64,000 nucleotides of DNA. Origin: Vitrella brassicaformis CCMP3155 (lineage: Eukaryota > Protista > Chromerida). The first letter of the stretch is position 1, and every line of letters starts with the position of its first letter. Position numbers and translations under genes: made by a program. The notes under the pieces are model-generated. The model was not told where the DNA came from. It saw only the letters and a program-made list of their open reading frames with translations, and made no database searches. Below are positions 1 through 64,000 of the stretch, one piece after another. The stretch covers positions 153,122 to 217,121 of the forward strand of contig CDMY01001057.1 in the NCBI GenBank assembly GCA_001179505.1, written 5' to 3'.

Positions 1-15
1 ACCTGTGTGTGATCG

Positions 16-216
16 ATGGCCGCGTCTGTGTCTGCCGTGTGCTTCTTGTTGGCCTTGATGGGTGTGAATTGGCTGGGCGGGTTGGCAGTGAGGAACCAAG
101 GCAGAGACGAGACACCACCACCACCACCAGCAGCAGCAGGGGACTCAGTGACGGCAGTGGTCGTCGACGGCATGAAGACCGGCGCGAAGGGGTTGAGGCG
201 AGACGACGCAAGCTGA
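16..216 (+). CDS. Short ORF with a signal-peptide-like N-terminus (hypothetical; possibly a gene remnant)
   Basis: ATG at 16; MAASVSAVCFLLALMGVNWLGG is hydrophobic, followed by a Pro/Ala tract; stop after 66 aa; no recognisable domain. Confidence 0.25.
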   Translation: MAASVSAVCFLLALMGVNWLGGLAVRNQGRDETPPPPPAAAGDSVTAVVVDGMKTGAKGLRRDDAS

Positions 217-451
217 TGCGACAACGAAGCGGAACTCTCCCTGCACAATCACACCAAAAACAGTAGCCCATCATTGCTTGATTGACTGATTCATTGATTT
301 ACTTGCGGTAGGGGCGGAACGTCGGCACAGAGAGAATGATGGGCTTCATGACGGCTGCTTTGCTTTGCTTGCTTGCTTTGCTTACAGAGGAATTCACAAT
401 CGACCGGTTTGCTTTTGCTTGTCGTGCGTACAGTACACACATGAATTCGAT

Positions 452-545
452 CCGGGACGCCCAGCTCAAGTGTCCCGTGTGCAACCAGGAGGCCCACTCT
501 GCCAGCACAGTCGACGCCATCCGAACAGCCGCCTGATCGGCAGCA
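452..545 (+). pseudogene. Orphan copy of the C-terminal RING tail and 3' UTR start of the gene ending at 47600
   Basis: ccgggacgcccagctcaagtg...ccgaacagccgcctgatcggca aligns with the reverse complement of 47590-47684 (DAQLKCPVCNQEAHSASTVDAIRTAA* vs DAQLKCPMCNQEAHYASTVDGIRTAT*); the upstream RING half is absent. Confidence 0.65.
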
Positions 546-987
546 CACCACATAGATAGACAGACCACCCACAAGCGTGGACAGACCTGAGTTGTAGCTC
601 ATGCGCCGATGGCCTGCATCCAGTCATGGCTTGTAGATGCGTACCTCTATGTTCTCTCAGACCCCTTCATTCAGCTGCATGCTTGCTTCATGCACCTGTG
701 TGACTGACCCTCCAGCGGTGTTCACGTCACTCACCGTCCATGTTTATAGTCTGTGAATACTATGTACTTTGCAAGTACTTTGCTACCGTCCATGAATTCA
801 TTCATTGTCATTCATTCCATACTTTGCATACCGATACCGATATACAGTATGTGCGCATGCTGTGTGTTCTGCAATGAGAGATCTCCATCAGACAAGCCAT
901 CAGATGTCATCCGATCCATTTGCAAGCTCAAGCTGCGGATCGCTCTCGGGGCTCCGCCTCTTTCCCGCTTTGCATCCCTCTTTAACG

Positions 988-3830
988 ATGGAGAGGACGC
1001 CAAAGGCGGTCAGGAAGACTCCTCGGAAGCGCCGCAATCCACCTGAGAGTGGTGATGTCATCTCAGTCGTTCGCCCCATCAACTTACTGGACGAGCGGGA
1101 GCGCTTCATGATCAGCGTGGGCGTCCTGCCGAAGTCTCCAACGCCCTCCAGCCCTCTGCCGACCGCCCCTCTGTCCATTTCAGCCCCCTCCTCCGCAAGC
1201 AACACGTTTCTGCTGGCGCCTTCGTCTTCCCTCCACATCCTGCCCCCTCTTGTGAACCGACCTCAGCCGCCCGTTGAGTCACATGAGTCGTCAGAGGCGC
1301 TCGACGGTGCCCTGCCGCGGCGCAGCATGTCATCTTCGCAGCTGATGGCCAGTGAGGACGACCGGGCGGCGCTCGAGGGGTGGGAGGAATCGAATGGTCT
1401 GCAGAGGAGGAGCTCGTCGGAAGAGGCAGAAGCAGACGCAGCGACAACGGATGCAGAGAAGCCATCATGTGTTGCAGCGGCTTCGGCATGTGACCCTGAG
1501 GACACGAGCGGTGTTTCTTCAACGACCGAGCTGATCCTGGGGGACTGCGACGGGCAGCATCATCCCTCGTTCCTTGTGCAGGGGTCTATTGCGCGGTCAC
1601 TGCATTCGATAAGGAGCCGCAACTCTCCCCCTCTCCGGCCATCCAACAGCCCCCCCACGCCCCTCCCCCCGCTCTCCCCAGAGTCGCCAGAGCGACGAGC
1701 AAGCGCAATCAATCCCGCCTTGGGGCACATCAGCGCAGACTCTGACGAGGAGGGCAGTGATGCAGATGAAGACATCGGGCCTCCCATGTCTTGTGGCGAG
1801 AGGATGCGGTCGAATCCTGTCTCGTCTGATGACTGCCCCGTGCTGCCGAGACACAAGCCTCGGCAGGGCAAGCACATGCCGTCCCTGACCAACTCGCCCG
1901 ACTCGTCACAGGCCCCCTCGCCAATCATCCAGTCGCCCAAACGACGCCTCGTCCCGCCTCAAGACGAGTCTTCAGGGAGGCTTCCTGCCGTCTCTGACCC
2001 CCCCTCCCCCTCCCCCCTGCTGCTGCTCGATCGAGCGCGGAGAGCAGACCCCCACCCGCCCTCATCAGCTATCGACGAGTCCCACCTGCCGTCTGCGCTG
2101 TCTTCCCCTCAGCTGCCCCAGCCACATGGTGAGTCGAGTTTTCCCCTGCTGGGCAGGCATATGCATGGCCTGGGGAAGGGCAGTATCGTCCTGGACCCGC
2201 TGAACAATGACAGGAGGAGAGATGTTGAGGCGGGGGTGCCGTACGACCCGCAGTTCCGCTATGCAACGCCGGTCCCCAGACACGTCTTTCAGCGATTTGG
2301 GACTGCTAGCGGTGGGCAACGACGGCAGCTATGCGGAGGGAGCATCAAGGAATTGACGCGTCAATGGTGTTGTTGTTGTGCAGATCAGTATTTGAATCAG
2401 GCAGTGATTGTTCTGGAGACGGTGCTGAAGAAGTATGGCTCATACGAGAGGTATGTTGAGGAGAACGGCGGCCCCATGATCGGGCAGGACGCCATCATGA
2501 AGATCGTCGACGAGTACCTCGACATCCACCAGCTTAGGGGAGACATATCTGTGGTCTTCTGCCCCAACCTCGTCGCATTCGGTCAGCAGCACAAACAGAC
2601 ACACACACACGCCTCTGTGGGTCAATGTGAGCGCGTTTTTTGTCGACACAGCGTCGTTTAAGATGGTGAATAAGCAGCCGGTGCTCAACTTGCGTGCCGA
2701 GGGCATGCGAGAGAAGTGGGTGCAGGGGTGCCTCCACCACGAGATCGGTACCCACTTCCTCAGGCGCCTCAACAACGCCAGACAGCCATGGGCAAAACGG
2801 GCCAAGAGGAAGGGGAGAAAACTCCTCCTCGAAGACAAAAACCCTACCGTAAGCTCTGTCTGTCTGTCTGTCTCCCGTCGGGTCGGTCGTGTGTGTCGGT
2901 GGTGAGCGGGAGAATTGCGGTGTTTGTATTTATGTGTGTGTGCAGGAGGAAGGTTTTGCGACCATCAACACGCTCATCGACCGTGAGGGCCACCATCTGT
3001 GGAGGGCCGCCCTGGCCTACTACACATGCTACATGGCAACTCAGGTCAGTCAGTACACACCCAAGCCAAGCCAAGCCCTGGATGGATGGATGGATACGCT
3101 CACATCGGCTGTCTGTCTCCCCGTGCTATGCGTGTCTCAGATGTCGTTTTCTGCTCTGTTTGACCATCTTGCAAGGTTTCTCGAGGACCCAGACTCACGG
3201 TAGGGAAGAGTGAGACGTCAACACCGGCTCAGTCAGCATCATGAACACCTCATTTGTGGTGCCTCTCATTGTCTTCAGCTGGGATTTTTGTATGCGTGCT
3301 AAGCGAGGGCTGACCGACACAAGTCGGCCAGGGGGATTCTGCAAGGACCAGGTGGGCACAAAGAAAGGACACACCGGTGAACAGACAGACAAAACCGCCT
3401 TCGTGAATCGTCTCTTGGATGGGTGTGAACGAACATGCAGATGTACCTGACCGGTGCACTGACTGTTCTGAGGCGCAGGAAGGAGATCGACTTCCGAGTA
3501 AGCCGACCAAGTCAGACAAGAACCGAGCTCTTTCCTCACCATCACTGTCTCCCTGCAGGCGCTTTACATGGGCAAAGTGAGCCTCGACGATGCCGAGCGA
3601 CTCAAAAGGTAAACAGAATGATGGAGCAACAGACAGGGGTGCGTGTGGATGGATGGATGGATGGATTTGCGTCTTGCTGTGTGCTCTGCTGTGTCTGTCG
3701 CAGGGAGGGCATAGCCGTGTTGGATGGTCTGAAGCTGCCCGTCTTCCTGCAAGACGAGGAGGCGTACCGAAGGAAACTGGACGTGGTCGTGGAATGCAAT
3801 GGCCTGTCCGATGATGTGCTCTGCACCTGA
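988..3830 (+). CDS. MATCAP: MATCAP/KIAA0895-family (DUF1704) zinc metallocarboxypeptidase, multi-exon, with a long disordered N-terminus
   Basis: HEIGTH (HExxxH) at 2738-2755, NPT|EEGFA across an intron, then LWRAALAYY, WDFCMRAKRGLTDTSRPGGFCKDQ, YLTGALTVLRRRKEIDF, MGKVSLDD. About 8 GT-AG introns. Stop at 3830; ATG at 988 (904 is an alternative). Confidence 0.88.
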
Positions 3831-4335
3831 CTGTGTGTCCTCATCATAGCCCCGGAGCACAGCACACATCGCTGTCCTCCGCCTGCCCTGCGTGTCTGTG
3901 GGTCTGCGTGGAGTGGAGGAGGTGCATACCGCTGTTTTTGCCGTCCTTGATGCCGCTTTGCAATGTGCAACTTCATGCCAGGTGTGTGCTGACTCCTTGC
4001 GCACATTTGTGGACATCCGGAGCAGATATTTTTGGCGGGGAATTTTGAGAATCATGCCACGAGGCAGATCGCCAAACCCCAGAAACCCTTCGCCTCGCCA
4101 GCCTTCGCCTTTTCGCGCCTTTGAGCGGCGCTGCGTCAGCCTTGCGCGTGTGAGCATCCGATGTGATGATCCCCCTGTCCATCCTGTCAGTTTCGCCCAG
4201 TACACCCAGTGCGTGATCTGCCCATCCTCCCGCCTCTGAGCAGCAGGGGATCTCACACAGGGAGTGCACCCGTCAGCTCACACACGCATCGGCGCCCGCT
4301 GTCTCGCGTGCGCGCCAGAGGGAAGGAGAGAGGAC

Positions 4336-7300
4336 ATGGCGGCCACCGGCAGCAAGATCCGCGTCGGCAACATCCACCCCCTGACGCCCAAGGGTGAGCA
4401 GGCGACACCATCTCACGCACACGAGGCCTCCCGGCACACACACAGGCGGAGAAAGGTGCGGGATGAGTCATGTCGTGGCGGTTCCCCGCATGTGTGTGTT
4501 CAGAGAAGCTGATCCAGGAGTTCCAGCAGTATGGCCACGTGTTGGAGGTGGATGTGGGCGACGACTGCGCCTACGTGACGTTCGAGCGGTCCGCATCGGC
4601 GCGGGCGGCGTGCGCGGATGCACACACCATCATGGGCCGAAGGGTACGAGTCGACAGGCGTGTCGTGTGTGGGGTGTCACCAGGCCAGATGCATGTCGCC
4701 GTTCGTGTGTGCGTGTGGTGTGGACCTGGGCGTGTGTGGTGGTGTGTTTGTGTGTGTTTGTATTTTGTGTCTGTGTCTCTCTGTGTCTGTGTGAGCAGTT
4801 GTCCCTGCAGTACGTTGCTGAGCCTCTCATCGGGGCCTGCAAAGTGTTCGTGGGAGGCGTGCCTAACGTGTCGGAAGGTGCACATCACATCCACACATCA
4901 AATCCACACGGACACAGACACACGGACACATACGCAGATCTAACTCTGTGTGTCTGGTGTTTGCATGCAGAGATCTTCACGCAGTACTTCTCCAAGTTCG
5001 GCAAGATCCGCCACTCCACCGTCTACTTCCACCCAGTCACCGGACGCCCCCGAGGTATGCCATCACAACCACACACACGCAACAGGCCTGTTGCACTTGG
5101 GTGTATGCTATGCGTCGTGTCGTGTCGTGTGTGGTGTGGTGTGGTGTGTTGTGTTGTGTTGTGCAGGTTTTGGTTTTGTTGAGTACGAGACTGAGGACGG
5201 TGCGTTGGAGTGCCTCAAACACTACCGATCACACAGCCTCATGGGCAAATGGGTCAGTCAGTGAGTGGCTGGTGCACACACACACACACCCATCCCTCCA
5301 TTGTGTGCACCCATGTGTGTGTCTGCGTGTGTGTAGGTTGAGGTGAAGCGTGCGGTGTTGGCTGACAGCGACCAGCCGCACCCCTGCCCCGCCAACCCCA
5401 AGAAGCACCTCAACTTCTCCCGCCGGGGTCCCAACCGATACTCCAACACAAACAACATCCACAACGACCACTACACCCACCACCAGCAGCACCAGCCATA
5501 CCGCACCATGCAGCCCTTCAACAAACGCGGCTACCACGGCGGATCAGGCGGTGGTGGAGGGGGTGCTGGTCACGGTAGCGGTGGTGTTGGTGCCGGGGGA
5601 GGTGGTGCAGGTGGGTTCATGGGGCGCGGCAACGCGTGGAACCAGGAGGAGCGCAACACACACGCGTTTGAGAGGCAGAAGGTCACGCTGTGGGCCAAGC
5701 GCGACCCGGCACACAATGGTGAGCACATAGGGGAGGGAGGGAGGGAGGGAGGAAGACCAAACAGATCTTTCAGTGACATCATCACGCGTCCTGTTCTGTC
5801 TGGGTGTTGGTATGTTGGTCAGGTACAGGCGTTGGTTCGTCGTCGGTGTCCAAGCCCCCGGAGGACCCCCACGCGGCGCAGCACCAGCGTTACATCAACC
5901 CGGCAGTAACCGAGACGGCCCACCCCACACCGGGGCACCACACACCCGAGCAGACCACCATCCCAGCCGCACACGAGCCGCCCGCCATACTGCCCACACC
6001 CACACACATGAAGAAGACCATGACCGGCGGACTCGCCGGTGGCTGCGGCCCCTCCGTGTCGCAGCAGATGGGCATCCAGCAGCAGGGCGACCACCAGTGG
6101 CAGTACCAGCACCAGCAGCAGGGGTACGGCGGCGCGGCGTTTGGTGGGGGCATGGGTCACGGACAGCCGATGGGCGGCGGTCAGACGGTGATGCCCGGCC
6201 TCATGTCTGGCCCCCCTGGTGGCGCGATGAATGGCATGCCGCCTGCCATGGCCATGCCGATGGGCCACCAGGGCGGTGCGGGCATCATGGGGGGACACCC
6301 CACGATACAGATGATGCCACCCAACGACATCCACATGACGGGCGGCGGCGGCGGCGGCGGCGGCGGCGGCCAGGCGTTCCCCACCCCACACACACCCCAC
6401 GGACACGGCATGGCGCCCTACCCCTACCCTGCACCTGCACCCGCCATCCCGCAGCCGCAGCCGCAGCCGCACATGGGCGGCCGCCCCACTGGACCATACA
6501 TGCCGCAAGTGCTGACCGTGGAGCAGCACTGCCCCACCACCCCCACCAACACCACCACCATGACGCAGCATTCCACTAAGGCAGACGGAGGTGGCCAGTG
6601 GCGCGACTTGGGCGGTCGCCAGGAGATCGATTTGCCGTCGTCCAACCTGGTGCTGGTCAAGCAACAGGGCCAGGAGGGTCAGGGAGGTGAGGAGGGCGAC
6701 TGCAAGGAGGGTGAGAAGGGTGGCTGCGCCAAGGGGCAGGGCGGCGGGTGCAAGAAGGGGGCGGATAGCGCCGCCGGCAAGGAGGCACACGCAGGTGCGT
6801 ACACACATCACATCACATCGACACAAATGGATGCGCCTGTCCCTCCGTCACGCATTCGTTGGTGTGTGTGGCTTTCTTGGTATCCTCACTCAGGTAGCGG
6901 TAGCGTTGAGGACATGGTGGCGATGCGCATCGGGTTCGTCCAGGAGAAGGAGGGCGGGCAGTCGACCACCACGCCGCCCACCACCTGCACCCTCCCCGCC
7001 TCGCTCCTCAAGGCCGAGGACGCCAAGGCCACCAACGGGGCCTTCATGATGCTCCGCGAGACATACGGCCTCCCCCGCACGCACAACCACACACTCGTCT
7101 ACTACACCAACACCAAAGCCAAGACCAACACCGACACCGACAAGACCAGCAACACCGAGGGCGGCGTGGTCGGGACCATGGGGGAGATGGTGGAGGTGGA
7201 GTCCCTCCAGATGCTCATCGACAAGGCGGCGGAGGGCCTGGCCTTCTACTGGCACGCACAATCGTCCACTCGCGTCCCGTCGGGCACGGCGAGTGAGGAG

Positions 7301-7456
7301 GGCAGCAAGACACCCGGCCGCCCATCCAAGCAGAGCAGCAGCGACGGAGGGCGTAGCACACCCGACGAGAAAACGGGCGGTGTGGCCAAGGGGGCCGGTG
7401 CTGACAAGGGCATCGGCAAGGAGGAGGTGGTGGGGGCGGGTGCCACGGAGGCGTAG
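4336..7456 (+). CDS. RNA-binding protein with two N-terminal RRMs, Gly/His/Gln/Pro-rich low-complexity middle and an unassigned C-terminal region
   Basis: RRM1 KIRVGNI...CAYVTF; RRM2 KVFVGGV (RNP2)...RPRG|FGFVEY (RNP1)...MGKW|VEVKRA (Musashi/hnRNP A/D-like). Exons join in frame at GT-AG introns; long last exon ends at 7456. Confidence 0.85.
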
Positions 7457-8250
7457 GTAGTGGTTGGTCGGCCTCGGTGGGCGGCCGGGCTGGTGGGGGT
7501 GGTATGTCTGGCCACTCCACCACCCCCCATCCCCCCGCGAGACAGACAGTCTCAGTCCAATAATATAGGTAGGGGAGTGATTAGGGGGCTGTGGCGCATG
7601 GCAGGGACGGATTGACGGATCGACGGATGGATCGCTTAGTGGTTGCGTGGCGTGCATGGCTGGCTGGCTGGCCGGCTGATCACCTTCTCTCAGCGGTCGG
7701 TGCCTTCACTCACTCCCTCCCTGTCTGCCTGTCTGTGTGCGTCGTCGCGTCATGTCTTCCATCGCTATGTCCTTATTGGTATGGCCTGCCTGCCTCCCTC
7801 CCTCTTGCCTTGTCTGCCTGCCTGCCTGTCTGCCCGTTTGCCTGTATGGTCGTGCGTGAGGGCACCTGGGGGCACATCATTCATCCTACCTACATACACA
7901 CATGCCACCACATCCCATGCATGCTCAGCACCACACGCCGATCATTGCCATGCATCACACTGCATTCCATTGCATTCCATTGCATCCCATCGCATCTCAC
8001 GGTGTGAAGCTAGCTTATTGCGTGCCTGCTGCTGCTTAGAGGGTCTTAGAGGGTTGTTTCAATCCATGCCTATGAAGCCATGCGCGTCGGCGACCTACTG
8101 ATGCATCGATCCATCGACTTACCGATTGGCGTGTATTGTATGCGTGTGGATGAATGTGCAATTTTCCGATTGACTGACTGGCTCCTTGCACCGTCTGCGT
8201 CATGTGGCATGCGTAGACAGACGGGCGGACGGATCTGTCAATACGGTCGA

Positions 8251-8253
<3 letters not shown>

Positions 8254-8280
<27 letters not shown>
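8254..8280. repeat. (GA)n microsatellite
   Basis: Perfect GA run; one of many SSRs in the 7.5-11.6 kb intergenic region. Confidence 0.95.
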
Positions 8281-8284
<4 letters not shown>

Positions 8285-8662
8285 CCTTCTGTTTTGGCAT
8301 TATGTAAGTGCTCCCTCCCTCCCTGTCTATAGCCCGTACATGTACTTACTTGTATATACGCTGTAAGAGATAGAGAGCGAATCGAATCGAGAGCAGTCTA
8401 GTCAGCCGTGACGGACGGACGGGTGGCTCACTGCCCTGCCCTCTCCCTGTGTGTGTGTGTGTGTGTCTTTTGTACCGACATGTAATCTCGTACGATCGCC
8501 CCCGACCTTCATGTGTAGATGTGTGTGTCCCAATCATTAGTGACCCTAGAAAGAGAGAGAGAGAGAGAGCACTCTCCCACTGCCATTCGGGCGACTGACA
8601 GACCGACCGGTTTTCGATCCTTGCTGCCGCGGATGCATCTATCTAGCTAGCCTTCTTCCCTT

Positions 8663-8682
8663 CTACTACTACTACTACTACT
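8663..8682. repeat. (CTA)n microsatellite
   Basis: ctactactactactactact seen directly. Confidence 0.9.
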
Positions 8683-10920
8683 CTACCACTTCCTCTAGTA
8701 TGTGAATACCCCACACCACATTACCGATGGAATGAGCTGACGACAGTCAGTCACTGTTCCCCTACGCTATGGTCTGCCCTAGCATAGCATAGCAGCACGA
8801 GTGTGTACAGTGGTACTCGTGCGTTGATCGGGCGGGCCGAGCCGAGCCGCTCAGTAGCTCACTGACAGAGCCAACGATAGATAGACAGACAGATGAGAAG
8901 GGTGGCCCGCCACCCATACCCACACCCACACGGCAAGCAGACAGATGCTACATATCTATACGCCACGCCTGCATTGCATACACGTTAGGTACCCACTGGC
9001 TGATGTATGGTTCACTTCCATGGATTGACGGATGGATGGATGTGCGTGCTTGCCGGGATTTGACGCACCTTCCCTGACGGTGCTCTGCGGCGGCAGCTTT
9101 CCATTGCTGGTCATCTGCCGCCGTGGTACATACTCAGGGAAGGATCATCAAATCTCCGCCGCGCACACACACAGTCAGAGAGACAGCGAGACAATCATAG
9201 TGGTAGCATGCACTGACCACATCACCCACTCACTTGCTATGCATGCCTGTGCCCATCACATACATACACACACGCACTCGTCTAGTACGCACCTACGCAC
9301 CCTCATCTACCCTACTCGCCCTTCTGCGATGATCTGATCATCTTGTGTCTCGTTGAGGTCGCGATCGGCTACGTCAGGCTGCTCCTTGTCAACAGAACGG
9401 CAAGAAGCAAGCTGAAGTAGTTGTGCGCAACATCGAGACACAAGCGATCGGTGGGTGGGAAGGAGGCCTGGGGATACCGCTTTCTTTCCTCCGCTTGCAC
9501 CGCCACCACTACATTACTTGCCTAGGGGCTAGCTACGACGTCACTCACACAGAGAAACAGACAGACAGACAGACAGACAGGTCACACCCGTGGTAATGAT
9601 ACCGGCCGAATTACATCGCCGTACGCCTCTGCACTACTGTACGGGACCATCTATGTCACTTGTACGCTTGTCCGTCGGTCAGATAACCTCCTTTTCACCT
9701 AAGACCTTCCTGGCTGGATGGCCCACTGACTCGCTCACTCAGTCACTCACTTTGCTCGGTCGCTGTTTGTGATGTGCACGGGCGCATGCGATTCCCATCT
9801 GCCTTTTCTGTCTTGTCTGCCTGCCTTCCTGCCTGCCTGCCTTCCTGCGTGCCTGCCTACCCCGCCCAAGCCAGCGGATCCACCCACTGGACGGGGCAGC
9901 GCAGCACGGCAGCTGTGAATAGCCTTACTTACCCATTCACTCACTCACTCGCCCACTCACCACTTGTCTGCGCACATGCGCTTACACACATACACACACA
10001 CCTTTCATGGTTTTAACCCGTATGGGCGGCAGACAGACAGACAGACAGACCAAGTGTTGATTGATGCCTCGGCTGTTTTGGTGCGCATGGCAGCAGACAT
10101 GCAGTAAGGATCGTACGCAGACAGAGAAACCAAACCGTCCATCTGGTTGCTTTGCCGCACTCGTGCATCCTTGATTTTGCCACACACAATTGGGTGTGCG
10201 TGTGCGTGGGTAACAAACACTACGGCTCGTAAAAACACACTGCCTGCACTCGTACGCACGTACGAGCAACAGAGCACCGAGGCTGTCTCTCTGTCCGTCC
10301 GTCTGTCTGCGTGCGGCCGATCCTCTCTCTCCTCTGTGTTTCCCCTGTAGGTCTTTTGCGTTGGCGAATGGCATTCATCCACTGCAGTACACGAATTGGA
10401 TTGTATGACGCACACACGTGGCTGTCTAGGTGGCTAGTAGTGGGTGGGTGGACGCGGGTATGGACGGGCATGGTGTGGTGTGGCTGTGCAGTGGTCTGGA
10501 TGGCTGGCATGTCTGTCTGTCTGGCTGGCTGTATGGCTGCGCGAATGAGTGGATAAGCGGTAGGAATGAGCCCAAGGGACGTCGAATAAGTTGACATGAC
10601 AGACACGGACAGACCAACGCCAACACATCATATGGATCAACGAACGAGCTGCGAACGACCTTCCCTTCTGATTGCGTTCGTTGATAAGAATCCGTCAGTC
10701 CCTGGTGGTTCATCGATCGCATCGCCCAGCGTCCTAGCTATCATTCATTACGTCATTAAATCATTCAGCCCTAGCTAGCTACTCATCCACACCAGTGAAC
10801 GACCGACCGGTACACACGCACATCCACACTCGTCTGTCCGTCCACCCCCGTCTCTCCCCCGACCGAGTGAGTGTTCATCATATATACATATCGATGCTTA
10901 CATACCCCCTACACCCCCCC

Positions 10921-11220
10921 NNNNNNNNNNNNNNNNNNNNNNNNNNNNNNNNNNNNNNNNNNNNNNNNNNNNNNNNNNNNNNNNNNNNNNNNNNNNNNNN
11001 NNNNNNNNNNNNNNNNNNNNNNNNNNNNNNNNNNNNNNNNNNNNNNNNNNNNNNNNNNNNNNNNNNNNNNNNNNNNNNNNNNNNNNNNNNNNNNNNNNNN
11101 NNNNNNNNNNNNNNNNNNNNNNNNNNNNNNNNNNNNNNNNNNNNNNNNNNNNNNNNNNNNNNNNNNNNNNNNNNNNNNNNNNNNNNNNNNNNNNNNNNNN
11201 NNNNNNNNNNNNNNNNNNNN
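10921..11220. other. Assembly gap (300 N) flanked by poly-C
   Basis: N run with C7 on the left and C11 on the right. Confidence 1.
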
Positions 11221-11663
11221 CCCCCCCCCCCTCTACACACCGACGGAAGGAATGCGCCGATACGAAAATGCCGAAAACTCCATGATTTATGCCATAGGTA
11301 GGAAAACTGCAGGGCGGAAAGGCAGCAAGGCAGCAAGGCAGAAAGGCAGCCAACCAATCGGTGACGACTTAAAAACGTAACACCACCATGCATGCATCCT
11401 TTCGCCCGGTCACTGATTGAGCCCATCCCCCCGGCGGTGATCTCTCTAGGTGCTGAAGGTCAGCATCCATCCATCCATCCAGCAAACCGTGCATGCAGTC
11501 GTCTGGCTAATCAGAGGGAGCGAAGCAGGGGCGAAGGAAAAGCCCCCCTGACTAACTATGCGCCCGCCACTCGCTTCCCCTTGTCGGCTACCAGTCCAGT
11601 GTGTAGTGTGTTGTTTGTTTGGATCTCTCTCTATGTGTGTGTGTGTTGTGTCTGTCTAACTGT

Positions 11664-14600
11664 CTAGGGTTTCTTGAGTCCGTATTTCTCGGGCTGGAAG
11701 ATGTCCTTGATGACCGCATCAACCACCTCTTGCAACTGAAACACACACACACACACACAGAGACACCCACACACACACGGTGGTTGCTGCCTGGAGTATG
11801 GTCACTGACTGACAGATTGGCTGACCTCGACGCGCGCCTTGGCGGGGTCCGATGACGACATCTCAGAGTACCACTTGAGCTTCGGCTCAGTGCCTGACAC
11901 ACATACACACACACACAGACCATTTACCGACACACCACACCCACGGTGTGCATGTGATGTCAACCCACCACCCTCCCAGTCACCCTCCCTGTCACCTACC
12001 GGACGTGCGGGCCGTCAGTGTGGCGCCGTTCTCGAACGTCAGTGTGACCTGACCACACACACAATCACACAGGCAGACAGCAGACACACACAAGATGCAC
12101 CCACAGTCTCACCACATCGCCCCCCCCCCTCTCACACCTCTCACACACGCGTACCGTACCATTTGTGAGGTGGCTGTGAGTGGGAAGGTGCATTTCTTGT
12201 CAGGTTTGGTGGAGTCGTATCCGACGGTGACGTCTCGGATGGCGGTGACCTTGAACTTGCCCAGCTGCCACTTGTACTGGCCGTTGTTGCGGAACTCGTC
12301 GAAGATGGCCTTGAAGGTCGGCGGGTCGTAGCACAGGAAATAAGCGTTGTTCGTCACGAAGTAACCGTACCTATACACACACACACAGGCAGACAGAGGC
12401 GTGTGTGGGGTGTGATGGGTGTGATGGGTGTGAGGAGGAGGGTGGTTCCTTACTTCTTTCGGAGTTCGTCGAGTTTGTCGTGTACGGTTTTGCCCTGTGC
12501 GTAGAGCTCGCATGCCATCTCGACCCACACGCCGGATGCCGACACGCCGTCCTTGTCCGCAACCTTCTCGCTCAGCTGGTAGCCTGCACCACACACAGCC
12601 ACACATACACGTGTGTGTGACACAGTGGCGTGTGGTGCGAGGCTGGCGGGGTGGGTGCGGTGCAGGTAAGGAAGGTACCGAGTGCCTCTTCGTATGCCAG
12701 AAGGTGCTCGAATTGCTCCTTGTTGCGGACCTCCATCGACTTGTTGGCCATCCACTTGAAGCCCGTCATCGTGTCCTGCAGGACATCCAAGATGCAATGC
12801 ACATGCCGTAATCAGACGAGACGAGCAGCTCGCCTTTTTGTGTGCTTGTGTTGTGTTGGTGCTTCCCTCCCTGACCTCGAATCGACAGCCCTCAGTCTCG
12901 GCGAGTTTCTTGAGCATGCGGGACGACACAGCCGAACAGATGAACAGCATGCTCGCTGACCCGCCGACACACATAGACACACACATACACACGTGACAGT
13001 CACACCATGGGTACATGGGTGCGCGTGTGTGTGTGTGTGTGTGTGAGGTACATGCGGGAAGTCCCTTCTCCTTGAAGGCCTGGAACTGGTATGCGCCGAA
13101 CAGAATGCCCAACTCGTCGCCATGGAAAATGTGCCACTTGCCGCTGACAAAAACGGAACACAAACACGCATCCATCCATCCGCTTTTTTGTCGTGTGTGT
13201 GTGTGTCTGTGTGTGGCACGCACTCCTTGGTCTTCTCAGCAGCGGCGAATCGGTCGGCGTCCGGGTCGTTGGCGATGACCATGGGGGAGCCCTCCTTGTC
13301 GGCCAAGGCCATGGCCAAATCCTGCCATCCAGTCACACGCGCACGTGGTCGGTTGGTGGATCGGTCCTTCCTTGTGCTGACTGACTGACCAGTGCGCCCT
13401 TCTCCTCAGGGTTGGGGAACGACACCTGCGATGCCATGCACACCACACAAGATCACACACACACACGCACTCAGCCACGCTGGTGGTGGATGTGTCCGTA
13501 TGTGATGTGTCTGGTGTGTGTGTGTGTGTCGCATGGCATAATCATACGGTGGAGAACTCAGGGTCGGGGTCACGCTGCTGCGGCACTGGTACCAGTAGAT
13601 AGATGAGGACACACACATACACACACAGACACGCAGACACACATGACACCACATGGCACGACGTGGGCATGGAAGAGCAAGGAGGACAGGGGAGCTCAGC
13701 TGTGCGTACCGACGATGAGGTTTTTGAATCCGAACTTCTCGACTATCTGACTCACAAACGGGTAACCCACACCTAAACACACACACACACGCGTAGGGAG
13801 AAATGCATCATCACATGCACGTGCGGTCGCCACCTCACCGTGCATGGCCGTGTAGACGATCTTGAGGTTGCTCTTGGCAGTGGCCTCGCTGTCAGAGAAT
13901 GCGAGCACAGCACACAGATGGACGACGGCTGTCATGCTGTCTGTGGTAGTGTGTGTACGTGTGTGTGTGTGGTAACTTACGGCTTTCGGGCGAGGTCCTT
14001 TGGGATTTCCGTCATGTAGCTGCCCACAGACTCGTCGTACAAGTCGACTATCTTGGAACTGAGAGGCACATGCGAGACAGACAGATACATACAGCTTGGT
14101 CAGTCAGTGTGCATGTTGTGTGTGTGCGGCTGGCTGCGTAGGTACGTGTCTTTGAGGAGTCCGGTGTTAGCGTCGAGTAGTTGGTCAACGCCCTCCCACT
14201 GGTTGAGGTTGGCCATGATGCACTCGGAGATGTGCTCGTCAACCGGAGGGATGATCTGAGGAACATGTATACACACACCACACCAGACAGCACCCAGACA
14301 GACAGATACTTCCCTTCGTTCCCATGGAGACGTCCCACGCCCCACCACCCAACCCACCTGAGCGCCGTTGTCGCCGTAAACCTTGTAGCCTGCAAGGCAT
14401 GCGACACACACAACACCACCAACACGAAACTGCACAAGTTCTCGTCTGTCAGGGGGTGTGTGTGCGCCGTGTATATATAGGATACTGTGCCTACCGTTGT
14501 CGATTTTGGGGTTGTGCGAGGCGGTGACCATGACGCCGCACGACGCATGGCGGGCCTTGGTGGCGTAAGCCTGAACACCATTCATGTGTTCACGCGAGGG

Positions 14601-15452
14601 AGTCAGCGAGTGAGGTCACACACGTGGTCGCATGGTATGTTTGCGTCTCGTACGTACGTACGAACCACCATGGGTGTGGCGACGGTCTTGAGGTAGAGGT
14701 ACACCTTGAACCCCTTGGACAGAAACACCGCAGCGGTCACGTGGGCATACCTACACACACACACACACACACACATAAGACATGGATGCAGAGGCTTGTC
14801 TGTCTGTGTATCTGTGTGTCTGTGTGTGCTCACCGCTGTGAGTTGTGCCGTCCGTCGAGTCCGATGACAACGCCGCGCTCCTTGGCCATGTCGCCCAGAG
14901 ACTTCAACACATACGTGCAGAGACCCTGACGGAGGGACACACACACCCACACACACGCATCCATGCGCCGAGGCTCCTTCCTTCACCGCCCGCATGCATG
15001 CGTGTAGGCACCTGTGAGGTCTGGAGCACGACCACGTCGTTCATGCGGTTGAAGCCAGCACCCATGTTGCCGCGGAGACCAGCCTGAACCAACACATGTT
15101 GCACAGACGGCGTGTACCATCCACATGCCATGCAGCAGGGCAGGTGTGGTGAGCCCGGCTGACCGTGCCGAACGCCAGTCGCTTGCAGAGCCGGTTCTTG
15201 AGCTCGTCCATGTCGCCCTTGTCCACTATCGCCTGCACATCACACACATGCGCCGATACGCGCATCTCTCTCCCATCCGTCTGTCTGTCACGTCACATGC
15301 ACCCGATTTCGACGCCTTTCGCCCACCTTGAGTTCGTCCTGCGTCTGCTTCCTCTTGTCCATGCCGTACCACTCCTGCAGGTGGGTGCGGGTGGTCAGAT
15401 CAGACACCTTCTCGGCGATGGCCGCCACCTCACTCGCGGGCAACAGCGACAT
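11664..15452 (-). CDS. PGM2: Phosphoglucomutase-2 / phosphopentomutase (alpha-D-phosphohexomutase), multi-exon
   Basis: RLAFGT|AGLRGNMGAGFNRMND, catalytic TASHNP (~14500-14530), YTAMHG, metal loop ANDPDADR, YEEALG, DKDGVSA; C-terminus IFQPEKYGLKKP*. About 20 GT-AG introns. Confidence 0.93.
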
Positions 15453-15557
15453 GGTCTTGTACGTTGATGTACGTAACCAACGGACCTAACGAGGGATCGG
15501 ATCAACCGACGCGCGGGGCTGCTCGCCGAAACTTGAACGGGGCTGAAGGGAGAACAC

Positions 15558-15590
15558 GAGGGTTTGGGGCCAGGGTTTAGGGTCTAGGGT
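15558..15590 (-). promoter_or_regulatory. Degenerate telomere-like (ACCCTNN)x4 telo-box-type motif about 110-140 nt upstream of the PGM2 ATG
   Basis: Minus strand reads accctag accctaa accctgg ccccaa accctcg; the 21-mer at 15570-15590 is identical to the reverse complement of 63943-63963. Regulatory role is inference. Confidence 0.5.
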
Positions 15591-15775
15591 ACGATCTCTC
15601 TATTACCAACTCGTATCCACCCACCACCCACCAGTTCGTCCGCCGTCTTTTCGGGTTAGACGCTGCGGCAAATTTCCGCGCTGCCTGTGCTGGAGAGCTG
15701 CGGTCCGGGGAGGCGCGGTTGCGGAGATATGAGCGGAAATGCGTTTCGCGCGCGGAGCAATCACAACCGCCCGAG

Positions 15776-15848
15776 GTCCACATAGCGCAGTGGATGAGGC
15801 GTCCAGCGGGGGTACAGAAAGTCGCGGGTTCGAGTCCCTGGCGTGTAT
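15776..15848 (+). pseudogene. tRNA-derived sequence (Pol III type-2 promoter, SINE-head-like), copy 1
   Basis: A box TAGCGCAGTGG at 15783-15793, B box GGTTCGAGTCC at 15827-15837 (44-nt spacing); D stem GCGC/GCGT pairs; anticodon and acceptor stems do not close; T4 at 15889-15892. Confidence 0.6.
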
Positions 15849-16014
15849 GTTATGCCCACCACCACCACCCACCAAATCGTCCGCCGTCTTTTCATGTCAG
15901 ACGCTGCGGGAGCTTCGCGCGTTGCCTGTGCTGAAGAGCTGCGGTCCGGGGAGGCGCGGGTGCGGAGATCGGAGCGGAAATGCGTTTCGCGCGCGGAGGG
16001 GAGCGGTTCACCCC

Positions 16015-16075
16015 GCCAGCATAGCGCAGCGGGTGACGTTTAATGAAAGTCTCGGGTTCGAATCGCAGAGCGGTC
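16015..16075 (+). pseudogene. tRNA-derived sequence, copy 2 (more degraded)
   Basis: A box TAGCGCAGCGG at 16022-16032, B box GGTTCGAATCG at 16055-16065; spacing 33 nt, anticodon arm largely deleted. Confidence 0.45.
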
Positions 16076-16178
16076 CTGTACATATTGAGCTCGCACAGTC
16101 CGCCTCCCTGATACAGCTTTCCAGAACGCCCGCGGGTGCGCGGGCCAAACTCTAGTCTTTCCGAGCGGAGCTGAACGC

Positions 16179-17045
16179 ATGATTGAGGACGCAAACACGG
16201 CATCATTCACGAGGGCACGAGCGGCTGTCTCTGCTCTTCTTTTCGGCTCTGACGTCCCCATCAGTCACCCTTCACAGGTGAGTGGAGGAGATGGAGCAGC
16301 ACCACGCCATCATTCACGTACACAATTGTGCACCCCCTGCCTTCAGGTCACTTCTCGCCGGGCTGCTATCTGCACCCAACGCACCCATCGCCGCTCCAGG
16401 AGATCAACGTCTTCGGCCGAATGGGCGTCATGGTCAAGCGCGACGACAAGCTCCATCCCCACATCCAGGAAGTTCTTCAGCCTGCACAGAGCTGCCTTTG
16501 CTGCGGCCCTGGAACGTGGCGTGGACTTTCGGCCTCTTGCGAATGCTGAATACGCTAAGTAGGGGACGAGAGCGGTCTGGTGGATAGATAGGTGCTGGTG
16601 CATGCGTCCGCGTCTGCATCCGCGTGTGTGTGTTTGTCCGGTGCCTGCCCTCCTGGATGCAGGCATTTTGGTGGAAATGCCGGCTCGCCACCGTTCCCCG
16701 AGACTCTCATGCCGCAGGAGGAAAATGTTCTGTTCATTCCACAGGTACCTCCCATCCACGCACACAACACATCACATAACACCACACCACACCCACCACC
16801 CCTTTGTGTGTATGTCTGTGCTCCGGAGGGCGCCAGTGGTTTGGCTGAGGAAGGCGTGGCCCCTCTCGCCGAGGAGCTTCTGACACAGCTAGCTGCCTTC
16901 ACCACCACCAACGGCAGCAGTAACAGTCGTGTTACCTGGTTGCACTGGGTCGACCGCCCTGTTTGTTTCTCGCCCGCCACATCACATGCAGACCAGGAAA
17001 GATGCTGACGTGGTGGTGGTGCCTGTGGTGGGCGGGCGACTGGGC
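16179..17045 (+). pseudogene. Broken D-cysteine desulfhydrase / ACC deaminase-family PLP enzyme
   Basis: HPSPLQ...VMVKRDDKLHPHI (16433-16465) joins out of frame to RKFFSL with the SGNK PLP-lysine motif missing; later exons FIPQ|GASGLAEEGVAPLAEELLTQL and DADVVVVP; central part absent. Confidence 0.6.
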
Positions 17046-17688
17046 GTACATACATGGCCAGGCAGACAGATGACCCGACTCGATCTCTCTCTCTGCGATA
17101 ATCTATGGTCTTTCCCTCGTTGTAGGTCATGACGTCTTCCCCTCGATTGCAGTGCCGTCCACCCCACCCCGCTGTCCGCCTTCGGCGAGCCCACCCAGGG
17201 CAACTATCATCAGCTGTGGCAAGATACAAGGGCCTTGCTGTACTGTAGTGTAGAACGGTTGTCGATAGGTCTGCCTGCCTGCCTGCCTGCCTGCCTGCAT
17301 GTGTGTGGATGGATGGATGGCTTGACGGATGGATGGAATGTGTACATCTGTCCCATTCAGTCCTTTTTGTGTCATGGGCATGCATTATGCAACGTGCCAT
17401 GCATCATAAACTGTTATCAACCAAAACAGACAAAACGTCACGCAACCGACAACGAAAACGCACGCAGCAGAAAACCAGAAAGGATCCACCAGCATGTATC
17501 CATGTATCCAGCACACAAACACTACAGCACCATATCGGCCAGGGGATTCGCGACGATGGGTGGATGGATGGGATGGAGGGAAGAGTGGCTGTAGCTGTGC
17601 GTGAGAATAGCGAGGTCTCAGTAGTGGTGCGGGTGGAGTAGGTGGATGGGGGCAGAGGAAAACGGCCAGCCCCCCCCCCCCCCCCCCC

Positions 17689-17988
17689 NNNNNNNNNNNN
17701 NNNNNNNNNNNNNNNNNNNNNNNNNNNNNNNNNNNNNNNNNNNNNNNNNNNNNNNNNNNNNNNNNNNNNNNNNNNNNNNNNNNNNNNNNNNNNNNNNNNN
17801 NNNNNNNNNNNNNNNNNNNNNNNNNNNNNNNNNNNNNNNNNNNNNNNNNNNNNNNNNNNNNNNNNNNNNNNNNNNNNNNNNNNNNNNNNNNNNNNNNNNN
17901 NNNNNNNNNNNNNNNNNNNNNNNNNNNNNNNNNNNNNNNNNNNNNNNNNNNNNNNNNNNNNNNNNNNNNNNNNNNNNNNNNNNNNNNN
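17689..17988. other. Assembly gap (300 N) flanked by poly-C
   Basis: N run with about 19 C on the left and about 22 C on the right. Confidence 1.
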
Positions 17989-18332
17989 CCCCCCCCCCCC
18001 CCCCCCCCCCAACACGCGGCAAACACGCGAGTCAAGCAGACAGACAGTCGGGTGCCAGAAACAGCCTACCACCACCACCACACGCAGACCATACACACAC
18101 AGACACGCCAGCGATAACATACATACAGCCAACCAGGGCACAAACGATGAAGCGCTACACGAAGCGGCCACGCACACACACCCCTTCAGAAAATACCCAT
18201 CGTCACCACGCCGCAAAAGAAACGAACGACGAGAAACACAAAACAGAATCGACGGATGACAAGAGCGACAGCGCCGACCAGCCGACACATCCCCATGATC
18301 TTGCAGTTGTGGCCACCCACAGACATGGAGGT

Positions 18333-18561
18333 GTCGGGATATAAGGTCCCGCCCCCACGCAGTGAGCGCCACACACTGCCAGTGCTCATGGAGAGGCCAG
18401 CCAGACAGTGATTCATAAGGACAATACAGACACACGATTGACGAACGATAAAGCGACACGCGACTGACAAAGAAAAGTGGTGTTGGTGGCTGGCCGGCAC
18501 GTGCCCACGTTCACGCGGCGACCAGACACACGCGGGGGGTCGGGATATAAGGTCCCGCCCC
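18333..18561. repeat. Two copies, 206 bp apart, of a 23-nt hairpin motif GTCGGGATATAAGGTCCCGCCCC
   Basis: Exact copies at 18333 and 18539; stem CGGGA/TCCCG with loop TATAAGG. Confidence 0.8.
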
Positions 18562-19380
18562 ACGTGGTCCAGCCACACACGCGCCCGTGGGGAGGCCACC
18601 CAGCCACCCGTCAACCAATCGACAAAAAGAAGACTGCCTGCAGCCCTTCCTTCCATGAGCTCCCGACCTCCAATAAATGATGCCCAGGCGGACGATGAGT
18701 TCCCCTCCCACGCGACACGACACACAAATGGAACAAGGACGGCGGTGCACACAGACGACAAATGCAACAACCCCCTCAACGGCCACACACATTGATGACC
18801 ACACACACACAGACACACACAGAGACACACACAGAGACAGTCAGACGAAAAGGGCACTACTGTAAATGCCCTCAGACACACGCTGCGATGGGCTTCTCTA
18901 AATCAAAACTAAACAAACAACCACACACACAGAAAGGGACAGACCCCTCCCCCTGCAGTCCACCCGCACACACCACTGACTGGCAGTTGATGCACCTGAT
19001 CAATCCATCCATCCATCCATCGGTGGTGGCTCTCTCCCTCATGGCGGCTAGTGTGCGTGTGTGTGTGTGTATGTGTGTTTGCATATATATATGTGTGTCT
19101 TTGAAAAAACAGCAGCAGCACAGCACAGGGGTAAATCGATCGACAAAGAAAACCACACACCACAGAAACGGCACACACAGCACAGCACGCCGATGAACCA
19201 CAAAGAAAACCCACACAGACACACACACAGCACCACAAACTCGACAAATCGAAAAACAAAGCGCTAGTCAGCAGACAGACAGACAGACAGGTCTACGACG
19301 GACGGACGTACGAATATCATCACCATCTACCCTGAGCCCGCGCGTCCCCTTATCCCCCCTGTGTACGGCCGGCCATGGGC

Positions 19381-21862
19381 TCAGGTCGCCATGATGTATG
19401 CCAGCCAGGTGCGCCAGCCCTCCGCCACCAGCTTATCATAGGCCGCCATCTTGCGGGCCTGCTCCCGCACTGGCAGCGGCAGCTGGGGCGGGGGCGGCAC
19501 CACCACCACCACCACGGGCGGCACTGCGGCTGGGGCAGGTGCGGAAGGCAGGGCGGCGACGGGCTGCGGCAGCACGATGGCCGGGTGCACGGGGTGTGCA
19601 GGTATGTAGAGCACCTGTGCCGCACACATCAAACCAAGGCAGCACAGCACACGCAGTCAGCGGATTGTATTGTGTCGTCAGGTCTGTCTGTTTGCGGTGT
19701 GTGTTTCTCTCTCACCTGCGGCACCCCGACCACCTGCTGCACCACAGCCGCCACCGCGTCCTGAAGGTAAGCACAGCCAGCGAACGAGGGAGGCCCTCTC
19801 AGTTCAACAGCCGTAAACAAGGCGTGTTTGTGGGGTGGGTGCACTGCCCACCGGGATCAGTGCCGCGCCGTTGACGATGTCCTGCCACACGAAGCGGCGC
19901 CCCCCCTCCGTCTGCATCAACACACACACGCACGGTGCGGTGCACCAGCGTAGGCTTCCCTGCCTGTGTTTCCACTCACTCACCGGCCGCATCATCAGCG
20001 CTGGCGACGACTTGCCCCTTCGATAGAGGCCTTGATGGAGAAACACGGCCGCCACCGCCACATGGCCTCCTGACCTATCGTCGTTGCCCGCCCGCCGGCG
20101 AGCACGCCGCTGGACGGCGCCTGATGCCGATGACGGCGGGATGCCGAGGGTACTGTTGAGATTGTTGCCGAAGCAGAGGGGCGAGCCCCCCTTCTGGAGG
20201 AAGTCGGCCTCGCCCAGCTGCTGGGAGAGGTCGCCAAAGTTGGGCATCATGCCTTGCTGCAGCTTCCCTTCTCGCTCCTTGTCCTCCTCTGAGTCGCTGA
20301 AGGTCGGTTTGGAGAAGTAGCGGTTCTGCTCGATCTCTCCCTGGAGCGATTGCAGCAGGCTGAGGTTCTCCTCAACCATGGCCAGCTGGTCGTCACTGTC
20401 ATTCTCGTCCGCAATCCCGCCTCGATTCCGCACCATCTGACGGAGCTTCTGGCGCATCAAGGTCTCGTCCAGTCCTGTCAGCTCAATCGACTGGGGGCCG
20501 TCCTCATCGCTGCTTCGCGAGGATTGGGAGCTGTTATAGGCGTACCCTGCTGCAGCTGATGAGCCCCATCTCACCCGCGGCCAATGGGCGTGAGAAAGGT
20601 CCCAGTGCCCGGACCACCACCCTGCTGCTGGCGCTGCTGCTTGAGGCGAGTGCTGCTGGCCTGTGGGGAAGGGAAGCCGCTGGGCTGGTGGCTTGGGGGC
20701 GCTGCATCGCCATCAGTGTCCTCTGTGTCGGCACCAACACGGTCTCCCTTGGCACCCGCCTGATGTACGAGAATCAACCGAGGACACAAAGTCATTGCTC
20801 ATGCGTGTGTTTGAGTTCCTTCTGGTGCCCACCTCGTTCTGCATTAGCTGCGTCATGAATGGCTCTACAGCTCTCTTATCCGGATCGTGCTCGGCTCGCA
20901 AGTAGCGGTTCTGCTCGATCTCTCCCTGGAGCGAGTGCACCAGGCTGAGGTTCTCCTCAACCATGGCCAGCTGGTCGTCACTGTCATTCTCGTCCGCAAT
21001 CCCGCCTCGATTCCGCACCATCTGACGGAGCTTCTGGCGCATCAAGGTCTCGTCCAGTCCTGTCAGCTCAATCGACTGGGGGCCGTCCTCATCGCTGCTT
21101 CGCGAGGATTGGGAGCTGTTATAGGCGTACCCTGCTGCAGCTGATGAGCCCCATCTCACCCCGCGGCCAATGGGCGTGAGAAAGGTCCCAGTGCCCGGGC
21201 CACCACCCTGCTGCTGGCGCTGCTGCTTGAGGCGAGTGCTGCTGGCCTGTGCCACATCGGGGTTGAACTTGTTGTTGTGTGACGGCAAAGCAGGGGGAGG
21301 GTCCGGGTGGGTGTTGGGTGCGATGGTCTGCGGCAACCATCCGTCCCCCTGTCCGCTGCCACTGCCAACGCCCCACCGCCATCCCTCGGTCGACGAATGC
21401 GTGTCGTCGGAATCGGTGTCCTTCGGTCACGTACGGACAAGGGGATGGTTAGGCTAGAAGGCTCGCAGGTCTGTCTGTCAGCTGTTTGTCGCTCGCTCAC
21501 CGGTTTGGTCGATTTGTGACGCCACCCCTCAGGCACCTGACCCGCCTTGCCATCCACCTCAACAGAAGCCTACACACACACGACACACACAGGGGTGAAT
21601 GACCCACCCAACGCGGTTCTGCGTGCGCGCATACCTCCATACGAGGCCGGCGACTGCTGGCCTCGTAGCACGTTATGCCTTTCCCCTCAGCTGCAACACG
21701 CACAACGCATACACATGCGCTATGCCTGCCGTCCACTGGATCTCTTCTCTTTTGTGAATGCATGCATGGTGGTCTCACCCTCCCGGCATTCGAGGGCTTG
21801 GGGAGCATGGCTCGTGCTGAACGCAAACCAAACAAGGATGCCACGGCAATGAGTAACGGCAT
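19381..21862 (-). pseudogene. Signal-peptide-bearing low-complexity gene paralogous to the N-terminal part of the ankyrin-RING locus; internal duplication and frameshift
   Basis: MPLLIAVASLFGLRSARA (ATG 21862); exons share QASSTRLKQQ, ELTGL..MRQK.R.MVR.RGGI, VEENLSLLQS.QGEIEQNRYFSKPTFSDS, MMPNFGD, FGNNLNSTLGIPPSSASGA with 55900-56730; a 1-nt deletion at ~20574 gives an early stop at 20571. Confidence 0.6.
20315..21251. repeat. Near-identical ~350-bp direct duplication (20315-20665 and 20900-21251)
   Basis: Sequences match almost base for base; CCC at 20574-20576 versus CCCC at 21159-21162. Confidence 0.95.
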
Positions 21863-22744
21863 ACCAACAGATTCAGATGCATCTCGTCCATCCCCGCATC
21901 CCGCTGTGCGTGTTCTTACGTGAGGAGTACACCAATTGGGATTACAAGCGAGAAGGCCAGAGCCCCGACGAACACTAGCGAACGAGCGAGTTCTATCATA
22001 GTGCGTGTGTGTGTGCTGAAAAAGCATTTCACCGAAAAGCTCGCCTCGGTGAAAAGCTCGCCCTTACACAAGGGGGTGATTGGGCGGCGAAATCACAACC
22101 AAACTAAGTGTTTCTCCCTCACCCATCGACGCTCTCACACGCAGAACAGGAGGGAACGGGTGGCTTAAAAGTTCCTTGGAAAGTCGACGAGAATTCCACT
22201 TGCGAGTATTCCGTGGCCCCACGAGACGGGAACGCCGTCTTTTTCGAAAAGAAGAGTCATTGTCCGCGTTTCCTTCATCAGCATGATGGCAACCCTCTTC
22301 CGTCATCCTCTCCGCTCACAAAGAAGGGCAAATTTGCCCTCCTCTTTCCCTTCCCTCTCTCTGTGTTTGGTCGGGTTGGGGCGTTCCGCAGCAGCAGCAG
22401 CTGACGACGACGAGGAGAGCGTTTGGAGTGATGGCGAGCCCAAAGGCGATGGACGAGTGTAGCGAGCATGCCAGACCACCCCTGTGTCCGAGGGCGTGTC
22501 AGACACACAGCGACGTCGCATGAAGAACCAGCTGGGTGGCATCTGTCAACCGCATGAAGAACCCGCGGGCATGTGGGCATCCCAAGCCGATTCGCAACTG
22601 TCCTGCCGTCCTCCAGCATCCCTCGCCCTTCTGATAGCCTGCCCACCGTGTGGCTCACACACACACGCCAACCAGGGAGAAGCGACACGCCGCGGCCTTC
22701 GCACATGAGAGTGTGTGTGTGTGTGTGTCGTCGATTAATGACAG

Positions 22745-23953
22745 GATAGAGTGGGATCGCAGGAGGGCAATGACGTCCAAGTTCACCCTGTGTCTGGAGT
22801 ATGGGGCCCCGAGGAGCTGACAGGACTGAGCGGGACTGTCGACGATCAGACTGATGAGGAGGCTGGCGGAGGCGGGGAGCGGGATAGCCCCTCCATCCTC
22901 GAGCAGTGGTTCCCCCAGTTGTTCGCCAGCAAGCGCCCCGAGGTCATCGCTGTCGGCCCGCCTCTCATTGGCCCCAAGACGGCCGACAAGGCCAACCTCA
23001 TGACGGGTCCGACGGGCGAGGGGGACACACCCAGGATGATGGACGACACCATGGCACCCCTCTCGGCCGGATCCTCGTCAGCCGCCGGCGGGACATCCTC
23101 ACCCTCGAATCGCTCGCCGCCTTCTGTGCCGGCACACGGCTTCGTTCGCGCCGACTCGCAGCCGATCGAGATGTTCGACGGCAGCACTACGCCTGACGCG
23201 GCGGGCGGGGACCAGCTCAAGGGCGGGCAGCGGGCGTTCTCGTCCCTGGCAGCCCCGTTCGTGCCGTCAATGTCAATGTCGATGTCGTCCATCAAGCCGC
23301 TGGAGCCGCCTCACATCTTTCCCTCTGGCGGGGCGGATGGTGGCGCACCGTTCCTCAAACCGTTCCTCAACCACACACACGACGGCCCGGCCCCCCCGCC
23401 CCCACATGTGCCGCAGCCAAGCGCGATTTTTCCATCGCTGTTGATATATAGCATGGCCTGGTTTGGTTTGGTTTGTCGACAGTTTCTGAGGCCGTCAGTG
23501 GCGGTGAGGATCGATGGGTGGACGGGAGAGGGCGCCCCGCAAGCCGGGCGACTGGTGGAACTTCAGGCCTGAACACGCCATCCCACATGGAGGTACGTAT
23601 GCGTGTCACTCATCCGGGACCGTCGGATGGATGGATGGATGGATGTGTTGTGTTGGTGGTGTGGTTGGCGTCATGCAGCTTTGTCGTTTGGTCTGGTCAA
23701 GGAGCAGCTCGTGCCATGGATCAGGCATTTCGTGCCGTCGTATCCCGGCAAGGTGCTCAAGCGGCTGCGGTCTCAGCGCTTCCCGAGCGATGTGATCGCC
23801 TTCTTCGGTCCAATCGATGGTGCTGACCTGTCCATCCGCAACGGGCAGCTGCGGCACCAAGCTGCACGGCACGAGCAGATGACGTCTCTCAACAGGACAA
23901 CCGCTGTCGTGCCCGAGACTGTGGGGTACCGGCGAGAAGCGGACCAAAGATGA
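22745..23953 (+). CDS. Hypothetical, possibly degenerate multi-exon coding region (Ser/Pro/Gly-rich exon followed by a globular-looking exon)
   Basis: 273-aa open frame after a (GT)n...ag acceptor at ~22744; later exon LVKEQLVPWIRHFVPSYPGKVLKRLRSQRFPSDVIAFFGPIDG; upstream coding-like sequence at 22390-22460 has a stop; no family recognised. Confidence 0.35.
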
Positions 23954-24223
23954 GATGGATGTATGTAATGCAGAGGCCATACGGACCCCCACGAGAAAGG
24001 GACGCGAGCTTTGTTGGATCGTCTCCCCGAATGAAAACAACAAACAACTCTTTGCCTTGATGATCAATATGGCAAGGAGCATCGCGTTCGTTGGGGGCGC
24101 TGAGCCTCGTGTGCGTTCTCATCTTCTGACTACTAGTGCCTCCACCATTCATGAGATGCATCTGCGTGTTGTTGGCATGCTACAGCATCCTGGCCTGTAT
24201 ATGTATTCAGCACTCATCGTTCT

Positions 24224-24612
24224 CAAAGACCTATATGGCTTCCAGCTCAAGGAGGACGGCAGCGCACTTATCATGATCTACGACAGCGAAATGTTCGATC
24301 TCTCTGGCGTCGTCGACGGAGGCAAGAAGGAGGCCAGAGTCGCGGGGGCTATTGTGCAAGAGATTGACCCACAGGGCAACGTGGTAAGTAAGCCACACAC
24401 ACCAGAGAGAGAGAGAGAGAGAGAGTCGGGGCCTTGCACACGAGTCGTGTGTCTCTCTGGTGTGGTTGTATGTTTGTGTTTGCCAGGTCTTTGAGTGGCG
24501 CAGCTGGGACGGCTACACGTGGCAGTTCAGGGTGACCAAGAAGAGCCTGGACACCTTCCGCAAGGACCGCCGGGAGGGTGAGATCGTCAGATCGACAGGC
24601 GGAGTGATAGAG
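24224..24612 (+). pseudogene. Arylsulfotransferase (ASST)-like fragment, two exons
   Basis: DLYGFQLKEDGSALIMIYD...DLSGVVDGG...AIVQEIDPQGNV|VFEWRSWD matches the ASST pattern D.HEF...G..L...Y...DLS..GG...IVQEID..G.V.FEW.S.DH; intron 24384-24486; the rest of the enzyme is not seen. Confidence 0.55.
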
Positions 24613-26446
24613 GTATGTACGTATACACAGTGTTGTCTATCCATGTGTGTGCGTGTCTGTGTGTGTGCGTGTTGTGTAGGGTGACGCCAGTGATTGGGTG
24701 AGGCCTCCAACCACTCAATCATCCAGCTCGACGCTCCAGTCGGCCCGACGACGGGGGTAGTGGCCGTGTCTCCATGTCTCTGTGTCTCTGTCCGTGTCAG
24801 GGATCGCTGCCTTCATTTTATATCTGCGGAGACCTCAACAACGCCAACTCGCCACTGAGTCCTCACTCGTCGATCTGCCTGTAGGTCTGTAGGTCTGTCT
24901 GTCTGTCTGCCTGTATGTCTTCTTGCGCTGTGTCCTTTGCAGGCTTCATGGCACATTCTCACCTGAGCTGACGGCCCAAGGCTCGGCCCTCAGTACGCGA
25001 GCGTCAGCGACCAGATGAGTGGACAAAGCTGCTCGAGCGGCGTTGCGTGCCTTGCAAGACAGAGGTCCATCACCGTCATGGACTCGTCCTTCACCGGCGG
25101 GAGCGGATGAAAGCAGGCAGTTGGCCAGCGTTCATTGGATGGAGACTCTGTGTCATCTGTAAAGGTGGGTGTCGATGTCGTATCGCTCTCCGCCGGTGGC
25201 TGCGGTGCGGTGCGGGTGCATTTCTGTCGATGGCTGCACTGATGTATGAGAGCGAAGAAACGTTTGTCAGGGGTGCATGTGCGTGTTCTGTCCGGGTGTG
25301 GGGAGTGAGGTAAGCTAAGCGATGACCGTCAATGAACGACATACCATTGATTGAAGGGAGTCATATGCCTGGATGCATTGATAAAGTGCACTCAAAAGAG
25401 CAATGCGATCGATGCACACACACACCACCCCCACACAGCGACAAAGAAACCAGTACATCCAGCCATCCATCCAGCAGCCACCCCCAAACAGCCACCCCAA
25501 TCTTTTTGGCTCGGCCTTGCGTCGCTCGCAACAGAAGTGCTAACAGGAACGATCGGCGGTTCTCCTTCAGATGATGGACATGGAAGCCCTCGACCCACAG
25601 CCAGCGACGAAAAAGGCTCGCAGGGCCCTGTGACGCTCTGTCCTTTCGTCGTCTGCCGTTGGCCGAGGTACATCCGTGTCCGTCGTCAAGACAAGAAAGG
25701 AGAAACAGACGAGTGAGTCAAGCAAACCAGGTGGTGGCAGTGCCAGTGCGCCTCAAGCTTGATGCATGCAGCATACGTGTGGATGTCCCCACAAAGCTGC
25801 CCGCCGCCCGCCTGCCTGCCCTCTCTCACCACCCGTCAATCAACACTCACAAAAACGGCCCCCTTCGTCGCTGAGAGACTCATTGCTGCACTGCACCACA
25901 CACCATGCCCCGCCCCCACATCCGCCACATACACACAGACACGCACATGCGTTCGAGAAAGACGTCCATATGCACAGAGAGATGACGAGATAGAGACATC
26001 CCGGCGGTTGGTGGGTTATCCATCGGTCGGTCCCTCGAATAAAGGAAAGGACATACGCACACACGATGTCCCATGGTGCAGCCAGGGAGGCAGGGAGGCA
26101 GGCAGGATGGGCATGTGAGAGCAGCGGAAAAAATCGCAGGCACGCAATCAATAAGGTAACTCGACGCGAAAAAGGAGCCCCCTCCGCACGCACGCACACC
26201 AAACCATACCTTACAAACACACTCAGCCATCCTTTCACTCACTCACTCACTCGGCATGAATACATTTGACATATACAGTGCCCTCCCCTCCTCCCCATGG
26301 CATGCAGAAATGAACGGTTTGGTGCCACATAACAAGCGTTATCCATCCATCCATCATGTGTGTCGGTCGTGTGTCAGTCAGGTGAGGAGACAGTGAGTGA
26401 GGGAGTCAGTCGAGCAAGCGAGCGAGTCAGCGAGTGAGGGTGTGGG

Positions 26447-27132
26447 TCAGTTGGGGTCGTAGGTGGCCTGCTGCTGTTCGTGGCAAAAGGAGTAGTAGCA
26501 CATGTCGTGACACAACCGCTGAGCAGCGTGAATCGACTCGGCGGTGCCTGCACACACACACAGAACAACAAAGACAGTCCTTTCCCTCCCTCCCTCTCTT
26601 GACATGTGTCCGTGTGCTTGTGTGTGGTGTGCGTGCGGTGCGTACCTCTTAGCCTGATCCAGTAGAGGTGTGGCGCTGATCGGTCGGGCTTCAGGGGAGG
26701 GGCGATGTGACACGTCTGCACCAATGTCTGCAATGCAGATCGACAACACGCACACATCGTCCGTCATCCACACCATGCAGTGGTAGTAGTAAATGGTGTG
26801 GGTCACGTCAGTCACGTACCTTAATGGTGTCGTGGTATTCCTGCAAGATCTCGAGCTGCGTCCTCGACACGAGCAGCTCCACACACTCGGACGAACGGTC
26901 ACTCACAACACCTGACAGTGACATACACACACACATACAAAAATGTATAACATGACAATTAGAAGAGACAACAAAGCACGCAAATGAGCGGTGTCGGCAA
27001 GCACACCAGTCTGATCAGAGCAGCTCAGCTGCCAGGCTGCACTTCTGTCTGAGCATCATCTTTGCATTGGCAGCGTCGCTGACTGTCAATGACACTGTCC
27101 TCCCCTTCCTCACCATCGGTGGGTGTGGCCAT
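26447..27132 (-). CDS. Small hypothetical protein, possible degenerate KH-like fold
   Basis: In-frame spliced exons VELLVSRTQLEILQEYHDTIK|TLVQTCHIAPPLKPDRSAPHLYWIRLR|GTAESIHAAQRLCHDMCYYS...*; IRLRGTAESIHAAQRL resembles a KH C-terminus; no GxxG; first exon uncertain. Confidence 0.4.
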
Positions 27133-27452
27133 TCGCCGCAGCAGGAATCCTTGGCGAGAGCGTGTGCGCCCAGGCGTCGCACCAGCCTCCATCGTGGCGA
27201 GTCGAGGGAGCGCGGCGGATCACGCGCCACGGGAAACTGATTACATACGTCGAAAGCCGCAGCGCGAGCGGAGAGGGGAGAAGGGAATGAAGAGGGAGCG
27301 GCGCGGCGAGAAGAAGATGCGAGCTTGGAATCTGGCGACTTAGCTCGCAAGTTGAGAGCGGCAAAAGTGGGAGCCGGCAAGAGCCTCATCAAAGCGGCTG
27401 CAAGGCTGCAGATCAGCAGGTAAAAAACCTCGAGAGATCAGGTGCTCCGATC

Positions 27453-27515
27453 TGCCACTCGCGGCATGTGTGTCATGTGCCTGCAGCACGGCACTGCCCG
27501 ATCTGCCGTTCAATC
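27453..27515 (+). pseudogene. Possible frameshifted RING-finger remnant
   Basis: CH.. (shift) GMCVMCLQ (shift) RHCPICRSI in overlapping frames; very short. Confidence 0.25.
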
Positions 27516-27678
27516 GTCGTGTGTGCGCTTGTGTGGACTGTGCAGGTGTTTGAAGGCCGGCCAGCGGTTGGCTCCGCCACTCTGCGTGTTAGAGCGTCCG
27601 ACCGCCAGACCTTGTCAGTCAGCGTGATGGTGTTAGTGTGCCGGCATAGGTGACCAGGAGTGGGTGGATTGGTTCAGG

Positions 27679-30600
27679 ATGGGTCGCCGGTCTCGTCAGC
27701 AGGGCCGCTCGTCGCGCGGCACATCCCAGACACGAGTCGGTACCACATCCCCCGTGCGACGCAGGAAGGACAAAGACGGAGGGGGACCTGCAGGCGACAC
27801 CACCACCAGCCGGAAGGACAGGGACCGCGACAGAGAGAGGAGCAGAGATCCAAAGGGCGGCAGCAGCAGTGGTGGCACCACAGCAGCCAATGCCAGCCCG
27901 GCTGCTGGGGGGGGTGGGGGTGGTCCGCCAGCCACGCGGGAGAAGACTCCCAGCAAGGCATCAGCGGCAGCGGTGGACGGCAAGACCCGCAGTGATCCGC
28001 CCAAGGTGGGCAGCGCCGCCCCAGGTCCTGTGGTGTGTGTGCCCACCAGCACACGTGACGTGTCGCCCGACCGTCAGAGTGCTGTCTCGGTGGCGTCCAT
28101 GTCCGAGTCCCTCCTACTCGCAAAGGCCGCCTCGTCAGACATCGTACAGCGCATCACTCGAGGCCGGGACGAGCTACGTGTGGTGAGGCTGGACCCTCGA
28201 CTGCTGGGCCTCCTCAAGGAGCGACAGACGGCCGCCACCTGCCCGGTGCTTCAAGAGACCAGCTCGTCCAGCACATCCACATCGTCGTCTTTGCCACCGT
28301 TTTCGTCAGCTCAGGAGGAGCTGCACGCTTTCCACCTGACGCTGTACACGCTGTTGGCGCAGGCGTCCAAGTGCACGAGCAACTGGCTGGCGCCGCCCGA
28401 GAGCGTCGACAAGGATCTGTTCAACCAGATCGGCGGGTGGAGGAGCCTCGTCCTCAAGATACACCAGCTGCTGGCCAACATCATCGGCGGGCCGGAGAGG
28501 AAGAGAACCACCAGCGAGAGCTGTGGAATTGGCGGGCAGGACGAGGGGGCGGTGGCTGGGGCGGGCAGGGGGGCCACACCGACACCGGCAGCATCTGAGT
28601 CAGCTGCCGGCAACAAGGAGAGCAGCAGCAGCAGCACCGCTGCCCCGGCCAGCAGTGTGTCGACGACGTCGCTCAAGGACTGGAACTTGCTCAACGAGCA
28701 GGGTCATCAGAAGGATGGAGGGTTCGTTAACGACACCGACTCCTTGACCAACTCGGTGTTGCTCCACCAGAGCACGGCCTCCACGGCCGTCCGCAGCGAC
28801 ACGAGCAGCGACGGCAAGGAGGGGCCGCGGAAGAGCGAGGCCGACACCAAGGGCAAGAGCGACGCGGGCGAGACCCTCCCACCCACATCGTCAGACACCA
28901 CGACGGTCCGCAAGGACTCCAACATGCCCGGCCTGTCGCTGCGACAGACCAACACCCTCGAGACGCTCTCCCTCTGCCGCACTCTAGAGAAGCTCGGCAA
29001 CGAGCTGGACCTCAGCCTCTCGCCTATGGCCAAAGGCGAGAGTCCCCTCAACAAGGACCCTACTAAGACCACCAGCAGCGGCAGCAACAACCACACGAGC
29101 TACAAGGGGCAGGACAACAACGACATCCTGCTGCCATACCGCCCCCTGTCGCTGCCCGTCCACGTGTACGTGTCGCTTCAGCCGGCCTCGTGGAATGCTG
29201 TGTCGCTCGACTCACCCAGGGACGTCTATGCAGCAGTGGGAGAGAAGACCGGTGCAGCCGAGGAGTCACACCCCACCACCACCGCCGCCCCGTCATCATC
29301 GGGTCCATTCACGATCGGCGATGACGACCGCAGCGAGGCGGCCAACGAGGAGGCCACCCAGGCAAAGGCCAACGAGAAGAAGACCACATCCCCGCTCCGC
29401 CTCAGCTTCGACTTCAAGTCCCTACACACGCTCCTTGACGGCGCCGTGTCGGCCAAGGACAAGTCCAAGGACAAGGCGGCCGCCAACCAGCCCACATCGG
29501 CATCGTCCGCCACCACCAAGGACGGCTCGGCCAGCGGCCCCTCCGAGGGCACCCTCACACACAAGCGTGGCGGCATCCTGGGTTTCACGATCGAGTGGGA
29601 TTCGTCCAAGCGCATCGTGTTTGCCACCGTTGACCTGGACATCCTGTGGTTCTGTCTGTCGAGCGCCGGTCGGTTCGACCCCTACATGCAGGCGGCCCTC
29701 TGCTGGCTGCTCCGACCCGTGAGGGACGCCTCGGTGCTGCGGGTGTCGCCGCCGCCCATTCTTGCGTCGAGCTGGGAGATGTGCCGCACGGTGGCCGCGC
29801 ACGGCCTGCGGATCCACCGGGACTCGCGAGACAAGTACCGGCTGAATGCCGAGCAGTACGAGTGGTACCTCACACTGCTCACCAGCGGAGGTGAGCACAA
29901 GGATGGGATGCAGGGGGGTGCTGTGCGTCGGGACGTGAGGGATGTCTTGGTGTGGATGTGTGTTTGGTCAGGCGTTGAGGCCGTGCAGGACACTCTGGGT
30001 GACATTGAGGAATGCATCTGGCACGGCCACTTCACGCCATTTGACGCCATGGTCAGTCAGACACGCGACAACACATTCATCTCTCACTCACGGACCTTCC
30101 CCTCCTTCATCTGTGTGAACGGTTGTGCTGTGGTCCCTCTGTCTGTTGCAGAGTCGCAAGCTGTTGGAGCGCATTCTGGTGTCGCTGATCGGACACCATG
30201 AAGTTGACATCAGGCAAGGAAGGACACAACCCCCCACAGCACCTGAAGCGCAGCAGCGGACAGGCGGACGGACATCGTGTGTTGTATGGTATGTTCATTG
30301 ATTTGTTCCTGCAGGAGCCAGGCGGTGGTCCTGCTCAACATGTTCTACGACGGAACAGACTGGCAACACCAGGTGCGGTGCGCACAGACAGCACTCACAC
30401 ACAGAGGGCAAGAGCGAGACACACGGCAAGCACCTGGCATGCCCCCCCTCCTTGCTTGTCTGTCAGGTTGCATTCACCCCTATCATCCGGTCGGTGGGCG
30501 ACCCCTTCGAGATAGAGTTCATCATCGAGGACGACACCGAGGGCGTCTTCCTACAACTCGCCGCACCCTCATTCAACCGCCTCTCGCCCTACCGAGTCGT

Positions 30601-33600
30601 CACCCTCCACACGCCCACATGGACGCTCATGTCGCCCACTCCTGAGGCAGCCGAGGGCGAGCAGGCAGGATCATCGTCGGCTGTGAAGGGCCGGTGGAAG
30701 GGTCGAGTCAACTTCGGCACGCTGAAGCGGTGTGGTTTCTATGACTGGCGGGTGGTACGGGCGTCGGTGGAGCGGGGCACATGGGAGGTCGTACACAAGG
30801 TACGGTACGCAGGCAGGCGGCAGGGGAGAGAAGGTGCGGTTCTTTCCTCATTTTGTACCTCTCTCCCGCTCGTGTGTGTGTGTGTCTGTGTGTGTGTGTG
30901 CCAGACTCGCCGGCAGCAGCGAACCAACAGCGCGAAGGACCTGTCGACTCTCCAAGCCAGGGGAGACGCCCCACCAACACCGCCAGGTATGTCGCTGCCC
31001 GTTGCCCCCTCCCCATTGCCGTGATCGTGCACTGCTGATCTCTCTCTCTCTCATCTATGTGTGTTTGTGTGTGTTGATCGCACAGACTTTGACGATGAGA
31101 TCTCCAAGTCGTTCCCACTGCAAGGCCGCTGGATCGTCCAGAGGGCCCACATGGACTCGGAACAAATGCACGAAGTCTTCGTCGACGGCAAGCGGGCAGC
31201 ACTCGACCATGAAACTGGTACACACACACACACACGGACACGAACGATTGCGAATCTCTCACAATACATGCGTGATATGTCTTGTCTCAACAGGTGAGCT
31301 GCTGTCCCGCGGCAGTTTCGCCACCGTTACACCTGCCCTGGACGGCCTGCGCAAGAGCGGCATAACGACACTTTACCTCATGGGCGCGCTTTCACGCGAC
31401 AACGGGCAGCCGCACTACACCAACTCGGGAGACGTCGTGTACCCCAGACCTGACGCTTCTCCGTTCGCCGTGACGTGCCGCGCCACGCCCAACAGCATGT
31501 TGGGCGGCCCTGGAGGCTTCCTGGACCTCATGCGGGAGGCCAAGAAGGTCGGCATCAAGATCGTCGTCGACAGCCTGTCCAGGATCGCATCAAGCAGGTG
31601 GGCAGAGTGTTGGGAGGACGGCATACAATGTGTTTGTTGTGTGGACACTCTTCCTTCGTGTGTGTGGTGTGGTGTTTGGTGCAGGGCTCACCGTCGGTAT
31701 GGTCCCCATCTGCTGTACACCCTCGACGACAACGGCAAGAAAGTCATGCTATACGGAACCGACGGCAGGTCAGCCAAAGACGATACAACAAAAGACGACT
31801 GATGGGGCGTGAAATCATGATTGTTGGTCTCCTTTCGTTTCGTGGGTGCCCGATACGTGTAGGTCGGTGTCGTATGAGGACACGGCGATGCTCAACTACC
31901 GCAAGGTGGAGACGTGGGACCTGCTGGTGGACGACATCAAGGCATGGGCCGCACGATACGGCATCGACGGCGTCCGACTCGACAACGCACAGGCATGGCC
32001 GCAGATCATGCAGGCTGACCTCGAGGAGCTCGGACGGGAGGACCCCGACGGACAGCCGCACTACAGACCACAAGACATACTCGATGCAGAGGTCAGTCAC
32101 CCAACAATAAGGGCAACTGATGTCCGTCGAGCGGTCGTCTCATTGTGTGTGGGGGGGTGTTTGTGTGTTCAGATTGTGTTGCCGATAGAGGTCGGTGCCG
32201 GTTTCTGGGACACGTTGGCGGTGCAGAAGGGCCGGTGGCCCAACCCGCTGTTCGTCAAGCTGTGCAACGAGATGTGGTCCTACTTCCCCGACTTCCTCGT
32301 CATTGGAGAGTGCTGGGAGGGACCTGGTATATATGCCCCGCCATCCATTCACACACTATCGCCTTTATCCATGGGTCGGTCTGTCTGTCCATTTCAAATC
32401 AGGTCTCGAGGACCGCAAGGGCGTGTTGAGCACATCAGGTGTGGTGCCCCACGTGCACCAGCTGCCGCTCACTCTCTCGCGCCTCTTCGGCCGACACATC
32501 GAGGCCGACGGACAAATCACAGACGGGCACAGACCTGAGACCGTCGCATCACTCAAGGTACTACTCACATACACAAGCAGATACACAGACGTGAGAGATG
32601 GGCCGCTGATGGACGTCACCTACCTGCTCTGTTTCTATCGCTCAGCGCTGGCTGGACGACTCTCACTACGGTCTGCCCGACGGCGCCTTCTGCATTCAGG
32701 GCTCCACCAGCCCGTCGTCGCCCTACCCGGCCCTGCTGTACGGCCGGGGTGCCTGGCCTGCAGTGGACCTGCTCTTCTTCCTCCCAGACATCCCCATGAC
32801 CCTCTTCGGAGAAATGGCCGGAAGAAGCTTCAGGTCAGTCAGTCAGTCAGTCAGGCGTATATACATCTGACTGACGCCTCTCCATTTCTCTCAATGCATC
32901 ATTTACCGTCCTCTCTTGCATATATCCAGGCTCGATGTGACGAACGTGTTCCAGTCCCACAGTCTGCAGCGGCAGCTGTCCATGGGCCAGCTGTCCCCGC
33001 CCCTCGAGCCAGGCTCAGACAAGCGCTCCGAGCTGCGTCGTGGCGCCGGCGGGCACAGCTACAACCGCAGCAACAGCTCCATCCTGCCCCACACAGGCAC
33101 CACCAGGAACCGCGGCACCAGCCTCACACGCACTGGCTCATCCGAGAAGTTCGACCTTCTGCGGCTCCGCTCGTCCAAGTCTCAGCTCAACTTGCAGGAG
33201 AGTGGAGGCAGCGGGCTCAACCAGTACGGTGCCCGCGACCGCGGTGCCACAGGTGCCATGCAGGGAGGGCTGCCGTCACAGAGTGGCGCGGAGGCGCTGC
33301 GGCCTTTGACGCGTGTGCGGTCGCTCAACTCGCTGGAGCAGCTGAGTGCGCTGCCTCATCTGGAGGAGGAGCACAAGCGGAAGGTGCTGGGCGACTCGGC
33401 CCCTGCTGACAGCGATGGTGGGCCGGGCGGGGGGTGGCTGGACGCCGCTATGAGCGGTATATTCGACCTGAGGCGGATCCGCCAGCACTACGACCACAGG
33501 CGATACCTGCGACACAAATGGCCGCTGTTCAGACAGGTGACAGAGGGACCAGACAGCGGCACACACGCACGCACAGAGCCCACTAACCTGCTCCGTGTGT

Positions 33601-36600
33601 CTGTGGTGTGTTTCAGGGTCCAGTGGTGCCGCTGAAGGTGTACGACGCCCGCAACCCCAGCGGCCATGGCTCAGACGCCGCGTGGCTGCCACAGGTGCTC
33701 GCATTCGTCAGGCCAAAACGGGGGCTCAATGGCAGCAGCAGCACCTCTCCGCGGTCGCCCAACAAGACCGCCACAACGACGGCGCCCACCACAGTGGGTG
33801 GGGGCACGCAGCCGGCTGACGGGGGTGAGGTGCTCGACCCGCTGAGGGCCGAGATGGTCCTGGTGGTCATCAACTTCGGCACGTCCAAGGTGGAGGGCAC
33901 CATTTGCTTCCAGTCACTGTGGCCACTTTTCCAAACATACGGTAGGGATGCACCCACACAGACAAACCGCTAAATCACCCGCAGAACGAACATTGCTGCG
34001 TGTGTGTGTATGTGTATGTGTGAACAGAGGAGACGTCTATGATGGAGATCATTGACCTGTTGAGTGTGCCGGAGCAGAGCGTCGACATGTTCAGCCTCAC
34101 CGAGTTCCTCGACACCAAACACGTCTTCCACATCCCCGCATTCGGCACCATCTGCCAGGCGGTCCAGGTGGCCTCAGACACGGCCCTCCTCGCCGCCAGC
34201 GACCGCCAGCGCAAGAACTCCACCGACGGCAAGAGCCGCAACGAGCTGCTCCAGCAGTTCTACACCTGCAGCCTCCGGCGGCTGTCCGAGGCACTCAAGG
34301 CCGGCCTCGACTGCAGCAACAACTTCATCTTCGCCAACATACTGAGGGCCATCAAGGACAGACCGGATGTTGACGGGCTCGCGTCGGTGCTGCAGGTACA
34401 CAGGGCGGCGGGGCGGATGGGAGGGCCGTATGTCTCTCATCTGGCATGCTCTGTGCTGTCCTTGTGTGTCTGTGTGTGTGTGTGTGTGTGTGTGTTGATC
34501 ATGACAGGAGTTCTACGTCTTGCAGAAGCTGTACGAGAACGCCCCCTCTCTGTACAGTCTCTTTGTCGAGACGGGCATCTTTCACAACAACGAAGTCGGC
34601 GCTAGGCTCTTCGCCAAGCTGCAGCGCATCAAGGAAGGCGGCAAAGAAAGTACGCACGCCACTCATCGGCACCAGAGACGCACACACCACACACACACAT
34701 GCAACATGCCTGATGGCGCGTGTGCGTGCAGACTCTAAGTGTGGTGCGGTCATCTTCGCCAAGAGCCTGCTGGATGCCAACCGCCTCGGCCCCATCGCGT
34801 TTGTGGCGCCCGAGCTGGGCCGATGGTCGACGGTGGGAGGACTGGGCGTCATGGTCGATGAGCTCTCATGGTCACTGGCTGCACTCGGACAAGAGGTCAG
34901 TCACACAACGGACAAAACAAAACAAAACAAGATGAGAAGCTTTCTGGAACCAGCCAGACACATCCGCTGTGCGTGTCCCCGTGTGAAGGTGTGGGTGATA
35001 TCGCCTTACTACGAGCGGAACCGCAAGGGCGAGAGTGGGTACCTGAAGCGAGACGGCATCGAGTGGAAGTTCAACATCGAGATACAGCTGGGGTGGGACA
35101 AGCTGACAATCGGGGTGCACGAGGGGCGCGTCAACGGCGTCAGGCTGCTCTTCATGCACAACCCGCAGTTCTTCCCCCACCCATACCCCGGTAGGGTAGG
35201 GTAGGGTACACACAACAAACACCCAAGAAGGCGATCTGAATGATACTGGACAGACACGTGAGTGACCTTCTCTCTCTCTCTGCATCTGTGTGTCAGATTT
35301 CGATGCGGCCCACGCCGTCAAGTTCCTGACTGCGATGGGCAAGGCGCCCCTCGAGATCTGCTGCCAGCTACGGTGAGAGCTAGGGGACGCTTGCAACGCC
35401 AACTTGAACACATTGATAATGTGATTGGATTGTCTCAATGTCTTACTCTTCTGTATTTGTTGGCTGCAGCACCATTCCCTCGCTGTTTGTGACCAACGAC
35501 TGGGCCACTGGCCTGTGCGCCGCATACGCCAAGAAGGTGGGCATGGCACCAACCAACAGGCACAAACAGACACAGGACGGACGATAGATACACGATTGTG
35601 TCATGCATGTCATGCATCTGTCGCCCGTGCCGTGCAGGGTCTGTTTGGCCGTACGTACGAGTCGACGACCTTCTTCCACGTCATACACAACCTCGACGCC
35701 ACCTACGAGGGACGCATCTACCCCGCCAAGTGAGGAACCGAATGGTAGCGGTGACTGCTCGATTCTCATCGTGTGTGCGTTGCTTGTGTGCGCAGGGGTC
35801 AGGACCTGAGTCACGTGCACGGTCTGCCGATCGACCTGCTCGTCGACGCGCACTGGGGGCAGTATGTCATCAACCCTTCACGGTCAGTCTAGTCTGACTG
35901 ACACCACACCCTCCCTGCTGTGCTGCTCCGCCACGCGTGCTCGCATTCGATGTGTGTGTATCTTGCTTGTCAGGTGTGCCTTGCTGACGTGTGACTCGTG
36001 GGGCACTGTGTCTCGGTCCTACCGTGACGACCTTCGCGGCATGGGCACTGGTCAGGCCTCCGCCCTGGCGCCACTACTCAATCGCGTCAAGGAGCCGTTT
36101 GCCTTCCCCAACGGCATCCCCATCAAGGCCCGGCTGGAGCGGCTGCAGCAGCTCAACTGCCAGGGCAACGCCATGCAGAAACACATGGAGGCCAAGGGCA
36201 GGATACAGGTGCGGTACTTCGGATACGACATGCCCGACCCCACGGTGCCGCTGTTCGCCTTCATCGGCCGCATCACCCAGCAGAAGGGGGTGCACCTGCT
36301 GCTGGACGCCGCCGAGAGCATCATCAAGCGATACAACCAACGCATTCAGATTCTCATCGGCGGCATTGCCAACCACCGGGAACCCTACTCGGCACGATGC
36401 GCCTCGCAGATGAACCACCTCAAGTCGCAATTCAGGTGCGCTGCTACGCTGCCTAGCCAGCTGCCTGACCAACCACACGTTTCTGAGTCTCTTTGTGTCT
36501 GTGTGTCGTCCACCAGGCACAACTTCTGGGCCGAGCCGAATGAATTCTTCACCGACGGGGCGCTGGTCAACCTTGGCGCCGACTTCGCCGTCATGCCGTC

Positions 36601-38719
36601 GATGTTCGAGCCGGGCGGCATCGTGCAGCACGAGTTCTTCGTGGCCGGCACTCCTGTCATCGCATACAAGACAGGCGGACTCAAGGACACCGTCTCAGAA
36701 TTCAGCCCGGAGACAGCGGTGAGAGAGTGAAGCCAACACACCACACAAGCGACACACACGTGGAGGGAGGCAGGCATCTGTGAGTATGTGTGTGTGTGTG
36801 TGTGATTTGGTGTCCATCAGGAGGGCAATGGTTTCACCTTTGAGGCGTACCATCTGGGTGACCTCATCTTCGCCATGGAGCGTGCCATTCGTGTGTTCCA
36901 GAACCAAGGGCAGTATGCCTGGCTGCGGGAGAACGCCCGGAGGGGCGTCGTGAGCTGCGAGCAGGTGGCCAAGGCATGGCTGGGGGAGTTCTGCAGGCTG
37001 AGGAAGAAAATACCCCTCGACGGCGAAATGGTGAGTGAGAGATCAACGAACTGAGCGACATATCTAGCTACTCAGGTGACCTGAGGTGACTGACGGATCT
37101 GTCTGTCTGTCTGTCTGTCCTTTCGTCCACTCCTTCCTCCAGGTTGCCGAGTTCCTCAAGGAGATCCCCCCTTGGTCAGAGGACCGTTTGTCACAGCAGC
37201 CAGAAGGCACGTCGCTGCTCGACAGACTCGGTACGCCATTTATTTACGCCAACAGACGGTAGGGAGTGCATACCAATCAATCATTCTGTCGCCTGTGCGT
37301 GTGTTGTGTGTCAACCACCAGCCAAGGAGGAGGCCGACTCGCGCAAGGAGGAGGAGAAGGCCAAGCGGGTGAGTCGTGTCATCGCCCCACCAGACGGCTC
37401 GTCACCCTTCCCGCCCTTCCAAGGCCCCGTGCTCAAGCGGCAGCCCAGCTACGACCAGAACCAGCTCCCATCCACACCCTACTTTCAGGCTGCTCCCGCG
37501 CCACGGTCGACGAGGCGCAAGTCCCCCGTGCCCATCCCCAAAGGCCCCATCCCCTCCTCCCCTCCCACCCAGAAGCCCACTCCCACCCAGAAGCCCACGT
37601 ACCACGCCGGCACACCCGACATGACAAGCAGGCCGCGCGAGCCGTCCCCACAGGAGCCTGCCACAAGCATCGGCCTGGAGCACATCCCGTCAGCCCCCCC
37701 GGACTTCCTCACCGCTCGCAAGGCCGCAGCCCCTCCCCCTTTGTCCCCGCCCTACCAGCCGCGGCCACCATCGGCCGCCCAGCAGGTGTCCCCTGGTGGC
37801 CAGGTGCCGTCCTCTCCCTCTCCCTCTCCCTCACCAGGCGCCCCCCGTGGGTATGCCGGCCAGACCACCGGCATCACCGGCCCCATCATTGCCGGTCCGC
37901 CACCCATGGCCAGCCCATACCACTACCCGTCAACCGCCCCAGGGCAGCGCCCAATGCCACCCAGCCCCGGCAAGTCATCCTCATCCGGGAGTGCGCCCGA
38001 GCGGCCGAGGGGTCCTGTGCCCGTCCCTGGCCCGTCGCCGCGCCCCTCACCGTCACAGCAGGACGTCCATGCTGCTGTGCGGACAGTGAGGGAGGCCACA
38101 CCCCCCGGAGGGGGGGCGGCTGTGAGTGGTGCTGCGCCCCCTCCGCGGGCGATGCAGCGGGGCCCGGCGCCCATCCCTCCGTTCCTGGCGCCGCAGTCGC
38201 GAGAGCAGCTGTTCCACTCTGCCCCAACACGCCCCGAGGCCGCGTCTGCTGTGGCCGCGGCGACACGGCCGATGACGATACGATTCACGCCATCACATGG
38301 ACGGGTGAGGAGGGAGGGAGGGAGGGGACTGTGACGGGCGCATGGACGATGGTGTGTGTGTGGTTGGTTGATCCATCTTTGTCTGATGTGTGTGTGTGCA
38401 GCCTCGTCCTCGTGTGGTGACTGTGACGGGGAGTTTCGACCAGTGGGCTGTGCGGCGGCCGCTGAGGTGGGACCATGCCACTCAGCAGTTCCTACTCGAC
38501 CTGGCACTCAAACCCGGACGATACACGTAGGCAGTGCAGCCAGCCAGCACCGGATGTAAAGGGAGAGAGGGAGGGTTTGGATGTGTGTGGTGTGGTGTGG
38601 TGTGGTTGTGTGTGTGCAGGTACAAGTTGGTAGTTGACGGCGTGTGGCTGTGCAACCCGAATGAGCCGATGGAGACCGACCCCATGGGCAACCAAAACAA
38701 CATACTTATCATACGATAG
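27679..38719 (+). CDS. Large starch/amylopectin (alpha-glucan) synthase: low-complexity N-terminus, GH13 amylase-like domain, GT5 synthase domain, Pro-rich linker, C-terminal CBM48
   Basis: GH13-like: GITTLYLMG, GIKIVVD, YGIDGVRLDNA, FLVIGECW, LFFLPDIPMTLFGE. GT5: APELGRWSTVGGLGVMV, FVTNDW, IHNLD, FPNGI, FIGRITQQKG, MPSMFEPGGIVQHE, KTGGLKDTV. CBM48: VTVTGSFDQW...YKLVVDGVW...DPMGNQNN. Many GT-AG introns; true start uncertain. Confidence 0.9.
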
Positions 38720-39714
38720 ATGAACCAACCAATCAGGGAGGGAGGGAGAGATGCATCATGCTATGCTCCACTGGTCTGCCTGCTGCCTGGGTGCTTTTTT
38801 CGGTGTGTGGATGGGTGTGTGGGGGGGGCGTGGGTGCATGTGTTAGCTGTTGGTGTTGGTCACTCAAGTGCTTTCACTGCGTCTGTCTGTCTGTCTGTGG
38901 CGTGGTTATGTAACGATCCCCTCCACACATGTCATGCGTGGTGTCCAACCACCACCATATGATCTATCTGATCATTTTTCTTACAATACTACCATCATTT
39001 TATCCATCCCCACACACGTGGCCCGCCACGCCACGCCAGGCCACATGTGCGACGTGTCTGTCTGTATCTATGTAGCTATGTGCAACGGTCGACCTCCCAT
39101 GCTCTACTTCAATGGCTGCATTGATTGGTGCCTTCATGTGTGTACGCGAGAGAGAGAGACAGAGGGCAGAGAGATGTGAGAGATGGATGTGTTGTGTTCT
39201 TGAGTTGAGGTGTGTGTGTTTCAATGCCTGCCTGCCATTCGTGTGCATGGCTGGGGTGGCGGGCGTGTGCACGTGTTCATTCTGCGGAGGCGTGTGTGCC
39301 GATCCAGGCCGGAGGAAGGAAGGACGGCTTTGAAGTCCTCACACACAGGCTGTCTGTCTGTCTAGAGCAGCGATTGGGGACGGCGTACCCGACAGCTCTC
39401 ATTACAGGAGCTGATTCGGACCAGATAACCATACTCGAATAGACACGCGCCTGTATGCATGCCGTGCATACCCACTGACTGATCTGTGTCCCATGCGACG
39501 GATTCGGGTGGGGCTCGTATTTTTCGTCCCTCCCATCCCCCTCCCTCCACCCTCCTCGCTGATCGATCGCACCCACCGCACCCCTCAGCGAGACTCCCTT
39601 TTTCACGTGCACACTCACACGCCTGACAGCGTGTGGGTGGGTTGACGGAGAGACGTGCCTCAGATGTTCGTGTGAGGTGTGTGGCAGGCCGGGCCGGCCC
39701 TGCAGGCAGCGTTT

Positions 39715-39723
39715 TATAAGGTC
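39715..39723 (+). promoter_or_regulatory. Candidate TATA-like element TATAAGGTC upstream of arginase
   Basis: gttttataaggtc preceded by GC-rich ggccgggccggccc; about 560 nt upstream of ATG 40279; function is inference. Confidence 0.25.
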
Positions 39724-40278
39724 ATCGTACGTACGTATCTGCGTGGGTCCGTCTGGACGTGTGGTCACTGCTGCTGCTGCTGGCCGTGGAGTTTTGGCAT
39801 GATTCGGTTTGTCGTTTCAAAGCATAACAGGCAACAGCCGACAGACAGACAGACACACAGACAGACAGATGGATGGATGGATGTGCGGCACCCTGTCTTT
39901 CTGACGGTGCGGCCGTGGCGAGGTGTGGTGTGGTTTCTGGTGTGTATGGCGTTAGTGTGTCGTGCGTGATGGGTCTGTCTGTCTGTCTGTCTGTGTAGGT
40001 GAGCGAGGCCACACCAGATGTGTAGACACTTACATACATGCATACATACATAGATACATACATTTGTCGATGTGCTGCTGTACGCGTGCCGTCTCTCCTT
40101 GCCGCCTTGTGTGTCTCCTCCTGTGTCTGTCGGTCTGGCTGCCTGTCTGTCTGTCCAGTATGTATGTGATGTCGAGAGACGCTCAGTGCCATCATTTTTC
40201 TTTATCAGATCTACTTGAGTGCATCCTGATGTGTTGGTGCGATATATGCGACACCTCTCCTTTATCGGTCTTACATAC

Positions 40279-42640
40279 ATGAGTCATGCACAGCACAGAT
40301 GGACTGCAGTGCACACCCGACACGTCGCAAAGACTTGTCGGTTCCATGCCTTCTCAAAATCGGTGTCGAGATTCGCGACCGCGTTGAGCTCGCATTGGTG
40401 AGCTCGCCGACTCTCCGCAGGACTCGAGCGCCAAAAGGGGTGTGAAGGAGTGCACTCAGCACTGTTTTGTGGTCATAGACACCGTCGACTGGTTCTTCGG
40501 CGATATTGTCCTCTGTTGAATTCGCTTCATCAGCACTCAGCGTCCGTTATCAGCAGTGCTATCGTCATTCAGGCGCCTGTCGTTTGCCGCCGCAGCAGCC
40601 AGCACCTCGCGACTCGCCCGCACGCCACACACGAGACCGAATCCCCTCCTGTGCAGCAGCATGTCTGTGAGGGTTGGCCTGCCGGCCTCCGATGTCGCAC
40701 CGGATGCCCTGAATCGCAATAAGAAGACGCCTGCTGACTTTGGTGCGGACGCTGTGAGTCGGACTAGCAAGATGGCGAGGTTGGAGAAGCGGTTGCTGTG
40801 TGACAAGACTGTGGCGTACATCGGTGCGCCGTTCAATGACGGGCAGGAGCTCAAGGGTGTGGACGAAGGGCCAAAAGCGCTCAGGTACACAGACAGACAG
40901 ACAGACAGACAGAGAGGGAGGGAGGGAGATAACCAGGTGAGTGATCAAATGCGGCCGGCCTCTGTGTGTGTGTGTGTGTGTCAGGGATGCTGGTTTGCGT
41001 GCGTACACGATGAAGATGGGTTTTGCGTTTGAGGACTGGGGAGACATCAACCCCCACGCTCCCTCGCGATACACCACCGTAGAGAGCTCCACCAGCCTCA
41101 AGGGCGACTCGGACGACAGCATGGAGGGAGAGGGAGAAGGTGAGGCCCATGGCAGTGGTGAGAGTGCCGTCTACTACACCAACGTCAAGAATTCGCGGGA
41201 GGTCGGGCGGGCATGCAAGAAGATACACGACGCGGTCAGGGAGGGAGGGAGGGAACAGGGGACTGATGGGTTTGTGGATGGGATGTCCTTTCGTACGTGT
41301 GTGTGTGCGTGTGTGTGCAGACGCAGCACGCGGCTGCTGAGAAGAAGTTTGTGTTGACTATTGGTGGTGACCACAGCATCGCTGCTGGGTCGATAGCCGG
41401 GCTTCTCACTGAGCGACCTGACCTAGCCATCATCTGGGTGAGGAAATGACTGACCTGACCTGACCCACACCCCGCCCAGCCACCAGTGCAGCCACCCAGA
41501 GTCAGCACGTGTGTGTGTGTGTGTTTGATTCCATGCAGGTTGATGCACACGGCGACTGCAATACGCCCGAAACGGTGGGCGAACGGCTAAACAGATGAGC
41601 AGATTGATTGGAACCCTTCTCGATGTGTCTGTGGTCTCATCAGACTCCTTCGGGCAACTACCACGGCATGCCAGCAGCCCACCTCCTGGGCTGGTTCAAG
41701 AAACTAGTGCCGGTACACACACACAGACACATACACAGAGACAACCCTACCCTGCTGCTGCTGTTCACTTATCTGCACCTCTCTCTCTCTCTCTCTCTTT
41801 CTCTTTGGCAATGGCGGTGTGGTGTCAGGGGTTTGAGTGGATGCAGAAGGTGCCGACACTGCCTGAGAATCGCATAGCGTTTGTGGGGCTGCGCGACCTG
41901 GACCCCGCCGAGAAGGACATGATGATGCACTCGGGGGTCCACTGCTTCACCATGCAGGATGTCGACAGATACGGAATCTCCAAAGTCATGTATGTGCGCA
42001 CGCACTTAATGAGGAAACATTACTTGAACCACCCACATACACACACACACACACACACCCCACACACGCGCGCGCGCAAACACGGCCATCTGTGATGCAT
42101 CGATGTATGGTTGGGTGTCTCCAGGGACATGGCGTTGTCGAAGATCGACCCCGAGGGCCGCCGGCCGCTCCACTTGTCACTCGACGTCGATGCATGCGAT
42201 CCCGCCGTCGCACCTGGCACTGGTACGTACGGCGACACACGCACTTTCACGCAAGGAAGGCTTTTCCGGACGCACCCACCGATGCACGTATGTTGTGTTG
42301 TGTTGGTTGTTCTCATGCATGCAGGTACCAAGGCTCGCGGCGGTTTGACGTATCGTGAGGTGCACTACATTTGTGAGGCCATGGCGGAGACCTCACGGCT
42401 GACCTCCATGGACCTGGTCGAAATCAACCCGCTCATCGACACACCCTCGGAAGACCTGCACGGGGTAGGAGCCAACAAATGAGCAAGGGCCTGCCTCACA
42501 GCCATCAACTGATGCGTGTTCTTTCTCCCTTCCTTCCCTTGTGTGTTGTGTTGCAGGACGACCCTGACATCAAGGGCACTCAGACGGTGCGGCTCGGCGT
42601 GGAGCTCATCGCCTCGGCACTCGGCAAGACCATCATGTGA
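40279..42640 (+). CDS. ARG: Arginase (ureohydrolase family), multi-exon; core starts at ATG 40661, putative extra 5' exon from 40279
   Basis: GAPFNDGQ..GVDEGP, IGGDHS, W|VDAHGDCNTPET|TPSGNYHGMP, VGLRDLD, LHLSLDVDACDP..APGTG|TKARGGLTYRE, MDLVEINP; all Mn-ligand motifs present. Confidence 0.95.
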
Positions 42641-44164
42641 CGGACGACCGGGGGCCGCGCGGACCCAACCTTGTATACCTATGTATCATGCACCCTCCCA
42701 CTTACCCACCCAGCCACCCATGTATGTATCCCCGCCCGTTGTCACCCCTGTCCCCTCCCCTATCTTTACCGTCGATTGAGTGATGTGATCTGATTGATGG
42801 TATGAATCGGATGGATAGATGGATGAATTTCTTGTGCCGTGCCGTGTCTGGTGTGGTGTGGTGTGAGCATGTGTTGAGGCGTGGCGTGCACACCGTTGGT
42901 TGCCCAAGAGCGCGTTCGCCTTGTATGCTATCCACGCGTACACAGAAATGAGTGCTCACTAGGTAGGGCGAGTAGGGAGGGAGGGAGAGGTGTCCTGCCT
43001 GCCTGTGTCGAGAGAGAGTGACGGTGTGTGGATAACTCGGCTGGCTGGCTGGGTGATGGGCGAGTGCTGTCAAGGAGGGAATTGGATGGTTGGTATGGGC
43101 TGGCTGTATCTGTGAGCGTGGTATCTGTCTCTCAATCTAGTGCTACCTGCTACATTGCCACCCCGCCCCGCTGTTGTTTTTCACGAGAGTGAGTGGATGG
43201 AGCTGCACCCTTTTTTTCGAGCGTGAGCACTGACTGAGGGGTGGAAAGAAGGAAACCCTTCCCATGGATGCAGACCGATCTCGCCTCGTGTGATGTTTTC
43301 ATTCATGGCGGGAGGGCACGTGAACTCTCGAGCATCAGCAACGCCTCGATGCTTGCAGTTTCACGTGCTGGCCTGCCATACATGAGAGCAGCACACCAGA
43401 GCGGACCGAGCAGTGCAGTCAAAGGACAGACAGGCTGCAAGAGTAAGTGTGTGTGCCACGCTCACTGCCGTCCAGTCAGTCCACGGTTGCTTTTTCTCCG
43501 ACGGCGGGTGATTTTTTCAACCTGATGCGCACCGATGCGCATCCAGCGCTCCACTCTCTCGATGGCTCCCATCCCACAGACCTGTGCGTCTCCGTGTACG
43601 TTGTGCGTGTGTGTATGCCTGTGAGTAAGTGCTGATTGATGCATTCATCATATCGTCATCGCGCGGAAACCGCCATGGTTGATGTGTGTGGGTGGTGCTG
43701 GCTGGTGCTGGCCGGTTGGTTACACGCATCCATGCGCATTGCACAACGATACACACACGGGCAGAGAGATCTGCCTGCCTGCTTGCCTGCCTGACTGACT
43801 GCCTGCCTAACTGCCTGGTTGCCTGTCTGTCACGTCTCTCTCTCTGGCTGCCTGTGCCTGTGTGTGTCTGGGTGTCATGCTAACTAAGCTGAGGTTGTAG
43901 ATAAGGGTGGATGCCATCCCCATGCCATGGCACGCGCTCGCCTGACTAATGCTCGCTACTCAATCTATCTATCGGCTGACTGAACTGAACTGCATCGGTG
44001 GATCAGACAAACCAACAACACAGTTTTGCCTGCCTGCCTGCCTGCTGTCTGCCTGATGCTTCCTAATGCTCTCGCCTGCTGCTTGTGCTTGTGCTGCTGC
44101 CCATTTACTGACTGCCTCGCCCGCCTGTTGTCTCTCTGCCTGCGACGATGACCTTTTGACCGTT

Positions 44165-44209
44165 TTGACTCTTACGGATGACCACGGTGGTTGACTCTTA
44201 CGGATGACC
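44165..44209. repeat. 19-nt direct repeat TTGACTCTTACGGATGACC x2 (26-nt period)
   Basis: Copies at 44165-44183 and 44191-44209, within a run of TGAC(C/T) words starting at ~44149. Confidence 0.9.
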
Positions 44210-44814
44210 GCCATCGGCTCGATGTGGGAATGGACGACGGAGCTAACTGGCTGATTTTTGCACTTCACTCACTCACTCCAATTGCCATTCACTTGCTCAG
44301 CTCAGTGAGGGTAACCAACCAACCGGTGTGGCTGTGTGCGTGTGAGGATGGTGTGTGTGTGTGTCGTGTGGGATGGAGGCTGGTTCGCCAGCTGTACAAT
44401 AGCTAGCTAAACCCGTGCCTGCGTGATGGATGGATGGATGGACGGATGGGCGGGTGGGAGACTCATCTGACACAAACTCTCAACCTGACTGGCTCACATA
44501 ACATAAGCCATTTGAGAGAGTACGAAGGAAACGCAGTCATCGTCATTTTCAGCCCGTTAAGACGGAATTCGGTCATTGCATTCGGTCGCGGTACATACTG
44601 ACGTCCAACTCTCCACACACATACTCACTCCCACCCTCCCTCCCTCCCTTTTCATTACGCAGGGCCCCATCCCCCAAAAGAGTCATTGCTCCCAGTTGAT
44701 TGCTCACCTCACTCCCACACACACCAACCAATCACCCACCCACGATCGACCCACACAGCCGTGCAATCTTCACGCGCTCATATGGCCACAGCTAGCGAGC
44801 AGCAGAACAGCAGG

Positions 44815-47167
44815 CTAGATGAGGCCGAAGTCGGTGTGCTGCCTCGCCCCGGGCCTGATGCCCCTGGCGGCCCGCACCCCGCCATAGCCCCAGAAGCTGT
44901 TCTGCCGCTCCACACCAGCAGGTGCACCCCCACGCACCACCACACGACCCACACTCGGCGCAGCAACAGCAGGGGCAGCAACCGCTGCAGCAGCAGGAGC
45001 CGCACTGGCTGCCGCTGCTGCGGCCATAGCAGCGGCCTTAGGCGGCGGTGTAAAGGCTCTTCTGTGAGGGTGGTGCGCCATTGGTGGCGGCTGCCAGGCC
45101 TTGTGTTCTGCCGCCGCCCACGCGGCTCTGTCGCCTGCTGGCATCGCGTGAGCAGGAGCGTGGCCGTACATGGCGGCCTTGCTCACGAGGTCCTCGCTCC
45201 TTGACCGGGCTAGGATTCCATAGCGATGCTTCTCCATCTGGAGCGGGGACGGGGCTGGCGTCTCCTGGGGGCGGACCGGAGGTGATATCTTCGGCCCCAG
45301 GGTCTGGGGCGGCTGCTGCTGCTGCGGTGTCGTCTGTGTCGGTGTCTTGGTCCAGGTCGGGTGGGGAAGGGGCGGCCTTCGGAAGGCCCCCGCCACTCCA
45401 GCACTCGCCGGCCTGTTGTCGGTCGTAGGTGTCTGTGTCTGAGCAGGGTGCTTCCCAGTTCCAGGGTAGAGAGGCGGCGTTGCTGCGGCGGCTCTGGGAT
45501 GAGCTGGAGCTGCTGCCGCTGCTGCTGGCAGAGGAGGCCGCTTGTGCGGCACGGCAGCCAATCTGCCAGGGAAATCGGGGCGAATGGCGACGTCGACTTT
45601 GGGGCTGGACCTGCCGACACGATGGAGGCACATCCACGGGGCGGCGAAGTTCGTGTCTGTGTGAATGGATGGGTACATAATAAGTGTACGATACCATAAC
45701 ATGCCATGACACCAGCACCAGCAGCCAGCCATTCACAAACCAACGTGTCCTGTCCTGTCCTGCGCTGTGTACCGGTCGGCCTCTCTGACTCTCTCTTGGC
45801 CTGTCTGGCTGTCTGGCAGGTTTCGCGGGCAATTACCTGGAGTGCGAGTAGTGGCGGAGGAACTGTTGGATGGGATGAAGCAGATCCTGACAGACAGCAC
45901 ACAGATGCAATGAGCGCATGACTGGGTGTCTGTCTGTCGGCCTGTCTGTCTGTCTGTCTGTCTGCATGTGTGCCCACCGCACCTGGTAGAAGTCGTATTC
46001 GTTGTGCGATGCGGTCGAACTGAACTTGGACATCTGACGCACACACGCACAGATGAACAACCAAGCTTTCTGAGCACCCTCCCTCTTGCCATCCGTCTGT
46101 CTCTGTGTGCGGGTGCCGACCTTGAGTTCTCCGTTGTATCCCTTGTTGAGTCTGTGTGAGTGGTATGATGGGATGACGTCGTCCCGCTCGCCGTGGAGCA
46201 GGCAGAGGGGCGTGTCGGGGGACAGCCGACGGAGATTCGCCTCGTTGTCCCACAAATTGCCAATCAACAGAGTGCCCACGTGGGCGTAGTCTGTTCACAC
46301 ATACACATACGTCAAGTAGAGGAGGGAGGGATGCCGCACGTGTGTGTCTGTTGGCTTGCGGGCGGGCAGCTGCCAACCTTTGACGACTGCGTGAATGGAT
46401 ATGTATGGGCTGTGTAGGACGAGCCCGCCCACGCCCTTGCCCTCCTCCTTCAAACGACGACTCAACTGACACGCCGGACCTGCACACGCGCACAAAGGAA
46501 GGAGACAGAGACAATAGCCAGCCGTCTCCCTCCCTTGTGCGTGTCCGTCCCATCGACCCCTCACCCACCTGTGCCGATGGACCTCCCAAATACGATGATG
46601 GCCTTGGCTGGCACGTTGCACGCCTCATGCAGCCAGTCAAAACCCGCCCTCGCCACGTCATCGATCCCATCCCCACTCGGGGAACCAGACGACAGACCAT
46701 ACCTGTGTGCAGTTTGCAATGCACCACGAAACCGACACAGACAGACAGACCAGGTGAGCCCCCACGATGCGTTCCGTTGTGCGTCGCTGTGTGATGTGGC
46801 TGACCCCGGGTATTCGACGGCGAGTACGTTGGCGCCGAGTATGTGCGATAGGACCTCCAGCTCCTCCCGCATGTGCCCCAGGTCACACGAGTTGCCGTGG
46901 AAGTACAACAGGTTGTGGTTGGTCGGCGTCGGCGACTTGATGAACAGCGCAGGGAACCGCTCGTCGCTGCCGCCGCCCTCCCCCGAATGACGCTTGGGGA
47001 TCCATATCAGGCCCTTCAGGTCCGTCGAGTACTGCAGGCAACGCACACACAGACGGAGAAGCACACAAGGCAGGTGGGAGGGGAGAAGGGGAAGAGGGCC
47101 ACTGCGCTCCACCTGCTTGTTTGCTCACCGAGCCGGGAGGCGCCGGAAAGAGAATCAAGTTGCCCAT
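44815..47167 (-). CDS. Alpha/beta-hydrolase, ABHD17/ABHD13-like, with a long Pro/Ala-rich C-terminal tail
   Basis: MGNLILFP start; LYFHGNSCDLG, AVEYPG|YG, nucleophile FGRSIGTG, LHSPY, LLHGERDDVIP (Asp), SHNE (His). Confidence 0.9.
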
Positions 47168-47599
47168 GGCGCGTCACTCGGAAGCCGGGCAGGCGTGAAA
47201 TCGGGGAAACGTTGCCAAGTCAGGGGCGAAACTATTCTATGCTCTTTGCTGTCTGTGGGTGTGAGCCAAAACTACAACAAGGCGCCCTCCTCTGCCGGTC
47301 GTGTTTTCTCCATTCCAGCTCGCATGTCAGTTTAAGCTCGCATTTTGACAGGGATTGAACTCACGTATGAAGCCACTGCACGAAAGCATCTGCCGTCGCG
47401 GAACAAGCAGCATGCACACACGTGAAGTGAATAAAAGCTCACAGATACAGATCACGCTATGAACAAACCCGTCGGCGGCCCACTGGCCGGCCGGCCGGGT
47501 ACGGTCGAATGGGACGGACACAAAAACGAATGTATAGACACGCAAATGATGCCCTTAAATGCACGCACAGGGATACAAACAGCCGTCCTGTGTTGCCGA

Positions 47600-50500
47600 T
47601 CATGTGGCTGTTCGGATGCCGTCGACGGTGCTGGCGTAGTGGGCCTCCTGATTGCACATCGGGCACTTGAGCTGGGCGTCCCGGGCGACGTCATCAGGCA
47701 CTCGCCGCTGCAGGGCCTCCAGCCGCGCCTTCTCCCTCTTGGCCGCATCGTGGGCCGCCGCCATCTCACGCCAGCAACCCTCACACAGACACTTCTGCAC
47801 ACACACACACACAATGAAGTCAATGAGATGTCATTCTGTGTGTGGTCGCTGACCTGCAGACACGGGAAGAAGACCACGGTCGGCCGCTTGGAGATGCACA
47901 TGACGCAGGTGCCCTCCCCGCCATCGCCAGAGGCAGCGGCAGCGGCAGCCGTCTCCTCCTTCTCGAGTGCAGCATGACGCACAGCGGCCTCTTTGGACAG
48001 CTCTCGCAGCTCTTGATTGGCCTTCTTGATGTCGCGCTTGAAGGCGTCCACCGCTGCGATGCTCGTGAGCGACTCGAGACGAGTAGGGGTCAGCCTGACG
48101 ACGGGCAAGCAAACAGACAGAGGGAGAGGCGCATGACGGCCCGTCTGTGTGTGTCTGTGGGCCTTTGGTTACCGTTTGTTTGCCTCTTGCTGCAGTGTGT
48201 GGTGCTCTTGCTCGAGTGTCTGGAGGGCCGCCTCGGCCTTGATGTGCTCCTCCGTCATCCGAGAGATGTCACACTCCAACCTGACACACACACACACACA
48301 CACACGTGTGCAGGGGTATGGCTGCTGGTTGGCATAGGGAGCGCTCTGTCTTACTGGTCTATGTCACATTGGGTGTGCTCTGTGGCCTCGAGCAGCTGCT
48401 CCTCAGTCGACGACTCGTTCAGCAACACACTCATCTCATGACACACTGGCACGCCACACCTGATTGACGCACACACAACGGAGCTATCACACCAATGGAA
48501 TGAAGATGGCAGTCCCTCTCTCCCCATCCTACCCGTCTGCAGAGGAGGAAGCAGCAGCAGCGGCAGCGGCCGGGGCGTTCTGTTGCTCGGCTGCGGGTGC
48601 CTTCTTGGCTTTGAGTGCGCCGCTCTGCAGCTGGTTGGCACGCCGCTCTGCGGCTACGAGCAGCTCGTCGAGCCGCTCCTCCTCGCGGCTGATCTTGGCC
48701 TCCAGCTCACGCACTTCAGCAGCAGTGGACAAGGATGCCAACACATCCTGGCTCAGACTGCATCAACAGCACACAGAACAGAGCCGCTGTGTGGGCCCTC
48801 TCCTTGTGTGTATCGCTCACTTGGGTGTGACGTATCTGAGTCGTCGTATGTTTGTCTTGAGCTCCTTGACGCGGTCGGTCGCCCGCCGACGGGCCTCAAG
48901 CACATCGCCGTACTGAGCCTCCAGACTGCTCACAGGCATGGACGATACACAGACCAACACGCGACAGTGTGGCTGCGTCAAACACATACACGGCCGTGTG
49001 GTGTCCGTCTGACCTCTCCTTCTTGTCGATGGCGTCATTCAGCTCAGCCCGCAGCTGAGCCACGCCATCAGCCGGAGGGAAGCTGCACACACATTGGCCA
49101 CACTGTCAGCGAAAGGCCACACAGCGGACCGATTGTGTCTGCTGCCTTACTCATCCGGTCGGGTTGACGGCTGGGCTGTGGAGGGCCGGTCGGCCGGTGT
49201 GGTGCTGACCGTCGATGGGACCGGCGGGTCGACAAACGATGACCTGATGGATGGATGGATCACACACACAACACGGCACCATCAGTTGAGTCCATGTGGT
49301 TAAGGGCCCTCTGTGTGACTTACGATGAGCTGAGCGGCTGGTAGTAAGGGTCAGCCAACAAGTGGCTGGCCGGTGCGCCATCAGCAGGCCGGAGGGCGGT
49401 GGAGGGAATGGGCGGGGGGCCCATGTCATCCGGAGGCTCATGGCTAAGGAGATGTTGCTGCTGGTGGTCACTCGGGGCGTCAAACAGGGCCGGCTCGACA
49501 CTGCAGACCACACAAGTACAGATGTGTCGACGTGAAGGTGTCGGCGGGCCTGTCTGTACCTGTCGTCATGTGTGTCTGGCGGGCAGCTCGGCGTAGCAGC
49601 TTCATCCGTCGCATCATCTACCTCTTGAGTCTCGTGCTGTGTGTTGTTACCACCCTCAGTCTCCCCACTGGCTGGCTCGGCCTCTGCTTGCTGAGCCGCT
49701 GCCGTCAAACGCTAAAGGCAATGACACACACAAAAATGTCAGGTGTCATGGCTTCATGTGCAGGTCTCCGTGAGAGCAGCAGTACCTTGAGTCTCTTCTG
49801 TTCTCGTTTCCTGGCCGCCCTCTCCTCCTTCTCACGCTCCATCTTCTTCTCACGCAGCAGCTCGGCCTCGGCAGCCTTCCGACGCGACTCGAGATGAGCA
49901 ACCAACACATCCACACACAACTGACCATACAACAGACAAGTAGACGGACAACCTGTCACTGGTGCGCCTTGATGCCTGCTGGCTGACCTTACAGCCAAAG
50001 TTGCGTGCGACGTCGGGTGCTGTCAGCCGAACCTTGTTGACCGCCTCAGCGTCGACTCCCTTCGCGAGGAGCCACTCGATCATCCTAGACCACCCATTGA
50101 TGGCCTCCAGGTGCAGCAGAGAGTTCCCCTGCCCGTCACGGCAGTGGATGTTGAGCACGGACCCCTTCCTCCGCCCTCCCTTGCCCTTGGTCGGTGCGCT
50201 CCGCATGAGACCGTGGCGATCGAGCACCTCCAGGGTGGCCACTGCACGCGACTGCAGCGCCTTCTCCTTCGCCTCCCTTGTCGCTATGCCAACCGCCTCC
50301 TCTTCTCCCCCCTCTTGCACTTGTGAATCGGCACACTTGCCTTTGCTGGTGGCCTTCTTGCGGCTCTTGCGGCTGCTGACCTTGGGCTGTGGAGGGGGCT
50401 GGGAAGCTGTCACACAAGAGTCTCAACACGAGCTGATCTGGCTCAATCGATCACTAATTCACCTTCGGTATCTTGGCTGTCTTGCGGCAGCTCCTCCGGT

Positions 50501-53500
50501 GCCCCGACGCAGGCCAGCTGAAGGAGATTCATGCCCGCATGAAAGTCTCCCTCAGAGCGGACTGATGGGTCGGCATGCGGCTGCCGCAGAAGGAAGTCGA
50601 GGACCTCAGGAGCATGCTCAAAGGCAGCGGCGCCTGAGGACCCGAAGTCAGATTGGCATCCATCTGGCATTCCTCCTCCTGTCTTGCCTTTCTCAAGGGG
50701 GCTCACCGACTGCAGATGTAGACACTTCTTGTCCGCTCTGGCCATTCTCAGCCACGAGGCCCATCTCGTTGACGTCGGTATTGTACTCGACCAACGACTG
50801 CACACAGTCAGACAGGCAGACGGACGCATGAGGCGGCTAAGTGATCTCATGCAGCCTACTTGAGTGCCTACCTTCACGATCTGCAGCACAGAGGGAGCAT
50901 CATACGAGATTGCCAGGATCGCGTCGATCAGCAAAGGCCTCCGCACATAACCTGAGCCGGGACGGATCTTCCTTGGCTCTGTTATGTGGCTCTCCACTTA
51001 CGTCCGATGAGCCGCTCGCTCTCGAAGGGCTCGACGCTGGCGAGCGTTAGATCACGCCAGTTGAGAATCTCCCCGCTCGCCGTCCGCACCTGGCCCACCG
51101 GCAGCCCCTCGCTGCCGCCCTCGGTCGGCTTGATGAAGTTATCCCGCAGCAGTGCCTCGAGCGACCCAGCCGAGCCGTGGACAGCACAAGAGTGGAGGGC
51201 CTGCTTGAGCACGAGGCCGTTCATGTAGGTGATCATGGGCTTGGGCAGCGATGAGAGCGGGGAGTGGTCCTCCTTGAGATCGACACGCTTGCGCCGCCCC
51301 TCTGGCGTCAGCAGGTCGTGTGCGCACGCCTCCCGCACCGCCCTCGCCGTGGCCTTCATCTGCACCACTCCCTTGGTCGCCGCCTCGCGCAGCTCCTGCC
51401 TCTTCTTCTCTTGCGCCGTGGGTGGTGGTGGTGCCTGCACACTGCCGCCCTCCTCCATCCCAACAGCTGCAGCTACCTGCATCCAGCCATCCATCCATGA
51501 AGAGAGTGTGATGTGTGTATGACCGTGTGTGTATGTGGCGGTGCTTTGCTTGCCGTGGCCTTGGAGGATCTCTTGCCGGCTGCGTGGCCCGGGTGGGCCG
51601 CGAGATGCCTCAACAGCACGGCCTCGCACTCCTGCGAAACATGCCAGAGCGTATTCGCTGCCACAGCTCATTGGACGCCATTTCCTTAGCTGACCTTCCG
51701 GCCACACATGCGTGCGATGTCGAGTGGTGTTAGTAGCATTCCGTCCCGGGCGTAGCTGTTGGTAGCCCCAGGGTCGGCCCCCTTCTGCAGTAGCCACTCG
51801 ACCAGGCTGGGCCAGCCACGGATGGCGGCAAGGTGCAGAGGCGTGTCGCCCTCCCGGTCCCTGCTGTTGATGTCGAACATGCCGCTCTCCTTCTCGCCGT
51901 GCTTGATCAGTCCCTCCGCATCAAGGACCTCTATGGTGGCCACGGCCTGCCGCTGTTGCATGTCCTCTCGCCCCGGTGCCGATGTGTGTGTGGGTGTGTG
52001 TGGGGACGTCTCGGTACGCGGGCCCAGGCACACCAGCTGCAGCAGGTCATAACGATCGGGGACGCAGAGGCCTGACGTGTCAGGAAGCAAAGGCAGAACG
52101 TCATGTGTCGAGATGTGTGGTCTGTGTTACCTACCGTTTCCGCACTCAAATCTCACGACTGACGGGACTGACGGGTCGGCACCTGCCTCACGCAGGAGGA
52201 AACGAAGGAGATCAGGACGGTGCCAACTGGCAGCCGCACCTGCACACACACAGAAGGGGCAAAGGCACAGAGACAATGCAGTGAGGCTGTGCTCTCGAGT
52301 CATCTCCTCCTTTGCGGGTCAGTACCAGCTGCAGACGTGACGAGTGTGCGCCAAGAAGGGACAGGCCGTCGTGCATTCACGTCGGCATTGTACGCCAGCA
52401 GCGTCTGCATAGCTCACAGACACATAGAGGCTTCCATTACACGCAACCAGCACGGCAAGCTCAGGGTGTACCTGCATTATCTCTACGGGTGCGTTGGCCA
52501 CGGCCGCCTGCACAGGGAGGGGCGCCCTCGCATACACTGAACATGCAAACAGGCAGAATCAGCACACACACATGCAACAGGAGCCGGTCCGTCCGTCCGT
52601 CTGTCTGTCTGTCTGTCGTCTGTCTGTGTCGTTGTGCACCTTCTACAGCGACGGCATTGAGGGGTTCGTCCAGGTACATGAGCGACGAGTCGAGAGCATC
52701 CAGTGACAGATCGCTCCACTTGAGCACCCTCCCGTCACTCTTGGCCCGCACCTCACCCGCCCTCAGCTTCTTCTTGTCCTTCTCGGTCGGCTTGACGAGC
52801 GCCTCCCTCAGTAGCACCTCGAGCGACCCGACCGCCCCGTGGACCACACACGCCTGCAGGGCGTGGCGGAAGAGCAGCCCGTCCATGAAGGACGGGTCGA
52901 GGTAGCATGAGATGGGCAGCTGGGATAGCAGCGAGTGGCCCTTCTCCAGCTGCACAGTCTTGCGCCCCTCTGCCGGCACCAGCTCGTTTTCTCCGCACAG
53001 CTCCCGCACCGCCCGCACCATGGCCTTCGTCTTCTGGCTGTTGTAGTTCATCCTCCCGAGGCTCTCCTGCTGCTGTCCATCCAGCCGCGCGAACAGGGGT
53101 GATCCATTGCCGGCAACGCCCTCCTTGCGCCCTGAGTGCCTCTCGTTGGCATCGCCCCCGTCCTCACCATCCGATCCATCGTCGCTGTGCGGCGGCCCGC
53201 GAGCCGTGTGCTTGGTGTCCGCCGATGATGTGGGCCCGTCGGGCGCGCTGATGGTGCCGCCGAGATGGGCCGGGAAGACGAAGGGCGACGAGCTGCCGAC
53301 AAGGGAAGGGGCCTTGCCCTGCTGCTGGGGGAGGTCTCTGTCGTGCTGGGGCAAGAGAAGGCCTGGCTCTCGCTCATCCTCCTCGTGTGAGTGGCTGGAG
53401 TGCGTCTTGGGTGCCGGCTGCCCCCGGACGGAGTGGAGCAGGTTGATGTTCCCCTCCAGCAGAGCCGGTCGCTGCGTCGCCGTCGTCACACTCGCGGCCG

Positions 53501-56500
53501 AGGAATGCACACCAGACGCGTCGTCTGTCTGCTCGCCGCCTTCCGTCTCAGCCAGCTCGTCCCTCTGCCGCACCATCTTGCCCATCGCCTGCCGCCTTGC
53601 CGGCCTGTCCATCCCTGCTGTGTCCTTGCTGCCCAGCAGTGAGCTTGGGCTGTCGTCATCCTCAGAGCTGTAATCTCCCTCGAGCAGACCACCATACCAC
53701 GCTTCAGCCGATGGCCAGGCCGCCGCAGATGAGGACACACCCTTGGCCGTCGAAGGCTCGACATCGACGGACGGCTCATCATCCTCCAGCCTGGGGCTGA
53801 GGATCGGTCTACTGACGTCAGGGGCGTCCTGCTGGCGCCGAGAGGGAGCGGTGGGCAGTGAGAGCAGCTTGGTCGGTTGGTCCTCACTTGCTGGCGCTGG
53901 TGTGGGTTGAGAGGCTGGGGCGGGTGGAGGGGGCCCGGATGGCTGGGAGGCGGGGCTGCAAAAAAGCAACTCTGCCTCCTCCTTGAGGCGCTCGTATGCC
54001 TTCATGACAACCTGCCAGCCGCCGGGTCCCTGTGAAGCGAACCTACCCACAGACATCCACCACACACATCATGAGGCATGCATGCCCTGGTGGCTGACCT
54101 TGTGTTGTGCATCAATTTGTCTTCCTCACCGTGCTACGTATTTCCAGCAGGCCTCCTCGAGCCTCTTTCTGCTCTCCGCGTCAGCACCGGCCGACACTAT
54201 CCGATCCACATGCTGAGTGACACACAGGACGGCTAGAGACTCATTCCTGTCTGGTTGATTCTTCGTGTGTGTCCCTACCGCTCCGACGTCATGCAGGAGA
54301 ATCCGCGTTACGCTGAGCGCGTAAGTCTCGTCTAATGATGTGGTCAGGCGGTTGAGGGCCGAGACGGCCTCCTTCTTGGGCCGCAGGTAACGCCTACATA
54401 CATGCACACACGCACACATTCACAAATCAGATGATGTGCATATCCGACGGTGTGCATGGGAGCTGTGTGTGGTGTGGCCCACTTGCAGGCCTTCTCGAGG
54501 TCATTGTCGCTCATGGCATGACAGCTGATGGAGGTAGGGATGTCCTCGAACGCTCGTCCAGCCTTGGCGGCCACCTTCTTGTGCTCGGCCTGTCGGCTGG
54601 GCCTCTCTTTGGCCTTCGGCAGTGGTGGCTGGGCTGGGGGAGGGGGCGTGGGAAGGGGCGTGGCCCTCTGCACGTCCGTCGACGCACAAGCTGCTGAGGG
54701 TGCTGTCGCTGCTGTGGGGGTTCCATCTGATGTAGTGGAACCACAAGCCCCGCTTGCAAGACACCCCGCTAGCGGATCCATCATGGGACACGTCAGAGTC
54801 AAGCAGCTCCTCGACCGACACCAGCACGATGGTCTTGGGAAGTCTGTCAAGGACCACTCCGCGATCCATCAGCTGGTCCATCAGCATCTGTGCGACTCTA
54901 GCAATCTCCATAAAGCGCCCGCCCGTTTCGTTAGCGCCCGCCTCATCCTGCACCTGCTGGATCGTCGCGCCGATCGCCGCCTCCAAGTGCCTCTGCTCCT
55001 GTGGGGATGGGCATGTCGGCGGGGAGGGGTCGCCACTCTCGCACCCGTCGGCCAAACAAACACAGAGGGACTGCATGAACGGACATGCGGAAAGGGCATG
55101 ATAAAATGCGTGTGGTTGATGTGTGCTTCCTTACCCCGTGTTTATACAACCGATGTGAGGAAGTGCTCAGCCCGAATTTGTCGCTCCGCAGGCGAACACA
55201 CAAGTATCGGTGATGGAGCATGCGTTGCCTGAGGCCGGCAGCGACCTCGTGCTTCCACGCGCCACCAGGCCGACAAATCGACTCATTCGCCTGCTCGGCG
55301 ATCTCCGACACAATCCATGCTGCCTCGTCGGGAGGGACGATGTTGCTATGGTTGTCACGAGCGAGCATGCGATTGTACCCCTCCTCACTAACGCCGCACG
55401 CATCTAGAGGAGTCTTCTCCTGACGCAGATGGACGTCACAGACATGTGGATGCCTGTATGTGTCCGTATTGATGTGTGTTCGCACCTTGATATCACTGTG
55501 CGGCGGCCCACGAGCCGTCTGCTTGGTGTCCGCCGATGATGTGGGCCCGTCGGGCGCGCCGATTGTGCCGTCGAGATGGGCCGGGAAGACGAAGGGCGAC
55601 GAGCTGCCGACAAGGGCAGGGGCCTTACCCTGCTGCTGGGGGAGGTCTCTGTCGTGCTGGGGGAAGAAAAGGCCTGGCTCTTGCTCATCCTCCTCGTGTG
55701 AGTCGCCGAGGTGCGTCTCGTCTGACGGCTTGGAGGAGTGGGGGTTCTTCTCCAGCAGGATTCTCAACTCCTCCGAGAGGGAGTGGAGCAGGCTGATGTT
55801 CCCCTGCTTCTGCACCTTGTCGGCACTATCCTGGCTGCTGGTGGCACCCTTCTCGAGCCGCGAGTGCCGCTCCTTGCTGCCCTGACCGGCCTTGCTCTCA
55901 TCGTCAGACCCATCGTCGTTGTAAGCCCGCCGGCGAGCCCGCCGCTGGGTGGCGCCTGATGCCGATGACGGCGGGATGCCGAGGGTACTGTTGAGGTTGT
56001 TGCCGAAGAAGAGGGGCGAGCCCTGCTGGCCGAGGCAGTCGACCTCGCCCAGCTGTGAGGGGTCGCCAAAGTTGGGCATCATATCTTGCTGCAGCTTCCT
56101 TTCTCGCTCCTTGTCCTCGTTTGAGTCGCTGAAGGTCGGTTTGGAGAAGTAGCGGTTCTGCTCGATCTCTCCCTGACGCGACTGCAGCAGGCTGAGGTTC
56201 TCCTCAACCACGCTCAGCTGCCTTCGCCGTGCCGCAATGTCCGCGGGGTCGCCTGGCTGCTCGTGGTCGTTTTCACCTTCACCACCTTCGTTGTCATTGG
56301 CCTGATTGTCGACAATCCCGCCTCTGTCCCGCACCATCTCGCGGATCTTCTGGCGCATCATGACCTCGCTCAGTCCTGTCAGCTCCTTGTTGCCCAGCAC
56401 CGAGTGGGGGCTGTCGTCCTCCTCAGAGCTGTGCCCGACAGCCAAACCCTCACACGCCCCTGATGGAGCTGATGGAGCCGAACCAAACTCCACGGGGCCA

Positions 56501-56581
56501 GCCATGGCCTGTGCGGCCAGGCCCTGAGCCAGATTGCGGCTGAGAAAGGCTCTGCCAGGGGTCGGGCCACCACCACCCTGC

Positions 56582-56612
<31 letters not shown>

Positions 56613-57840
56613 TGAGGCGAGTGCTGCTGGCCTGTGGTGGGGCGGGGCGGCTGGGTTGGCGGCTCGAGAGGTCTGCATCGTCATCGCTGTCCTCTCTGCC
56701 GGCACCGACGCGATCTGCGTTGGTTCCCGCCTGATGAATTCAGTCGATCAACCAGCCAACCAACCAGTGACAGGCATGCAGAGGTGTGTGTGCGTGTGCG
56801 TGCATCTGGATTTCTGCATCTGTCTGTCTGTGTGTCTGTCTGTCTGTCTGTCTGTCGTGTCATGATTACCGACCTGGCTGTTCTGAATTATCTTCCCCAC
56901 CCAGTCGTTCACAGCCTTCTTCTGTAGAGTGTCCTCTTCCTGTTGGGTCCCCTCGGTCGCCGATCTCATGCTCACCGGTTGCCCTTCCAAATCCCGCTTC
57001 ACATCCCGCTCCCTCCCGCCTTCCCTGCGACTTGACGCCACGTGGCTCCTGCTCCCGCTCGCAACCCGGCGGCTCCCTGACGCCTCCTGACCTGGTCGTC
57101 TCGCCCGCAGGTAGTCGCCCTCCCTGACAGGCAGAGACTCCTCCTCATTCTTGTCCTCGTAGAGAGCCTTCCTGGTGCTGCCGGTCAGGCCTTTGCGCAG
57201 GTTCTCGGAGAATGATGATGTGCTCATCGGCAGAATGCGGTCCTGCTGCTTCTGCACCTTCTCGGGGTTCTCTTCCTGTTGGTTCCCCTCGGTCGCCGAT
57301 CTCATGCTCACAGGCTGCCCCTCCACATCCCGCTTCACACCCCTCTCCCTCTCGCTGCGACTCGACGCCACGTGGCTCCTGCTCCCGCCTGCAACCCGGC
57401 GGCTCCCTGACGCCTCCTGACCTGGTCGGCCCACTCGCAGGTTGTCGCCCTCTCTGACGGGCGGAGGCTCCTCCTCATTCTTGTCCTCGTACAGCGCCCT
57501 CCTGGTGCTGCCGGTGAGGCCTTTGCGCAGGTTCTCGAAGAATGATGATGTGCTCACCGGGTCAGCACCCTGCACGCTGTATCCATCTGACGCAGAGAGT
57601 GTGTTGGAGCAGACCTGCTGCACACACACGACAACATCATGCATGGTGTGCGATGACAACATCTTGCTTTCCCGCCTTCTCGCGTTTGTTTTGCACACTG
57701 ACCTGCTGCCTGGTCCGAGTGTTTTGGCCTCCACTGCCCGGCTCCACGTGTGGCCGCACCGCTCCCTCCCTCTCGGTGTGAGCAGCAGCCGCTGGGCGCC
57801 CGCTGCCAGCCAGGCCTCGCTGCTGCTTGAAGTCGCTCAT
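47600..57840 (-). CDS. Very large multi-exon locus: acidic/Ser-rich repeats, two ankyrin-containing modules, coiled coil, C-terminal RING finger (may be two genes or carry a frameshift near 54.7 kb)
   Basis: Ankyrin: DREGDTPLHLAAIRGWPSLVEWLLQKGADP and DGQGNSLLHLEAINGWSRMIEWLLAKGVD; coiled-coil exons 48.0-49.9 kb; RING CVMC...PCLQ|KCLCEGC...CPMC; ATG 57840; frames could not be joined by eye at ~54690-54760. Confidence 0.65.
56935..57556 (-). repeat. Coding tandem repeat, 330-bp (110-aa) period, 2 copies
   Basis: aatgatgatgtgctca at 57211 and 57541; STSSF.ENLRKGLTGSTR.ALYEDKNEEE...SMRSATEG.QQEE twice. Confidence 0.95.
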
Positions 57841-58426
57841 CACTCTGACGCGGGACTCGCGGCGGGAGAATGCTCACGGCGAGCGAGATCCGATGAGGTG
57901 CAGAGTCATCTGAGCTTCTCGACGAAACTTCACGATCAGATCTACTGAATACAGACTGCTTCTCTCACGTGGTGCATCCCTACAGCCCCTTTGGGGAGGG
58001 AAAGGCCAGAAGCAAAGAAAGCTCGCAGGTTAACAGGAGGTCTTGTTCAAGGAGAAGAGGGAAGCAACAAATACTGGCGAACACACGGATGGGTGAATGA
58101 TGAATGAATGAATGAATGAATCAACAATTAAGCGATTGTCAATGAGTGAGCGAATGGATGATGAGAACGGCACTCACGCACATTGAATTTGTGGGCAGAA
58201 AATGTGCAGACAAGACGACAACCAACCTCACGGTGACATCCTCCAGCACGGTGTCAAAGTCATCATTCAATGCATGCATACGTCACACACGTCAGTGCAT
58301 GCGCCATGAGTGACGCGGGAAGCAAAGTGGTCTGCCCGCTTCTCCCATCTCACACTAGCTATGCTATCTACAGACCGGCCGGCGAGTCAGTCAGCGAGGG
58401 AGTGAGTGATTCATAGCGTCGGCTGG

Positions 58427-59295
58427 TCACTTGGTGCCTTTGTTCTTCTCCAGTTCCTTGATGATGAGGTCCCACTGCACCAGCAGAGTCGAGATGGCAT
58501 TCATCTGAGGAATGGATGGATTCATCAATCACCACACGCAAGACACCCATCCATCAATCACGCATTCAGGACCATTCGTGTCGGAGGTGTGTGCGGAGGA
58601 GCTCACCGTCATGGCGTAGTTGTCGACCAGCTGCTCCACCTCCTGGTTGAGCCGCACCGTCGCGTCAGCCAACAGGTGGCCTCGCGACTCGATCTTCTCC
58701 AACTGCTTGGCGTACGTGGGCATCTCTGCATCAACACACACACACACACACACACACACAGATACACATACACATACACATTGCATGGTGTCGTGTGTGT
58801 CATGCCGACCCACTCCATCTCACCCTTCATGATAGGTGGGTTGATGAACTGCTCCATCTCCTCCACTTCCTTGAGCTGCTGGGCTGTCTGGCGTAGGAAG
58901 TCGGCCTGCTCCAACACATACGCCCGCTTGGCCGCCGTGTTCATGACAACGTCAGACAGATCCGCATGCTCCGCCTTCAGCCACGACTGAATGCTCTTGT
59001 CTGAACAGACAGACAGACAGACAGACAGCCAGACAGACATGGATGAACCAACCGCCAAAGAGGATGCAGCGTCATCTCTCTCGCGTCGTGTAGGCCTACA
59101 TCGCTCTTCAAATTCGCGGATGGGACCCTCGAAAATGCGGTTGCACTTGCCGGTGAGCTCCGCTATCTGCTTCTTGACCGACACGGGCTTGCCGCCCCCT
59201 TTCTGGCCCTCCATGTCTGCCATCCCCAGCAGCGCCTCGCACATGTCCACCCGCTTCTCCAAACGCTCCAGATGAGCCCTCACGTCCACATTCAT
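58427..59295 (-). CDS. DCTN3: Dynactin subunit 3 (p22/p24), 4 exons
   Basis: LERLEKRV...KRAYVLEQADFLRQTAQQLKEVEEMEQFINPPIMK|EMPTYAKQLEKIE...VEQLVDNYAMT|MNAISTLLVQWDLIIKELE matches the p22 family pattern and length (~190 aa). Confidence 0.8.
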
Positions 59296-59531
59296 CCTGG
59301 CGAACGTCCACAAAAAATGAAGGCAGCTTGCTCGCGAAGTCCTGGGTGACACACAACCCGCCTCAGGGCGCCTCAAGAACGAGGAAAGAAGACCTCTCGT
59401 ATCCTCCCCTCTCGCCCCACAAGCTCGCAGCCGAAGTGGGAAAGGGAAGAAGGCAAGGAACCAGCAACCGGCTGATACGATTGTGACAATCGGCTTGCCT
59501 GATCAAGCGTCCGAGCGAGATCGGCAGTTGC

Positions 59532-61476
59532 ATGATGTCGGTGATAGGCCGGAGCATCTATCGCAGCGCCCTGAGGGCGGCAGCGAGGATAGATGAATCT
59601 CCCGTCAACAAGTACGCCACCCAGCACAGATGCATTCACCCAGATCCTTCAATGCACACCACACACATGATCTGTGCACATGGTGTGTGCAGGTCGCTGG
59701 TCTTCTCCCGCCCCACCTCTATCTGGAATCGCCGTGACCGCTCCATCCTCCACTTCCCGCCCTCACACTCAGGCGATGCAGATCAGCGGCCCGCCACGTC
59801 TGCAGCAGACGCCCTGCTCAGAGAATTCACATCGGGAGGCGAGCACTACCGCCCTGAGGCCTCGCTGCTGCACGTGCTGAGGTCGCATTTCAGGCAAAAG
59901 AGGGCGCCGGGCGAGCTGAGCGACCTCGAGGGCACCGGGGGCTTCAGGCTGTTGAGGCAGCTCAACAACGTGGTCGACACCTTCGAGAGGTTCCCGCCGC
60001 CCGTGACGTTCCCGCATGTGTTGGGGAGTGACATCCCTGCGCTGCCGTACCACCCTGTGCCGCTCTCGGAGGACAAGCTGAGGGTGGGCTCACTGCTCGT
60101 GGCACACCCGGCGGCATGTGTCTTCCAGGTCAGGCAGAGCGGCAGCAAACCACACACGGATGGTCACCTGTTTCTCTTCTGTGTGTGTGGGTGTTGATGT
60201 CCGTCAGCCGGTGCTTTATCGCAGTGTGATTCTGTTGACCCACGCCCTTGACGGCTCCATCATGGGAGTGGTGCTCAACCACCCCCTGCCCACCACAGTC
60301 GGCCACTTCCTGCAACAATCAAGGGAAAACCCGACAACACAACAGCAACCGCAGCAACCACAGCAACCACAGCAGCAGACCTCGCCCCCGTCCCCCCCTT
60401 CACCCCCCTCCACCCCTCCAGAGGCCTCCCCCTCCCCTGCCCCTCCGAAAGAGCAGGAGGCAGCACCAGCACCAACACCAGGGAGTGAGGAGACCAAGGC
60501 GGCAGACGAGGGCAAAAAGGGCAGTGAGGCGGCCATACCTGAAGGCACCGGCAGTGGGAGCTCGTCAAAGTCCCCTGACTTCGAGAGGCTGCTGGAGCCC
60601 TTTGCGCACAATCGGCTGTTCAGGGGCGGCGATGCACTCGAAAGAAAGTCAGGCACACGCAATGCAGCACAACACAGCATAGCACAATTCAAGGAAGTGC
60701 TTCCAGATGAGCGCGCGGATGATCTCTGTCTGTGTGCAGTGTGGTGATAGTGCATGACGTCGAGGAGGTGGAGTCGAAGCGGCTCATCACTCCGGGTCTG
60801 TTCCTGGGAGCTGACCTTGAACAGGCAGCCGAATTGGTCAGTCAGTCGGACAGATACACAATCTCATAGAGACGCCCATGACAGCCGGCGTGTGTCCATC
60901 TCTGCGCTTTTCAGGTTCGGAGTGGCAAGGTGGCGCCATCTCGGTTCCGATTCTTCCTTGGTAGACAAACCGGCTGCATGAGGGACAGGACATCGAAGCA
61001 TCCACACATTTCTGTTGGTGTTACTCTTGTTGCCCAGGAATGTGCGGCTGGACCGTCCCTCAACTGCAGGTATTGTACGCCATGAATGCTGCCACACAGA
61101 CAGACAGTCTCAAGTGGCTGACCTGGTATGTTACCTCTCTTCTGTGCAGCTTGAGTGCGACCGCCATGTGTGGTTCGTATCACGGGAGGAGTTTTCATCC
61201 GATGACACAGCGGCCAACGCGACAGACGCCTCACAGCCAAAGGACGAGACCAGCACCGCCGCACCCACTCAGGAGGCCCAGGCCCCTCGTGGCAGCCCCA
61301 GGGAACGCGCAGCCATCGAGCGGTTTGCGTTTGTCGATGTGCGTGATGAGGAGGAGCTGAAGGACTTCCGCGCCTCTCTGTGGGGGTCGGCGATGCAGAG
61401 TCTGGGGAAGGGGGGCGGCGGCGAGGAGTTCCAGAGGCTGGCCGAGTTCCCAAGGGGAGATGTCGTCTTCAAGTGA
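59532..61476 (+). CDS. YqgE/AlgH (UPF0301, DUF179) domain protein with N-terminal extension
   Basis: GSLLVAHP...FQ|PVLYRSVILLTH...GSIMGVVLNHP; LFRGGD; RFFL|GMCGWTVPQLQ|LECDRHVWFV; LWGSAMQSLG..EF..LAEFP. Confidence 0.8.
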
Positions 61477-61938
61477 GGGCGGCGGAGGAGGACGCAGCAC
61501 CTCGTGGGCGCATCTAGGTTGCATGTTATGTTGTTTGTGTGTTTGCGCCATCTCAGGGGCATCCAGGAGTTGGCTGAGCGACACTTTGAGGAGCACTATC
61601 GGCCCGTACTGACTTCGCTGCATCCTGCAGGGCCGTCAGCATAGCCACGGCTAGAAACGAAGGGAATGGGGATTCATCGTCTGAGTGACTGACTGACCCG
61701 CCAACGGGTTGCTGACAGTTCACTGCACAGTTGTCAGTGCAAATCAGTGACTTGTGAGTTGTTATGAGCGCTACGACGTTGACGAGATGGACACTGTGAC
61801 ATTTGGCGATGTTGAAAGGTTTGAGATCTGCTTGCAGGGGTAAGGCGCTAGGGCGGGCGTGAACCCATCGTGATGCAGAGATCTGATCTCTGAGGGAAAA
61901 AGGAAAAGAGAGCATACAGCGCCCTGCCTCCCTCCCCC

Positions 61939-62892
61939 ATGACCCACTCAGCAGACCCCGCTGTTGATTCGAGGCCGAGAACAGCCCCAGCCACCCTCCA
62001 TCACCACTACGACGCAGCAGCTGCCATCAAGGACAACTGCTACTGCATTGGCGACTCCACAGACTGGCAGAGCGCCAACATCGTCGAGCTGCTCGACCTC
62101 AAGCCCGGCCACCGAGTCGTCGACATGGGAGCGGGTGAGGGAGGAAAGGAAAAATGGATGGAACCACCAGGATCTCTTCTCAAGCATTCCTGCTGCCTCT
62201 TTCTCTGTCTGCAGGTGATGGGGCCTTCGCATCTGTCATCCACAGGCGGGCCTCACTGCGGCGGCGCACTGTTTGTGTGGACCCTTCCGCCAACATGACA
62301 GCCAAGGCGCAGCAGCGGCCAAGCGTCGAGGCCGTCAACGAAGACTGCATCACCTTCACCACGCGGCCAGAGGAGAGCTACGACAGGATCTTCTTCAAGG
62401 AGGTGGTGCACCACCTGCCCATAGCGGACCTCCCATCCATCTTCCGCAACGTCCACAAGCAGCTGACGCCCGGCGGTGTGGTGCTCATCGCCACGCGACC
62501 GAAGTCGGCAGACCATGTGCCCATATTTCCACGCGCGCGGGAGGTGTGGAGTGCCAATCAGCCTGCTGAGGAGGTGTTCCTGGGTGCTCTGCGGGATGGC
62601 GGCTTTGACGACGTGACTGTGGAGAAGCGGGGGTTTGCCATGCGTGTGCCTAGGGATGAGTGGCTGGCGCTGTGTCGGTCTCGGTTCTGGTCGTGCTTCG
62701 CGCCACTGACCGACGATGAGATGGAGAAGGTGAGCAGACGACAGGAGCGGACAGGCGAGAGAGAAGGAACTTGGGAAGTGAATGTATCTTTGTTTGTGTT
62801 TTCAGGGTATGGCTGACTTGGAGAGGTCCCTGGCTGGTGTGGATGTGGTCGAGTGGACCGACACATACATCTACATCAAGGCGAGCAAGTAG
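61939..62892 (+). CDS. Class I SAM-dependent methyltransferase, 3 exons
   Basis: Motif I VVDMGA|GDG, CVDPSANM, YDRIFFKEVVHHL, QLTPGGVVLI; stop at 62890-62892. Confidence 0.88.
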
Positions 62893-63294
62893 CAGACAGG
62901 CCATGAGTTGACACCATTTAGTGCCGTGTGTATGCTGCTGCTTCAAAGAAACAGGAATGCAACTCACTGTATGTATCCTTTACATCCGTGTGCACAAACA
63001 GGAAAGGCTCAAGATAGGATTCGGCTTCCAGGCCGCAGTAGATCAGTGCTGTCAAAATCCGCAGTGCAGATGATAGATCTCCGCCTTGGGTGGCAGTCTG
63101 CAAACGTAGCCGCCTATATCCGCCGCCATATAAGGATCAGAAAGCTTCCAGCCTCCGTGCAAGCTTTCGATGGATCGCCAGGAACAAAAAAGAGCGTGTT
63201 TCATCACATTTTGGCCAGAAGGGCACTCCTGTAGCGTTGTAGGACCGCCACACATCGGAAGATTAGCGAAAAGTTGGGAGAGGTGTGTGGTGAG

Positions 63295-63633
63295 ATGACT
63301 GAGGCGTCGTCGCTGGTGAAGGTGGTCGTGGGATCAGGCGATGCGCAGCAAACCTTCTACGAGCACAAGGTGAGGTCCAGCAGAAATGGGTGGCTGACAG
63401 CGGAGGGTGAATGGTGTCGCCCACATGCTTTTGTGTGTGACTGCACTGCAGGGGTGAGGTACTCGCGTTACTTCGCTGCCGCTCTCGATGGTGATGGGTT
63501 CGCCGAGAACGCCGCCCAGTCTGTCGAGGTGCCCTCCATCCATCCCGAGACCTTCAAGCACATGAGCTGGCTGCTCCGCTCGGCAGATGTGAGCGACCCG
63601 CAGGTAGAACTACAGCTCCATGTGGACCGATAA
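63295..63633 (+). pseudogene. BTB/POZ-domain fragment
   Basis: LVKVVVGSG...TFYEHK...SRYFAAALDGDGFAENAAQSVEVPSIHPETF; the canonical splice gives an immediate stop and the domain is truncated. Confidence 0.5.
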
Positions 63634-63942
63634 GTGATTTGCTTGCTCTGTTCTTGCATTTCAGGTCCTCAAGGCACAGATGGCCGGCATGAAGTGTCAG
63701 AATAGGGGGGAGAGAGTCGGGGAGAATGGTGAAGAGAGGATCTGCCGGGCGGTCAGTCCCCGGATAAAGGATGAAGTCAATGCAACGTAAGGTCTGTGGA
63801 TTTTGTGGAGAGTCCACGTAGGACATGTAGTATGCGTCAGTCCATTCTGTCTGACGTCCTGTCCGCCATGGCCTGTCTCATGGAACGGACAAAGACTCAA
63901 CAGCCGTCCTGTCTCACAGATCAGTGGATCGTCGGTCTATGA

Positions 63943-63963
63943 ACCCTAGACCCTAAACCCTGG
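63943..63963 (+). promoter_or_regulatory. Telomere-like 21-mer ACCCTAGACCCTAAACCCTGG (second copy)
   Basis: Exact reverse complement of 15570-15590; any downstream gene lies outside the window. Confidence 0.45.
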
Positions 63964-64000
63964 ACCGACTTGCACTTCTGACACCCCCTCTCAAGTCGGT

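Follow-up and report, generated by a model that had tools for sequence, protein, structure and literature searches.

Canonical non-autonomous Helitrons (the HLE1 type, such as HelibatN of bats and Helitron-N of plants) have TC and CTAG ends, insert between A and T without a duplication, lack terminal inverted repeats, have no coding capacity, and are more variable in their 5' region than at their 3' end. In non-autonomous elements of the DINE-1 or Helentron type, found in insects and bivalves, the interior consists of tandem repeats; these are HLE2 elements, which have terminal inverted repeats and insert between T and T. The diagnostic features against which we read the ends described here were taken from PMC4778049 and PMC11417382: for HLE1, a 5' TC, a 3' CTRR, a subterminal hairpin, A|T insertion without duplication, no terminal inverted repeats, unrelated flanks, and a RepHel element in the genome with the same termini; for HLE2, short terminal inverted repeats and a T-T target. 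Helitrons can also capture promoters, as described for HelibatN3 (PMC4778049).

In this report, we describe a 561-nt stretch of the Vitrella brassicaformis genome that is, in our judgement, probably an old and immobile member of a low-copy family of non-autonomous, canonical (HLE1-type) Helitrons. The family resembles HelibatN and plant Helitron-N in all of the respects listed above, and its GC-rich palindrome lies 10 nt before the 3' end, compared with 11 nt in Helraiser. It differs from them in being tiny (about 12 copies) and GC-rich, in the lack of a detected partner, in its one or two tandem units of ~240 nt with tRNA-promoter-like boxes, and in a target that has G at position -2 as well (GA|T). 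An internal array whose unit number differs between copies (1 or 2) is shared with the DINE-1/Helentron type, whereas the ends are those of HLE1. With tRNA-derived SINEs and tRNA genes, the element shares an A-box and a B-box consensus 33 nt apart, but it has no detectable cloverleaf, its boxes are not 5'-terminal, it has neither tail nor target-site duplication, and its combination of A and B boxes occurs in no genuine tRNA of the genome. As in Helitrons that spread regulatory motifs, with HelibatN3 as the example, candidate cis-elements (the B box and AAGCTCGC-type motifs) lie directly upstream of a start codon, any regulatory activity here being conjectural.

Helitrons as a class are not new in the Vitrella genome. 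Woo et al. 2015 (PMC4501334) reported 1.5 Mb of transposable elements and a median intergenic length of 92 nt, and their Supplementary file 2 lists 18,147 bp of Helitron and 0 bp of putative SINE. A preliminary description of this DNA, made from the letters alone, held that such a family would be notable in a free-living relative of the largely transposon-poor parasitic apicomplexans; in view of this earlier listing, and of the plentiful RepHel genes in the assembly, that claim was overstated. Our full-text literature searches returned no paper on Helitrons in Vitrella or Chromera, or on Helitrons with tRNA-like boxes. What is gained is the curation, in a chromerid genome, of a non-autonomous Helitron family whose ends are defined and which prefers GA|T targets; this would mean that canonical Helitron mobilisation has acted in a free-living relative of apicomplexans. 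As it stands, the finding is an annotation-level result, well supported and fairly ordinary.

The element between two divergent genes

The window (the whole 64-kb stretch analysed, part of scaffold C1057) was compared with the CCMP3155 genome (72,700,666 bp, 1064 scaffolds), and its features are collected in Table 1. The window copy begins with TCTCTCTATTACC at 15595, directly after the A at 15594, and towards the other end six bases (CAAACT) separate the palindrome, which ends at 16145, from the CTAG at 16152. Folded as single-stranded DNA, the palindrome reaches -10.5 kcal/mol (z = -2.1). The preliminary description had read from the sequence an A|TC start, the palindrome, a CTAG, a following T, and no target-site duplication, and every one of these is present where it was placed.

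Table 1. Coordinates of the element, its parts, and the adjoining host features in the window.
Feature	Position	Strand	Remarks
Start codon, upstream divergent phosphoglucomutase gene	15450..15452	-	Lies 142 nt from the element's 5' end
Host A, the A of the A|T target	15594	+	A at -1 in 9/9 5' junctions
Whole element, probable non-autonomous Helitron copy, two-unit family member	15595..16155	+	561 nt; nine 5' junctions and nine 3' ends in the family
5' terminal leader, TC start	15595..15616	+	Degenerate; ~12 nt shorter than the family form TCTCTCTATACTCCACTAC... (junction alignment)
Internal unit 1	15617..15857	+	CCACC-type run, conserved ~140-nt module, then tRNA-like cassette
A-box consensus match TAGCGCAGTGG, unit 1	15783..15793	+	Strict match; conserved in family copies
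B-box consensus match GGTTCGAGTCC, unit 1	15827..15837	+	Strict match; most conserved interior island across subfamilies
Internal unit 2	15858..16100	+	Decayed cassette; 13 nt deleted; A-box-like 16022-16032, B-box-like 16055-16064
TTGAGCTCGCAC, variant of the enriched 10-mer	16085..16096	+	~90 nt upstream of the downstream ATG
3' subterminal hairpin GCCCGCG-GGTG-CGCGGGC	16128..16145	+	7-bp GC stem, 4-nt loop
3' terminal CTAG (CTRR motif)	16152..16155	+	Ends 10 nt after the hairpin
Host T directly 3' of the element	16156	+	T at +1 in 5/7 readable family ends
ATG, downstream gene	16179..16181	+	23 nt past the 3' end of the element

The gene on the minus strand upstream is a phosphoglucomutase gene according to a Pfam match (PF02878) in the exon at 14100-14585, and the open frames tried from the first exons of the downstream gene have no Pfam match. 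The downstream gene has a paralogue at C779:9689-10850, 74-75% identical and matching window positions 16228-17224. Between the two divergent start codons, the element occupies 561 of 726 nt (77%), so that the core promoter or 5' UTR of the downstream gene probably lies within the element or is read through it. The locus offers a concrete example of a divergent promoter that consists for the most part of a probable transposon, in a genome whose intergenic spacers have a median of 92 nt.

Copies, ends, and units of the family

A search of the genome with the 561-nt query, supplemented by pattern and follow-up searches, gave about 12 copies or fragments of the element. The query itself retrieved related copies on C529, C831, C794, C409, C227, and C602 and fragments on C334 and C541, and the additional searches contributed a diverged copy or fragment on C298 and B-type copies on C571 and C204. 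Element lengths across the family are 199, 360, 544, 561, 579, 619, and 785 nt. Two internal units are present in the window copy and in those on C529, C831, and C794, one in the 360-nt C409 copy, and only part of one in the 199-nt C602 copy. The 785-nt C227 copy (C227:258496-259280, minus strand) is a chimera in which a truncated A-type element is joined to a diverged B-type element; the B-type part has its own 5'-leader-like sequence and supplies the 3' end (...GCCCGCGCAACGCGCGGGCGAACGCTAG), and B-type 3' halves are also found at C571:274629-275105 and C204:66584-67463. Several copies show local rearrangements: the C794 copy has its 18-nt 5' terminus, TCCCTCTATACTCCACTA, duplicated in tandem at its start (1442-1477 of the extracted locus), in the C529 copy a (TTCG)5 microsatellite has expanded (1933-1960 of the extracted locus), and microsatellites, (TG)n and (TTGG)n, mark the points at which the C334 and C541 fragments break off. 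Pfam searches of the flanking frames of the other copies found only ankyrin repeats, beside the C831 copy.

The 5' junctions are uniform. In all nine, the TC start directly follows a flanking A (background A frequency 0.20), the leader takes the common form TC(T/C)CTCTATAC..., and a G stands at -2 in six, which gives the GA|T preference. Each of the nine 3' ends has the 7-bp GC hairpin and, after it, 9-10 bases, the last four being CTAG in eight and CTAT in the C409 copy. Eight copies have an identical hairpin stem, and that of C409 differs by a single G-for-C change; the loop takes several forms (GGTG, GACG, CACG, CGTG, GTG, or CAA), as expected from constraint on pairing. Searched for across the genome, the pattern of the hairpin, 5-9 nt, and CTAK has nine matches, all of them family members, and its reversed control has none. 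Of seven ends at which the next base could be read, five are followed by T, one by A, and one is ambiguous.

Similarity between copies stops at these ends: over the 50 nt outside either end, identity is 0.26, which is the random level, and over the 20-40 nt inside it is 0.70-0.77. The flanks of the window copy are single-copy in the genome, except for the paralogue of the downstream gene on C779, a scaffold on which the genome searches found no match to the element family. Direct repeats anchored at the junctions do not exceed 2 nt, and the family has no target-site duplication. A 3-bp TCT duplication was considered and rejected, because every full copy has TCT or TCC on the left, and three have ATT, TGT, or TGC on the right. 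Terminal inverted repeats are absent from the ends of the element and of the family, and the 3' ends carry no poly-A or simple-repeat tail. Metagenome contigs contain no exact match to the 24-mer predicted for an empty site and none to a 26-mer from the B-box region.

The Helitron reading had been set up beforehand as a test, in which many copies with TC and hairpin-CTAG ends, A and T on either side, and unrelated flanks would speak for it, and a single copy, homology past the proposed ends, target-site duplications, or poly-A tails would speak against it. The A at nine of nine junctions, the T at five of seven, and the shared ends in unrelated surroundings fall on the first side, and nothing on the second list was seen. 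The family thus has the 5' TC, 3' CTRR, subterminal hairpin, A|T insertion without duplication, absence of terminal inverted repeats, and unrelated flanks of HLE1, and it shows neither the short terminal inverted repeats nor the T-T target of HLE2. On the other side of the account are the low copy number, the one copy with A at +1, and the one ending in CTAT.

Self-comparison aligns 15621-15757 with 15862-15998 at 89% identity and a spacing of 241 nt, in agreement with the tandem units, each with an A/B-box cassette, that the preliminary description had reported; the boxes are strict in unit 1 and one mismatch away in unit 2. For the tRNA-like parts the spacing falls to 239 and 228 nt, owing to the loss of 13 nt there in unit 2. 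The same unit-to-unit junction is found in three copies (those of the window, C529, and C831) whose flanks are unrelated, which indicates that the two-unit composite moved whole and was not duplicated in place. A third occurrence of a 17-nt motif at 16238-16254 (14/17) was judged a chance match.

RepHel genes and the search for a partner element

A profile search places the Helitron_like_N domain (PF14214) at 14 sites in the genome, and at seven or more loci (C366, C200, C326, C227, C239, C347, and C314) a PIF1 match (PF05970) comes after it on that strand. The RepHel frame on C366 is intact over 801 aa (178 bits). The search for RepHel genes proposed earlier was productive as regards the genes themselves, of which there are at least seven loci, and came back empty as regards one bounded by the termini of the family. 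No autonomous element with these termini came up with genome-wide terminus patterns, nor when six RepHel regions, 13-20 kb each, were searched for the ends by blastn-short and fuzzy matching. The 19-nt 5' end (up to two mismatches) and the 3' end are confined genome-wide to family members, and the 11-mer ATCTCTCTATA, taken with the flanking A, has 27 matches against 21 in the control, which is near chance.

An autonomous RepHel family is represented by copies on C571 and C227 that are 94-99% identical, with homology that starts at GA|TCATCC..TATATGAATTTT, near position 3920 of the extracted C571 locus and near 14414, on the minus strand, of that from C227. This is a canonical A|TC 5' end, and the GA|TC start is common to it and the small family. 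In the C227 copy, the 3' boundary of the autonomous family is lost in a run of N. C227 also holds two or three tandem partial RepHel copies, and the sequence downstream of the C366 RepHel gene has no second copy in the genome.

The partner element has been lost, is unassembled, or resembles the family in only a few terminal bases, which is where the Helitron assignment is weakest. It is also what lends some weight to another reading, that a different or undescribed single-strand (HUH-type) transposon mimics Helitron ends, for example by way of an unusual Vitrella RepHel lineage (such as a GIY-YIG-ended or an HLE2-like one). We hold this to be unlikely, since the ends display all of the structural features of canonical HLE1 and those of HLE2 are missing.

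Under the canonical Helitron reading, we infer that a RepHel transposase supplied in trans would have nicked the donor at A|TC and that the strand would have been unwound 5' to 3' until the GC hairpin and the CTAG signal brought it to a stop. The single strand would then have integrated between an A and a T, with GA|T preferred in the family, and in the window the insertion site would have been the short divergent promoter between the phosphoglucomutase gene and its neighbour. The interior consists of one or two tandem units of ~240 nt, each ending in a putative decayed tRNA-related segment with A- and B-box consensus, and the two-unit form was itself mobilised.

Promoter-like boxes and dispersed motifs

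The 33-nt gap between the A and B boxes of unit 1 fits the 30-60 nt spacing of a Pol III type-2 promoter, a T4 run at 15889-15892 follows ~50 nt past the B box, and the one-mismatch versions in unit 2 begin at 16022 and 16055. On the plus strand of the window, which was the strand scanned, the strict B box is unique to this site, and the strict A box occurs once elsewhere, at 47632, with no B box and no tRNA call there. Across the family, the B-box island does not vary, the most diverged members included. The matches and their spacing cannot be chance.

These boxes led the preliminary description to propose a captured tRNA or SINE head, a proposal that is partly supported, by the A- and B-box motifs, with no cloverleaf and no parent tRNA found. 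ARAGORN at default settings calls no tRNA in the window or at the nine loci, and at thresholds of 70-90% its matches appear only at the rate seen in shuffled sequence. Rfam (E <= 10; RF00005 included) returns no match. A pattern search of the genome for a parent tRNA with the same A and B boxes returned family members only. A D-arm-like stem and an acceptor-like pairing are visible in several copies, and the acceptor-like pairing is not kept across copies. A structured RNA was considered and dropped, since nine units analysed with RNAalifold show no supporting covariation (term +2.01, unfavourable). On sequence grounds, the cassette is best described as a putative decayed tRNA-related segment that keeps the promoter-box consensus, and a role as Pol III promoter cargo is plausible at the level of motifs.

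The same consensus boxes at tRNA-like spacing, with the T4 run behind them, would suit a tRNA-derived, SINE-type retroposon that is transcribed by Pol III from the internal boxes and copied via RNA. Such a retroposon would carry its boxes at the 5' head, however, and here they lie ~190 nt farther in; a hairpin and CTAG stand where a tail would be expected, and target-site duplications are missing. The ARAGORN results leave such an element without a cloverleaf, and the published inventory has no SINE sequence in Vitrella (PMC4501334). We reject this reading, which is close to refuted.

A more far-reaching idea within the Helitron reading is that the A/B-box module may be selected cargo, with the Helitron seeding TFIIIC/Pol III sites (tDNA-like insulators or small-RNA promoters) and AAGCTCGC-type motifs into the very short divergent Pol II promoters of this alveolate with its compact genome. 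We think this rather improbable. If it were true, neighbouring genes, for example the one starting at 16179, would have been rewired. The conservation of the B box provides a candidate lead on transposon-borne Pol III/TFIIIC sites.

Both the boxes and the AAGCTCGC-type motifs figure in a further alternative, in which a host regulatory or non-coding RNA module reached several promoters through ectopic recombination or gene conversion and was maintained there by selection. The inspected copies do lie close to putative gene starts (here 23 nt from an ATG and 142 nt from that of the phosphoglucomutase gene), the B-box island and a few others are conserved in the most diverged members, and the element bears variants of a motif that is 7.5-fold enriched genome-wide. 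Recombination, however, leaves unexplained the sharp A|TC and CTAG|T boundaries at up to nine loci with random flanks, the Rfam and RNAalifold results give no sign of a structured RNA, and with a median intergenic length of 92 nt (PMC4501334), nearly any intergenic insertion falls near a gene start. We regard a host module as very unlikely and retain the Helitron reading.

The enriched motif is WAAGCTCGCM (mostly T/A-AAGCTCGCA), which has 2,313 matches in the genome against 309 in the reversed control, often as close doublets or inverted pairs. In the window, it occurs at 12504, 16087, 22037, 22054, 40386, 40400, 47334, 58019, and 59421 and on the minus strand at 24011 and 27326. Within the family, variants of it occur in the leader and where the unit ends (window 16085-16096). 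Outside the elements, TGCGAGCTTA lies 6-21 nt upstream of the 5' TC in the C227 copy, the C298 copy, and the autonomous element on C571. Because the 10-mer is over-represented genome-wide, we take its presence in these three flanks as that of a dispersed motif and not as element sequence, and we infer no homology past the 5' end. The simplest reading is that insertions landed in promoters containing the 10-mer, and WAAGCTCGCM is probably a dispersed cis-regulatory motif of Vitrella.

A second short motif lies beside the window copy. A telomere-repeat-like run, GGGTTTGGGGCCAGGGTTTAGGGTCTAGGG, spans 15559-15590 and ends 4 nt before the element; this distance, and that of 23 nt to the downstream ATG, agree with the preliminary description. 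The AAACCCT-type 7-mer occurs at chance frequency across the window (9 matches in 64 kb), and runs of this type are also found 5' of the C409 copy and 3' of the C298 copy.
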